The notes beneath the pieces are model-generated. The model was not told the DNA's origin. It was given only the letters and a program-made list of their open reading frames with translations, and did no database searches. From positions 62,001-126,000 of the forward strand of contig MU619296.1 in NCBI GenBank assembly GCA_025201805.1: a stretch of DNA of 64,000 nucleotides, in the 5' to 3' direction. Positions 1 through 64,000 of the stretch are shown here, piece after piece. Position 1 is the stretch's first letter, and every line of letters begins with the position of its first letter. The position numbers were made by a program, and so were the translations under genes. This stretch comes from Parasitella parasitica NRRL 2501 (Eukaryota; Fungi; Mucoromycota).

Positions 1-1007
1 AATGCTGTCGATGCCGCTACCCCTTCATGTTTGCACTCGTGCTTCTCAATTTGTTGTGCTTGCTGAGAATAATCTAGAGCAGAAACGATTTCTTTATCAT
101 TCGATATGCAGGAGGAAGATGTCGACAATGATGCAGATGATGCTGATGCTGATGATGATGATGCTGACGATGCATTGGAAGATGAAAATGTTGCGTCGAT
201 ATGTTGCGGGGATGCAAATGTACTGTAGATGGAACTATTGCATAAACTGTTTGCCCTTCTCAAAACCTGATGATCCAAGACTCCTGAATCAATGGTGGAA
301 AAATCTAACGTGTGACGATTACACCTCCTAAAGGTGCCATTGTTATTGGCAGCGGTTGGAATCATTGGTGAACGGTAGCTCTTGGTAATTGCGGTAGATT
401 TTGATACCATCTTTTTCTGCTTTTTGGATCTATTAATACGGATGTGTGATGGACTCTGTTTGGAATGCGACGATATATTACAAGGAACCAGAATTCTTCT
501 ATCTTTGATGCCGCCAGAAGAAGAGGGAGCGGGAGGCAAAAGGGATTTATTGTCATTCTCTTTCTCTGTTTGTGTTTGTGTTTGTGTTTGTGCCGCTGCA
601 GCTGCTGATGGCTGCGTGTTTGTCTAAAATTAAATAAATATGCAACATTTTTAGTTTGTGTGGCCCAAACAATCTTTTTTTTTTTTTTTTGGCTCTAATA
701 TACTTTACACCTCTCAATTTCATAAAGAAACTTTTCAATGACTGTAATTATAAACTGTGATTAGTTGCTAGGAAAAAATGCTGCTTCAGTGGTCATTGCA
801 TACCTTGGATACTGGCTGTTTTTTTACATTTGCATAATTTTTGTTATTGTGGTATCTTTTTCTAACAATAGCCTCTTGCTCCTTGTGTGTCAGGCCGATA
901 GAGTAGTCAAATTGATCATCGTCTTTGCTTGTTACAAAGCCGCCTTCTTGAAGATACTCTGCTGGAGAAACGCCGTTCAATTTTCTTGAATTTGGCAGTA
1001 TACTCAT
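1..1007 (-). CDS. Hypothetical Ser/Ala/Thr-rich protein, 3' end beyond the window start (exons 1007-804, 623-<1)
   Basis: ATG at 1007 (MSILPNSRKL...), donor AAG|GTATGC at 803, acceptor TTAG at 624. Phase-0 junction into a stop-free frame (TNTQPSAAAAAQTQTQ...SSASSSSASASS...) that runs off the window. Confidence 0.65.
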
Positions 1008-2185
1008 TAATAATCGAACCAAAAAGAATGAAGAGAAAAAAGAAAGAGTAAAAAACGAGGGAATCCTTGTAATCTGTATTTATGCTTCAAAAGGAGGGGG
1101 GGGGGGGAGTTATGAAAAAATTCTTTAATTGTTCAAATGCCAAATTTGGTGATTGACACGACATTGCTTCTATTGTTGTTTTATTGGATTTGCTTCCTGA
1201 GCGTTATACTGGTGCCAGGTTGAACGAATAGCTTTGCTAATCTACTCTGAAAAAAGTGCGTATGTATGGTGGTTTCAATGGGTGGAAATTTTGAGCAAGA
1301 GCCCATTACTAACAGAGTTTCATGCAAGTGTGCATTCTCAATTGAACCCACTGACTTTGCCAATGCAAAAGAAGTTTTCTTTTAGGACGACTTTAGGCAA
1401 TTAGGAGAACCTTTAAATAAAAAAAGGAATTTTTAATTATTCGTATAACGAGTAATATCGTCCACTATGATCGTCTTTATCGTCAGAATGATCTTCCAAA
1501 TGACTGTCTTGCTTTTTAGGATCAGGCACATTCATGTTCAAGGGTTGCGCGAAAAGACCAGATCGCAAACACACTCCTTCCTTTCATTGTTATCGACTTC
1601 TAAATGTGGTTTCTAGAGATTATTAGTAGCTTGAAATTAAACTATCTTCTGAACTGGAGGATTCCAAACAGCTAAATTTAGCTGCAGAGCGAGCTCACAT
1701 TGTTAGACCCCTTTTTGTCAGCACTACCAAAGAGGCTCTTGAAGGGTGCACATTGCTTCAATGCTTTTTAGGATTATTACATCACCTAGCCAGAGCACGC
1801 CGGCCCAAATAACTGCAGATTGAACAGACCTTGCGGCTTGCAAACTTGATCGTGTTCGCGATATGTATCCACCATAAAATCAAATCACCAGATAAATTAA
1901 AATGAGACTCAGGAATGAAATAACTGACTCTCTTTTTTTTTCTTTGAAAAAAAAAATCAAACTCTAGTAAGCGTATAGGTTTTTACTTTCTTTTATTTAT
2001 TATCATCATTGATAAAACGAAAAGAGGAAATCATAAACCCTTATTTTTTCTATATATAAAAAGGAGAGGATACAAAAAAGACCAAGAACAAGGTATAAGA
2101 ACGAACGAGACAAGTCTATAATTTTATTCATTTTATAAACATTAGAGACTTTCTTTATTCCTACATTTACATAACATTAGAGTTC

Positions 2186-2665
2186 ATGGATAACTGGGCT
2201 TTGCGGGAAAACAACGATTCTCCTGTTGGAGTAAATGGTTTTGTGGACAATATGCCGTTACTATGGAAAATGGGGTTCGAGCCTCCTCTCATGCCAGCTA
2301 ATGAAAACGATACTTCGCAATCATTCAATGACTTTAATCAGTCAACGTCGAATTCAGATTTACCTGACGATGATGACCTAGTCGATAAGTTGTTTCGTGA
2401 AAGCATGCAAGGTAAATCCAAATAGGAAAATTATCTTCTGATAAATCCTAATACTGGTAACAGATATGCACCAACATCAAGCTATGTCAAGCAACGTGGA
2501 AATCAAGCAACCTGATAATCCATTGAACATGCTTTTATCATCACCACCTCCACAGCCTATAAACGCGCCAATTATCAATCGAAAACGTTCACGATCGCCT
2601 GTCCTTACTGAACAGTCCAACAGCTATGTTTCTATAGAACAATCAAATGCACCACCTCCATCACT

Positions 2666-2696
<31 letters not shown>

Positions 2697-2911
2697 CAAC
2701 CACTTCAAAACGACTCCACGAGGCAATTACCGCAACCATCATTTACGCAATCTTCGTTATCTCAACAGCAGCAGATTCAACAACAGCAATCCCAATTATT
2801 GCTACAGCAGCAATTACAAGCTCGGCAACCGTTGCCTCGGCCGCCTATGATGCAACAAAATTTACCTCGTGGATTGCCTACGCAACCTGTACCGCCGCAA
2901 CAGCAAAAGCC

Positions 2912-2965
<54 letters not shown>

Positions 2966-5900
2966 TCACCCAGCACCACAGTACTATCCACAAGGACCTG
3001 TACCGCAGCAGCCCTTTTTCCCTCATCATCAAACCACTTTTATGCCAATGGCACCCATCCAGCAAAATGCACCTGTCCGTCCATCTACGCCACCCATTCT
3101 TGCCAATTTCCAAAACAAATCATTTCAGCATCTCAACATGTCACCACACCACCGAAAATTAGACATCCTGCCAGGACAACCTTATCAACTTGTAAACAAT
3201 ACATATCCTAACAATGGCATGGCAGAGCCCACGATAGTCAATGCTTCGCCGTCGCCCCCAGCTCCAGCCCCAGCCCCAGCTCCTCCTCCTCCTTCTGCTC
3301 CTGTCAGAAGCGCAACCACCATTGTATTAAAAACACAGCCAGCGCAAAAGACGGCAATTCCTCTTAGACCTCAATTGAAAGTGCACTTTGTTCGACATGG
3401 CTTAGACTCTACCATTTTTGACGATCCAACAGATCCCATGAAACCCGACCTGGATATTTTGTCTTTGCGGAAATTGACTGTGGCGACGTTATGCACGCTG
3501 AACGTCAACATTGCCCTAGAGGAATTGCCAGAGGTGGACATTGAGGAGCCGTTGTCCACCGACTCACATCAAGTGCTGCCAGCAGCTGCTATGCAGGTGA
3601 TTACCAAGATGGTGCTAGGGACTTCCGGTGATAAAGAGGTTGCGCAGACACTTGCATCTCAAATTTCAAACGGGGATTTGGTCGCCTTCCAGCGCCTAAT
3701 TGTAGCTGGTCTGCGAAGCAAGAATATCGTTATTCATACGGTGCTGAATGAACAGACGTCAGTGAATAATGGCACAAGGAGATCGGCAGCACCAGATGAC
3801 GACATCATTGATCTGACTCATGTCAAGTATGAACCACCTCACAACGTAACACGCTTATTTTTGAGGCTGTATCGATACATACTCAACATGCTGCTGTCGA
3901 CACCCGATTGCTGGCCTTTTATCCAGCCTGTGCCAGAAACCGCATTTTTGTACCATCGAGAAATCAAGAACCCAATGGATCTGTACACGGTGGAAGAGAA
4001 TATATGGCGTGGAAAGTATACCAAGTTTGCCAGATTCGAGAATGATATGCAGCGCATTTGGAAAAATGCAAGACTATTCCATCGCAGTTCAGGCACGATC
4101 CCGAGACATGCAGAAAATTTAGAGTCTTTATTCACAAAGATTGTGATGGATATCAAGAGACAGAATTCGTAAGTGTTACTTGCACCTTCTGATTAATAGT
4201 CGAGAAAGTGTGTGTATGTGTGTATATGTATGCTAACGGTACATCATGGGCTATTTTACTAGTAAAAACAAGCCAGCGTCCGGTCCTCATGATTTCCAGT
4301 TTGACCCAACCAACACTCTGCCAGAGGAATCGGATTTTTCATACCCCCCCATAGAGCAAGTGTTTTCAGAGACAAGCACCGTGTATACCATCTCTGCACT
4401 CTCGCCGCTAGAACCCAAAGCTCGGAAGGCAGGCTTGAAAGATGAAAATTCGCTCTACTTGCAACTCAATGGCCCATTTTTCCAAGCCGTGGAGCGCATG
4501 AAGTCTGACTTGGACGGCAACCACCGACAAGTGCCTCGGTTTTACATTGCAAAAAATCGAACACTGCTGCGTCAAGTTCGTTCTCAAGGCGTGTTGGCTA
4601 TATTTTACAATACGAAAACAACCCGAGTCCGCCACAGTAAAAACATTCGCATCGATACAGACATGATCCTGGCTTACCCGGCTAGCGAATTTTACGACCT
4701 GGATCAAATCAACGAGTGCACAGTTGACTTTTCGCCAAAAGGCTGGATTCATCTACGACCGCTGCGCGTAGTCAACCGTATTTCGTTTGAGGCTAACGAC
4801 TACATTGACCGGGACTACTTTAGACGCATGTTTGCTACTGCAAAAATGGCAACAGACGACAAGAATGGACACCACAATCCAGAGACCAAGCTGTTGCTCA
4901 AGAAGATTGTTCGACAAATCCTAGGACTACCCGAGAGGCAAGAAGTCGAGAAGCAACAAGTGCCTGTCAAATCAAAGCCAATCATCAAACTGCACACTTT
5001 TGTAAAGGGCGACGACCACCGACTCGTCATCCAACAACGCATGTTGAAAACCAAAGAAGACGAAGCGATGGAGGCAGACGAAGGGTCGGACGATGAAAAG
5101 CCTTCGCCTAAATCGACCGACGTCAAGTCTCAACACAACCCTAAATCGAGTATACCCACAATGTCAAATGAAGAGCGTTTAGGGACGAGAGAAGTCAATC
5201 ACGAGGTCTGGAGAAAGCTGTTTGACGGTAGGTTGTACAGTTGCATATTGCTTAAACGCCCATCTTTGACACGCTATTGTATTTACCGTAGTATGTGCAA
5301 GCAAAGGAATTTTTATTCGAAATATAACGTCGCACGGAAATATCAATTGGAACTCGCCTGATTCCGAGGGATTTTTTAAGCGTGTTTATTTCTTTGATGG
5401 TATCGTGGTCCAAGCGTTTAGACAGATGACCATGTATCAACGCATCACTGAGGTTGCATGTTTAATGTAAGGTTGTTTGGACGCTCTCCTTGCGCCGATG
5501 CTAACTTTTTTTTTTTTTTTTTGTTCCTTTTTCTGATGCATAGGAAACTGAGAAATTTACCACACATGGCGCAAATGAGAGAAATTTTGTTTAACGATAA
5601 TGGCGACGTTGCGGGCCTATCGATGGAAAAGTAAGGTTATTGTCGTCAAGATGCGACATGTGTTGCTAACATCACTATTTGGAACGTAGATATCAGACTA
5701 CCCTGAAACGGTATGCTCATGTACACTCGCACCATCGCTTATCCGCATACCAGAAATACGACGTTATCTACCAGATGTTGTTGTGCATGAAGACAATCCA
5801 CAAGGCAGGCCTCGCCCATCGAGATTTGTCCGAAGTGAACATCATGCTCAACATATTAGAGGGGCAATTCCTGGAGGATGGCAGCGAAAAAGTGTACCTG

Positions 5901-6661
5901 TACCTGATCGATTTCGGCAAGGCAGTGTTCTGCGAATCTTCTGATGTCCGCGATTGGTTTGTCGATGTACCTAGAGCTGATTGGGAATACGACGGGGACG
6001 TTGTCCCCGAGACTAAAGAAGAACTAGATGCATGGTGCGATTCCCTCCCTTGGGTAAAGGGCAAACCAGACCACGGCTACCGTATGTATAGGTAAAGTTC
6101 GGTCGATAATTGATGCGAGTAGAATACGCTTGCTGACTGCAATTGCGATTTAGATCCATCCAAACTTTGCCAAAGACGAGATCTGATAATCAGGTTCTTC
6201 CTTGGTTGATCCACCCACAAGCTGAAGACATTTACTCGATTGGAGTCATGATATGGAAAGTATTTACCGACACGGAACCATGGCGTGGAATTTTGGAGAC
6301 AGACTTGCAGGGTTTGCGCTACGTAGCCGAAGACGATTACCGAATCCAAAGAGCGTTAGAAGGAGAAGTCCACGGCGAACTGAGCCGCCAATTGCTGCTG
6401 AAATGTCTAAAGACTAGGCCTCAAGATCGTGAAAACGCAGCCGACATTTTGAATTGGATTAGCCAAGACAATGTGCGAGAGGGTTTAATTGGCGAATGGA
6501 AAATGTACTCCTCAGACACACGAGGCACTAGAAGAGCCAAAAGCTTTTATGGGTTTGAAGACACAGGAGTAGAAGAAGAAGAGAAGAAGAAGCCTCGAAG
6601 AAAAGCAACTACTACCGGCTCAAAACAACGAGGCCGTCCCAAAAACCCCAAGGATACCTAA
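2186..6661 (+). CDS. PolyQ/Pro-rich, bromodomain, atypical protein kinase and AT-hook protein, ~1355 aa (exons 2186-2411, 2464-4168, 4263-5227, 5292-5466, 5544-5630, 5690-6091, 6154-6661)
   Basis: All six GT-AG introns keep frame (4068 nt total). Bromodomain motifs WPFIQPV, PMDL and IWKNARLF. Kinase motifs HRDLSEVN, DFG and DIYSIG. C-terminal KQRGRPK. Confidence 0.85.
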
Positions 6662-7295
6662 TGTTTAGACTATCTCTGCATTTTATTTTATTTTTTTCGT
6701 ATATTCCATGAAAGCATCAAATAGCCTCCTCCCTCTGTTTTAAAATATTTAACACCCAAATGTACATAAAATGCCATTTTTTTTTCCTCCCCCCCCCCCA
6801 AGCAAGAGACATGCTGTGAATAGTATGTCTGGCAAAATTACTTGATGGCTATATAGCTGAGATGTCACTTGTATAAAAACGGTTTATGCTTGTGCGATGC
6901 TAAATGTGTATGTTTAAAATTACGTATACACAGCAATGTGTTTACTGCTTTGGGCAACCGGTATCCTTGAGCAAGACATGTGCAATCAGAAGGCAATCCT
7001 TTATCTTGATTAAACGCAAATTTCGGTAAATCTCTTCTGCCTGGTTTAGAAGATGATGGTCGGAGCGGGGTAACTTTGTGCCTTGTTCATCGTGTGGCTC
7101 TTTCAATCCTGGGTATCTACTATGTTATCATATAGACGACAGTTTGCAGTTTGATGATTAATACAAGGAGTAAAATTTATTTCAAGAATTTTCCAGGCCC
7201 TGCCCATGTAATAAAATAAATAAAGAATATGGTTGTTTTTCAAGGTTTTGAATAGAGGGAATAATAGGTTATATAAAGTACATTTTTTAATCATT

Positions 7296-9333
7296 TTAGC
7301 AAGCTTGTTCTGTATCAATCAAGTTGTCCATAGTAAGATCTATTATAACGAGTCGAAAAAAAAAAAAAAAAAATTAGAACTTTAATCAAGATGTGCTAGG
7401 TGCTAAAAAAAAAATGTTACCATAGTCTTGATGAGATGTTAGTGAATCTGCTTTGGTAGCGTCCACCAATAATGTGTCCCATGGGTCGCAGGTCTCGGGG
7501 AGCTTTTTGTGGTCAGACGATGATTGATAAGGGTGGTGGCGTTGTGGTTTATGTTGATGGCTATGATGATGGTGAGATTTGGATGATTTCTTTGCTGATG
7601 TTTGGGGTTTCGAAAATGATGTAAAAGAATAACCGTTTGTGAGACGGACGGGTTCAAAGGAAGAAACCGGGTCATCGTCAACAACAGTGGCAGGTGGCGA
7701 ACTGGGAGCCTGCAAGGGCGAAGAGTCTGTATTATAGGAGCAATCTGACGATAAAGACGAAGCATAGGATATATTCTGTTCATTTGCACCAGTGCTGTGT
7801 GATGCTGCATTTGCACGATTTTGCTGTGCAATCTTCCAAAAATCAATGCCCAGCAACGCAGAAATGTCAGTGTGATTCAGGTTTTGCTGATGAACTTGCT
7901 CTAGCAGCGGTTGGATGCGGTTATTGCTTTCTGCGGCTCTTTTCAGCTCTTGCTCTTGTTGTTTTTGCTGCTGCTTGAAATCAAGCTCACTGAGGCCCTG
8001 CAGTCTTCTCCAATGATTTGTCGTGCGGCGAAGATCGTAATCGATAGTTAAAAACCAGTACTTTCCAAAGAATTCAGGAGGTAGCTGCCAGTTTGCAGCA
8101 ATGGCAGGATCGCCTCCATGGAAGACAGAGTGGCCCAGCAAACAACGGAAACAGTCGTCCAGGTCGAATTGATCTCTAAACAGTATCATTCTATCACGCA
8201 TGTGAGGCGTCGGAATCAAGTCGATACGAGGGTCGTGGGGGATTGTCAACTACCATAACGAGAAAGAAAAAGAAAATGTTGAAATTCATTAGATAAGATT
8301 TTTCCCCACGTTTTTCTATATTTGTATATTTTACCTGCAAGATGGTGGGCTGAATCGCAAACGGTATCGAATCCATGCGGACACAAGCGGATTGCAATCG
8401 AAGACGAAGACGGAGTGTTTGAATAGCAGCAAGATTTGACGTTATTGGTTCTTCTGTCAACATGACAGGATGAGGAGCGGATGGCTGTTGTTGTTGCTGA
8501 TGATGAGGATGAGGGTGAGGATGGGGATGAGGATGAGGATGAGGATGGCCAAGCAGCTCGGAGTCTGATTCAACAGAACCAGGCGAAAGTGGAGGGATGC
8601 TTGCGTCTTCGTCTTGAGATTCAAGAGGGTGCACAAGATCCTCAGTGGGAAAATCAGAGTCGTACATGGATTCTGGAGGGCAAGTGGCTGATTCTTCCTG
8701 ACGGGGAACTGCGACAGGTACTGCTGTCTTGGAAACGATTGGCTGCTGAAGGTGGGGAGAAGAACGATCTGGCACAGAATGGATACCTTCTTTGGTAATC
8801 ACAATTGAACCTGTGGAGAGATATCGATCACGCTGCTTCATTGTGTGCTTGTAGCCGAAAAGTTTGGAGGGGATTGGCAGCTTGTTGTTGGCGTTCACGC
8901 TGATATATGTCGAGATGGATTCTGGGATGGATTGGGCGAGTACAGACAGAGCTTGTTCGTTGATGTACGGGCCGTGCTGAGGAATCACCAAGTTGTGTTG
9001 AAAGCAGACGAGCTGTAGTGTGAGGACGATGCCCTTCAAATACCAATTTTCTGAGCGCATAATTTCTTGATCAGCTTTCAATTGCTCGTTTTCTGCGTGC
9101 AGTTTGTCTCTTTGCTCTCTGATCTGCTTGATGGCTATCTCCAGCTCTCGCATGTGGCGCTCCTTACGTTCGCGGAATGCTCTTTGAGCTGCTCTGTTCT
9201 GTGCCTTTCGAAGTGCTGGAGATGCAGGATTAGGCTTGCGCCCTGGCTTTTTTCTGACTTTCATAGGCTGGCTTGGTGATGAAGTGTCCTGGTCCATTGA
9301 GACACTTTCAGTATCCGATAAATCTTGCTTCAT
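7296..9333 (-). CDS. Yap/AP-1-like bZIP transcription factor with C-terminal DUF3425-like region (exons 9333-8335, 8249-7421, 7339-7296)
   Basis: KKPGRKP...RKAQNRAAQRAFRERKERHMRELE followed by a leucine zipper. IPHDPRIDLIP..MRDRMI...GDP....NWQLPPEFFGKYWFL matches the fungal bZIP-associated domain. Canonical splice sites. Confidence 0.85.
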
Positions 9334-11022
9334 TTTTAGGTAACAAAAAAAAAAGAAAAAGAAAACAAAAACAAAAAAAGAGAGAGCTATAGTATAAACG
9401 AATGGCCATTAGCGTATTTATACAGAAAGAAACTTGGACGGCTGAGTTGCCTTATTATCTTCGGAGTGTTTTCTAAATAAGTGAATCCAATGGGGAAGAA
9501 AAGCAATATTAAACTTCGGTAAAGAGTTCACCTCCCAGGCTCCCACACTGCAAGGCTACGACATCTACCCTGTCCTTTTTGCGAGAAACCCTATACAAAG
9601 CCTCTGCTCTGCGTTTGTGAATGTATGCGTCTGTCTGTTGCAAATGCTTTGAAGCGTACACTGCCCATTGCAAAAGGGAATACCGATGCAGCATTCATAT
9701 ACAGCAGTGGTATAAAAGTGTGGGGTAAATTTTTCTATATTTTTAAGGTTTGAACAAATTTGTGGACATTTAAATATAATTTGTGCACATTTAAAAATAA
9801 AGAATTATACAGATAAAGCTGGCTTTCTCAACAAAGTATCCATCAGAGATTCCACTCAAAATTGTGATAGATATGCTACGTGCAGACGAAACAATCGTTA
9901 TGGCAGGGTTATCTTTCTTTGACCAGATTTCAAAGAAACAAATTCGCACATTCTTAGAGCTTTAAAAATGCAAGATGATTGAACTTTATTACGTTTCACT
10001 AGAACATCCATCATCATTTTTAGAAGCTTTAACCAAAACTACAGGAATAAAGCAAAACACACGTAAATCAAGAAGGAATGGAGTTAACAGATGATTTGGT
10101 TGGTTTTGTCAGTTCCATTCCAGTTTGTTGATTTTTGAGAAGTCGGCATCAAGCCAAGCACTTCTCATTTTCAGAAACTAATTAAAAATACGTTATCACT
10201 TCAGTAAATTTGAAGTAAAACATGTGCGTATGAAACAAAGCATGAAATAAATGATCATGTATTTTCATTTAAAATAAAAGCTCTCTAAACAGGGTAAATA
10301 ACGTTGAAAGTCGGGCCAAAAAGCTTGAATCTCTCGAGATTGGATATGGTCCAACTAAAAAAGGCGATTTTTCAAGCTGCCCACTCTGTTCTATTTAATA
10401 AAAGAGATATTAATGGCCAATTCTTGCTTGATATACGGGGTTGTGCACACGGACTTTTTCATAAAATAAAAATACCAAAATGTGTGATATTATTATTAGA
10501 TTGCTGCTATATGATGAGGCGAAGCGCTGGGTGGGCATGTAGGCAAACCAACATGCGCATATGGGTAATAGGACTCCTGGTAGAGCAGAGAGCTTTCATT
10601 CCGGACTTCCACCCGTAAGCAATAGTAATGAAGGTTCGTAAAACGAGAAGAAGAGAAAATGAAAAGGTGAACAGTTTGCACCATGATGAGTATCTGTGTC
10701 ACATACTGAAATCGTAGCCATGGAAACGTCTGCCACAGTAGTTGTAACGCATAATCTAGCTGCACTTTGCAAGACGAAAAATGAAATGCACTGCATCAAT
10801 GATGATAAAGATGATGGGGGGGTTTTTTTTTCGAAATGTATATATCATTTAATGATTTCGTTAAAAAACGTATATTTTCTACTTTTGTTCCATTAAAACA
10901 CTCCAGAATTAGGTTGACGACCTATTCTACCCCCTACAATCATAGGAAANNNNNNNNNNNNNNNNNNNNNNNNNNNNNNNNNNNNNNNNNNNNNNNNNNN
11001 NNNNNNNNNNNNNNNNNNNNNN

Positions 11023-13330
11023 ATACGATCAATATATTGATGCGATGGATTGTTTAGTCGACTCCATGTGTTTGTATCAACTCAGAATATAAGGTGTTTT
11101 TTGTTGCGAAACAAAAACATCAAAAATTGCAAGAGCAAGTCCGTTTGTGATATGATAGAAAAGATGTTTTTAAAGCCTAATAACCTATATAGTTTGATGC
11201 AGAATTCAAAGGTTGACAAAAAACATTTAACAATGTTATATATATCGTACTAATATTAGCGCAAACATATTTCTGAGCTTGAATTTATAGCTGCGAATAC
11301 AGCCCTTTAACGGTGAAGCACCTATTTCAATTGAGGAGCAAAGCATGAACTTCATAAGCAATCTGGTTATGTCTTGATATGAATCAATAGCCAAGATGCT
11401 GTAAAATATAACTTAAAAAGCTATTTTTATGTAGCTTCATGTTTTGGTTAAATAAATGCCACCTAATCATGACCATCACCTTTTTCCCCGCTTAAAAGCG
11501 TAATCTACAATCTTTGATATCTTTAAACACTATTAAGTAATAGAGACACAACCTTCAGCCAAAATCATCTTTTTTTGCACAATTCTACAACATATTCGAG
11601 TTTCATGCATCTCTGATCATTTTTTAGGTTTTGTTATGTTTGGACCCCAAACCTCAGATTTGATTTTCAATTTTCGACTTTGAGTCGATCTTCAGGGTCA
11701 TTTTCAGGTACGGATTTGAGGTCCAAACTAAGGATACAGACTAATACTAGTATGATAACTGTACATTACTACGTCTTCCAATTTTCGATATCTATCTTTG
11801 CTGTCGAGATATTGCCAAAACTAGATTTTGCAGATTTTTGCAGATTTTACAGCATATGTTCCTATAACAAGTACCATATTTTGCAACTAAACCAAGTTTG
11901 GGTTCCTAAGTAAAGTGATAAAACACGTTTTAGTACAACTACTGGTAATAAACATGTCGTATTCAAGCTCGAATTCGACAAGCTTGGGCCAATTTTGTCT
12001 TTTTACGTTAAACTTTGTTCCCCTGTTTCTCAAAAAACTACTATGGCACTTTGGCTTGGGTGATTATTGAAATCTTATTGAAATCTGATTCTCTACTAGA
12101 TGTATTATTTTTTAGATAGATATGTCGAAAAAAATATTTTTTCATATGTTTTTGGCAGAGGCTTGGTTTATTTTCATAACTTTCAGAGCAATAAATGGCA
12201 CATAACGATACATAATATAGCAATAAAAAAATAGAGCTACAACATAGCTAACGAATGGTTTTTATTTGGTCAAAAAATACCAATTTCTGAGCGAGAAAAT
12301 CTCGATAAACGGAATTGATTTTTACCCTTTTGAATGGCTTCATTTTGGCCCTCCAAGTATAGGACCGGAAAATTGTAGATTCATTTTGGCCGAGACAAAA
12401 TTTTAATTTTTGGCAGATGTAATAAAGCTACGGTTGTAAACAAGATATTGATGTGTAGGTATTGACAGGATGGTTTGTTTGGTCAGCTTTATAAAGCTGA
12501 ATATGCTCAAAATATGCTTGATTTTACTCAAAAACTATCAAAAAAGACGTTTTTTGAATATTTGAAAATTCGTAATAAGAAAAGATATTTTTATAGCGTT
12601 TTAATTTATATGGCTGGATGCAGAATTTATTTTGTGGCATAAAACACTTAGCACGCATATTCGATATACCTATTACGTTTATGAGATATCTAGCAATGAA
12701 CTATGTGCGAAAAGCTCGAAATTGGTTTGGGTCAAATGGAAACAGAGTGCTGAGATTCAATCTACAGCCTTTTTTTTTCGCTGTAAATGAGTGCAACACC
12801 TATTTTCAATTGAAGAGCAAAGCATAATTCTAATAGGTGCCTTGCTTATGTTCCCATATGAATCGATAGCTTAGATACTGTATAATACAGACTCAAAAAT
12901 CATTTTTGTATAGCTTCATTTTTAGATGAAATAAATACCAAGAAATCTGAAATACTACCTCTTTCCCCGCTTAAAGGCTTAATTACAGTCTCTAATAACT
13001 TTAAAAGTTACTAAGCAATAGAGATATATAATCTTTAGCTAAAATATTTTTCTTTTGCACCATTCTACAGCATATCCGAGTCTCATATATCTCTGGCCAT
13101 TTTTCAGATTTTGCTAGGTTTGGACCCCAAAACCTCATATTCGATACTCAGTTTTCAACTTTGGGTCAACCTTCAGGGTATTTTTAGCTACGGATTTGGG
13201 TGTCAAGAAAAGTATACATCCTCTTATCAGTACGACAGCTGTATCTCTACACCACACTTTCCAAATATCAATATATATTTTATTTGTCGAGATACTGCCA
13301 AAACAAGATCTTGCAGATTTTATAGCATGT
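11023..13330. repeat. Diverged direct duplication of a non-coding element (copies ~11023-11860 and ~12440-13330), probably transposon-derived
   Basis: Collinear shared blocks offset by about 1.46-1.48 kb: cacctatt(t)tcaattga.gagcaaagcat, tttccccgcttaaa, tttggaccccaaa.cctca, cttcagggt, tacggatttg, gtcgagata.tgccaaaac.agat.ttgcagatttt. No credible ORF. Confidence 0.75.
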
Positions 13331-14634
13331 TATGCAGATAATGATTGATCAAGTAGTCTTATGTCTATAAAAGTCTCCAGTTGTGTATTTGGAGCTTTAC
13401 TCAGAAAGTCTTTATCACGTTAAAATAACAAATTTGCACAACATTTTGCTGTGCGCTTTATATTGGGAAAACGGAGATGCTCTTCCATATACAAAGAGAA
13501 CCTATTCCAAATTATAAGTGAAAACGGACGTTCTTGATATGAATTACTGGCAGTCTTTCACACATCATATTGAATTAGTAAAGCATATCTTAGTTCTTGA
13601 CTAAGATCCTGATAATAAAGCATTAATAATAAGCTGCCATAATGTAGGATAGGAGATCATGATAATGTACTTGAATTAAAGATTGGAGATTGTACAATGA
13701 GGTGTTGTTAGTACTTGTCGAAACAGGAGAATAAAGTCTTTGTTTCAAATCAAGACAGATCTGTATGATTGACAAACATTAAGGTACTGTCAGATCAAAG
13801 ATCAATAGCCTTGTAGTATAATAATATACATCGTACCCTGTTAAGAATATGATGTTGCTTGCAAATTACTCTTATCGATTAGTATTGACTAATATTTTAA
13901 ATAGGTCACCAGAAATTTATGTAGTTGTAAAAATTATAAATGGCAGATGCAAAGTTGAGTTTTTAATAAAGTAATCTCAAGTTTTCGTATCTCGTTAATT
14001 CAACGTTTTATATTACACTTTTCTTATTTTCGATCTTGCAGATCTCAACACTTTATTTTTTTCGGTATAAAAACTGACGTCAATCACTTTGAATATAAAC
14101 CATTAAAAATAGCGTATCTTGCGCTCGTAGTATTTATAAAGTAAATGTATCTTCCTTTTTATTCACCTGAGAGCTGAATCCTATTGAGCTATTTTGGTCA
14201 ATAATTCAAGAAAAAATGAAATCTCATTGTATAAAATGGCTGTTGTCTAGAATTGCTAATGCTTGTAATGAATTCTCATTAGTAATCTTCATGAAGAAAC
14301 AAATATTACTGTTTAACGCCAATTCTATATCTTTTCGTAAGGGAGTCAATGCTCCAGATTTTATTTCAAGTCGTTCAAAATCTAATCGAACTTGAAACGA
14401 CTCGCGAAATATTATTTTTGCATCATGGTGTAACATAGTCTAAAATATGTAAAAAAAAAATCTCCTTTTGTACAGAAAGATAACATGGTGATAATATCCT
14501 CTTTTGCAGTCGATATGAATATACCTAATTCATTTTGAAATAGTTTGTATTGAAATATCTTTTTATAAAATGTCAAAAAAAAAAAAAAAAACCACTCCTC
14601 CTAGCAGTTCTGGATTGCACTCCCTTCTTCAATC

Positions 14635-16484
14635 ATGCTTTTATACGTGGTATATTTGTTGGTTTTGATTAATATTCAGTCAATTGTTGCACAAAAGACT
14701 TCTTATGCGAGCCAATCCAACTTGAATGTGCGTCATTATGAATTCAATATCACCCAGAAATCCATCAATCCAGACTGCTCAGATCATGTATCTCCCGTAT
14801 TTCTGATCAATGGCCAAATGCCCGGCCCTACCATCAACGCAGTTCAAGGCGACGTCGTTCGTGTCTTGATCAGAAACCAATTGGCTCCTATGCCTAGACA
14901 AGACGACCACAGACACAATGTGGCCATCCATTTTCATGGCATTAGGCAGTACGGCTCCGTGCACTCTGATGGCGTCCCCTATCTGACCCAAATGCCAATC
15001 AAGCCAGGCGAAGAATATGTGCATGAATTCAGAATAGTCAATCAAGCCGGAACGTACTTTTACCATGCTCATGTTGGTCTGCAAGAAGAAACCGTGTTTG
15101 GCCCAATTGTCGTGTATGAATCGAAGCATGCGGATCCGGAGAATAATAGAGCAGCATCATCTTTGCTGAAGGCTGGTACTTACACGTACCACGATGAGCG
15201 CACAATCTTGCTGAGCGAATGGTGGCATAGGCCTCACATGGAGTTTGAGAAGTTTCTGATGGGCCCCAAGTTTAACTTTATTCCAGAGGCTGACAGCATT
15301 TTGATCAACGGCCATACGCTTCACGACTTTAGAAAGGCAACGGTCGCACAGTGCGGAGGGTATGAACTAGTGCCAGTGCAGCCTAATAAAATATATCGCT
15401 TGCGTGTGATTGGTGCTACAGCGTTCCGAACACTCGGCTTTGCGATTGCTCGCCATAATCTGACAATCATTGAGGTGGATGGCGAGCTAACAAAGCCATA
15501 CACCGTAAATCAGCTAGAAGTAGCCCCAGGCCAACGGTTCTCTGTTTTATTGTACACGGACCAAGCATTGGACGATTACAGCATCCAGGTTGTTCGTCGC
15601 TGGTCTGATAATGTTGCAAGACCAACAAACGGACTGGCTATCCTGCAATACCCTCAACCTTCAGCAAGAACTAACGAAACTGAGTCTAGAGGCATCGTTA
15701 GAATCAAAAAGCCCGTTGTGCTCGAACCCCCTCTTATCAAGGCCCAATTTGAGAAGCCTGAAGATGAAGTGCCGTACTGGCGCTGGTCTGATATCGAGCC
15801 GCTTTATGGCGTTGACCCAGTCGTCTACAGACCAGCTACCAGGACAATCAAGCTTCGCAGCGTAGATCAGCGCATGCCAGACAACACTACCAGATGGCTC
15901 GTCAACGGCGTTGCGTTTTCTGAAGAGCACAGCAAAGACTCGCCCATTTTGCATGATATCAAGAGCAATCGCCGCCAACTGCCTGGCTTTTATGATACGA
16001 TTACCAAAGATGGCTACGACCGCAATCTGGGCACGTACCCCATCAGCCATTTTGACATTGTCGACATTGTCATCCAGACAACTCACAAGCCTGGAGAGCC
16101 CTGTCGCAGCCATCCATGGCACACTCACGGTCATTCTCATTGGGAAATCGCGCATGGAAAAGGCGAATACGTCCATGAAAGAGACGCCGATATCCAAAAC
16201 GTCAAGACCCCTCTACAGAAAGACATCACCATGATTTATCCTTCCATTGACACTGATTTATTCGGGGATGATACTCCTGTTGGATGCGGATGGTCAAAGA
16301 TTAGATTGGTTGCGGTATGTGTGTTTATATGCTGTGCTATCATGCAAACAAAAGTTCAACTGCTACTATATAGGACAATCCTGGCGTTTGGGCCGTCCAC
16401 TGCCACAACACTGTCCATATGCTGATGGGTATGATGGTTGCTTTGGAAGAAGCTCCTGAGCTGATTCCAAGATACTCAAACTAG
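14635..16484 (+). CDS. Secreted multicopper oxidase (ascorbate oxidase/laccase-like); exons 14635-16314, 16374-16484
   Basis: Signal peptide and all four Cu-binding motifs: HFHG, FYHAH, HPWHTHG, and after splicing ADNPGVWAVHCHNTVHMLMGM (axial Met). No C-terminal TM helix. Confidence 0.93.
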
Positions 16485-16566
16485 GTACAAAATTACTTGG
16501 ATGATTCAGTGTCTAATGAGCCCCGTATTGCTTTTATTACTTTAACCATATTATACTACTACTTGG

Positions 16567-16649
16567 TTATTGGCCACCACGAAGAGCCAATACTAAATGG
16601 AGAACGGAACCACCTTCAATGTTGTATTGAGCTGTTGTTTTGTTATCCT

Positions 16650-16685
<36 letters not shown>

Positions 16686-16990
16686 GGTTTTTTTTTTTTC
16701 TATGCAGTCTTTTCTTACATTTGCTTTCCACTAAAAATCAAACGCTGCTGTGGAGGAGGAATGCCTTCTTTCTCCTCTACTAATTGCTTGATGCGAGAGA
16801 TATTTTCATTGGCTTCAATATCAATTTCAATCTATATATCAAATAATTTATGAGACTGAACCACCTTTGAGTTCGCATGCCCTGCTACCTCTTTGCCAGT
16901 TAATGTCTGAAAATTCATAGCATGTATCAGTATAAATTTACGAGATTTTGAGAAAAAATGGTTTTCACTTACCCTAACTTTGATTTGCAT
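16567..16990 (-). CDS. NEDD8: NEDD8/Rub1 ubiquitin-like protein, 77 aa (exons 16990-16973, 16906-16889, 16831-16719, 16651-16567)
   Basis: Spliced translation [77 protein letters not shown]. Ala72 and the EEKEGIPP motif are NEDD8 signatures. Confidence 0.95.
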
Positions 16991-17430
16991 TTTTTTTTTA
17001 AAAATCTATCCACTGAGGGAGGGAAAAAAAAAAAAAAGGTATTTCTCTGATTGTTTTGCGCGCGTGTTTATCGTCGTCAGGTCGTATTCGCTGCCGATAT
17101 CATTTAATTGGATGCAGGCTTCCACGTACAACTCCAAAACCTAATAAAGAAGTGTTTTGGACATTATTGCAGCAACATTTTCGTTTGCTTTGAAAACAGC
17201 AAGAATATAGACATGTAGCAAAATTGCTCTAAAACACCCTGATAATAAGAAACTACAACTAGCCCAAGTTTCCAAACATATTTAATTCTTTTAAAAATGC
17301 AAATTGACCCATGCGGCTGCTGCCTTGTGGTGCAAATTACTGTTGCTGCTATGATATTGACATTGTTTTATTTATACTACTACTTGATTACACGTTTTGA
17401 TTTACATGAAGGGAGTACGCAGACATACAA

Positions 17431-20400
17431 TTAATCCAAATATCCTTGGTCAGGGTCTTGAATTACTTGATCGTCATTGTCGTTTGGATTGTTTTCGAAA
17501 CCTTGGTGCTGACCCTGCAATTGGATCCTGCTGTGTTGGCTAGAGAAACCAGGTTAGAACCGATGTTGACACGTTATTCGGCACACTTACTTGTGGTCCT
17601 TTGAGACACGATAATACTGCCCAAGAATATTATCACGAGAAAGATACTCAACAAACTCTTCGTCGTGGGTAATGATGATAAATTGGAAATTGGATTGTTG
17701 ACTTCGATTCTTGATAATTCTGTATATTCACCAGCAATGAGTTTTGATAAAGCATGAGCTACTCGAATCTTTTGTTTACCTTCCTAGGTTCTCTGCCAAA
17801 CTCTCAATATTTGCACGATCCAAATTCGTTGTTGGCTCATCCAGTGTAAAGATACCACAGTTTACGCAAAAGGTTTCGGCAAGCGCAAGCCGAATGATGA
17901 TTGCAGCCAGCACTTTTTGTCCAGCACTACATCTGCCTCTCATGTTTAGCTCTGACCCATTCTGTATCATCACCACCTAGTCGTACAAACGCATTAGATA
18001 CGTATTTCGCGCGTAACAAATGCCAAATTTTACCCGATAATTAAACGACCTAGCTGTAGTTGTGCCTTCATTGTCGGCGCGTATCTCAATATAGTCAATA
18101 TCTACATTCTATGTTTGTCACAGCAATGGTAGGCCAATAGTGAAAAAACGTACCTCCCCCTTTGTAAGTGTCTACCCACAATTCTTTGATAAGCTTATTC
18201 AGATCTTGCATCTTCAACGAGTGATATTTCATAATGGCTGTTTGTAAGACCCTGCTATACTTTTCTAGATCTTCGCTTGCGAGTTCTTTTGTCTTTACAT
18301 CAATGTACAGTTTGCCGTAACGACTATCCACATTTGCGTAGTCTGTTCTTAATTCGTGGTCATATCGCCGTGATTGATCTCGCATCTGCACAATTTCACC
18401 ACGAATGCTGCCACGCTACCACAGCTCTGAGTAAATGTATATACATTTATATACGTGGATTGTTCATATTCACTTACCTTGTCAACTAGATCAGACTGTT
18501 CGTTACGAGCACGCTGCAGCTCTGCCTGTAACGCAGTAACATCCACTTGGTTCTGTCTTTGATTTGCGCAAGCCAACTCTTGCTCACATTTTGCAAGCTG
18601 ATCTTTCATATCACGGTATTTGATCTGGTCCTGTAGATCACGTTCGATGCCTCGTCGCTCCGCCTCATCTTTTTCGATGATGGCAAGTTTTTCATTAATG
18701 TTTGCTATCTGGCGTTTGATATCTGCTGTCGATTTGTTCAAGTCTGTCATTTCCTGCTTAAGAGCATCTACTTTTTCAGTGCTTGCCGCTGCCTTGCTCC
18801 TTTTTTTTTTTTTTTCGTACACATGTACAATGTTAAGATGAATGAAAGAAAGAAATCGGTGGACATGTTTGCAAACACTTACTTTCTAATGCTTGTGTTG
18901 TAATCGGAAAGACGCTCAGCAAAGACAGACATCTTGTGCTCTTCCATAGACGCCTTTTCCTCAATAGCGCGCCAACTCTTGACAGCGTCATCGTATGCTT
19001 TAGATGCCTGTAGTATCTTTTCTTTCAGCGGTTCGGTATTGTTTTCGGTCTTGTCATATTCGTCTCGACTGCTCATCTTTTGCTCCCGTAACTCCTCTAA
19101 TTGAATCTCTAAACCGACCTTGAAGTCTCTTTCATGTTCCAAGCCGAGGAGTTTCTGCTTGGATTCGCTCAGTGCACGCTCAGTTGATTGTCTTTTACGA
19201 TTATAAACGTCCATGTTGGCATGAATTCGCTTCATTTCACGTCTCACTGTTCTGCTTCGTTCTGTAAGTTCCTCTAGCTCTTTCATCACATCGTCCGAAG
19301 TACGAGTAGAGCCAGACTCTTCCAATTCCCTCTCAATGTCCAGGGCGTCGTGATTCAAAGATTCAACTTCTCTATTCAAGTTGCTGACATTGCGCGCAAT
19401 AAGCAAAAGAGTGTCTGCCTTGATTTTGCAATTATCGACCTCTGCCAGTTCAGTAGCCGCCTAAGGAAATTTTATTTTTTAGTGATTACCTGCAAGGATT
19501 GTTCATCTTGCTGCTACCCACAATACGAGCTTTATTGGTGCAGTTTTCTTTCTCAGCGCCAAAAGCATCCATAGTTTCCTTGATGCTTGTCAAGTCCTTG
19601 TTCAAACTTTCCAACTTGATCCAAGTGCTTTGAGCGCTCAAGAGCTTTGTTCTTTTGCTTTCAATCTCTTTCAACTGCTCTTTCATTTTATTGAGTCTAT
19701 TTGGTATAAAGTCTTGCATTTGTTTCAGCTGTCAGTCAAAGATGAGTCATCGGCAGGCATCCTCTTTGTTGCGAATAACATACCTGGTTTTGAAAGGACT
19801 CAATCTCGTCATTAGATGCGAAATCTCTTGTACATAATGGACAACAGCCGCTTTCGCTCTCGGTTTTACGGAACTTTTGATAAACTATATGAGCGCCTTC
19901 CATCTGAGCAATTTTACTAGCAAATGCGTACCATTGATTATTGGGGGGAATAAACATGTACATTTTCATCTAGAAGCTTACGTTGTCCACTGATCTTGCT
20001 TTTTCTCGGCGGCTGCGAGTTCTTGAGGTAGATTCCTGTCCCCACAAACCTTTTCAATGAGACTTTTGTATTCTACAGCATTCAGAAATCAACATCATAC
20101 TTTACAAATGTAAGCAATGGAACCACCTACTGTCAGCTTCCTTTTTTTGCTTGGTATAATTTTGCTTCACCATGTTGAGCTTGGCCTCAGAAGCTGATAA
20201 TTCACGGGTAGCTTTGTTACGGGTTTCTATAGAAGATGCCAGCTCCTTTTCTTTTTTACTGACAGAAATCATCAGACTTTGGGTTTGCTATTATATGTTG
20301 CGGGATATGTTGAGGCTTACGTTTTATAGATGTCAAGTTCTTTCTCGAGGTTTTCCATGCTCGGCCTTGTGCCTAGCAACTCTTGAATATCGTTGATATG

Positions 20401-22388
20401 ATCATTATAACTGCATGTTGGGTTTAGGTTTCCGTGATATTATGTACTTGAAAAAAAAAAAAAAATTAAACCTCACATCTTACTCAACGTGGTCGCCTTG
20501 ACCTCCTTTTCTGAACGCTTCAATGACAGCTTGGCTCTTGAATCGCTTTGTTTGCTCAGTCTAGCCGATTCATCATTCAAATCACTAATTTTGTCGTCTA
20601 CAATTCTCAGTTCGCGCTCTTTCTCATCAAGAACGTTTTGGCCTAAAGTAGCGGCTTCGGCATCGATGTCGGCAAGCTTCTTTTTCTAGATAAACAAAGT
20701 GATTTTTGTTCAGTAGTTTCCTATATATTTATATATATATATATATATAAATGGATCGGCAACTTACATATTCCTCTATTTTCGCTTTTACCGAGTCTAT
20801 TTGTATATCAGACACTTGGTATCCCTTGATCTTTCGTGCTACTACATCGATTTGGATGTCGTATTGTTCCTGAACGCTGTCATTAAATACAAGAGGTAGG
20901 ATTGCTATAAAAAGGCGACTTACAATACGTTTCTTCATGTGCTTTTTGTTCTCTTCAATGGACATTTTCTGGCTCTTGAGCAGTTGCAATTCATCAGACA
21001 GCGTATTCTGGTCTGACATGGCGTCGTCCTTTAGCTTTTCATTGTTGGTAGCAGTGTCTTGCAACAGTTCTTTCACAGCTTCGGCAGAGGCGTCACCATC
21101 GTCCACAGGAAGGTTCATGTCTCTCTCCTGATTCATGTTTTCGATCAACTCTGATCGTTTCTGAAGTTGTCGTAAATACTCATCGCGTGCTGCCTCCAGT
21201 CTACCCATAGCTGTCTGTTTGAGAGACAACTGCTGCTGGATCCTCTTTAGCTTTGTCTCCAATTCAGACCTGGTCAAGGTAACTGTCGATTTCTCTTGCT
21301 GGTTTTTTCCTTCCTTGATGCGGTGTTCTTCCAAAAGGTGCTGCAATTGTTGTGTCGATTCTGGGCGAGGCTCGATATGCACTTCTATGGATCTCATGGT
21401 AGATGTAAAGAAATCTTGCTGGTTTATCAATTGACGAATCTTGTCATGAGCCTCTTGATTTTCGCCCAGCAAAGCGTTGAGTCTGCTGATTTCGGCCTCG
21501 ATTTCTGCAAGCTTGATTTCAACGGTTTGTAATGTTTCGTTTTTAGCTGCCATTTGCTGGTTTATTTCTGTGAGGTTGCTACGGATCCGCTTGGCCTTCT
21601 TGGTATCGTTTTGCAGTGCGTCCAATTGAACGTTGCCGACTTTTATCTCGGCGGCTGCTTCTTTTCGAATCTCCTTGATGTTATCCAAGGCAACGGCAAA
21701 TCGTTTGGATGAGAAGATGTCGTCAAATTTCTTTTTGAGGACGCTGGATTCAGACAGAGGCCAATTGCTGTCTTCTTGATGGCAGAAAATGACGTTGTCG
21801 AGGATGGCCTTGGGAACGCCCAAGTGGAGAGGCAGTTCCGAGTCCATGTCTGCACAACGACTGGTGATACTGAAGGCCTCGCCTGTTACTGAATCGTATC
21901 TTAACAGGGCGTTATCTATGGATTTCTGAGCAATGCTTGATTTCTTTTGGGTGACAGCCAGAGAGCGACTGCAGACCATTTTTTCGCCATTAATGTTGTA
22001 AAACTTGAGCTTGATTTGAGCTTTTACCTCATTGATGCCTGCGATCTGTGCAAACAGCAATTTTCAGTCTAGTGTTTGGACGCATTATTTTATGCAATGT
22101 ACGCTACCTTTGGATCATTTACAAAGGCACCTCCTTTACTGTTTGGCGGTAGATCTCCAGTGCAGGCGTATCGAAGGCTTTCAATGATGGTCTATTATGG
22201 ATTTGGTAGCAAAGAAGATCAGCTGCTTTGTGTGTCAGTTTACAAAGGGAGAATTGACTACGTACGGTTTTGCCAGCTCCATTTGAGCCGACAATCAATG
22301 TCAATGGAGAAAAGAACTTGATGTAGCATGGCTCGTCAGGGCTGAAAGAGCGAATGCCCAGCACCGCCATACTTTGAAGATGGGACAT
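17431..22388 (-). CDS. RAD50: DNA repair protein RAD50 (multi-exon)
   Basis: GIRSF, Walker [10 protein letters not shown]-loop [13 protein letters not shown], long coiled coil, zinc hook CPLC, signature [19 protein letters not shown] and IITHDEEF. Confidence 0.97.
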
Positions 22389-22575
22389 TGCTTGGCAGTA
22401 TTACTATTATTACTATTTGAAATCAATCAGAAAGAAAGCAAAACAAATCTTTTTTTTTTTAGGAATCGCGTTTATTTCAGTTTTCGGGTTCAACATGAAA
22501 AGGCTTAGTCCCGCTGTTGCTCGCAGGAATTTTGACCACAAACAATGATATATCTCGCTGAAAAATAAACTAGTA

Positions 22576-24342
22576 TTACTGCTGCGGTTTTGATCGATTA
22601 TGTCCATTGCCACTGCCTCCACTGCCTCCACCGCCTCCACCGCCTCGGCCCCTTCCACGCCAATTATTGGATCTATTGCTGTTGCTTTTTTGATGCTGAG
22701 GCTGGTGCTGCTGCTGCTGCTGCTCTCCATTGCCTTGCTGCTGCTGCTGCTGACGGGTAGCCAACGCTTGCTGACGGTCAGGTTGCTGTACCTGAGCATC
22801 TTCCAGTGCATTAGGAGCAACGTACAGACTTTTATCAATGACAGGCGGAATAGGCTGAATTTCCGTGTTCAATTCTTGCTCAATCTTGTACAAATTAAAT
22901 CTGTCCTCGTACGTTATCAGGTTGATGGCCAGACCCAGATGGCCAAATCTGCCAGAACGACCGATGCGATGCAAATACGTCTCTGCATTTTTAGGGAAAT
23001 CAAAGTTGATGACTACGTTGACCGCTTGGATATCAATGCCACGAGTCAATAAATCAGAACACACCAAGTTTCGACAGACGCCGTTTCTAAAGTCATGGAA
23101 TACACGGTTACGATGGCTTTGCAGCATCTTGGCATGCGAATAAAAGCACGAATAGCCCAACTCTGTAATCTTTTTGGCCAGCAATTCTACACGATTTGTC
23201 GAATTACAAAAAATGATGGATTGGTTGATTTGCAACTGGGGCAGCGTAAACGTGTTAAATGACGGCTGTATGATGGGAGCAGTGAGCAGCTTCTACGTAC
23301 CTTTGAGAATAATGTGTTTAAGCAGTGCACTTTTTGCTTTTCTTCTACATAGGCATAGTACTGTGTGACACCACGGAGAGTCAGCTCATCCATCAGATTG
23401 ATCTCGTACGGCTTCACCAGGAATTTTTCTTTAAATGTCTTTACAATGAGTGGAAACGTAGCACTAAAAAGCATAATTTGTCTATCTTTGGGAAAGTGGT
23501 TGATGAGCTGCTCAATGATGGGTGTGAATTCGGGTGACAAGAGTTTGTCTGCTTCGTCCATGACAAACGTGGATGCCTCGCTAAAGTCGGCCACGCCTTT
23601 CGACGCAAGATCAAGGATACGACCTGGCGTACCCACCACCACATGCACTGGCTCGTTAAGACGCATAATATCATCCTTTAAGGTTGTACCACCTGTTGTG
23701 ACCATAATTTGAAGGCCAAGGTGTTTGCCCAGGTTTTTGCAAACTTGCGATGTCTGCAAAGCCAATTCACGAGTGGGGACTAGCAGCAGTGCTTGGATCT
23801 TGTTCTTTTTGTTGTTGATTTTCTCCAGCGTTGGGATCACGAAAGCGGCTGTTTTTCCAGTGCCGTTTTTTGCTCTTGCTAATATGTCACGACCAGTTAA
23901 TGCAATGGGTATAGCTTCTTCTTGAATAGGCGACGGTCTCTCGAACCCTGCCTCGAAAATGCCCATCAGTAGCTCTCTTTTCAGGTAGTAGTCTTCAAAC
24001 TCGTTTCCCTTTGTTGCAGTTACGTCCTACACAAAACACGGTTTGTTTGTTACGTTTTACATCTCCTTAAAACTGTATCATTTCTTTGTCTGGTTTCTTT
24101 TTGGTTCCTTTTTTTACCTCTGTCTGTGGTCTGACGTCTTTGGCTGGAAGGACGAGCGATTTCTTCCAGTTGTCATTTTCATGGCTATTTTTTTTTTTTT
24201 CGAATGGTACATTTAGACATCTTGGCCATGTTGATTTCCACCACATAGACACACACACACACTCTCTCTCTCTCTCTTTCCCTTACTCTCTATCTCCTTC
24301 CGCTTTTTTTTTTTTTTTCTTTTACCTTAAATTTGATGACAT
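22576..24342 (-). CDS. DHH1: DEAD-box RNA helicase Dhh1/DDX6 (multi-exon)
   Basis: [59 protein letters not shown]-terminal polyQ and RGG tail. Confidence 0.97.
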
Positions 24343-24587
24343 TATGTATAGTTGATTGTTTTCACGAGTCTTGTCTTGTATAAATTAGTTAGCTTGGCGT
24401 TTCCTTTTCTTGTTTTGCTGTTGCTAATGATAACAGGTACAAGTTTGGTTTTAGTTATTATGCTCAAGATAAATGTTTTATTCGAACAAGAGAGAAAAAG
24501 AGGGAAAAAAGGGGGTAGAAATAGAAATGGAAAATATTATAGTGTGTACGCTACTTTGACGGTAAATGGATAATCCGGGGCATTGCA

Positions 24588-26546
24588 CTACAGTCTCACT
24601 TTATTGAATACAAATGCATCAATGGACTTGCAATCAACTTGCAGGTATCCATAGGGTATGTCACTATCCCAGTACTTGGTTTCTCGGTAGGTTCCTCTGA
24701 TCGAATTCTCTTCGAGACAATCCCAATCCTTGTCCTTCATCTTGTAATCTTGCACTTTTTGCGACTCGAGGAATTTCAATCGTCTCATCTGACGACTACG
24801 TCCCTTCTTGGTTTTCTGGCAGTACAAGTGGTACCATCTCTGGCTCAGCTGCTTTGAATTCCTTGCAAGGTGGTATTTGGTGCGATCAGAAAAGGTGAGC
24901 GAAACTAATGCTGCATCGATGCTACTCTTTTCCACGTACTGGCTGGGGCGAAGATGCAGATGCTGCACAACCAACGTCTTGAGGTGTTGGTGGGGCAAAT
25001 TGAGGTGGATTTTGTGCGCTAATGAATCTCTGTCTTTAACGCAGTCGGTCATTTCAAGGTGCTCCAGATTGGGACAGCAGTCAGCGAGAACGCCGATCGA
25101 CTCTGAGGAAAAGTGTGTTTGAATCAAGCGGATCGTCTTGACACGAGAGCCCCCGTTAAAATTGTCTTCTTTTTGTTTAAACGTAAGACGTGCTGCGTTG
25201 AGAGTAAGTGTCTCAAGCTGAGGGCAGTGCTTGACTATTACGTCAATGTCGCACCCACGACTCCAGGAATAAGAGAACTTTCCACAGTGCAGTTCCAAGA
25301 CAGTCAATTTCGTACACGATCCAATAGCTTGCATTATATTCTCCATACCGCCAAAATCACGCCATAACTGAACCTTGAGGCATTCAGTGATGTCAGGACG
25401 AGTGCATGCCATGAATGATGCAAACGAGTTAGAAGCAGCTATGCCAAACAAGTTCCTGCCGCTGTACGTATTGTCCAGCGATACTAAACCGGAGGTGGTC
25501 TTGGATAGATGCTCATAAAACTTGCTGTTAGCAAAAGTAGCCTTGAGCACTGATTCAATTTGGCCCAAATTAATGCGTTGCAATGACCGCAGTTGAGCAA
25601 CCTTGAATAGAGTTGCTTGGATACGGCTTGTGTCCATCCATGTCAGCGTTTGTTGATACGACGGATCCCAGTTCACATCAAGATTTAAGTCTGACAAATG
25701 CGGATACAACTCGGTAACATATCCAATCCACCGATAGTCAGCCAGGAGGCCTTGTTGTACATGGAATTTGCGCATTTGAGGCATAACAGGCACAATGATT
25801 GGTACCTGTTCTTCAGCAGCTGACATTGAAAGGGCGACGTCTATTAATGTCAATGAATCCAGACAGGGTAGTGATGCATGGAGGTGTATTATATCCTTCA
25901 GGCTGAACTTGGCTCCTTGGGAATCTTGAAACGACTTGACATTTTGCTTATCTTGACCGTACAGTGTAAGCGATCTCAATTGAGGTGTGAAATCCAGCAG
26001 ACCTAGTAGCACGGATTTGCTCTCTGCAGATACATCTAGCTGCATCCTATGAAGAGGGTTCACAAGGCCACCCATCAAGGTAAGCTCTCCAAGTGAAGAT
26101 CCAAATGACTTGATGAGCGTTAAGGTTGTTTTGCAGTAATCCAATGGTGGTAGAGCTGTCAGCTTACTGTACCATGCCATGCTTTGCTCTTCTGCTCCTC
26201 TAGCCGTACGTTGGTGCTTCCATAGTTCAGGGTTATAATAAAGAGTCTTTAGCATTGGAAACAAGAAAGGCAATGACTCTACTTGGTCTCCGGAAAGACC
26301 AACTTGGTCCTGTATATACAAATGTCGAACGTAAAGGCCAATTCTTGTGTTGTGCTTGATGCTTGCAACAAGTTGGCTGAACTGTCGGCGAGATTTGATG
26401 CGAATACGTCGATAGAGGGAAGGTTGGAATGCTTTATACCAGCTCCCGCATGTGTTTAAGCATTGATGGTCTTGGCAGTTTTCGACAAATATATAACTAG
26501 CTATCAAATCAAGTATTTCGTTTGGTAAATAATATGTAGATTTCAT
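24588..26546 (-). CDS. F-box / leucine-rich-repeat protein, single exon, 652 aa
   Basis: N-terminal LPNEILDLIASY...CLNTCGSWY...LYRRI F-box pattern, followed by repeated 'P.L..L.L' LRR-like segments (CPQLETLTL, CPNLEHLEM). Confidence 0.85.
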   Translation of the reverse strand: MKSTYYLPNEILDLIASYIFVENCQDHQCLNTCGSWYKAFQPSLYRRIRIKSRRQFSQLVASIKHNTRIGLYVRHLYIQDQVGLSGDQVESLPFLFPMLKTLYYNPELWKHQRTARGAEEQSMAWYSKLTALPPLDYCKTTLTLIKSFGSSLGELTLMGGLVNPLHRMQLDVSAESKSVLLGLLDFTPQLRSLTLYGQDKQNVKSFQDSQGAKFSLKDIIHLHASLPCLDSLTLIDVALSMSAAEEQVPIIVPVMPQMRKFHVQQGLLADYRWIGYVTELYPHLSDLNLDVNWDPSYQQTLTWMDTSRIQATLFKVAQLRSLQRINLGQIESVLKATFANSKFYEHLSKTTSGLVSLDNTYSGRNLFGIAASNSFASFMACTRPDITECLKVQLWRDFGGMENIMQAIGSCTKLTVLELHCGKFSYSWSRGCDIDVIVKHCPQLETLTLNAARLTFKQKEDNFNGGSRVKTIRLIQTHFSSESIGVLADCCPNLEHLEMTDCVKDRDSLAHKIHLNLPHQHLKTLVVQHLHLRPSQYVEKSSIDAALVSLTFSDRTKYHLARNSKQLSQRWYHLYCQKTKKGRSRQMRRLKFLESQKVQDYKMKDKDWDCLEENSIRGTYRETKYWDSDIPYGYLQVDCKSIDAFVFNKVRL

Positions 26547-28239
26547 GGAATATAAGCAAAAATGTGGGGGGGGGTCAAAATCCAGTGAAAAGAAAAACTA
26601 TTGGGCTTTTTATGTTCAAGTCTACTCCTCCTTAAATAGGTTTGCTTGCCAAAACTTCTTATTTCCATATTAAGCTTAACCTGCCAGAATTTGCCTTTTT
26701 TGCAAGATACTGTGGTATAATCGATAATCTAGATACTGACAGATGCGTAAGGATTATTTATACATAGATGCATGCATTCACTTTACAAATACGTAACTTT
26801 TTGACAAATAATAAATGCAAATATGTACATATATAAGGCAAAGAACTATTAAATAGTGTTGAAATACTGCTAATCACCAAAACGATTAAATTGCGACAAA
26901 GATAATCACTTGTAACCGTCTAAATAATAGTAAACGACTAACCTATAATTAAAGTGGTATATTGATATAATTTTGCAGCTGTTTGTAGGCATTTTATTTT
27001 TTCACCAGAATTTGGACACTTTTACCTTATTCTCTCTCCCATGAATATTTGCGGTTTTCGCACAATACGATTTTCAAGCTGAAAAACGGACATACGGTAC
27101 TAACAAAAACAAGCACCAAATGCCCCTCTTTTGCCTTATCACCTTATTTGTCAAGATCAAACTGTGTATTTTTGATTTATTATTATAAAACCGTTTTCCA
27201 GTTTTTCAAATTTTTCCAAACCTTTTATTACACATACCTAGAATTAAAGATTATCAAAGTATAAAAAGCATTTATTATTATATAAAGCAATTAAAACTTT
27301 AGGTATGTCTAGCATATGTTTGCGTTGATAAAATACTCTAAAAGCAAAAACCTTCTACGGGAAGATTGTGCCCGACTGTCGCATATCTTTCGTCCCTCCC
27401 TCAATGAAAACACCAATACAAATGTTTTTGTCAAATAGTGATGTGTGAAGGCTATGTTTCCCAAGTTAGATCTCGGTTCTACGGTAGAAATCGTAAGCAA
27501 AAATATTTAATGTATTTATGATAAATTATGAAAAATAAAACTGTTTTTGTACATAACTTTTGATAGAGACATCGCCCAGTAGAAACCAAGTTATGCTCAG
27601 TTCGTCCTGAAAAGTCCAGATAAGTAATAGAAATATTTTCTTCAAGTGCCAAAAGATGGATTTTATTCAGAATACATAGGCATTAATTCTTGAATTTTGG
27701 GATGATTGACACAACTAAGTTGTATATGATGCATTGCCCTTCTTGAATTCCAAGGAACAAAGCTCGATAACTCTAACATTTTGTTCCACAAATTGAAAGT
27801 ATTAACACTAAATTTTTTGATAGATTAAATAAATATCTATAAAGCTCTATTTCGACTTACACTGAAAGCTAACGATAGAAAGCAAGATGTATTTTTCACT
27901 TTCTTGGTTTGCTTCTTTATTCTTCTCACTCTCTAAATATACATTTACACTTACCGTATGAAAGCTATAGATACAAATGTTACTTGATGATTTTCAACAA
28001 ATCCTTGTAAACTTACTTGAACAGGAATTGCTTGAGTTCATTAAATTTGTTACTGATCATTTCTTAAATGTTGAGAGTCAAGTGTTTGCTGAAATGAGAC
28101 CGCAAGTTGGCATATTTTGATTTGATGTCACTGAAACATTCTTCTGATAAAGATTTAAAAGTGTTGTGCTAATAATTTTCGTGTAGTAAATTAATGCACG
28201 AAGCCTTGGTCAGCTTTTCTAGTTCAACATGCTCCGCTT

Positions 28240-28412
28240 TATGAATCCAAATGCAACTTCAATGGCAGCGATGGAAGGATCCCAGTGATCATAAAAGAAG
28301 ACGAAAGGTTCAGTGATGATTTGGGGTTGCTTTTGGGCTGGGGGGGTTGGGACCTATTGTAGCCATGAAAGGGAGTATAAATCAAGACGTTTATGTCAAT
28401 CGTTTGAGTTGA
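28240..28412 (+). mobile_element. Decayed Tc1/mariner (DDE_3) transposase fragment
   Basis: Translates YESKCNFNGSDG..VIIKEDER, then after a frameshift or deletion GSVMIWGCFWAGGLGPIVAMKGSINQDVYV. These match the Tc1 motifs DESKF..GSDG and GGSVMVWGCF..G.GPL. Confidence 0.8.
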
Positions 28413-29403
28413 TTGTACAAGTACGAGAATGGATTAAAAAGACTATGAAATGAATTAATTATGAAAAACAAGTATATTGATGATAGGACAGTTGCTCTCA
28501 ATAAACAGGCTTGTTGGCAGATGGACAATTTTCAGTGTGTATACTTAACCAACCCCACTAAATTTCAATTAACCGTTTGTTCTATTATCGGATCTTTGTC
28601 TCAAAAAATATTATTAGAGGAATTAGATAAATATATATCTAAAGAAGGAAAAGGAGTATGAGAGAGGGTAAAGAGCATCACTAATACAGCCATTAACGTC
28701 TGATTTAGTCGATAAGTCGCTTTTTCTAAATGTCCTATGCCTTGCATAAGAGAAGCTCCAAGCACATCATAACGAAATACATCAAACCGCAAAATCGGCT
28801 CAGAAACGGTCTATTCACAGTTAGAAGATGATTTTATGTAGCTCAACTACTACTGGAACAAAGTGATTTTTTTTCATGTAGCGGTATATTTGTAATTGCT
28901 CATTCAACATATTGTTTTATTGGTCTTTCAGATGATTGCATCGGTATTGACGGGTTATAAAAGGTATTTCAATATGCAGATCTGAATTCTGAATTCTGAA
29001 TTCTTTAGACATAATAGGTGTGGGTATGCGTATATGCATTCAAATCGAAATTAAAATAAGACAAGCGATGAAGTTCTACTGCCGTGGCTGTGCATACGTG
29101 ATTCAAAAAAAGCCAATGATTGTCATAGACATCACTTTATCTCATCCATGGCATTTGTACCATGCGTATATACAGCAGGTCAAAGATCTTTTAAAACCGC
29201 CCGCTTATAAATAAATTTAATAAAATTAATGCAAAACAAGTATATACGACTGGAACTTGTCTGTAAACACTGATAGTCTTAAAATTTTGAATTAAGTTAA
29301 GGCTAGATTTCATATAGTGCTTCTAAATTTCTATCGTCGATCAATCATTGTTAATAAAACTCTTTCTCTCTTTTACATATAAAAGCATTTTTTCTTGGAT
29401 ACA

Positions 29404-31412
29404 ATGTCTACCCATGCAATCTCTAGTAGGGGCAGTTATAAGAGCTCCTCACTTACATTACATGATGATATCGGCCATTGCAATAGTGCGGCAACATCGA
29501 TTTATACGAATTGCTTGAGCATAAAGAGTAGTGTCGACGACAGTAAGCTGCCATTTACAATTACATTATGTACATGGAATTAATGATTTCAGGCGTAGTT
29601 TCAAACGAAAATGCAGAATCAGATATTGAAACGTTGAATGACATGTATGATGAGCAGAAGGCTGACCAGGACAATCAAGAAAATGGTGGCATTTATCCAT
29701 GGCTTATAGTGCTGGGTACATTCTTTGTGCTGATTGTTGGTTTAGGAGCTGGTTCAGGCTGGTAATTGGGATATAATAATTTACTCTGTATAGTTATAAT
29801 AACTATATTCTCAACTTTTTGTCTGTTATGTATACACATCTATATAGGGGTATATACACTGTAATGTCTGAAACGCTTTTAATTGTTAGTAATCTTTATT
29901 CAAATAGGTATAATGCAAAACTATTTTGAACAAGATGAAAAGATGCAAGGAGTTGATAATCTATCGCTCCAATTGAGCTTTGTTGGAACAATCTTCAATA
30001 TCTTTATCAATTTACTAGGCCCTCTGGGTCAGGTATTGCTCTCTATTCTACAGCCTAGAACCGTTTTGTTCATATCAGTTTCTATATGTTCACTTGGGTT
30101 ACTATTAGCAAGTTTTTGCAAAAATGTAGGTATCGTAGCCTCTTATAATTCTATTCAACATTAAACAAGAATACACTTTTTTTATGCATAGGTTTGGCAA
30201 CTATATCTAACACAGGGAGCAATATATGGTATTGGCTCCTCCATCATGTTTTATGTAAATGATACTTGTAAAATGCTTTACAAATATTCAATTAGCACTA
30301 ACGCAAATATTTGCTGCAGATTGCCCTGACAATAGTGCCTCTTTGGTTTGTCAAGCACAAGGGTATGGCTTTGGGTATAATTTCAAGTGGCATAAGTATT
30401 GGTGGTCTTATTATGCCTCAAATAATGGAGCCCCTGAACACAAATTTGGGTGCCGCCTGGTAAAATATGCGAATATCGATAAGTTTACTATATTGACAAA
30501 ACATTTCTGTAGGTGCTATAGGATTATGAGCCTAATTTGTTTTGTTGTTGGTGTGCTTTCTTGTGCGCTATTTAGCAATAACTCTGAAGAAGATTCCGAG
30601 AAAAAAGGAGGCAGTAGAAGCAGCAAACTTGCTCTCAAAGAGATGTTTGACTTTAGCATAATCAAGAACTGGCGATTTTTATTATGGGTGTTTATAGATA
30701 TTCTTTTGGAGGGAGGATACAACGTTCCTTACTTTTTTTTGCCATGTATGTTTGAATCGAGACACTCATAACGATGCTAATAAAAATCACTTGTAAGCCT
30801 ATGCTACCTTTTTAGGGTTATCGACCTCCCAGGGGGCAGCAATTCTGTCAACTAGTTCTGGAATGAATGCATTTGGTAGAATTGTATCAGGGTAAATAAC
30901 ATAATGCAACAAAAGTTACACGCTTATTGATATCAGATTTATAGCTTCATTGCTGATTATGTGGGTCATGTTAATATTGTTATTATCTACACCATTATTT
31001 CTGGGTTGTCCTGCTTGTTACTCTGGGTCTACGCAAACACATTTGGAGTTCTGATGGCGTTTGCTATAGTTTTTGGCTTCTTTGGCGGTGCTTTCATCAC
31101 ATTAAGTAAGATTATGCCGCCAACAGATGAGGAAAATAGTCATTGATATTAACATGTTTCAAAAAAGCACCGACAATCACATTGTTGGTTACAGGCCATG
31201 AGAAATTTGAGTCAGGTCTGTCAGTATTCCTGGTCCTGACTGTGGCATCCATGTTTGGCCCTAATCTTGCCAGTGCAATAGAATCAAGTTCGCCAGCAGC
31301 GAAAGAGTATGACAGTTATAAATATTTCACAGGCACATGCTATTTGGCTGGTGCTATTTTGCTCTGCGTATTCAAGCTTTCGCTAAATAGAAAGCCATTT
31401 GCGAAAATATAA
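29404..31412 (+). CDS. MFS transporter, monocarboxylate porter (MCT/Mch-like) family, multi-exon
   Basis: GG.YPWLIVLG, WGIMQNYF, QLSFVGT, VWQLYLTQGAIYGIGSS, WFVKHKGMALGIISSG.SIGG, GYNVPYFFLP, NAFGRIVSGFIADYVG. About 12 hydrophobic segments. Confidence 0.9.
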
Positions 31413-31591
31413 TATGTATTTGTACTGATAAATGACAATAAAAAGAGTTGCCTCGATGTGCTTTATAAACTGGCTGACCATACACAAATTCACACTTGAT
31501 CATCAGTTGATTGGCTCAGATTGCTTTCTCTCAGCTTTGAACCTCGCAGAAAAACTATTTTCGCTTCTCTTTTTGTTTTGCTTTTTTGACA

Positions 31592-32292
31592 ATGGCTTCA
31601 GCAAACGACACTACCGCTCAGTTCGAAGAATTTAATCAATACGATTTTGACAAAGATGCTCAATTCCAGGTGAGTAAACCAACATACATCACCCGGAATT
31701 CAAAGCTAAAAACAGGGTCCTTTCGTCCAGTCAGGTGTTGCATCATTGCTCAATAACAAACAAGAAAACGAGGCTGACCTACTTTTAAAAGCAAAGCTGT
31801 TCTACTATGCAAAGTACATGACAAAAGCAGCTCAATAGTAAAGCATATGACTTAATTACGGCGCATTATAGGGTTATTGATACGAGTTTTGATGCGGATG
31901 CGTATAAATCATGGAAAGATGAAAATCAGGAACCAGCTAATAAGCAAGAAAGCGCAGCCGATAATGGTAAATAAGAGATATAAGCTGCAATGATTTATGC
32001 ATATGACTGAAGCATATGAGCACAGACAAACCACCTAGGTTCAGCTTTCAGGAACTTGTTGATATGATTGAGAAAGGCATAGAAATCCCAGGTATTAGTT
32101 TGAAGTCAAAAAACAAAATCAAAAAACAATGTGGGTAAATATTTATTGTGTTGTGATTTGATAGGTATTAAACAGATACCCAATATATTGAACGAAGGTG
32201 CTCCAAGCAAAGCCAAAATGATGGCAAGACCAAAACCGTGGGAAATCAACAGGAAGCAAGAGCAGGCCGAGGAAGAAGCTAATGCTGTCTAA
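31592..32292 (+). CDS. PEX39: PEX39-like (C6orf226/YJR012C family) KPWE-motif protein, ~149 aa, 5 exons
   Basis: Spliced translation MASANDTTAQFEEFNQYDFDKDAQFQSGV...LKAKLFYYAK...AYKSWK...PPRFSFQELVDMIEKGIEIPGIKQIPN...ARPKPWE. All introns GT-AG and in frame. Absent from the ORF track. Confidence 0.82.
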
Positions 32293-32315
32293 AGTATTAC
32301 AATAAATGTCTAATT

Positions 32316-32741
32316 TCAAATTGTCATTTGATGGAGATAGGACTCAGGGTCTGGAGTTCCCGGTACAGAGACAGAGTACTTGGATTTTAAGGTTGCTTTA
32401 AAAGGTAATCTGCTTAAGGACAGTGAAGAAGATAGCAGTTTTCGTCTCCTCACATGGATGGGTTCGTTATCGAGCATGATTTCGGGCGGGCACTGCTTTG
32501 CGCCACTAGTCCGTTGAAGGTAGCTTGTGATTCTTGCCATACATGTTGAAAGCAGCCAGTTTGTGGACTCAATTGTTAATCCAGAGATCATCTCTATTGC
32601 AAGCAATGCAAGTCGGAGAAATAGAAAAGATGATGTGATTGTGCTAGTGATCACTGCCAAAAAAGCTAAACAGGTTATCGAAAGAAGGATGAATGGTGTT
32701 AGGAGGACGCATCCGATAGTCGATAAAAGTGAGAGTCGCAT
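32316..32741 (-). CDS. Hypothetical membrane protein with a long N-terminal hydrophobic segment, 141 aa
   Basis: ATG-initiated ORF with about 50 nearly continuous hydrophobic residues and a basic/Ser-rich tail ending SVPGTP. Confidence 0.65.
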   Translation of the reverse strand: MRLSLLSTIGCVLLTPFILLSITCLAFLAVITSTITSSFLFLRLALLAIEMISGLTIESTNWLLSTCMARITSYLQRTSGAKQCPPEIMLDNEPIHVRRRKLLSSSLSLSRLPFKATLKSKYSVSVPGTPDPESYLHQMTI

Positions 32742-33364
32742 TTGTTGTATTTGATTTCTTTGTTCTAGTCAATACTCTATAAAGCGGGTGAAAAAAAAAA
32801 AGGAAAAGACCATTTGACAATCGAACCCTCCCCCCCCCCCTATTTGTAAATTTCAAAGACAATTACTTGGTCGTCGCCGTGTAACAGAATTTAGCGTCCC
32901 CCACATGCTACGGCATTGACCATCAATGTTTCTTTGATGGCAAGTTTCGCTCCGTCGATAAGATCCTTTGGCCAGTAAACAGTGTCATTTTTGAAGTTTT
33001 AAAAAATTTAGTCAGGATAGTGGAATAACGATCTTGTCATTCACCAATTACGATGTCTTATCTTTGTTTGCATTATTCTACCCTTCTGTATTTATGAGCA
33101 AATAGTATTCATGACCTATCGAAAGTTTTAAACAGCTGGAAACCTCGTCAAATTTGCAAAAATAGTCCAGATGACAACATAATTTACAAGTGTTCATATT
33201 TTCATATTAAATATTTCCCTTTTTCAAAAAACGAAAAATACCAGCATATTTGCAAGGTGTGTAGAAATGGAGTATTTCTGGTACTATAGTAGTGCTATTT
33301 TGCTTTTCTCGAACAAAAAAAAAAAAAAAAAAAAAAAAAAATGGGGACTCCCCTCAGGAGAAAC

Positions 33365-33397
<33 letters not shown>

Positions 33398-35505
33398 GGT
33401 CAACAAACATACATTTTAAAACTGTAGCAGGTAGACACTGTGTGGCTTCAACGCAGCTCGTGTCAGCCGTAGTTTCAGATCAAGACTTGTAGCACTAAAT
33501 ATTGAATGCAAATGTAGTAAATACGGTGAATAACTTTATAGAAACCCTACAAGCCGCAGAATGTAGAATAATAATACGTAATGTTGATTGACATTTTTTT
33601 TTTCTGCTCGAGGCACCAAGTAGTACAACATGCACCAGGACTGAACAGAACAACAAAGCCCAAGTAGGGGTTCTACGGTATATATAAGTATGAATTGTAA
33701 AGACAGATATCATCAGTGCTTTCATACACGATACATACATATTTATCTACATATATTTATCAAATGGACATTACATATAGGGCTGTTTAGAAAGACATAG
33801 CCTCTGTCCTGAAAAGCGTAGAGAATGCAGTGTCGTATGAAATAGGATATGCCGCGCTGGTTCTTTTTGCGATAGACTACATGATGATGGTATTAATTAA
33901 TGCTGATTTGAGGCAGCAAGTAAGATGTCCATGTACAAAAAAAAACCTGTCTACCTGTCTGTCCGCCTGTCTCTTGATTTAGATGAGCATATACGCGATG
34001 CATGACCATGTAACATTACATTATAACATATTCATCTGGATAGACAACTACTATGTGGTTGGCTTTTTAGGTAAAAGGTTTTTAGTGGTTGAGGATATGA
34101 GGTATCTTATATGCCACAGCCAAATGTCATGAACAAGATAACAGAACGCAGACTCGAGGTTATGCGACAAGTGTGAAACCTTCTTAGTTCTTCACATGAT
34201 GTACCTATATTATACCTGTTTACATCTCGATTTATCTCTGTATATGTTATAATTTTACCATCTTTGGTAAAAATAGTCAATTACCCCCCTTTAAAGAATT
34301 ATGTAAAATCAAACACCAACGCAAACATTATAGCTTTCCCTTCTCACTTTAAAATACTCTTTTGCTTTACCTTATACGATGATCCACGGTTGAGTGAGTT
34401 TGCAATGCCTTCCATCATGCGGAGCCAATCACAGAAGAACCATAATGCATGCTGCTGATTTCAATGTATCCGCAGACATAAACCTGGGTGACTAGAACTG
34501 GGCTGCATCTCCTTAATTTTAACTGCTTGTCTAAAGTATTAGTATCTCATGCATGCGAGGCGCATACATAAGATAAAATGTATGTAGGTGTACATGATAA
34601 TTTATTTATTATTCATTTATATATCTATATATACTTTATATATACAAATTTATACATACATTTCATGGATGTGATAATGTACTGGGTATGTACGTAGTAA
34701 ATTGTACCATGTGCATGGCAATGCCTCGTTGTTTTGTTTTTACATGTATTTATGGATTTACTGAATTCATTTCTGTAGATGTAATAAAACACGCTACGCA
34801 CTTTGTATACACATGGATTCTTTTTAAATATAAAGATGAAAATCAAAGGATCGAGCATGCGAGAGACTAAAAAAAAATTGTATGCAATGCACATAACCCT
34901 GCTTGCAGCATCTATTTCTTGCTATCTATATGTACAAAAAAAGAACAAAAGCGAAATAAATTCACCAAATATGGATTGTCAAAACTTAACATAACAAGTA
35001 ATGATAAAGGGGCTCAACACACATAATCGACGCCTTCTTGAAATTTTGGCGGCATACATTCGTAGACAAAATACCATTTTGAATACCAATTATGGGATTA
35101 TGACCCCTTTCATCACATAATCTTGCTCTCCACTCTTTCTCGGTTGCATTTCTCCCTTTTCTCCCTTGTATGCTGTAGGAAGTTTTTTTTTTTTTTTTTT
35201 TTTTTTTTNNNNNNNNNNTAAGTGAGAACCCCTATATTGTATACATATAAAGTGAATATAAAAAAAAGTACCCCTTAATTCCTTAAAGTAAATTTTGTTT
35301 AAATAGACCCTCATTTCATAGACTTTCGCTTCAATTATCGACACATTGATGACAACTTCTTTTCTCTTTTAATTTTTTTTTCTTCCAAAATCATCAAGAT
35401 AATAGTAATTCTTTGTAAAATCAATCTTAGCTGTATTATATTAATTGGTAAGCGCTTAATCTCTAATGGTTGAAACATGCTTCTAACATATTTATTGGTT
35501 AGAAA

Positions 35506-36225
35506 ATGGATCTCAAATACCTCTTATGCGAACCTGCTGCTGTATCAAAACTAGCAGTTAAGGCTAATGAACAAGCTGCCCTGATTCAGCAACAATCTGA
35601 TTTGGACTGGCACGCCAACACAATGTATCCAACGGTAATTACCAAACAGCAAAATTGGGATCATCAACAACCCAATTCAGCAATGCTGAGCAGCCCAACT
35701 AGCGTCTGTAGTAGCCTTAGTACCGGTAGCAGCACCAGCTCCAATAGTAGCAATGACGAGTATTTAGCAACTCCCAGCAGAAGCAACAGCTTTTGCTCAT
35801 TACGTGCCCCTATTCCGCAGTATCATCATCAGTATCAACAGCATCAGCCAGATCAATCAAGACGTCGCACGGCAAGCGATGTAAGCCTCACAAGACACCA
35901 TATGTTTATCTATAGTCACCCTAATCGCCGACCACGCTCAGAATCTGCAGGTAATACGAGTAATGTGCAGACGAGAACGCCCTGGACGCCCTATGAGGAC
36001 CAGCTGCTCCAACAAGGATACGATCAAGGATTATCCTGGGCAATGATCTCTTCTACTTATCTCCCCCACAGATCAAGAGGCTGTTGTTGGGGCAGATTCA
36101 AGACATTACAAAACAAAAACTTGGTTGATCCAAACCATTCTCACATGAGACATTTCAGAAGACCCTGGAAGGCCATTGATTTCACCAACACCACCACTAA
36201 CACCACCACGAACAAGAAACAATAG
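35506..36225 (+). CDS. Single-repeat Myb/SANT-domain transcription factor
   Basis: TRTPWTPYEDQLL...GLSWAMISSTYLPHRSRGCCWGRF carries the three spaced Trp residues. Probable 5'UTR intron ~35448-35502 and a long upstream intergenic region. Confidence 0.85.
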   Translation: MDLKYLLCEPAAVSKLAVKANEQAALIQQQSDLDWHANTMYPTVITKQQNWDHQQPNSAMLSSPTSVCSSLSTGSSTSSNSSNDEYLATPSRSNSFCSLRAPIPQYHHQYQQHQPDQSRRRTASDVSLTRHHMFIYSHPNRRPRSESAGNTSNVQTRTPWTPYEDQLLQQGYDQGLSWAMISSTYLPHRSRGCCWGRFKTLQNKNLVDPNHSHMRHFRRPWKAIDFTNTTTNTTTNKKQ

Positions 36226-37560
36226 TTTTCAATCATTTTTATCAACAAAACCCACAAAACACCAAAAACAATAATTAATCCGACAAAAAAGAGACGATCA
36301 ACCCCTATTTCCCCCCTTTTATGTGTATACCTTCCTTCTTTCCTCAAATTTGATGCTGAACAGCCATTATTCTACTCTATGACTCCAACAAACCTATGCT
36401 TTATGAAAAGAAAAAATTATTTATTTGTTTATTTTACTGCCACTTCTATGCCTACAATCACGCTTTCCTTCTTTATCCCCCCTCCTCTGTTCGCCATCAT
36501 CTTATCAAATCCGTATTCAGCCAGGTAGCTGATTTCTCTTTATTCTTATCATGTTTTTACAACAAACTCAAAACAAAATGGAAATAGTGTCATTTATTAA
36601 TCACACCGTTCAGGGTCGTCATCTCCCTTTCTCCTAATGAAAATAATAAAAAAAAACCCATATTTTTTTCCATCTCACACACACATTATCAAACAGGATG
36701 ATTTTCTCGTTTTGCAGAAAAAAGGAGGTCCTTTTGCAGCGAAACAATCATAGCATTACCCCGGTAATGTAAAAGAGGTTCATCACTATTATTAAAACAT
36801 GATTTCTACAAACCATGTGATGTAGCTGGTGGTTTTTTACTATGCTTAAATACATGAGAAGTTTTTTTTTTGTTACATTACAAGAGAGTTGCATTAATTG
36901 TAACCAAAAGTTGCTATTATTTGAATCATCAACAGCATTTCCTTTCGACATTCAAGACTCTTAAACAGGAGAGAGAGAAAAAAAAACGGATACCCGCTTC
37001 AACATAAACAGGAGATGACAAAAACGAGCTTGTACTTTTATTTTCTTGTGTATATCATGATCAGCATACGATTGAAATAGAATCCAGGTGTTGTTGTTGC
37101 AAACACCCGTGTTTTCTTTGAAGCGCAGCAGATCAGAAAATCTGGGAGTGGAAACAAACGATTCAGGTACTTATTTGCATGTATTTGAGACTTCTGATAC
37201 TATCATTCTTTAAATCCAAGTATGCTGATTACATCAGTTTCAAAAAAGAGGGCTATATCTGTATTAGTGAGAATAAAAGTGGCTCGCATCCATCCGGTAA
37301 TGTACAGACGTTGGCTTTCCTTTTTGTTTAATTTACATGCAAGGGTGAGGTGCTAAATTATGCCTTTGAAGATGTATAAACGTCAAAATGCATAATCATT
37401 TCTGCTATTTTTTGTCATGACCAAACCTGGATTGAGGCTCTGATCATCAGGTGCTATTATTTAGTCTGGCGAGAATAAATCAGAAATTTCAACACATGTA
37501 TACTTTTTGCTATTTACTTTATTTTTAACAATAACCATTATAAATGGGTATTACTGCAGT

Positions 37561-38432
37561 CTACATGCCCTTAATATAGTTTGGGTTAGCTTTGAAGACG
37601 TCATTAATAATATCAACGATATTTTTAAGAGCCTTGACCCATTCCTCCATTTGCTTAAAGCCAGCGTCATTGACGACTTCAATCTTCTGGTAAAAGTCCT
37701 TACGATAAGGACACGCATTCATAGCCACCTTTAGGAAATAAAAATTAAAAAAAAAAAAGTCGATCAAATGGCATACGAAAGTAGGATAGATATTAACTTA
37801 CGCTAATAACAGGGCGAACAACCCAACTATGAAAAGGAGACAACGTGACAGTGTATGCACTCTTGAATGATTCTTTCAACTCCTGGGAAGGATCATTGAT
37901 ACTTTTAAGTAAAGCCTGTGCAGTGAAATCGAGACCTCTATTTATAGGCCCGAAATCAATTAATCTCCAGTGTCACTTTGCACTACAAATCTCTCCTTTT
38001 TACTTACCTAGTTAACCAAAGAAGACCTTGGGTAGCAGTTTTTTTCTTTTCAAGTGCTTCGGTAGCCAGCAAACTCTGAAGAGTAGCGTTGGCCTCAGGA
38101 TTAGTTTTATAATGTTCTTTAATTTTCTACAAAAAGGAAAACCAGCCCAAGCGCGTAAGCTATCTTACCTCTTCTTTTTATCCCCTTTCCAATACAATAC
38201 TTACAGTGAGATTGCCATTCATGTCTTTTTGGATTACAGAGAAAGCAGCAGACCCGAGCAAGTCTTTAACAAATGAGACTATATCCTTCTTATTGAAGAG
38301 CATACGTCAAAGATATCACTTACCAAAAAGCTTAACAACGCCCTCAGTAGCCTCAAGAAATTGCATGGTGTCAATACCGTTATCAGTATCGACATCTACA
38401 TATGATTTAGAAAGCTTGTCAAAATAGGTCAT
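37561..38432 (-). CDS. Glycolipid transfer protein (GLTP / HET-C2-like), 5 exons
   Basis: Spliced: MTYFDKL...FLEATEGVVKLFDLLGSAAFSVIQKDMNGNL..KI...TATQGLLWLTRGLDFT...AY..TLSPFHSWVVRP...AMNACPYRKDFY. Confidence 0.92.
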
Positions 38433-38642
38433 TTTGCTAGGTAGTAATCAAAAGGAAAGAAAGGAGTATCGAAATGATTTCTATGGATTTTATAGCAGTT
38501 TATTGAAAGCCCGTGAATTGATTAAATTTTACATAAATTAGGTGCCTTGGCAGCTGGTGGGTAAAGCAAAAGAAGCCAAGATTATACTTTTGATCTCTTT
38601 GCTGCTGGTCTTTGTGGGTCAGGCTCCGTTGTCCGTTGTTCT

Positions 38643-39406
38643 TCATCGCTGACTTTTTTTCTCTTCTGTTGATGTCGCCACGTGCTGTGCAGTTTCCACT
38701 TCATCGTACTTATCCTTCCTTTGACCATGCTGACATTCGTCATCTTTGTAGGTCGCAATTATATGGTCGTAGCTCACAACGTACAGATTTAGACAGGTAT
38801 TTTTTATCTTTTCCTGTTTTTGCTCATCGTTTTCAAATACTTCGTTTTGTAATAAATCCTCGGCATGAAGAACCAGTAAATAAGCTGAAAGTAAAGTGCA
38901 GAATGAAAACAAAAGCATCGAATGTTTTTTCATTATATCTGTTTGCAATTGCTCCAGTGTTTCTGTGCAAGGTATATCCGATGCATTTGTGATTATGGTT
39001 TCGATGAATAATTGGCCTTGATCGTTTAAGAATTTTAGGTATTGATCCTCCCTCGATAAATTGATGAAATATAACAGTTGACATCTAGCTTTGTGAGTTA
39101 ATAACAGTATTTTCTCCCGTTTTTTTTTCTTTATCGGATCAATATGTCATACTCTTTAAGTTTTTCAAAATGGCGACGTATATGATTTCCACAAAGGTCT
39201 TTGAGTTTGGTCAAGATAGGTGTAGAATCGTACTTGTAATCTTCGATAAGCTTTTTGACTTTCACCGCGTATCTCTTCAATCTTCGTTTTTCCAGCACCA
39301 AAAGATGATTTTTTACGTAGTATCTTTTAGCACGAAGTGCAGCACCACCTTTTGAAGGTCGTCCTTTTCCTCGTGGCCCATTATCTACAACTTCGTATAA
39401 TTTCAT
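38643..39406 (-). CDS. Hypothetical basic protein, ~231 aa (exons 39406-39153, 39084-38643); start uncertain
   Basis: Donor GA|GTATGA and acceptor CTAG join two track ORFs in frame. N-terminal RGKGRPSK. No family recognised. Confidence 0.55.
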
Positions 39407-40715
39407 GTCAACTGAGAGCGTTAATATGTTAGAAAGAGCTATTATTACAATTTGAAAACGAATCACTTGCCTGCATTCTTTCTCTTTCTTCTAGTTCCAG
39501 CTGTTGTAACATAGGATAGACTCATACTTCCAATTGTTTCCTTCAAATGTGGTATGTAATGAAAAATGATGAGGTTTGTCAAAAAAAAAAAAAATGTGAC
39601 CTTTGAAAAGCACCAGTTACTTCGTGTTACAGACACAGTGGTGCATGCATGGTGTTATGTAATATAAAATCAAAAACATGGCCTGTGTTATCGTAAAAAG
39701 AGGAAGAGATGTTACCTTATCGCTTAGAAAATTGTGACCTGGGATTCCAAGGTAATGGGATGCCGTCTTTTATTGATGCTTGATACACATTGTATAGGAT
39801 CATCAGCAGATAATGTATTTAGCACCTACGTTATATTATAGACATTTGCTACAAGATTTCTGGATGTTTTTTTGCACCATAGGTGAAGGGAACAAAGACC
39901 AACTTGAGTCTATGCTTACACTAGTACTTTTTTTTTATTAACAAAGGGTATCCAAGGGTATCCAAAGACTATTTTTGTTTAAACAAATTTTTTTGGCACA
40001 TACCAAGTCCTGTATTTGTTCAAAGTGTCCTTCCTCTTGGGTGTAATATACACTCTTAGTACAAAAAGCATCTACGACTGAAACATAATTACTGGCCCAA
40101 AGTAGGTTGGTACTATAGTAGGGGCTGGCAGGTAAGAAGTTAGCTTTACGTAGGCCGTACTTGGAACCAGCAGCAAAACAAAGTTGATCTCTTTCATTGT
40201 AGACCAAAAATCTTTTAAATAAAGCTCAGGTGAATGATGCTTCTCTACTCTCTTTCTCTCTCTCTTTCTCTCTCTCTCTTTCCAAAAGCTGAATGGATTG
40301 GTGCATCGCCATTATGGTATCAATGCTTTCGTCTCAAAAGATTGGTTCATAAAATTCGTTATTATTATTGCTATCAATGTGATGAGCTACTCATTGCTTG
40401 TTTTGTGCATTCAATAAACAAACAAGTAAATGTTTTCAGAAAGCGCCATTTGACATTAGGCACTGTATCAAATAGACATCAACAACAAAACACAAATACG
40501 TTTATGGTTTTGTAAAAAGTGTTTGGCCTCCTTCCGTTAAATAAGCGCTCAAACAATTTTTTCGTGTTTGTAAAAAAAGAAGAAATGCTTTACACAAAGA
40601 GTACAAAAAATTATGGCACGACTTGCCTACTTGAGGATAAAAGTAAACAACATAAAAAATCTTACAATTCACTTTTCCTCTTTTCTTCCCATTTCATTGT
40701 ACATTTCGACGTCTC

Positions 40716-42951
40716 ATGGCCAAGGAAAAATACCAGCACTCTTCGCCGAAAAGGTTTTTCAGAGGCGTCAAGTCTTTCCTGAAGGGTAACAGCAGTAACA
40801 ACATTATTAGACATTTAGATCAACAAAACAGCAAGGAACAAGAACTAGATAGTGGTTCAAAAGGTGGTATTGCAGTGACACTAACAACAGACATTAGCAG
40901 TAAACAGCAAACAGGATCCATTACTTTACTGCATCCCAACCTCAGTTTCTTACCTACTCACCCCACAAACTCTTCGATGATCAGCAGCTTAATCCAACAG
41001 GAAAAAGCATATGTCCATTACGAACCGAAGAGATCTCAAGTTGCACTAGGCAGCAGCCCTGATAATACAAAAGACACAAAGGCCTTTCACTTGACCGTGG
41101 AACAGTACGCTTGGCTTATTCAGCAATTGCAGGAGGAACAAGGCTTGTTAGCCTACACTGCAGCTAGTCTATTTCATTCTCCAATGTTAGGTATACTCAT
41201 GACACATCAAAGCATTTCACAAACTACAAAATCTATTGGAAAGAGATTGATTCGTTTTGTACAGCAAAGAAGAAAATCTATGGTAGTACCACATCGTCAG
41301 TGCATTTTCATGTTACCAAAAGCTCTACTGCTACAAGCAGCTGCTTACATCCCAGTAACCAAGCCTTTACCCCCTCCACCCCCTCCCCTTCCTCATGGTA
41401 CTGTGTATTGCCATTCATTATCCCAATTTCCGTTTGAGGTTATACCTGACTCTTACTGCTTGCGTTTGAAACGATACTGTCGCTATGTTTCTTTGTGTAC
41501 TCATGAATTGCTGGTAATACAACGGCGGCATCGAGAGCCATCTCCACCCTCCTCGATTGTTCAAAATAAAAAGAGCAAGAGCTGTGAGCTGGTACCGATA
41601 CAGTGCGCCGACTGTGCTCTTGCCATTTCAAGTCTTCAGGCACTGGTCCAAAACACAAAGCAACAAACACAGGAAGAAACTTACAACAGCTCTATCACAG
41701 TTAGGCTACTTCCTAGTGCTTTGTCTCCTCTTCACAACAATAGCAACAACCAGTCGATTATGTTTCCCGTATCCTATGTACAATATAATACAAACTTGAC
41801 GAGTGTGGCACAGATGAACAATACAGGAAACCCCCAAATAGAAATGAAAAACCAGCAAACTAAGCTTATGTCGTCTGCTATTCAGCCAGATCGAAAACTA
41901 CTATTTAATTCAATCACTAAGAGTCAGAAACCACATGCATTCTCTGCATTTCAATATATTCCTCCTGATAGAACAATGTCATCGAGTAGCATCAGCAGCA
42001 TAAGTGAATTCTCAGGCGTTGAAGAAGAACCGCAAACAGACAATGATGATGAGGATAACGGCGAGGATGAAAATGAAGAAGAGGAGGACGACGAGAATGA
42101 AGAAGAGGACGAAGATATCCAGCAAGACAATGATGATGAGTATCAAGCTAATTGTCCTCCACAAAAGTATGGTTACGTTGCAGTAGATGCTGAAAACGAG
42201 GAAGTTCTCGTTGTGTTTCCTGGAATGTCCTCATTGTCGCACACCATGTTCGAAAATGCCTCGTTTGCAGCTGTTCCATGGCTTGAAATCGAGACAATTA
42301 CTGCTCGACCGCCTATTCATGAAAGAAAACACAACGAGGTCGAAGAGGACACACTGCCTTGGGTGCTGGAATGCGCATTAACAGCCTGGCATAGATGTGA
42401 AATGAGAGTGGTGACTTTACTCATGCGGCTGTGCGGTGCTCTGCCATCTCATTACAAGGTGGTTATTGTAGGCCATTCACTAGGTGGAGGTAAGCTTTAT
42501 TGACTGAGGAAATAATTGTATATTTGCCGACCAACATCTACTTTAATACATAGCTGTGGCAGCATTGTGTGCCTCATCTTTGCGGTCAACTAAATTACTC
42601 TTAAACCGACCCATCACTGTCTGCGCTATTCACCCTCCTCGAGTAGGCAACAAAGCATTCTTGAATACACTGTCCTACCAGAGAGTTGACACTATTCGCA
42701 TCACGGATGATAAAGACCTAATGGCACATTTACCTCCAAGAACTTCTGGCCTACTACATTTAGGCGACTCTACAGTTATTTTACCCAATACTAATGACGT
42801 CGGTAGCAAAGGACACAGTCTTCAAGATATGGCTCTGTGCCAAATGGAAGACACCCTGAACAAAACATTTAATTTCAAAGAATATGACATGCCATCACAT
42901 CTCAAGGCATGGGATATCTGCCTTGATGACGATGAAAACTCTTGTATATGA
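40716..42951 (+). CDS. Class 3 lipase-like alpha/beta hydrolase with long N-terminal extension (intron ~42490-42554)
   Basis: GYVAVD...VLVVFPG, nucleophile elbow VGHSLGG|AVAAL, PRVGN, DLMAHLP, distal His (SHL). Acidic tract upstream of the domain. Confidence 0.82.
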
Positions 42952-43040
42952 GAATAGTGATAATAATAAAGACAGTTTTAATAATAAAGAATATATATAT
43001 GGGAATAGGTTTTGGTGTGGGTGCTCGCATCTTAATTTGA

Positions 43041-43983
43041 TCAATCGCCTCTGTAGGGCGGGGGCTCATCTCCCCGAGTTTCCAACTGATAATATTGATC
43101 ATTATCACCTCCTCCACGTTTTAGTCGGCTGTATACCCAAGTCATTCCTGGCACTTGTTTCCACCATCTCTTTTGCTGGTTGTGATGCTGGTTCCACGCT
43201 TCTTCATTAGCTACAAACGGCATGCTTGCTGGTGTTCTTGTACTCGTATCGGGATTCTGCCACTTTTCCATCATGTCTTTAAATTTGGTTACAAGCTTCT
43301 TGACTTGAGCACGACCCACTAAAAAACCAATAGCCACTGCGCCCGTAATTAACACAGCAATGACAGCCGATTGCCACTGATCACCCATAGTCCATCTCGG
43401 AGTATTGTAATAGTACTGTGGAATATCTTGTCTGATAGAACAAGTATTGTTTGCGCAGTAGCCAGGAATACCATCAATGCCAAAATAGCACTGCATGTTG
43501 TATTGACATGGACTGTCCAATGGCTGCTTCGGTTGACAAGTTTTGGTGCGTTTATCACAATAAGACATACTGCTGCAATTTCCAATAAGTTCCAAATCAT
43601 GCACATCCATCACTTTAGGCCCTCGAAAGTCAACGTAGTTGATTAATTCGTCGGTAATAGGTACAGTAAAGCAAGGCAGCCCCGTATCGTTTTTTATGTT
43701 GTAAGGCGAATAAAAGATTGTATATAAAGGGTCTATGCTCACTTCAAATCCACCTCTGTCTAAAGTTAATAATTAGTTCAAATGTTAGCTACGTTATGAG
43801 TATTATTTTAATATGAAAAAGTTTCATCTTACTTCTATTTTTGCATACAAGACCACCATCTGTAGCGTAACAGCCATGCACAGGGTAGAATTGACAATTG
43901 GCAGGATCAATGCAATGCTGCTCGTAAGCCAGCACTTCAAAAAAACATGTCAAAATCGCCAGCACCCAAAAATAAAGGTACAT
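43041..43983 (-). CDS. Type I membrane protein with Cys-rich ectodomain and C-terminal PPxY (exons 43983-43833, 43759-43041)
   Basis: Signal peptide, many ectodomain Cys, one TM segment (AVIAVLITGAVAIGFLVG), tail DEPPPYRGD. In-frame splice. Confidence 0.8.
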
Positions 43984-44689
43984 CAGTGTTGATTTTTATG
44001 TTGTATTTATGAAAAGAAATGTTTTCTACAGAGTAAAAAGAAAAGAGAAATTTAATTTTTTCATTCATCTCTTTTTGGAATGAAAGAAGTTACAGTAAAG
44101 TGAGTATTGAAAATGATTGGTCATTTTTAAATTTCACTTTGACCTAAATGAAAAGTATGATGTAAATTCAAAAGAATAACTAGTGAAGAAGCATATCTAA
44201 TATGGGTCAAAACTATCCACTTGTGGCATCTGTGCAGAATATATTGCCTTCGCATACAATAGATCACTACTATCAGATAATCAAACAGGGGTTTGGTGTG
44301 GATTACGAGCTCTTCCCAAGTAGAAACTGATATAGAATTAAAAGAAAACAAGTTTAATAGGTAACTATAAATGCAAATAAACTATTTTTTGTGTAAGAAG
44401 AAATTTATATACTTGAGGTGGATATGTGTTTATAGATTTTGTAACTGCTTGTTTACTTGAGGCTTGTTGTGTGTATGCATTATTTTTCTTTGAGGTTGAC
44501 TGTGATGAGAAGCATTTGTGCTGTTGGAGTTTTCGGAGGTGTATGTTGGATTTACATTAAATGATGAGCAACGATTTCATCTGATGGTTCTTCAAGTAAA
44601 CCCAGTAATTTCAATTGCAAATTGATGAAAAATGGCCTCCTGTTTAGCTATATCCAGATAAAAAAAAATCGAGTTAACATTAGCAATAA

Positions 44690-44870
44690 CAAAAATTCTA
44701 CCACTAAAAGAAACGCAAATAACTCAAATACTCCTGTATACTGAACAATTCCAGAGAAAGAAGTAGGAAAGGTTGCAGATCTACACTCGACTATCTGCTA
44801 TGGGACGAAGATACTGTAATACCTTGTATCTGACTAATGTCATCTTGTTTTGGATTACATGTCATGTGTA
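44690..44870 (-). pseudogene. Possible decayed fragment of a multicopy Mucorales protein family
   Basis: Disrupted frames give VIQNKMTLVRYK and RSATFPTSFSGIVQYTGVFELFAFLL, which resemble C-termini I recall from a repeated Mucorales family. No intact ORF. Confidence 0.3.
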
Positions 44871-47800
44871 AACGCTGATCTTCTTCACAGTCTTAAATGA
44901 AGCTTTTCTGTAATTTGATATGGAACACCTTCCATTTATCAGATCCAGTCTTCGTGTTCTCTAGCGTATCGATTAAGGTATGAGATATCATGCTAGGATT
45001 TTTGTAGCTAAAAAGTAAAAACATAAAAATAAAAAATTAGAGTTATGTCAAAATGAGTCAGTAAAATGAATCTGCCAAAGAGTTACACTTTTATTAGAAA
45101 TACATCCAGAGGATGGATTTATATAAACTAACATTACGTGCTAAAGTCAGTATACAAGACTGTAACCAAGATTTATGTATAGAGCATGCGGTGTAAATCC
45201 CTGATTCACCACGCACATTGGCTTTAGCCACTTGATCTTGCTACAAGCTCTATGGCATGTTATTGATATAACACATGGTTCTACGGTCATTTTAGCACAA
45301 GTTACGCGCAAATATTGTTTAGGATACAGATCAAATCTTAGCAGTAATAGATTATAATCTGTATAATCTATCATAAAGCTAGCATGAGTAGAAATGTGTA
45401 GTAGAATGGAATGACTTTATTTAGACATGGCAAAAAGACATGAGTGGTGCCATTGAATGACTGATCTTTATTCCAGTACAAAGTGGTGCTATTCTATGAC
45501 ATGTGGTTCCTGAAATCGGTGTTAAATCCTGGTGAATGTTCTTCCATCAAAACTACTATGAAAAACATTCTATCCTTCATACGTATCTGCGCTCTGGTCT
45601 TACTGGTAACTTGGAAACTCTGATCCACCAAGCTCCTAGGGATTGGTTCAAGGCGTACCCAATTATCCCTCATCCTAGATCATGGTCTTATTGCTGCAGC
45701 ACTTTCAAATAACTGTAAATACCTTCAAAGCGTACACTAGTTTAAATCTTTATTCAATCTTGGAATAGCAAATAAATAAATTCAGTTCTAATTGTATTTT
45801 TCCTGCCTATATTTCGCTGCTATTCTAAACAACGTTATTCAATTGGACTGTAGAACCGTATTTTGAAGAATGTTTATAAAATATATTGAGTAATTTATTA
45901 TGAATAAAGTGTAATTCTTTTGCGGAAGTTGGATCAAAAAAAGATAAAACCAAAGGTGTTAACGAGATACGAAAACTTAACGATACTTTATTCGAGATCG
46001 AAATTGCATCTGCTATTTAGGCTTGGTGGCAGTTCAGTAGCAATCACGCTGCCTAAAACACTATAATAAATGTATTGTTTAAATAAAGAAACCTTTCCTT
46101 TTTCCGATTCTCAGCTTTTATCATCATCTCCCTCATCATTTTCAGAAATGTCGGACACTTTATTAGAAACCTCTAAAGTTTATTATCATAAACCGTATCA
46201 GTTTCAAACTTTTTCTCCAAAAATTCACACAAGCTCTACTAACGTTATCATTTATTTTATCTAATTAAAAATTCTGGGGTGATTTAATTGAGTGCTTCTT
46301 CAAACAGTCTTTTTATGGTTTCTGAAAAAAACGTTCAAGTAAATAATAAATGTCCCGGTGTTTGTGATAATATTGTTAAGGTTTCTGACAATAAACCTTT
46401 TATTTCTGATCAAAGCTGAGAAGATTCTGAGAGAAGAGAAATGTCTCCCTAGGAAGATTTCAATTAGGGAGAAGAAGCATTAAATACAACGACATTTTTC
46501 AAATAACCTGGCATCTACTAGAAGCTTATTACGAAGCTTAACTTTTGTTAGTAATATTACCCTAAACCTCAATCCTCACCTCTATCCTACTTTTTATTTT
46601 ACATGTTAAGCATTATTATAAGCAACAACGGAAATAGGGCTTCTCTGTCACTAGCAAATTCGCAACTTGCAAATTATTCACAAGTAACAAGGGGTCATTA
46701 CGGCAAAACATTGTCTTCATTAATTATTCTCTTCTGCTTCCAACTCGATGGGCCACACCTGTTTTATCATATTACCATGAAGAAAGGTATACTTGTTGCA
46801 TGAAAAACACTTAATTTATAGAGCTTTGTCATGTACTCGAATTGATATTTGACGTGGTATTATCTTCAGATAGATAGTTTTTACAGCTAAAAAGCAAGAA
46901 ATTCAGCTTTGTGTGCCATTTTTCGATTGAATTTCATAAACAAAAGTGCCCTGAAATCACGAGAAATAGTATCCATTGAGAAAAAACTATATTATATATG
47001 ATTTTGGTGCATTTTGAGCATCATTTTTTTTTTCGATGCAAAATGACGGATTTGTTCGATTTTTTCCTTGTATCCACACATCCAAAATCATCGATTCTGC
47101 ATTATTCTCGATTTTGACCTCAAAAATGCAACTTTTTACTATAACATGTATTGGAGAAAAATGATCGTAAAAGACCATTCCTTGATCTGAAAGACTGAAA
47201 ATGCGCTCTGGTTAAGCAAAATATTGACTTATCCCTCTTGATCTGTTTTTGAGGTTTTCTCGACAGAACTCCTTCAATAAGTATACGGGAATTACGAAAT
47301 GATACCAGCGTGTAGAGCGTCCAAAAATACAGCTATTATCATAGACTGACAGCGGTGGTATGCATAGTGCCAGAAGATGATATCTTGTCTCAAAAGAGTA
47401 ATTTTGATTTCTTAATGTCCAAATGGAGTTTCTGAAAGAATTTTTCCTTCCTGATTTTGGATGCGTTTAATCTCCGCTATTAAAGAAAAATGGTGTCTTT
47501 TTCAAGAAAGTATTAGCTTTTGAGAAGCTATGGCTGACCCAATTTAAGAGCAAAACAATTGAAATTTAATTTATTCAAATTCTGTGCTTCTTGGCTTTTT
47601 GATGATAGTACTTGCATGTCTGCACCTGACCTGACGACCTCACGCTCCGATTTTGAAAAATACTTTTCCGAAAAAAAGTCAGAAAAGTCGCTACCTTCAT
47701 TTGATATCAACTTTAAAAATACAAAAATTTACTCTAATCTATGCAAATACGTAATCAAAAGATGCCTTGTAGTCTAATGTATTACTTTTAATCACTTGTT

Positions 47801-48761
47801 TTTGTCCTTTTTCTGACAATAACACACTGAAATTCGTGTAGGCGCCTAAAATCTACACTGGCTATACAAAGACACACACTTTGGAACTATTCCAATGCAA
47901 TACTATGGAAAAGATGGCATAGATTTGACTAGCTGTTGTACTGTGCAACTTGATATAGAGAACCAAACTTAGTACTTATCTGACAAGGCTTCCTACACTA
48001 GAAGACGTCAGATCAACTGAAGGTATAACAAATTGCTGGAGAAAAGGAAACAACTTGCCACCAGGATAACACACCCATACATAAAAAATTATTTGTATAG
48101 AAATTTATGAAATCCCAAGGACATAAATGTGTTTATCTTTTCCACCTTATATCCTTTTCAAATACACTCAATAATGATCTACACGTTGGAGCCACACTAG
48201 TCATTAAAAATGGAGCTTACAGCGAGACACGTCGGGTATTTGTCATTTTCAGGACAGAAACTGCAATGTAAATAAAGCTAGCTTTGCACGGTCTGCCCTC
48301 CCCTCCCCATTATGATAAGCGTTTGGTGCATCAATGTTTCTTGGTTCTTTGATTTCTTAATATAGACACGTATTTTAACTGTATTAAATAATTAATATAT
48401 CTTACAATTATTTTAGCAGAAGTTGTGAGCAAATATCTAATATTTATAAATATTAAAAAATAAAACTAATTTTGCAGATAGCATTGTTAATATTATTGTC
48501 AAGTTTATTTGAAGGAATATAGCGTAATGCGTTATTTTCTTGACTTGGGTAATATTTATCAACTAATACGAAGCAAAATTTCGTTTAGTCTCCACATATT
48601 ATATAAAGTGTGTATTCAAACTGATTGTGAATAAAGACGCTTTTCTGGCCTATTTTGTAACCAATATATCCGCGTACAATGAAACAAGATCATTTTATTG
48701 GAATTTAAGATTAAAAAGAAAAAGGAATATTAACATTGGTATTTAATCGGATGACTATCAC

Positions 48762-51568
48762 TTAGAAGCATTCATCAGATTCGAACGAGCAATTTCCAAT
48801 AGATAAAGCGCTTTCTTCAGTATCCTTGACACAACGGAAGCCAATAGTAGCACATCTATCTACGGAGGGAGACATCAACAAGTATTTACCATGTTGATCA
48901 TTGCGATATGCTTGAGGGAAATAGTGTTGGCCATTCTTGGCTTGATAGTACGAGCCACCACGAATTATAGCTAGATTGAAGTTTATAAAGTTAGCTAAAA
49001 TTGTTATGTAGCTCATATAGTAAAATACTTTACCTGCTCTGGTATGGTCATCACGGTAAACGTCAGTCCATTGCCATACATTACCAACAAGGTCATAGAC
49101 TCCCATACAAGCACGACCAGCAGGGAAAGCATCAACATCAGCAGGAGGATGATCAGGATAAAGTCTCTCACGACCAGTGTATACTTCAGGAACCTTGGTC
49201 TCGTCCCATTCATTACCCCAAGGGTAAGTACGATATTCATGACCACCTTGAGCGACGTATTGCCATTCCCATTCATGAGGGAGACGTTTTCCAGCCCACT
49301 TGGCATAGGCTTTGGCATCTTCAACTGAGACATGAGTAACAGGTTTGTTGGCACGAGAGGCAGGATAACAGCCACCACACCAATGCTTCAAAAAGTTTGT
49401 AGGATCAGCAGGCTTATAGCCACTTTCATCTAAGAATTTCTTAAATTGACTTTCTGTGACAGGATAGGCGTCCATATAGAAAGGCTTGATTTGCATATGC
49501 TTGGTGGCATGATGGCGAGAAGGTTGAAATTCCCAAGGGTACTTGATATCAACACCAGGATACTCTGATTTGCTATGGGGATGAGCACTGAGACCCTTGA
49601 TCTTGAAATCGTATGCACCACCTTCGATACGAACCATGCCGCAGATGTTCTCATTGGTATATTTGGTTACGACAATTTCCTCCAGCTCTTGCCATAGGAC
49701 AGCACTGCAGATAGGGATTTTATACAAAGGAGTTCTTGAACGATGGTGCAATGTCTTGATAAGAGATTCAAAGTTGCCAGGCAAGGGAGACACATCGCTA
49801 GTAGCAAAGATACAGCCATAACCATAAGGTTCAATATCAAAGCTGAGAGTTGCAAGACCATCACAGACGTCGGTGGGTTGGATTTCGACACCGTGCCATA
49901 CATCGTAGAATTGAATACCAATATGGTAATTGACTACGATCTGATGTCCAGTTACATTGGCAGGGCCGCGGTTGACAAAAGTCCAGACAATTTGGTCTTC
50001 TACCGTACGGCTGGGGAACTTGCTAGAGAAAACTGTCTCCCAGCGTACGCAGGGACAGTGAGGCTCCCATTCAGGAGAGGCAAAAAAGTCAGGGCCAAAG
50101 CAGCGAAGGATACTGGTTGTTCTACGCAGAGCTTCAGAGTCACGAGGAGTAAGCTGATTCCAGGTACCGAAGATGTTTTCCCACATTTCAATGCCCAAAC
50201 CTATTGCGATTAGTTAATATCATGCTAGTGTATAACATACAAATTGTGCGTTGTACATACCATTGAAGAAGGAGTGCTGAATCATGGCAGTTTTGTTTCT
50301 GGACCATTTGTCACAGCTACGAGTCATATGCTGAGGCTCAACGAACTTTCTTAACGCAACAGTAGGAATGCGGCTATATACGGTAGATGATAAGGTTTAT
50401 CAGTGCATGCAATGAGCACCGTTTGTGTACGTGTAAACTTACGTATTAGAATCGTATTTAGCTATTAGCACAAGATAAATTATGTTAATCAACTAGTGTA
50501 TTAATGTCGTCTTTATGCACACATACCCATATCCATAGTGTTCCACTGCAAAATCTGCAGACATTTGGCATTAAGAAATTGGTTAATGCGGCTAGTTCAG
50601 CGCCATATATTTGTCGTTGCTTACCAAAGAATCATCCAAGTCAGGAGCATCACCGAGTTTATTTTCACTGTTGGCTTGAGCTTGGAAGGCTAAAGGATGG
50701 CCAATAGCAACGGAATTCATCCAGTAATCTTGGGTAAAATAAGCAATTTCGCTTGACATGCCGTCAATATTGTATTCCTCTGTTGCGAAATATTAGTATT
50801 GCACATTTTAGCTGGTATTAATCAGCAACGTACTAAATAATCTAGGCAATATATAGCTCCAGGAGGCTCTGGGGTCTCGCTACAAGCGTCGCCATTAGCA
50901 GTGATCGTATTTATGCGTTTATATGAACAAACTTACTGTTCCGTTATCCCATCCAATGACAGGGAACAGGACCTTGATCTTTCTGGCATGAAACTCTTCA
51001 ACCAAAGAACGGATCCCTAGAGTGCCTCCAGGGAGACATCTGTAGTAGTCTTCAGAATTGCGGCTATCGCAACCTAGATTAGGGAAACTTGGCCAAATCT
51101 ATGGGGGAAGTTGTTTTTCCTTGTAAGACAAATAAACATGCAAACATCCCTTTTAGCTTGAACTAAAAGGCGCTAGATACTTACTACGATAGAGTCAATG
51201 GTACCGTAACGTTCGGTTACATCTGTATTTTGTGTATATTTGTGTGAGCACAAGTTTTATGCTTATTGTACCATTTATGCTTCATTACCTTGTACATATT
51301 TATCAACAGTGTACTTGTTGGTTTCGGGATCAAACAAAAACAAATCATTGGCCATAACATGTGGCTGGACATAGCTACTTTGCACCCATTGAAGCTCAGG
51401 GATATCATGAGCAGAAGCGACATGAGATACCTTCTTGTTTTGTTGCTCAAGACGGTATTTTCTTAAGCGAGTATTCCAATCCAAGTAGTCTCTGGGAGAG
51501 GCAGGACCCTCGACCTGGTGAGGTCTGAATTTGAGGTCATAATCATCAGCAAAGGCCTTGACAAGCAT
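48762..51568 (-). CDS. FGE-sulfatase (C-type-lectin-fold) domain protein with N-terminal putative TIM-barrel region, multi-exon
   Basis: C-terminal PVTHVS.EDAKAYAKWAGKRLPHEWEWQY, YPWG, GVYDLVGNVWQWT, IRGGSY, TIGFRCVKD. N-terminal exons give YVQPHVM..D.FLFDP...YTVDKY...RYGTIDSIVIWPSFPNLG.DSRN. Confidence 0.88.
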
Positions 51569-52013
51569 ATTTTGTTATTTTTCAATAGATTGGAGAGAAA
51601 GAGAAAGAGACGAGGAAGCAAAAAAAATCAATGCGATTTTATACTTGTTCGACGTAGACATCTCGTATATCAAGATTATTGATTTCCATAAACGTACATA
51701 CATACTGTTACATATCCATTTGGCGCCGCTAGTGTGTATATGCTTGCCAAATGCAGCGTGTTCCGAATAAGAATTTAAGCTTTTTGGCTTTGATCGAGAA
51801 CGCCATGACACAAGACAACAGAGAGGGAAAACGTGTCAATTTTACTTAAAAACATGAGTTCCACCGGCGTATACAATATATATAGTATCATCGCAAAAGG
51901 ATTTACGGCAAAAACTGCATTCTTGAAGTCTGCCCTTGAATTACACGAATTCTTGTGTTCAGTCTCGTATTACGCGGTGCTTTCATTTTTCTCCCCTCTT
52001 TCCTGTGGTAATC

Positions 52014-55000
52014 ATGTCGCATACCTTTATCATACTGGATGGCCATCCAAGCGCTTTTAACCCGACCTCCAGAGTAAGCAAGCAGCAGGTAGATCCAACA
52101 CGTACGTAGCAAGCAGCGTATCGAACATCCACGTATATTCCTAACACATCACTCCATCACTCCACCATTAGAGCAATTACCTCTTTTCCCACTATGGACA
52201 AGCATGGTGCAAAGCTCAATTGAATTTTGTCGCGTTGCTTGGGATATCCAGCCTGCTCAAAAGCATATTGTAAGACGTTGCAACGTTGCCACCATACTGA
52301 TAACTCACAAAAACCGAGCATTTTAGGTAAATGTAATGGTAGCCGGGGCAACTCCAATTTTAGTAAACGACGCCACAAAGCAAAGCTTACAGACCTTGGA
52401 GCAGCAATTCCCACATGCTCAACCTCGACAGACATACGCCCACGACAGACTGCAGCCGGCAATCGAACATGGCTTAAAGACATTTCTAGACGACGATAAG
52501 AACATGGGCACTTTGAAGCGATGCCGTATCATCTTGGTTGTAATCGCAAAGCATTCAGCCGAGAAAGCCTTCGAGTATGTGCATATGCAACAAAATATTT
52601 GCAGCACATTAAACATGATCAAATGTTAGGTTCCATAATAATCCGAATGATCCAGTGCGAGATCTCAGAGCCATAGTGTACCAAGCGGTGGCGAATGTAG
52701 ATCCAAGCTTAGACCATGTTCAAGTGGATGTTTTAAGACTGCTTCCCAACGCTGAATCTGCAGAATATGATACTTTACCTACCAGCGTTATCTCCAGACA
52801 GGTCTCACCGCAGATTAACATGTCGATATATAACATTCCAAATGGACAGGATGATTTAAAGCATGCAATGCGTCACTTGGCACAATTGTATTACAACATC
52901 AACGTACTGCATATATCTAACATTCCTATGAAGGTAAAAATGATTCGAGGTTCTATAATAATGTTTATATTCTAATCTTCTGTGCGGTTTCAGTCGGCCG
53001 AGCAGGCACAATCGACGCACACAGTAACGCTGTTTTACCAGGCTAACGGATACCACTTGATTAATCAGCAAGAACCTCTCAGAAACCTTCGTATCCACGA
53101 TCCAGCCTACCTGAAATATAGAGAAATCAAGCTGGTGTACTCCAAACGTAGCAAAAAGGCACTACCAGGCAAGTGATTCAAATATTTGTTGTTGCGCTTG
53201 TACATGTATGCTCACGAATAGTTGGTAAATAAAGAATCTGAATGGTGCACTTGTATGCACAATACATCCCCACTCAAGGCAAGTATGCTGTACAATTTGC
53301 ATATGTCCCATGTCTAACAAGCACTCTATAGTTTCATGATATGGCAACAGAAGTTTATTTAGACATGACATTGAGAGGTGTGTGCAGTAGTGTGTTCATG
53401 GGAAACTCAATTTATCCTCATTATTCCATTCAGGCAGTATCTCCTATCTAGTGACACCCGAGAAAAGCCATACGAAGATGTGGACGCACATTTTAATGGC
53501 TCAAGAGGGTGCGTACTCACACCAGCACGGTTTATCACACACAAAAATGCTCACTGCTTGAAAATAGGTGCCATATTTCTACATTGTTTGAACAGCCAGC
53601 TCCAGGAGCAGTTTGTTGAAGCCGAAAATAGCGCAATTCAGTCAGCAAATGTCAAAGTCGAAGGCTTTGTGAATCATCTGGATGTCGCTGGAAATATACC
53701 CAAAACAGCCGAGCTCTTAGACACACTCATACGACCCAATTTATACGAAAATGTAAAAGAGTACTTGGAGGCATCCGTTAAAAACCACTTGTGCAGCTCA
53801 GTTACATTGAATCCCTCCAGATATTCACATCACCTGCCAATTATGCACTCGAGCTTAAGTGAGCGAGGATTGTGTACATCACGTTCTATTGAAAAGGCAA
53901 CTCGTTGGCGCACTTGCTTCCGTGATTGCGAGGGTACAGACCGATTTCCCATCCTGTACGAAAACAAAAGGTCGATTCAAGATCTAGCCATTGATATCCT
54001 GAATGGCATCCCAAAAAGCTGTGGATTCGGCGTCGCCTTTGGACTCATACACGACCTTTTTGAGCAGCTGCAGGATGTGCTATTGAAAGATGTCATTTAC
54101 ACCAAAGAGATAAAATCCACTAAAGAATTGATCACTATGATTGTGACCGAATTGGTGAATGGCATGGAAGGATCTGGCCAGAAGCTGTTCATAAAGGGGT
54201 TGAGAAAAGACGATGCAAAGCTCATCTCCAAAAAGCTGCTAGTGGCCCTTTGCCTTGTTGGCAAACGATTTGCAAAGGACAGCGCTAATCATCAGCAGGT
54301 AAGGTCATTTCAGAATTTCTGCTGATCCACCCTTACCATTTTTTTTATGCATCTTAAAGCTGTGCAGCTTTATTCATGATGTTATCGAGCAAAAAACACA
54401 GGCTTTTTTTGAACAAGACAATTCGGTGATGTCGATAAAATCAGAGGAGGTAGCAACAACCACAACCACTTTGGATGCCGCGTGGAATCAAGTCAATAGA
54501 TATGAAAACATGTCCCTTAGAGAACGAGACGATGCTGCACATGGCTTCCTCCCGGAATTAAAGACAGAGAAGCCTGCTACTGAGAATTCTACAAACTTTG
54601 TGGGACAACTGCCAACAAAACCCATCCCGCGACACAACCCTAACTATAAACCTCGAAGGGGCGGAAATAATAATGCAACCGCCAACACAGGCAATAGCAA
54701 CAGCAATGTAGCACCTGCATCATACCACTATCCTAAGAAACCTACCTATCCCGATCCCTCTAACGCCAAACCTTATTTAACATACATAGCTCCCACACTA
54801 GAAGAAAAGGCGCAAGAGGAAGAACAAGAAGAAAAGAGTCTGGGCAAGCCAGGGAATTTGCTTTGGCTGTACTGGATGAATGACAAAATCAAAAAGAGAG
54901 GCAACCAAGATGAGGGTGATCTGAGTCTAGGAACTGAGCTAGTGTACAAGCATCAACACTGGAAGCGAGTGAAGAAAGAGTTTTTGGGCCGTTTAGCACA

Positions 55001-55028
55001 ACCCGGAGAGAAGGGCGAGACGACTTGA
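52014..55028 (+). CDS. INTS13: Integrator complex subunit 13 / Asunder homologue, multi-exon
   Basis: Collinear motifs resembling animal INTS13 as I recall them: SHTFIILDGHP, LWTSMVQSSIEFCRVAWDI, ISNIPMK, WCTCMHNTSP, THILMAQEGAIFLHCL, IEKATRW, NLLWLYW...KEFLGRL. Confidence 0.8.
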
Positions 55029-57163
55029 ACATTTTGTAAATAAACGATTCAGTCGACCGGCAATCATGAGTTGACGATGGTGTAAAAAAGATAATATTGA
55101 GATCATGGATGTAACATATACTATTGTGATTTGTATTCAATGCAAGTAAGCATTTCCCTCTTGTAATTTATAGCGAAAATAGGAACAAGATGTTATTTTT
55201 GAATATTATATTGACCATGATAAAAATTTCTCGGAAATATGGGGCATTAAAAGAGCATGCTGCAGACATCCAAAACCTCATTCTCGACCACATTTACGAC
55301 CACGAGTATTCCTTAGATTGCAGATTTATAGTAGCGAGTTAGCTATATACATAGAATTCAAAATTGTATCCAACTCTATGATTATCAAATGAATAAAAAG
55401 CCACGGTATCAGCATATCGGCTCTTTATATTGGGGATACCGGTTGGCAATATGAGATTCTCTTCTTAATAGATATAGAAGTATCGCAACTGGAAGAACGC
55501 GTAATTAAGCTTCGCAAGAAATTTAGTCTTGCAAGCAGTTTGCAGCATGGAAATACCAGTCATTTAGGTATGCTTTTGAAATCGTGGTTGTATAGATTAT
55601 CATCTCTTTCCTTGACTTGATTTTTTACAAACGCCCCTTGATCAAATCTAGCGTGACAGGAAAATAACAAAGGACGGCTTCTTGCAGTTCAAAAAAAAAA
55701 AGTATAAATAGGGGTCTTATTCCTGCAATCTTTTGTTCTTCATACTTACCTGGGTCGTGTATCTGAGCTCACTAATCTTGGATATACAGCGAGAGTGGTT
55801 AACATTGCACAGCGTTGACTATTCATGCTGCGAACAGCCTTCGGGCTGTCTCGAGATCATAATTTTTGTTTGGGGGGAATAAGTGGTTCGCCGCGTGTTC
55901 CCCTGAACACATTTCCCATTATAAATTTTACACAAACGAAAAAACATTGTAAAATCAATATTCTACACCTAAAAATACATGATCTGTTTAAACTCTTTGC
56001 ACATCTCTTGGTCGGTGATTTTCAGCTCCCCAAAACCAATCTCATGAAACACACAGTAGACCATAGAAAGGGTTTTGTATCGTGTAAATGTAGCAAATAG
56101 TATGAGTATGGTTGGTGATTGCACAAACGCCAGCTAGGCCAGTAATGATAAGTTTAAATCCCGACTTCTTATTTGTCTTGTTTTCTTTGGATTTGACCTC
56201 CCATTTGGCAAAATATCGCGATTATCACAACGATATTTGTATAGAGAAGCTGTAGCTTACGAATTAAAGTTTATACTAGCGTTGTTTGCGCATCTAATGG
56301 TACCAGTTTCAGATTTTATTTTTTTTCACTCAAGACTTTTCAACAATCGCGAAAATCTAAATATCAGGTTTTTGTCCGAAAGGCAAATTTTTGCATAAAA
56401 ACACTGCCAAGCAGATGGCTTCACGTGAAAGAGCAAAGCTTCCTAGTTGATTTTCATTCAAAAGTGTTGTACTAAAAACTCTCGTTTTTTTAAGTTAAAA
56501 TGCAGAAAAAGCAATTCCGAACGATTCGGCTCTATAGAAGTGTTAAGACTCTGACTTATTATGGTCTTTTGAAAAACGAAAAAAAATACTTACAGGGTGT
56601 AGTGCGTGATATGTGAACTGGTTTTAGCCATATCTGCGTTACAGAAATTGACAAATAGTCCCAATAAAATCCTTCAGGGCGCTTGTTTTGGCTAGAGTTC
56701 AGTAATGGATCTTGCGCATGCTAATGCTAAACATACAAAGTCTATTTTGTATATGCTTTGCTATAGCTTGTCTGTTCTAGACCTACAAAGGCAATAGTCT
56801 TGCTATATAATATATGGTTCAGCTTGAAGAAGGAGCGTATACCACTCATTCTGTTCCGTTCCTGAAAATTCATTTCTTGTGTTTTATACTCCAGTCAACT
56901 GCCATATATAATAGATGGCGGGATATGATGGATTCTGAATATTCAATGTTTTTTATATATAAAAATGCAAAACCAGCCACATCTACAGCTACTACAACGT
57001 CTTCATGATGATACGAAATACATGTATTGATTTTTAATCATTATCTTTCATGTTACAAAATACGTCACATTACTTTGTTTTGAGCATAATATTCTAGCCT
57101 TTCCTGTTCTCCTTTCATTGTCCTTTTTCATCTCTCTCTCTTTCTCCCTCTCTATTTGCCTCT

Positions 57164-57166
<3 letters not shown>

Positions 57167-57226
<60 letters not shown>
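57167..57226. repeat. Poly-T tract with adjacent CT repeat, ending at an assembly gap
   Basis: About 60 T followed by Ns. A similar T-run ends at the gap near 35209. Confidence 0.9.
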
Positions 57227-57527
57227 NNNNNNNNNNTACATTGGCACTTGACATTTCATTGAATTGACATTCCGCGTTATCACATCCATCGATATTATAC
57301 AATAGAACGTTCACGGAGAGGGGAATCCTGATTGACTAGTTTTTCCATCCTAAAGATAAGGCTTTCTGAAATAAATAGACACATATACACAATTTTTGGT
57401 AACGAACATAAAGAGATCAACTTGTCAACAAAAAAGATCTCGTGAAAAAATAAAAATAAAAAAAACTAATCTGCCTGTATAATTTTAGCAAAGTTTATAA
57501 TACATCAAATAAAAGGGGGGCATTAAC

Positions 57528-60500
57528 ATGAGCGGAAATATCAAAGTTGTAGTGCGATGCCGACCCCTGAACGCTAGAGGTTAGCAGCTTGATTCAAACT
57601 ATGTGTGGTATTATAACTAATGTTAAATAAACAGAGAAAGCAAGAGGTGCAACCACTCTTATACGAATGACTGGAAATCAGACAATCATCACAAAACCTG
57701 CCAGCCCAAACGCCATTCACCAAAAGAAAAAGGGTCAAAAAGACGAAGAAGAGAGTGTCAAAGCATTTACGTTTGATAGATCGTACTGGTCTGCAGATAA
57801 AGATGACGATCAGTATGCAGATCAGGAATTAGTGTATAATGACCTTGGAAGAGAGCTTTTAGACCATGCATTTGATGGCTACAACTGCTGTATTTTTGCA
57901 TGTAGAGTAATGCACCATGACTGAATTGGGGGGGATCTGACTAACCTTTTTATCAATATGTAGATGGACAAACGGGATCTGGAAAATCGTACTCAATGGT
58001 ATAGGTATATTTACATGCAGCGTTTCCGACTCTACTGATGCCTTTTGATGAATTAGATGGGCTACGGCGAAGATAAAGGAATCATACCGCGAACATGTTC
58101 AGAATTGTTTGAAAGAATATCCGACCTGACCAGCAACGTCCTAAAGTTCCAGGTAGAAGTGTCATATATCGAAATCTACAACGAAAAAGTACGCGATCTG
58201 CTGAATCCTGGCAACAAGGGCAACTTGAAGGTGAGAGAACACCCCACCATTGGACCTTATGTCGAAGATCTCTCCCGCCTTGTCGTCAATTCGTTTGAAG
58301 ATATTGACCACTTGATGAGCGAAGGAAACAAGGTAGCTACAAACAGGAATTCGGGATACACAAACAGCCAGCCAACTAATGATTAATTGATAGGCTAGAA
58401 CAGTTGCTGCCACCAACATGAATGAAACATCGTCTCGTTCTCATGCAGTCTTCACACTCTTCCTTACATCTAACCGGTTTGAAGAAGTAGCCAATTTGAA
58501 CACAGAAAAGGCATCCCGTATTAGCCTGGTTGATTTAGCCGGCAGCGAGAGAGCAAACAGCACTGGTGCCACTGGCGCCCGACTCAAGGAGGGTGCAAAC
58601 ATCAACAAATCTCTCACCACGCTCGGTAAAGTGATCGCGGCTTTGGCAGAGCAATCATCACAACCCAGCAACAAAAAATCGCCATCAGCCCACATTCCTT
58701 ATCGTGATTCTGTACTGACGTGGCTCCTCAAGGACTCTTTAGGTGGTAACTCAAAAACAGCCATGATAGCAGCGATTTCACCTGCTGATTACGACGAAAC
58801 AATGAGCACCTTGCGCTACGCAGACCAAGCTAAGCGAATCAAGAACAAGGCCATTGTCAACGAAGACCCTAATGCCCGAATGATACGAGAGCTGAAGGAA
58901 GAGCTGCAAGCGTTGCGCGATACTTTGATGATCTATGCGCCTGAAGAGGTAGAAAAAATTACGCTACAGAAAAAGTCTTCAGGAACGAGGAGCAGTCGAG
59001 CCTCATCTCGTGCGACAGCAAGAGCCACATCTGCTTCACCCATGTTGCTCATGTCGCCCGAAAGCCCGATCACAAAGCAGCGAGGAAACAGCCTATTAAC
59101 CAAGGAGCAAGTGATAGATCAGCTGCAGTCGTCCGAGAAACTGCTGTCGCAAGTCAACCAGACATGGGAGGAAAAGATGAGCAAAACCGAAGCCATCCAC
59201 AGGGAACGCGAGAAAGCGCTGGAGGAGCTGGGCGTCATTGTTGAGAAGAACAATATGGGTGTCTATGCGCCTAAATCGATTCATTTGATCAATCTCAACG
59301 AGGATCCGCTGATGACAGAATGTTTGATGTACCAGATCAAGCCTGGAATCACCCGTGTAGGCAGGTTGGGAAGTCAAGTGCCTGCTGACATCCGTCTCAG
59401 CGGCAGCGAGATACTGGATGAACACTGCTACTTTGAAAACATGTCGATGCCATTGGAAGAACAGCAAGACGAACAAGATATGGTCAACAACGTGGTTACT
59501 ATCCACCCTATGAAAGAATCAGTTACTCTAGTCAACGGCATGCGCATCTCTCAGCCAAAGGTGCTACACAGCGGATACAGAATCATCTTTGGGTCTGGTC
59601 TCCATCACCTGTTTCGTTTCAACAACCCCGATGAGGTGCGACGAGAGCGCGAGCAGCTGCAGCAGTGTGGAATGTCGCCAAAAATCAGCACGAGCATTTT
59701 TCCTAGCATGATGGAGCGTGGAGACAGCGCTGCTCTGTCTCCAACAGGCACTTTGACACACATGACGGATGTTACGGTCGGCGGCAGCATCGTAGACTGG
59801 AGCTTTGCCCACAGTGAGGCGCTTCGGAAGTTTGGTGGCACAAGAAACACGGATTTGACTATTATGACAGACGAGGATCTCAAACAGTTGTCGGACGGTA
59901 TTACTAAAGTGCGAGAATTTCGAAACAGGAAAAGGATATCATCGGATAGTCATAACCTGCTATTTGAGGACCCCGATTCTATCATGACAACCACCACTGT
60001 GTCACCGCGAACGTCGATTAGTTCCTCTAGCAACAAGCGATTTAGCGCAATCTCGTCTGTCCCTACCGTCTTTTCCGACCAAGACCAAGATAACGATGAC
60101 CCCCACTTGCAGGAACATGGCAAAGGCTTTTTGTCTGCCTCCATGTCCAAGGAGGAGAAGGACGAGCTTGTTCGCATCGCAACAGAGGAAATGCAGCAGC
60201 AGCTAGAGCTTCAGAAGCAAGAGTACGAAGAAAAGCTCAAGCTTGTCGAGTCGTCCAATATGAAGACAGACGAGCTCAACCGCGAGCGCGATGAACTTGC
60301 GGCCAAGTACGCTCAGATCAAGCAGGACATGGAAAAGGTGCTTGAGCAGCAGAAGCTGGCCTATGAATCCAAAATCAAACGGATCTCGGCACATCTGCCT
60401 CCAGGCACTGCCCTCAGCTGCGACAATCTGCTCGTGGGTTACACTGCTAAAAACGCAGCTGAAAGCTTGATGCGGGCCACAATTGAAAAGTGGCGCCAGC

Positions 60501-63477
60501 TGCGATTTGTCAAGATGGCCGAAGACTGTCTTATTAGCGCTGTGGTTCTCAAAGAAGCCAACATCATGGCCAAGGAGCTGGGCAAAAACGTCGTCTATCA
60601 GTTTATTGTAGTGCACGACGACATCTCGTCAAACCCGCTATCGTTTTGGGAGTCTACATCTGCATTGCAGCCATTCACACGAGAACCTGACACACATTTG
60701 ATTAATGAGGCTAAACCCTGTTTAGCAGTGCAAGTGATTGATCATGTCCACCGCGCTGCGTACATCTGGTCTATCCCCAAGGTCAAACAACGCCTAAGAC
60801 GCATGCGTCGACTATACGACTACTCGGACCGGCCGCTATTCACAGGCCAGCACTTTAACAGAGAAGACCCCTTTTACGAAACACCGTGTCCACGGTTTTC
60901 TCTGATAGGGCTGGCCCGCATTCCTTTGAGGAATTTGACGCTGCAACTGCATGCCGACAATTATGTCGACGTATACTGCAGAAACACGGGCAAAGTCATG
61001 GGCCAGATCCGCGTGCTGATTACACCAATAGCCCGGTCTGTGTCGAGAAAACTTCAACATCATCAGCAGCAGCTCTACGAGGATACGCCGCAGAGACCAA
61101 ACCTGTTTTATCGAAAGAAATCGTCGTCCAGCATCCTGTTGCAGCAAGATCAAAAGCATGTACTGGGCGAAAAGTACCTGCTTCACATTGGGCAGCAGCA
61201 GGTGTTCGAAATACGTATACAAGAGCTCAGAGGTGTTTCAGAAAACAACTTTACCCAAGTCCACGCTCAGTTCAGGCTGTCTTCCTTTGGCAACGTGGAA
61301 CGCTACGCTACTGCTGACAAGATATACCAGACAGATCCCATCAGCAACTTTGGAGCGGACCCGGTTGTCTTTAACCAGTGCCAAACCTTGTCTGTCAATA
61401 TCACCGAAAACATGATGGACGTCATCTTGAATCAAGGGCTTACCGTCGAAGTCTACGGCCAGGCACAGGAAGACTACCTCTATGGGTTAGTAGAACATGT
61501 AAGTAACAGTAGCGGCGCGAATAGTAGAAATGCGTCACCCACGACACCGACATCTGAACAATCTGAATTATTTGCAAAGGCGGTTGCATCTGAAGTAGGC
61601 AACAGTGGCAATGTACCAGCCAGCAGAAGAGTCTCCATCGATAGACGATTTACAGAAGAACAGAGCACATACGACGGCATACTTATGGAAGAGAGACATG
61701 ATGTTTTGGCCTGGATCCAGATCTGCGAGCTGAATTCTGACGGAGAATATGCGCCTGTCAAAGTAATGCATACAGAAGTCAATGACTACCAGCATCACAA
61801 CCACCATGTCAAACACCGCCAAGACGTATTCTGTCTTCGCCAGGGTTTACAGCGACGTCTTGCGTTGACTTTGTCGCACGATTCCGGAAAGAAGTTCGAA
61901 TGGCTAAGCATCACGCAAGCAAAGATCGGCAACATACGGTTAATAGACAGCAAGGGCCGCCTGACAGACTCCCCGCCACATCCTCCCGTTGAAATCCACT
62001 TGTTCCCTGATCAAAGCGAAATCACGTATGAACGAAACGGAACATCCAAGATGACAGCTCAGGGCCCATGGGACAGCTCCCTGCACGATTCGCTATTCTT
62101 GAACCGAGTAACAGCTGCAGGCCAAAGGGTTCGGTTGACATTGTCGTGGCAGATTGAATGCGACAAGTGCGTGGCGCCACTGCAGTTTGAGATGGACATT
62201 TCGGTCCAAATTCAGGCTCGAGATGCGACCATCAGTGCGTCGGCCTCATCATCGTCTGTGTTTAGACAATTCCTGCTGGGTGGAGGAGACTCTGACTCGA
62301 ATGGACGTGTCAGCAAAACTGTGTATAAATCAAGTGGGCTGTTCACGGTGCAGCTGAAGCCACCTATGACTCGACAGGTACGAGAATTATGGCGACTGAA
62401 TACAGCAAACAAATATGTGCGTGGCGAAGAGTTCATCGGTTCCTGGAAGCCCCGTGGTGTCTCGCTTATCACTGACTATCGGGCTGCACGAAAACGCATG
62501 TTGCACCGGGAAAGCGTGGCTGCATTTAGACATTCTTTGGTTTTGGCAGGGCATCCACAAACCAAGGTTATCCAGCGCAGCCAGTCTGACCATGCGCTTA
62601 CGCTCCAATGCCATGGTGCTACTCATATTTCTAAAATCAACGATACTGATATTACACTCGCCAAGAAAAAGACAGAGCCTGAAGCATTGCTCAAGAAGGC
62701 GCTTGAATTATGGAGAACTCAATTTGGAATACGAGAAGAAGTAGGTGTACATTTGAAATGCGTGCTGCACAAAAATATTAACGCCTATAATTAGATTGTG
62801 TTTAGCCAAGATCCACCAAGCATCACGTCCCTGACCGGCTCTTCAAGCACAAACAGCATCAGCAGTGTCAAATCTTTTAGCAAAAAGTACTCAAAGATCA
62901 AGCTAACATCTGACATCCAGCAATTGCATCCTAGGTATGCTTTCTACGTAAGGAATAACGTCCGTTTTCTAACCATTCATTTGCAGCGATACAGTCACCA
63001 AGAAGGGCTATTTGCTACACCCTGAAAACGTGGACGATGCATGGCTAAAGCACTGGTTTGTGCTTCGACGGTAAGATATTGTTCAAAATATGGGTTGGTA
63101 TTAGAAGCGCTGACTGTGTGCAATGTAACACGCATAGTCCGTTTATTATTATTTATCAAGATCAAACTGAATTGGAGGAAATTGGCGTGTTTAATCTATC
63201 CTCTGCCCGGGTAGATTACAAGTCTGATTTGGAAGAAATGCTTCAGGTACGTTCTTGTTTAAAACTACAATGAGGGTTGTTTCCTCTATATTGAATTCTA
63301 AATTGGATTTTAATACCAAATTATTGCCTGCATAAATAGAAAAAATACACGTTTGCGATTTACACCAACAACAATGCCTATTTACTGCAAGCAAGTGATT
63401 TTGAAGACATGAAAGATTGGATTTCAAAGATCGATCAGTTTTATCCTGTAAAGAAACTCGAAAATTTAGCCTCGTAG
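57528..63477 (+). CDS. unc104: Kinesin-3 (Unc104/KIF1-like): motor, FHA, coiled coils, DUF3694-like region, C-terminal PH domain
   Basis: [62 protein letters not shown] (FHA), HLFRFNNP, and PH exons (KKGYL...[10 protein letters not shown]...WISKID). Confidence 0.96.
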
Positions 63478-63545
63478 TTTTTTGTATATATTATTATAAA
63501 GTGTCTGTTATTGTTATTATTACTGTTATTAAGGAGGCCTCTTTA

Positions 63546-63548
<3 letters not shown>

Positions 63549-63618
<70 letters not shown>

Positions 63619-63651
63619 TTTTTTTTTTTTTATTTTTTTTTTTTTTTTTTT
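63549..63651. repeat. Near-perfect poly-T tract (~100 nt) downstream of the kinesin stop
   Basis: Directly visible T run interrupted by two A. Confidence 0.9.
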
Positions 63652-64000
63652 CATTCTGTATATTGAAAATACTCCTATGATGCTGTGTTGAATAAAGCAA
63701 TTTTACCTAATAGCATATTACCTTTTGTTGCTCCTCGTACACGTGAAATTTGTTTCCGAGTAAATTTAGCGAGAGCTCATCTTTTAATGCAGGTATTTCT
63801 TTGGTTTCTCTCTTTTTCCTTTCGTTTATCTCTTTCCCCTTCTCAATTAATTATCACCAAAAACCATGACAGATTATCAATCAAACAATCATGTTCATGG
63901 TTGGCTAAAAGATGTGCCCGGTTACCGGGAAAATTATCGAAACCAGAGAGAGATGATGCAACAAGATGACTCAAAGAACTTCGTGTAAAGTGTATTCCAA

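Follow-up and report, generated by a model that had tools for sequence, protein, structure and literature searches.

A predicted bromodomain-kinase protein of Parasitella parasitica with a PUA-like middle domain, and its family in the Mucoromycota

Gene structure at the bromodomain-kinase locus

All coordinates are positions in the window, the 64,000-nt stretch of Parasitella parasitica NRRL 2501 that was analyzed (MU619296.1, positions 62,001-126,000, forward strand). A gene of seven exons lies at 2186-6661 on the plus strand, and its coding sequence of 4068 nt (1355 codons) predicts a protein of 1355 aa. Each exon is an open frame from acceptor to donor, and the six introns, all GT..AG and 52-94 nt in length, keep the frame through each junction. 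The seven in-frame exons proposed in an earlier sequence-only reading were upheld, and the junctions 4168/4263 and 5227/5292 are exact.

2186-2411, plus strand: exon 1, start codon (ATG at 2186) and a short conserved N-terminal motif, with the donor GT at 2412
2464-4168, plus strand: exon 2, Q/P-rich disordered region, conserved pre-bromodomain region and bromodomain; a single open frame, colinear with orthologues
4263-5227, plus strand: exon 3, family-specific middle domain, then an acidic linker; frame open from acceptor to donor
5292-5466, plus strand: exon 4, kinase N-lobe, from translation, family alignment, tally and the secondary-structure positions of the model
5544-5630, plus strand: exon 5, kinase beta4-beta5, 96.6% identical to Mucor orthologues
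5690-6091, plus strand: exon 6, catalytic loop, DFG and a long activation-segment insert, by Pfam Pkinase
6154-6661, plus strand: exon 7, kinase C-lobe, basic tail, AT-hook and stop codon (6659-6661), by Pfam Pkinase and translation

Exons were searched individually, and the full-length orthologues P0002 and P0044 served as proxies for the whole protein in searches and folds. The orthologues of Mucor fragilis (1357 aa) and M. lusitanicus (1390 aa) aligned with all seven exons from first residue to last, and all seven were covered by the Pilobolus orthologue (residues 1-1162 of 1164), with gaps confined to the Q/P-rich part of exon 2. Exon 1 matched the Mucor and Parasitella orthologues over their first 75-77 residues with 88-97% identity; for Pilobolus the identity was 45%. 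The kinase exons were the best-conserved part of the protein, with 93-98% identity to Mucor compared to 70% for exon 2. Judged from these alignments, an end-to-end match that includes every exon is far beyond chance.

The same comparisons bear on an annotation artefact, in which two or three adjacent genes (for a bromodomain protein, an unknown protein and a kinase) would have been wrongly fused in the model. An ATG at 4246, slightly upstream of exon 3, and the fragments found among the database models of the family would fit such a merger. However, the gaps between the domains are GT..AG introns of 94 and 64 nt, which leaves insufficient space for a terminator and a promoter. The domain order is also repeated in a paralogue of 33% identity on contig C127 of the same genome, where bromodomain, middle-domain and kinase ORFs follow one another and the last two overlap, and it is identical in three subphyla. 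We give the merged-gene explanation practically no chance, and a two-gene reading was rejected on the basis of the short introns, the end-to-end orthologues and the paralogue with the same order. The sequence evidence indicates that the bromodomain, middle domain, kinase and AT-hook are encoded by one real gene.

Domains outside the kinase

The Q/P-rich N-terminus, the bromodomain, the kinase and a tail with KKKPRRK and RGRP were all found where the sequence-only reading had placed them. The features outside the kinase are as follows.

2913-2963, plus strand: run of 17 Q within the Q/P-rich region (about 2640-3330), from translation
3366-3746, plus strand: conserved pre-bromodomain region, orthologue clade only, from the family alignment
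3879-4150, plus strand: bromodomain (Pfam PF00439) with WPF shelf (3909-3920), PMDL (3972-3983) and N-A-R-L-F-H (4065-4082)
4375-4930, plus strand: predicted PUA-like barrel resembling YTH/EVE (model residues about 38-222), from the AF2 model and structure searches
5056-5097, plus strand: acidic stretch in the linker between middle domain and kinase, from translation
6584-6604, plus strand, exon 7: NLS-like KKKPRRK in an acidic-basic tail, from translation
6629-6640, plus strand, exon 7: AT-hook core RGRP in the context K-Q-R-G-R-P-K-N-P-K, from translation

PF00439 matched residues 472-545 of the ORF at 2466-4169 (nt 3879-4100) with 61.4 bits (cut-off 21.7; E 8.2e-17). The ZA-loop landmarks of the bromodomain (C-W-P-F, P-V-P, Y-H and P-M-D-L) are all there and are aligned across the family. 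The motif N-A-R-L-F-H stands where N-x-x-x-Y-N was expected, which puts a His at the position of the Asn that anchors acetyl-lysine. This residue is His in 41/42 Mucorales, 2/2 Umbelopsis and 8/8 Glomeromycotina members and Asn in 59/59 Mortierellomycotina members, and the family thereby offers a natural comparison of Asn with His at the anchor. Membership in the BET family was ruled out, as there is one bromodomain and no ET match in any exon or orthologue. The region that precedes the bromodomain was 72% identical in Pilobolus and 51-60% identical in Phycomyces, Gongronella, Apophysomyces and Dichotomocladium; it was absent in Umbelopsis and the paralogue clade in the family alignment, and no Pfam family matched it.

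The RGRP AT-hook and the basic NLS-like stretch noted earlier were borne out at the C-terminus, and the tail is conserved in most orthologues. Most Mucorales orthologues keep a G-R-P core at the corresponding place in the tail, as do Jimgerdemannia and, with two copies, Umbelopsis; Pilobolus, Gongronella and Absidia have lost it. The DNA binding of a single AT-hook is weak.

Exon 3 comprises 321 codons, and neither the exon nor 40 family members matched any Pfam family up to E 10, including YTH (PF04146) and EVE (PF01878). Six-frame searches of the genome with PF04146 and PF01878 found nothing. Relatives of exon 3 numbered only 33 among 1.84 billion representatives, all named ones being Mucorales, and a middle-domain profile returned only fragments of the same family from 5.8 billion proteins and one irrelevant match (E 0.18) from PDB sequences. 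Feature matches in the ESM Atlas were bacterial hypothetical proteins, with recognition below threshold. The idea that the middle domain is related by sequence to YTH, EVE or ASCH was rejected because none of the Pfam, PDB-sequence and large-profile searches gave a relevant match. Conserved barrel motifs are VYTISA (4381-4398), PRFYIAKNRTLL (4534-4569), PKGWIHL (4735-4755) and DRDYFRRMF (4807-4833); in the motif R-F-Y-I-A-K-N-R, one Arg is invariant and the Lys, Asn and Arg are near-invariant.

The AF2 model of the middle domain had a pLDDT of 84.5 and a pTM of 0.80, and YTH, EVE and McrB-N domains topped three structure searches. All Z values were below 8, the best being 7.2 for Mmi1 (117/134 residues, rmsd 3.4), and the YTH matches also included the YTH domains of YTHDC1, YTHDF2 and CPSF30/CPSF4. 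The EVE-fold archaeal protein PH1033 (1wmm, 2hd9) gave Z 6.7-6.8 with 120/143 aligned, THYN1 gave Z 6.3, and an EVE cluster of the ESM Atlas gave TM 0.59. The fold-level Z of 6.7-7.2 against YTH/EVE is middling by the search tool's own scale. Like YTH and EVE domains, the modelled domain has a barrel with flanking helices, and 113-127 residues superpose on nearly whole domains (Z 6.5-7.2, rmsd 3.4-4.4); unlike them, it has an extra helical insert (model residues about 51-81) and is unrelated at the sequence level. The middle domain is confidently modelled as a PUA-like barrel, with YTH and EVE domains as its closest candidates at the level of fold. The "~320 aa unassigned domain" described earlier kept its length and its lack of a Pfam match, and it now has a candidate fold. 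YTH and EVE domains are PUA-like readers of m6A in RNA and of 5mC, 5hmC or 6mA in DNA, and the barrel may be a third possible reader module.

The kinase domain

The kinase landmarks in exons 4, 6 and 7 are as follows.

5366-5389, plus strand, exon 4: Gly-loop E-G-F-F-K-R-V-Y, Lys codon at 5378-5380
5405-5422, plus strand, exon 4: beta3 motif V-V-Q-A-F-R, Arg codon at 5420-5422
5450-5452, plus strand, exon 4: alphaC Glu
5817-5840, plus strand, exon 6: catalytic loop HRDLSEVN
5910-5918, plus strand, exon 6: DFG
6066-6080, plus strand, exon 6: PDHGY, end of the insert
6227-6244, plus strand, exon 7: DIYSIG of the C-lobe

Pfam Pkinase (PF00069) matched exon 6 with E 5.8e-8 and 32.9 bits (cut-off 31.7), exon 7 with E 1.7e-4 and the full orthologues with 54.5 bits. 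The AF2 model of the orthologue P0044 had a pLDDT of 92.9 and gave more than 500 PDB kinase matches at E<=1e-3, with RET, CRAF, CK2, IRAK4 and CDK11 at E about 1e-10. In the PDB sequence search, the best match to a solved kinase was only E 3e-4, and Pkinase_fungal (FunK1) matched only at E 0.018. Placement in a known kinase group was rejected, since TK, TKL, CMGC and CAMK fold matches score equally. The domain is a divergent kinase fold and an orphan.

The HRDLSEVN loop, which holds the HRD Asp and the Mg-binding Asn, is invariant across the family, as are DFG, the alphaC Glu and the Gly-loop Lys. The Gly-loop itself reads S-E-G-F-F-K, with one Gly instead of the three of GxGxxG, and the catalytic-loop Lys of HRDLKxxN is replaced by Ser. 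The beta3 position is Arg in 45/55 Mucorales, 2/2 Umbelopsis and 1/1 Endogonales and Lys in six Mucorales, and the beta3 Lys is kept in 68/68 Mortierellomycotina and Glomeromycotina members. The family provides a natural comparison of beta3 Lys with beta3 Arg, both with a WNK-like Gly-loop Lys. Calling the domain a canonical-fold kinase, as had been done from the sequence, was right as to the ePK fold, HRD, Asn, DFG and alphaC Glu, but not as to the beta3 Arg and the degenerate Gly-loop with its Lys.

By alignment positions, the domain resembles WNK in that the third Gly of the Gly-loop is a Lys (G-x-F-K-x-V-Y) and, in the Mucoromycotina members concerned, the beta3 Lys is missing. Unlike in WNK, the beta3 residue is Arg and not Cys, and Mortierellomycotina and Glomeromycotina combine the Gly-loop Lys with a normal beta3 Lys, so that the Gly-loop Lys predates the loss of the beta3 Lys. 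WNK was absent from the leading matches of the PDB sequence and Foldseek searches, and a relationship to WNK was ruled out by sequence and fold ranking. Because the Gly-loop Lys is invariant and lies at the position of the WNK catalytic Lys, compensation for the lost beta3 Lys could occur: in Mucoromycotina, this Lys may take over the ATP phosphate contact from beta3.

A change of the beta3 Lys to Arg usually abolishes phosphotransfer and is the state of mammalian KSR. KSR shares with the present domain the same replacement in a kinase core that is otherwise complete; however, its family, architecture and cellular context are unrelated, and CRAF was one among many fold matches.

Family distribution and proposed function

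Checking the architecture by taxon, as had been suggested, found PF00439 and PF00069 together in more than 100 database proteins of three subphyla (Mucoromycotina, Mortierellomycotina and Glomeromycotina), all annotated as hypothetical or misnamed. The conserved domain order is bromodomain, family-specific PUA-like barrel and protein kinase. The fusion ranges over the Mucoromycota in the broad sense, with one further match in Basidiobolus, and the proposal that it is conserved and lineage-specific held within these limits. By sequence, the protein belongs to an uncharacterized family spanning the Mucoromycota. The literature was searched for a Mucoromycota bromodomain-kinase, or for one listed in surveys of fungal kinomes, with nothing relevant returned, and no characterized relative was found, in agreement with the earlier statement that no characterized fungal protein is known to join a bromodomain to a canonical-fold kinase. 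The architecture, a true protein-kinase fold with a bromodomain, is rare; it is conserved over three fungal subphyla, and we found no member studied in the literature.

To our knowledge, the only bromodomain proteins reported to have kinase activity are atypical kinases (BRD4 and TAF1), neither of which has a eukaryotic protein-kinase fold. The present protein resembles BRD4 and TAF1 in combining an acetyl-lysine reader module with a phosphorylating activity, here predicted, within one chromatin protein. It differs in the fusion of a true ePK fold, in having one bromodomain and not two, in the lack of an ET domain and in the His that replaces the anchoring Asn.

The best reading is a chromatin-tethered kinase or kinase-like scaffold. 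We consider it fairly probable that the seven-exon gene encodes a nuclear multidomain protein that is held on chromatin and phosphorylates nearby chromatin or transcription proteins. The basic stretch KKKPRRK would direct nuclear import, and several weak contacts would then hold the protein on chromatin: the bromodomain with acylated histone tails, the AT-hook with AT-rich minor grooves and the YTH/EVE-like barrel with nucleic acid. The C-terminal kinase domain would phosphorylate proteins in the vicinity. That the protein reads acetyl-lysine, transfers phosphate and goes to AT-rich loci is what we infer from these domains. The reader-writer proposed earlier is only partly supported, because both the reader (His anchor) and the writer (beta3 Arg and Gly-loop) are non-canonical; the conserved fusion and the presence of the fold and domains stand. 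On the side of chromatin targeting are the bromodomain score together with the intact WPF and PMDL motifs, the conservation of the AT-hook and of the basic tail, and the reader-like fold of the middle domain; the missing anchoring Asn, the beta3 Arg, the catalytic-loop Ser and a YTH/EVE likeness at fold level only count against the best explanation.

The kinase domain of Mucoromycotina might instead lack phosphotransfer and serve on chromatin as a nucleotide-binding or protein-docking module, comparable to KSR. The distribution of beta3 Arg (45/55 Mucorales, 2/2 Umbelopsis and 1/1 Endogonales, with Lys in 68/68 Mortierellomycotina and Glomeromycotina), the single Gly of the Gly-loop, the catalytic-loop Ser and the distant best match to a solved kinase (E 3e-4) are consistent with a pseudokinase scaffold. 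However, no clade departs from the HRD Asp, the Mg-binding Asn, DFG or the alphaC Glu, conservation within the protein is highest in this domain, the beta3 Lys persists in six Mucorales members, and the Gly-loop Lys could compensate; we regard a pseudokinase as unlikely. An RNA-directed kinase would use the barrel to bind RNA, methylated or not, and act co-transcriptionally on polymerase or RNA-processing factors and not at AT-rich DNA. RNA-binding YTH domains (Mmi1, YTHDC1, YTHDF2 and CPSF30/CPSF4) make up most of the best structural matches, and Mmi1 binds unmethylated RNA. Phosphorylation of the Pol II CTD by a bromodomain protein has a precedent in BRD4, described as an atypical kinase (PMC8591364). 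However, DNA-binding relatives score equally (PH1033, THYN1 with 5mC DNA, McrB-N and the VcaM4I endonuclease), conservation of the AT-hook favors DNA, and a ligand cannot be read from fold similarity; we regard an RNA-directed kinase as very unlikely.

Beyond the chromatin-tethered kinase or scaffold, a more specific role for the barrel can be considered. The lineages of the family have kept the AMT1/MTA1c 6mA system, and the middle domain, with its modified-base-reader shape and its occurrence only in 6mA-rich early-diverging fungi, is a concrete candidate for a fungal 6mA reader. The barrel would read N6-methyladenine, in the form of symmetric 6mA at ApT in DNA or of m6A in nascent RNA, and the protein would integrate adenine methylation, histone acylation and AT-rich DNA at the 5' ends of active genes and respond by phosphorylation. 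We consider this decidedly unlikely; if true, fungi would have their first identified 6mA reader, in lineages that retain AMT1/MTA1c. Fungi have no known reader of 6mA according to a 2026 review (PMC13297926), and a 2025 study called the finding of readers key (PMC12695648). A precedent for a bromodomain protein that ties histone acetylation to adenine methylation in a 6mA-rich eukaryote is Tetrahymena IBD2, which recruits the 6mA methyltransferase AMT7 (PMC12361904). The architecture of IBD2 is different, with no kinase and no PUA-like domain, and the 6mA link of the present family is hypothetical. Orthologues in Mucor lusitanicus and Phycomyces make the family accessible to genetics.

Structure of the gene and its paralogues

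The bromodomain-kinase gene was resolved into seven exons from open frames and splice sites.

Features of the bromodomain-kinase gene and its neighbour (window coordinates)
2186-2411, plus strand: exon 1
2464-4168, plus strand: exon 2
4263-5227, plus strand: exon 3
5292-5466, plus strand: exon 4
5544-5630, plus strand: exon 5
5690-6091, plus strand: exon 6
6154-6661, plus strand: exon 7
2913-2963, plus strand: run of 17 Gln
3879-4100, plus strand: Bromodomain, in exon 2 (Pfam E 8.2e-17)
exon 6, plus strand: Pkinase (Pfam E 5.8e-8)
exon 7, plus strand: Pkinase (Pfam E 1.7e-4)
6584-6604, plus strand: KKKPRRK
6629-6640, plus strand: RGRP
7386-9333, minus strand: convergent neighbour gene (bZIP_1 E 6e-8; DUF3425 segment E 9e-7)

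All six introns were GT..AG, 52-94 nt long, and kept the frame, giving a coding sequence of 4068 nt (1355 codons). Domain searches were run exon by exon, with full-length orthologues as stand-ins for the joined protein; exon 3 had no Pfam match. The seven in-frame exons carrying polyQ, bromodomain, kinase, KKKPRRK and RGRP that the sequence-only reading had described were all recovered at 2186-6661, and the junctions it had singled out, 4168/4263 and 5227/5292, proved to be exact exon boundaries.

Its proposal that bromodomain and kinase lie in a single gene was borne out by four concurring lines of evidence: short introns, end-to-end orthologues, paralogue order, and more than 100 proteins with both PF00439 (Bromodomain) and PF00069 (Pkinase). 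The gaps between domains were short canonical introns, in which a terminator and promoter would not fit. In Mucor, the annotated orthologues of M. fragilis (1357 aa) and M. lusitanicus (1390 aa) aligned with all seven exons from first residue to last, and residues 1-1162 of a Pilobolus umbonatus protein (1164 aa) spanned all seven, with gaps confined to the Q/P-rich part of exon 2. The alignment breaks against the Mucor and Pilobolus orthologues all coincided with predicted exon junctions. These results agree that 2186-6661 is one gene, and an artefact in which neighbouring genes were merged in error is extremely improbable.

A paralogue on another contig of the source genome (C127) shared 33% identity in the middle domain, encoded here by exon 3 between bromodomain and kinase, and 43% in the kinase. 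Its three ORFs are consecutive on one strand, with the bromodomain at the extreme N-terminus and the middle-domain ORF overlapping the kinase ORF.

ORFs of the C127 paralogue (locus L006, G000:C127:27000-36999)
8024-8416, minus strand: bromodomain
5377-7758, minus strand: middle domain
3272-5410, minus strand: kinase

This paralogue was colinear with proteins of Thamnidium, Helicostylum, Benjaminiella and Pilobolus (P0081), and is orthologous to that separate Mucorales clade. The family has a third kinase in this genome, P0085 (943 aa; labelled Parasitella parasitica, locus prefix BD408DRAFT), at about 4354-7522 on the plus strand of locus L007 (G000:C3:312000-321999), its first exons being 100% identical to contig C3. 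It gave no match to the bromodomain or the middle domain, and carries HRDLSPFN in the catalytic loop and Gln at beta3. The gene directly upstream (ORFs 2138-4205 of L007) encodes a ubiquitin C-terminal hydrolase.

Several smaller observations concern the gene itself. The stop codon of the bZIP_1 neighbour lies about 725 nt from that of the bromodomain-kinase gene and marks the latter's 3' limit. Ahead of the bromodomain, about 125 aa (3366-3746) form a conserved region that was restricted to the Mucorales orthologue clade and had no Pfam match. P0052 (CEP07076.1, 1306 aa), the other public Parasitella parasitica protein, lacks exon 5 (5544-5630, kinase beta4-beta5), likely an annotation error. 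It was just 83-100% identical to the window per exon; the two assemblies filed as this species are thus noticeably different.

Family range, kinase and bromodomain

The architecture search by taxon found the two-domain proteins in Mucoromycota lineages. By word-seeded searches with length windows, the family was present in nearly all sampled Mucorales genera, in Umbelopsis and Jimgerdemannia (Endogonales), in dozens of Mortierellomycotina and, among Glomeromycotina, in Ambispora, Geosiphon, Paraglomus, Gigaspora, Entrophospora and Funneliformis; a single Basidiobolus protein had a weak bromodomain match, and Dikarya, chytrids and other eukaryotes yielded none. All members were labelled hypothetical or misnamed by automatic pipelines, and no paper on any of them was found, in keeping with the earlier statement that no characterised fungal bromodomain-kinase was known to its author. 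We rate the family as visible in databases yet undescribed, belonging with modular chromatin reader-enzyme fusions. Many Mortierellomycotina members were named 'Receptor-interacting serine/threonine-protein kinase 1', 'SIK kinase 3' or 'Testis-specific serine/threonine-protein kinase 4', and several Mucorales members 'Histone acetyltransferase kat2b'; domain content gives these names no support.

The kinase exons were the most conserved part (93-98% identity to Mucor, versus 70% for exon 2). A model from the kinase alignment, headed by the Mucor velutinosus orthologue (pLDDT 92.9, pTM 0.92), resembled RET, CRAF, FGFR2, CK2, EGFR, IRAK4 and CDK11 about equally (E ~1e-10, TM 0.5-0.7), and the best PDB sequence match reached just E 3e-4. 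On this model, the kinase forms an orphan branch within the eukaryotic protein-kinase fold. HRDLSEVN, DFG, the alphaC Glu and a Gly-loop G-x-F-K, in which Lys occupies the third Gly position, were invariant in the family, and DFG is separated from the P+1 region by a conserved insert some 75 residues long.

Residues at the kinase beta3 (VAIK) position and the bromodomain anchor position
Mucorales: beta3 Arg 45, Lys 6, Gln 4 (n=55); anchor His 41/42
Umbelopsis: beta3 Arg; anchor His 2/2
Jimgerdemannia: beta3 Arg
Mortierellomycotina: beta3 Lys 61/61; anchor Asn 59/59
Glomeromycotina: beta3 Lys 7/7; anchor His 8/8

The description 'canonical-fold kinase' thus holds for the modelled fold but not for the residues, given beta3 Arg in most Mucorales members and Ser where Ser/Thr kinases have the catalytic-loop Lys. 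The family alignment placed the Gly-loop Lys 14-17 residues from the beta3 residue, as in canonical kinases, and upheld WNK-style positions for both. The Gly-loop Lys is shared with WNK and the beta3 Arg with KSR, but neither is a relative. Since the Gly-loop Lys is older than the loss of the beta3 Lys, it was not acquired as a replacement.

The bromodomain retained the WPF shelf, P-V-P, Tyr and PMDL. Its N-x-x-x-Y-N motif reads N-A-R-L-F-H (4065-4082), placing His where Asn hydrogen-bonds acetyl-lysine. Human atypical bromodomains have Tyr, Thr or Asp here and are not known to have His. The anchor His is old and conserved, indicating that the bromodomain is under selection.

The middle domain and the tail

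An exhaustive HMMER scan of exon 3 against 1.84 billion representatives recovered only 33 proteins, those named being all Mucorales. BLAST within the collected family extended the middle domain to Umbelopsis, Jimgerdemannia and Podila at about 23% identity, so the three-part architecture is ancient. No Pfam model matched the 40 members, even at E 10. An AlphaFold2 model from their alignment (pLDDT 84.5, pTM 0.80) had no Foldseek match in the PDB below E 1e-3; the top rows were nearly all YTH (YTHDC1, Mmi1, YTHDF2), EVE (PH1033, THYN1) and McrB N-domain. The same group came out on top (Z 6.7-5.2) when 48,161 chains were compared all against all in an independent structural search: PH1033, Toxoplasma CPSF4-YTH, Mmi1, YTHDC1, THYN1 with 5mC DNA, AtCPSF30-YTH, YTHDC2, VcaM4I endonuclease and McrB-N with m5C DNA. 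Mostly other PUA-like folds (Lon-N, ASCH and ATP sulfurylase N-terminal domains) ranked below. Rescoring the Foldseek list gave 142 chains at Z>=5, the best 50 of them all YTH or EVE; Mmi1 scored Z 7.2 (117/134 residues aligned, rmsd 3.4). ESM Atlas returned an EVE cluster (TM 0.59, target-normalised).

The models suggest that the middle domain is probably a PUA-like barrel of YTH/EVE type, graded probable rather than firm because Z was below 8, where the search tool cautions that a match can mean a common arrangement. The fold is likely shared with YTH and EVE domains, but there is no sequence-level likeness to them. The best-conserved motif, R-F-Y-I-A-K-N-R-T-L-L (Arg invariant; Tyr, Lys, Asn and Arg near-invariant), would suit phosphate-backbone contacts. 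Six-frame searches of the 32.8-Mb source genome with PF04146 (YTH) and PF01878 (EVE) gave zero matches, to which little weight attaches for PF04146, blank also in all control genomes. The absence of a canonical YTH protein, if real, would be unusual for a fungus.

After the kinase come an acidic run, a basic K/R stretch and an AT-hook core. This order was found in Rhizopus, Mucor, Pilaira, Blakeslea, Choanephora, Phycomyces, Spinellus, Radiomyces, Apophysomyces and Jimgerdemannia, and with two AT-hooks in Umbelopsis; Pilobolus, Gongronella and Absidia have it in degenerate form or not at all.

Proposed function and alternatives

Architecture, its conservation and motif states are direct observations; from them, we consider the protein probably a chromatin-tethered kinase. 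The basic stretch would direct nuclear import, bromodomain, AT-hook and PUA-like barrel would provide multivalent docking on chromatin, and the kinase domain would phosphorylate nearby nuclear proteins, possibly via the Gly-loop Lys. A pseudokinase scaffold in Mucoromycotina, the lineage of the beta3 Arg, is possible but clearly less probable, the HRD, DFG and alphaC Glu residues being invariant there too. An RNA-directed variant of the kinase is decidedly unlikely. BRD4 and TAF1 also pair bromodomains with kinase activity, but as atypical kinases (PMC8591364).

That the predicted barrel might read N6-methyladenine (6mA) is also unlikely, if slightly less so than the RNA-directed variant. The AMT1/MTA1c 6mA system is kept by early-diverging fungi; chytrids and Zoopagomycota are likewise 6mA-rich, yet the word-seeded searches found no members there, save the one Basidiobolus match. 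The YTH/EVE fold match is modest, and Mucor lusitanicus retains orthologues despite having almost no symmetric 6mA (PMC13297926). According to the same 2026 review, no fungal 6mA reader is known; a 2025 study called identifying such readers key (PMC12695648), and in Tetrahymena a bromodomain protein recruits a 6mA methyltransferase (PMC12361904).

What the first reader, a model, noticed from the sequence alone, without database searches (positions are those of the whole stretch)
5292..5850. Kinase lacks the beta3 lysine but has a WNK-style lysine in the Gly-loop
Seen: the spliced N-lobe reads SEGFFKRVYFFDGIVVQAF...ITEVACL. The VAIK position holds Gln (IVVQ), while the last Gly of GxGxFG is Lys (AAG at 5378-5380). 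The alphaC Glu, the HRD/N residues and DFG are intact, the catalytic loop is HRDLSEVN, and the activation segment is long with no APE. Established: WNK kinases use this beta2 lysine (GRGSFKTVY). Inference: an active kinase with a possibly independent catalytic-lysine migration, rather than a pseudokinase.
Basis: partly seen in the sequence, partly recalled or inferred. Interest (0 to 1): 0.85.

Follow-up and report, generated by a model that had tools for sequence, protein, structure and literature searches.

The report
Bromodomain kinase with relocated catalytic lysine
A transcribed fungal gene joins a bromodomain to an odd protein kinase whose usual ATP-anchoring lysine is a glutamine while a lysine sits in the glycine loop, as in WNK kinases, and both residues never vary across an uncharacterised family found only in zygomycete fungi.

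Summary
A spliced RNA contig and collinear orthologue models support exon 5292-5466. Its translation holds Lys (AAG 5378-5380) at the third Gly-loop place and Gln (CAA 5411-5413) at the beta3 Lys place. The alphaC Glu, HRD, Asn and DFG are intact.

One mRNA encodes about 1355 aa: a Q-rich N-terminus, a bromodomain, a conserved middle domain of weak EVE/YTH-like fold, and this kinase.

The kinase belongs to a small, discrete family. It occurs in Mucorales, Endogonales, Mortierellales, Glomeromycotina and Basidiobolus.

In 39 aligned domains the Lys, Gln and alphaC Glu are 39/39. The catalytic Asp is 37/39 and the DFG Asp 38/39. The catalytic-loop Lys is always Ser, and the residue after DFG is Lys in 38/39.

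An AlphaFold model (pLDDT 85.7) places the Lys at the start of beta2 and the Gln in mid beta3.

The same genome has three ordinary WNK genes. They score lowest against the family profile, but an AU test does not reject a family+WNK clade, so independent origin is likely and not shown.

Activity is inferred, not tested.

The parts
2186..6661 (+). Whole coding region, about 1355 aa. Exons: 2186-2409, 2462-4168, 4263-5227, 5292-5466, 5544-5630, 5690-6091, 6154-6661 (stop TAA 6659-6661).
   Evidence: Spliced RNA contigs with GT..AG joints. ATG and phase bookkeeping. Collinear Pilobolus orthologue P0003.
3879..4100 (+). Bromodomain. The acetyl-lysine-binding Asn place holds His (CAT 4080-4082).
   Evidence: Pfam PF00439, E 2e-17. 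Alignment to PBRM1 and TAF1 bromodomains. The same His occurs in several Mucorales members, while Asn is kept in two others.
4351..4908 (+). Conserved middle domain with a weak EVE/YTH-like (PUA-like) fold.
   Evidence: Alignment A2 across Mucorales, Mortierellaceae and Basidiobolus. AF2 pLDDT 77. Foldseek best hits are YTH/EVE at E 3e-3. The VIA wide top 16 are all EVE/YTH/ASCH/McrB-N at Z 5.3-6.8. No Pfam match.
5292..5466 (+). Kinase N-lobe exon: beta1, Gly-loop, beta2, beta3 and the start of alphaC.
5378..5380 (+). Lys (AAG) at the third Gly-loop place, at the start of beta2.
   Evidence: 39/39 in A1. The AF2 model has beta2 at residues 44-49, with this Lys as residue 44.
5411..5413 (+). 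Gln (CAA) at the beta3 Lys (VAIK) place.
   Evidence: 39/39 in A1. It lies in mid beta3, residues 52-57 of the model. It aligns with the VAIK Lys of MSK1 (3kn5) in the profile search.
5450..5452 (+). alphaC Glu.
   Evidence: 39/39 in A1. It lies inside helix 62-74 of the model.
5544..5630 (+). Exon C, 87 nt: end of alphaC through beta4.
   Evidence: Joint 5630|5690 with a shorter side of 87 letters. tblastn of orthologues.
5817..5840 (+). Catalytic loop H-R-D-L-S-E-V-N, with Ser (5829-5831) where Ser/Thr kinases have Lys.
   Evidence: In A1: H and R 39/39, D 37/39, S 39/39, N 39/39. This exact motif occurs in 66 of 96 family proteins that carry a catalytic loop.
5910..5921 (+). D-F-G-K: DFG intact, followed by a near-invariant Lys.
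   Evidence: In A1: D 38/39, G 38/39, K 38/39. DFGK occurs in 79 of 89 proteins.
5922..6220 (+). Long, conserved, structured activation segment (interrupted by intron 6092-6153) without APE. It holds the motifs P-D-H-G-Y-R and S-I-Q-T-L-P.
   Evidence: pLDDT is 80-95 over this stretch, with helices at 185-190 and 211-220.
6629..6640 (+). AT-hook-like R-G-R-P in the basic C-terminal tail.
   Evidence: Similar motifs lie C-terminal of the kinase in six other Mucorales members.

Best explanation
The window holds an expressed gene for a chromatin-directed atypical protein kinase. It combines a Q-rich N-terminus, a bromodomain, a conserved middle domain, and a full two-lobed kinase domain with a basic tail carrying an AT-hook-like motif.

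In the kinase, the ATP-anchoring Lys of beta3 is replaced by an invariant Gln. An invariant Lys at the third Gly-loop place (first residue of beta2) most likely takes over its job. This is the solution already known from WNK and POMK.

That Lys lies two residues before the conserved beta2 Val. Its side chain should therefore face the nucleotide pocket, where it can reach the ATP phosphates and the conserved alphaC Glu.

HRD Asp, Asn and DFG Asp would do the usual chemistry. The catalytic-loop Lys is missing (always Ser), and the near-invariant Lys after DFG may stand in for it.

Shown: gene model, expression as spliced RNA, domain make-up, fold, family range and residue conservation. Inferred: ATP binding, phosphotransfer, the role of each Lys, and chromatin targets.
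For: - Splicing and a single mRNA.
- Pfam bromodomain and Pkinase.
- The bromodomain+kinase layout occurs in Mucorales, Glomeromycotina, Mortierellomycotina and Basidiobolus.
- The family is small and discrete: 61 representatives in 1.84 billion proteins, and a gap from E 1e-76 to 1e-6.
- Invariance in A1: Gly-loop Lys 39/39, beta3 Gln 39/39, alphaC Glu 39/39, HRD Asp 37/39, Asn 39/39, DFG Asp 38/39, DFG+1 Lys 38/39.
- No other invariant Lys or Arg stands in beta1-beta3.
- AF2 model pLDDT 85.7 and pTM 0.84, with beta2 at 44-49, beta3 at 52-57 and alphaC at 62-74.
- Canonical kinase fold: Z about 24, rmsd about 3 A over about 265 residues, matching active-state CDK2, RET, EGFR and DAPK1.
- The Gln aligns with the VAIK Lys of MSK1.
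- The Lys aligns with the WNK Lys.
- WNK1 and POMK are active through a beta2 Lys (PMC10211241; PMC13519141).
Against: - No activity, ATP-binding or coordinate data. The tools return no atom positions, so the direction of the Lys side chain rests on strand periodicity.
- Two phosphate-contacting lysines are missing at once (beta3 and catalytic loop), and there is no APE. By the sequence definition this is a pseudokinase.
- One paralogue lineage with HRN and N-F-R in place of HRD and DFG (L003, P0035) still keeps the Lys, Gln and Glu. These residues may therefore also serve structure or nucleotide binding without catalysis.
- Local sequence alignments disagree on the beta3 register. 3oz6 and 3lij shift it by 3-4 residues. 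The basic residue at that shifted place is not conserved.
- The bromodomain has His at the acetyl-lysine Asn place, so acetyl-lysine reading is uncertain.
Confidence: 0.55

Rival explanations
1. It is a true pseudokinase. The domain binds nucleotide or partners but transfers no phosphate, and works as a scaffold or switch attached to chromatin-reading domains. The invariant Lys, Gln and Glu hold the N-lobe or a bound nucleotide in place.
For: The beta3 Lys, the catalytic-loop Lys and APE are all absent. The HRN/N-F-R paralogues keep the Lys, Gln and Glu although they have lost the catalytic Asp residues. Only one Gly of the Gly-loop is left.
Against: HRD Asp, Asn and DFG Asp are kept in 37-39 of 39 members from lineages as distant as Glomeromycotina and Basidiobolus. 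Dead kinases usually lose these. The few members that did lose them form a separate derived lineage. WNK and POMK show that a beta2 Lys supports catalysis.
Confidence: 0.27
2. The beta2 Lys is not an independent invention. The family is a fast-evolving offshoot of WNK kinases that arose in an early zygomycete and inherited the WNK lysine arrangement.
For: The Lys is in the same place, within a similar G-x-[FY]-K-x-V-Y motif. The AU test does not reject a family+WNK clade (p 0.39). hhalign probability between the family and WNK is 95.5%, as expected for any two kinase groups.
Against: The three WNKs of the same genome score 8.8-15.9 bits against the family profile, versus 28-37 bits for CDK- and CAMK-like kinases. 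WNK structures are absent from the 60 best of 1395 PDB sequence hits and from the top structural hits. The free tree puts WNK with STE-like kinases. WNK marks are missing: H-R-D-I-K-C-D-N, D-M-G, APE, a 17-residue beta2-beta3 spacing (11 here) and the OSR1_C-like domain.
Confidence: 0.25
3. The domain is an ATPase or a small-molecule kinase rather than a protein kinase, as in RIO, Bud32 or Kdo-type kinases, whose catalytic loop also reads D-L-S/T-x-x-N.
For: Weak Pfam matches of exon D to Kdo (E 0.0037), RIO1 (0.012) and choline kinase (0.13). Ser stands at the catalytic-loop Lys place and there is no APE.
Against: The C-lobe has the protein-kinase alphaF to alphaI core (D-I-Y-S-I-G, invariant Arg326), and the best fold matches are protein kinases at Z 24. 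The Pkinase score exceeds the others by far.
Confidence: 0.08

Closest known systems
WNK kinases (WNK1-4; three homologues in this same genome at G000 C73, C123 and C42)
   Same: There is no Lys in beta3, and a Lys stands at the third place of the Gly-loop, followed by x-V-Y. The alphaC Glu and HRD are kept.
   Different: WNK has H-R-D-[IL]-K-C-D-N with the catalytic-loop Lys, D-[LM]-G, a normal APE, a longer beta2-beta3 hairpin and an OSR1_C-like domain. The family has Ser in the catalytic loop, D-F-G-K, no APE, a 75-residue activation segment and a bromodomain. Profile scores show no special kinship. The phylogeny is inconclusive.
POMK / SGK196 (protein O-mannose kinase)
   Same: The VAIK Lys is lost and a compensating Lys in beta2 is needed for activity (PMC10211241, PMC13519141).
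   Different: POMK also lacks HRD and DFG (it has MCD and DLD instead) and phosphorylates a sugar. Here HRD, Asn and DFG are canonical. No sequence comparison with POMK was run here.
Haspin (histone H3 Thr3 kinase; from my own knowledge, not tested here)
   Same: It is a chromatin kinase with a divergent kinase fold, no catalytic-loop Lys and no APE.
   Different: Haspin keeps the beta3 Lys and has no bromodomain.
RIO / Bud32 / Kdo-type kinases and fungal FunK1 (PF17667)
   Same: The catalytic loop is of the D-[LI]-S-x-x-N type. Weak Pfam matches were seen.
   Different: All those scores are below the curated cut-offs. The family has the full protein-kinase C-lobe.
Bromodomain proteins with reported kinase activity (BRD4, TAF1; from my own knowledge)
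   Same: A bromodomain and a kinase activity sit in one chromatin protein. The bromodomain here is most similar to those of PBRM1, TAF1 and BPTF.
   Different: BRD4 and TAF1 have no canonical protein-kinase domain. This protein has one.

Membership tests
Eukaryotic protein kinase superfamily (Pfam PF00069) | Two-lobed kinase fold and a profile match over the curated cut-off | tested here: met
   Exon D scores 32.5 bits against a cut-off of 31.7. Full orthologues score 50-62 bits. The AF2 model matches kinases at Z about 24 and rmsd about 3 A.
Eukaryotic protein kinase superfamily (Pfam PF00069) | beta3 (VAIK) Lys | tested here: not met
   Gln in 39/39. It lies in mid beta3 of the model.
Eukaryotic protein kinase superfamily (Pfam PF00069) | alphaC Glu, HRD Asp, catalytic-loop Asn, DFG Asp | tested here: met
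   39/39, 37/39, 39/39 and 38/39 respectively. All four are present in the window.
Eukaryotic protein kinase superfamily (Pfam PF00069) | Catalytic-loop Lys (HRDxK) or the Tyr-kinase Arg, and the APE motif | tested here: not met
   Ser in 39/39. S-I-Q stands where APE would be.
WNK kinases | Lys at the third Gly-loop place together with no beta3 Lys | tested here: met
WNK kinases | WNK catalytic loop (H-R-D-[IL]-K-C-D-N), D-[LM]-G and G-T-P-E-F-M-A-P-E | tested here: not met
   The window has H-R-D-L-S-E-V-N and D-F-G-K and no APE. The genome's true WNKs have all three marks.
WNK kinases | OSR1_C / CCT-like domain after the kinase | tested here: not met
   PF12202 finds only the three WNK loci in the whole genome and nothing in this contig.
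WNK kinases | Closest sequence kinship and a common clade | tested here: inconclusive
   The WNKs score lowest against the family profile and are not sister to the family in the free tree. The AU test does not reject the clade (p 0.39; small panel of 7 outgroup kinases).
Pseudokinase (sequence definition: lacks the VAIK Lys, HRD Asp or DFG Asp) | At least one of the three residues is missing | tested here: met
   The VAIK Lys is missing. The definition says nothing about activity, as WNK shows.
Bromodomain (PF00439) | Profile match over the cut-off | tested here: met
   63.4 bits against a cut-off of 21.7.
Bromodomain (PF00439) | Acetyl-lysine-binding Asn at the end of helix B | tested here: not met
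   His (4080-4082) aligns with that Asn in PBRM1 bromodomains. Some family members keep Asn.
YTH / EVE (PUA-like readers of modified bases), for the middle domain | Fold match and profile match | tested here: inconclusive
   The top 16 VIA hits are all of this superfamily, but at Z 5.3-6.8, below the tool's trust level of 8. Foldseek gives E 3e-3 and TM 0.3-0.4. No Pfam match. The aromatic cage was not examined.

The most novel reading that the evidence does not exclude
Zygomycete fungi share an ancient, undescribed chromatin kinase that, independently of WNK and POMK, moved both phosphate-contacting lysines: beta3 to the Gly-loop, and the catalytic loop to the residue after DFG. It kept a fixed Gln in beta3. 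It is tethered to a bromodomain and to a second reader-like domain of EVE/YTH fold.
Probability: 0.2. Interest if true: 0.85.

Novelty: new variant of a known kind. Interest (0 to 1): 0.62.

Why it matters
Only two kinase lineages, WNK and POMK, are known to work with the ATP-anchoring lysine moved to beta2. A third lineage with canonical HRD and DFG but a second missing lysine would test how freely the kinase active site can be rewired. It would also warn again against calling kinases dead from motifs alone.

The fusion to a bromodomain, conserved across Mucoromycota and Basidiobolus, points to an unstudied chromatin-signalling enzyme. This group includes the agents of mucormycosis and the arbuscular mycorrhizal fungi. 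No member turned up outside these zygomycete lineages in the two protein searches run here.

Tried and rejected
- **Earlier findings.** The search of earlier findings near the place returned nothing.
- **WNK pattern search.** A DNA pattern for H-R-D-L-K-C-D-N found nothing in the genome. The genome's WNKs read H-R-D-I-K-C-D-N, which my pattern excluded. They were then found through PF12202.
- **Single-sequence PDB search.** Local alignments to MAPK (3oz6) put an Arg of the paralogue, not the Gln, at the VAIK Lys. I rejected this register because that place is Gly in the window and Thr/Lys in the other paralogue, and because it leaves no room for a beta2-beta3 hairpin.
- **Profile search.** The 3lij alignment is shifted by three residues, while 3kn5 puts the Gln on the Lys. 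The AF2 strand assignment decided between them.
- **hhalign against WNK.** It aligns the two Lys residues but does not resolve beta3.
- **Tree and AU test.** The panel was too small and the branches too long, so the result is inconclusive.
- **Middle domain.** The ESM Atlas by features gave nothing usable (scores 0.88). Pfam on the middle-domain alignment gave nothing.
- **Literature.** Four searches for a bromodomain kinase or a kinome study of Mucoromycota found no description of the family.
- **Joined protein left out.** The joined spliced protein of the window was never searched or folded. Each exon was sent by reference. The collinear orthologue P0003 (82-86% identical in the kinase exons) and the single-exon paralogue L002 served as stand-ins.
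- **Complex prediction.** Not used, because no protein-protein binding is claimed.
Full report
**1. What is in the sequence**

The window is eukaryotic, with short GT..AG introns and ctaac-type branch sites. Reading exon 5292-5466 in codons from 5294 gives a Gly-loop S-E-G-F-F-K. The Lys is AAG 5378-5380.

Next come R-V-Y-F-F, a D-G turn, and I-V-V-Q-A-F with Gln at CAA 5411-5413. An alphaC-like stretch follows, with Glu at 5450-5452.

Exon 5690-6091 holds H-R-D-L-S-E-V-N (5817-5840) and D-F-G-K (5910-5921). About 75 residues then separate DFG from the alphaF motif A-E-D-I-Y-S-I-G. There is no APE; S-I-Q-T-L-P stands in its place.

**2. Is the exon real and spliced that way?**

One public run holds the region at 0.79 of sampled words. 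Its contigs skip six stretches that begin with GT and end with AG, so they come from spliced RNA.

A single 3491-nt contig lies on 2974-4168, 4263-5227, 5292-5466, 5690-6091 and 6154-6787. The 87 contig letters between the 5466 piece and the 5690 piece equal the length of exon 5544-5630. The 5630|5690 joint is listed with a shorter side of 87 letters. The 5466|5544 joint itself is implied, not listed.

Four annotated orthologues (Pilobolus, three Rhizopus) map by tblastn onto exactly these exons.

The same contig shows that the kinase is the C-terminal part of a much longer protein. The coding region runs from ATG 2186 to TAA 6659-6661, about 1355 aa in seven coding exons.

**3. The whole protein**

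- The N-terminal exon carries Q-rich CAG repeats.
- Residues encoded by 3879-4100 are a bromodomain (PF00439, E 2e-17).
- 4351-4908 encodes a domain conserved in family members of Mucorales, Mortierellaceae and Basidiobolus.
- The tail has an R-G-R-P AT-hook-like motif at 6629-6640.
- Pfam finds the kinase only weakly in single exons: 32.5 bits for exon D. In full-length orthologues it scores 50-62 bits.

**4. The family**

A search of 1.84 billion representative proteins with exon D found only 61 relatives at E below 1e-9. After those come generic kinases at E above 1e-6.

A profile search of the 5.8-billion-protein set gave 46 family hits at E 1e-76 or better, then a gap to 1e-6.

Named members come from these groups:

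- Mucorales: Rhizopus, Pilobolus, Gilbertella, Parasitella, Mucor, Absidia, Phycomyces, Choanephora, Apophysomyces and others
- Endogonales: Jimgerdemannia, Endogone
- Mortierellales: Linnemannia, Entomortierella, Podila, Modicella
- Glomeromycotina: Ambispora, Rhizophagus
- Basidiobolus

The bromodomain plus kinase layout is found in Mucorales, Mortierellomycotina, Glomeromycotina and Basidiobolus. The window's genome (32.8 Mb) has two paralogues:

- L002 has an intact H-R-D and D-F-G.
- L003 has H-R-N and N-F-R.

**5. Conservation**

The alignment holds 39 kinase domains with a mean column identity of 42% (A1).

| Residue | Count in A1 |
|---|---|
| Gly-loop Lys | 39/39 |
| beta2 Val or Ile two places later | 39/39 |
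| beta3 Val | 39/39 |
| beta3 Gln | 39/39 |
| alphaC Glu | 39/39 |
| His and Arg of HRD | 39/39 |
| Catalytic Asp | 37/39 |
| Ser at the catalytic-loop Lys place | 39/39 |
| Asn | 39/39 |
| DFG Asp | 38/39 |
| Lys after DFG | 38/39 |

Among 61 proteins with an N-lobe, 53 match a strict pattern. The rest either keep the Lys and Gln in a slightly different context or are broken or unrelated models.

The Gly-loop Lys is the only invariant basic residue in beta1-beta3.

**6. Structure**

The joined window protein has no reference, so I modelled the collinear Pilobolus orthologue with alignment A1. It is 82-86% identical to the window over the kinase exons.

The AlphaFold model has pLDDT 85.7 and pTM 0.84. 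DSSP gives:

- beta2 at residues 44-49, beginning with the Lys
- a two-residue turn
- beta3 at 52-57, with the Gln at 55
- alphaC at 62-74, with the Glu at 68

In a two-residue hairpin, residue 46 (the Gly-loop Val) pairs with 55, and 48 pairs with 53. This matches the Val57-Lys72 and Leu59-Ala70 arrangement of PKA, numbering from my own knowledge. So the Gln is the structural equivalent of the VAIK Lys, and the Lys is the equivalent of the third Gly.

The Lys sits two residues before the pocket-facing Val on the same strand, so its side chain should face the pocket too. This is inference: the tools give no coordinates.

The profile search of PDB sequences puts the Gln on the VAIK Lys of MSK1 (3kn5). 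Another alignment (3lij) is shifted by three residues.

The fold is an ordinary protein-kinase fold. It matches at Z about 24, rmsd about 3 A and about 265 residues, tied among FGFR, EGFR, RET, CDK2-cyclin A, CaMKII and DAPK1. Foldseek agrees. WNK does not stand out.

**7. Relation to WNK**

The genome has three ordinary WNK genes. They were found through the OSR1_C profile and read directly. They carry G-K-G-A-Y-K-V-V-Y, E-V-A-W-N in beta3, H-R-D-I-K-C-D-N, D-M-G and APE.

The family Lys aligns with their Lys in hmmsearch and hhalign, so 'WNK-style' is an accurate description.

Evidence against special kinship:

- The WNKs score 8.8-15.9 bits against the family profile, the lowest of 22 kinases of the same genome. 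CDK- and CAMK-like ones score 28-37 bits.
- In a small maximum-likelihood tree, WNK groups with STE-like kinases and not with the family.

Evidence that leaves the question open:

- The family sits on a very long branch.
- The AU test does not reject a family+WNK clade (p 0.39, lnL difference 2.0).

Independent origin is the more likely reading. I put it at about 0.6, but it is not demonstrated.

**8. Active or dead?**

For activity:

- The four catalytic residues other than the beta3 Lys are kept across lineages that separated very long ago.
- The few losses are confined to one derived paralogue lineage.
- Two unrelated kinases, WNK1 and POMK, are known to use a beta2 Lys; mutating it kills them (PMC10211241; PMC13519141).

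Against activity:

- The catalytic-loop Lys is also absent, and APE is absent.
- The H-R-N paralogues still keep the Lys, Gln and Glu.

The near-invariant Lys right after DFG is unusual. It may replace the catalytic-loop Lys, but this is speculation.

My estimates:

| Reading | Weight |
|---|---|
| Catalytically competent kinase that uses the Gly-loop Lys | about 0.55 |
| Nucleotide-binding pseudokinase | about 0.27 |
| ATPase or small-molecule kinase | about 0.08 |

**9. Side results**

- The bromodomain has His where the acetyl-lysine-binding Asn should be. The same holds in several Mucorales members but not in Chlamydoabsidia or a Mortierellaceae member.
- The middle domain model (pLDDT 77) matches only EVE, YTH, ASCH and McrB-N domains at the top of two independent structure searches. 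The scores are weak: Foldseek E 3e-3 and VIA Z 5.3-6.8, under the tool's trust level of 8. Pfam finds nothing. This is a lead, not a finding.

**10. Novelty**

Four literature searches found no description of this family. Database names are 'hypothetical protein' or 'kinase-like domain-containing protein'.

The mechanism proposed is of a known kind, a beta2 lysine. What is new here:

- the family itself
- its second missing lysine
- the fixed beta3 Gln
- the fusion to a bromodomain

**Limits**

- The joined spliced protein of the window was not searched or folded. Exons were handled one by one by reference, and orthologues served for modelling.
- The PKA and Haspin comparisons rest on my own knowledge.

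Noticed in passing
window 4080-4082 (within bromodomain 3879-4100): The acetyl-lysine-binding Asn of the bromodomain is His (N-A-R-L-F-H). The same His occurs in Pilobolus, Rhizopus, Absidia and Mucor members. Asn is kept in Chlamydoabsidia P0014 and Mortierellaceae P0058.
   Followed up: partly
window 4351-4908: A conserved middle domain (motifs P-R-F-Y-I-A-K-N-R and P-K-A-W-I-K-L) whose AF2 model matches only EVE/YTH/ASCH/McrB-N domains, which read modified bases. The matches are weak (Z at most 6.8) and there is no Pfam hit.
   Followed up: partly
window 6629-6640: An AT-hook-like R-G-R-P in a basic C-terminal tail. One to four such motifs follow the kinase in six other Mucorales members, but none was found in the Mortierellaceae, Glomeromycotina or Basidiobolus members examined.
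   Followed up: partly
L004/L028 (G000 C73), L005 (C123), L006 (C42): The genome holds three typical WNK kinase genes with G-K-G-A-[YF]-K, E-V-A-W-N, H-R-D-I-K-C-D-N, D-M-G and an OSR1_C-like domain.
   Followed up: partly
L003 (G000 C127:29227-32595, minus strand ORF 1045-3186): A paralogue with H-R-N-L-S-M-V-N and I-N-F-R-N, so both catalytic Asp residues are lost. It keeps the Gly-loop Lys, beta3 Gln and alphaC Glu. It has a long Ser/Gln-rich repetitive N-terminus. Related forms occur in Parasitella and Mucor plumbeus.
   Followed up: partly
window 2655-2973: CAG/CAA repeats encode polyglutamine runs in exon 2. The RNA contigs break there.
   Followed up: no
window 2091-2143 and 2410-2461: Two further small introns near the 5' end. 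The first lies upstream of the ATG at 2186, so it is in the 5' UTR.
   Followed up: no
window 6789-6900: A different RNA contig (2431 nt, much higher word depth) starts two bases after the end of this gene's contig. A neighbouring, apparently highly expressed transcript abuts the 3' end.
   Followed up: no
P0003 residues about 995-998 against window 6084-6157: The Pilobolus gene model lacks the Y-R that spans the exon D/E junction in the window and in most family members. This is probably a small annotation difference at the splice site.
   Followed up: no
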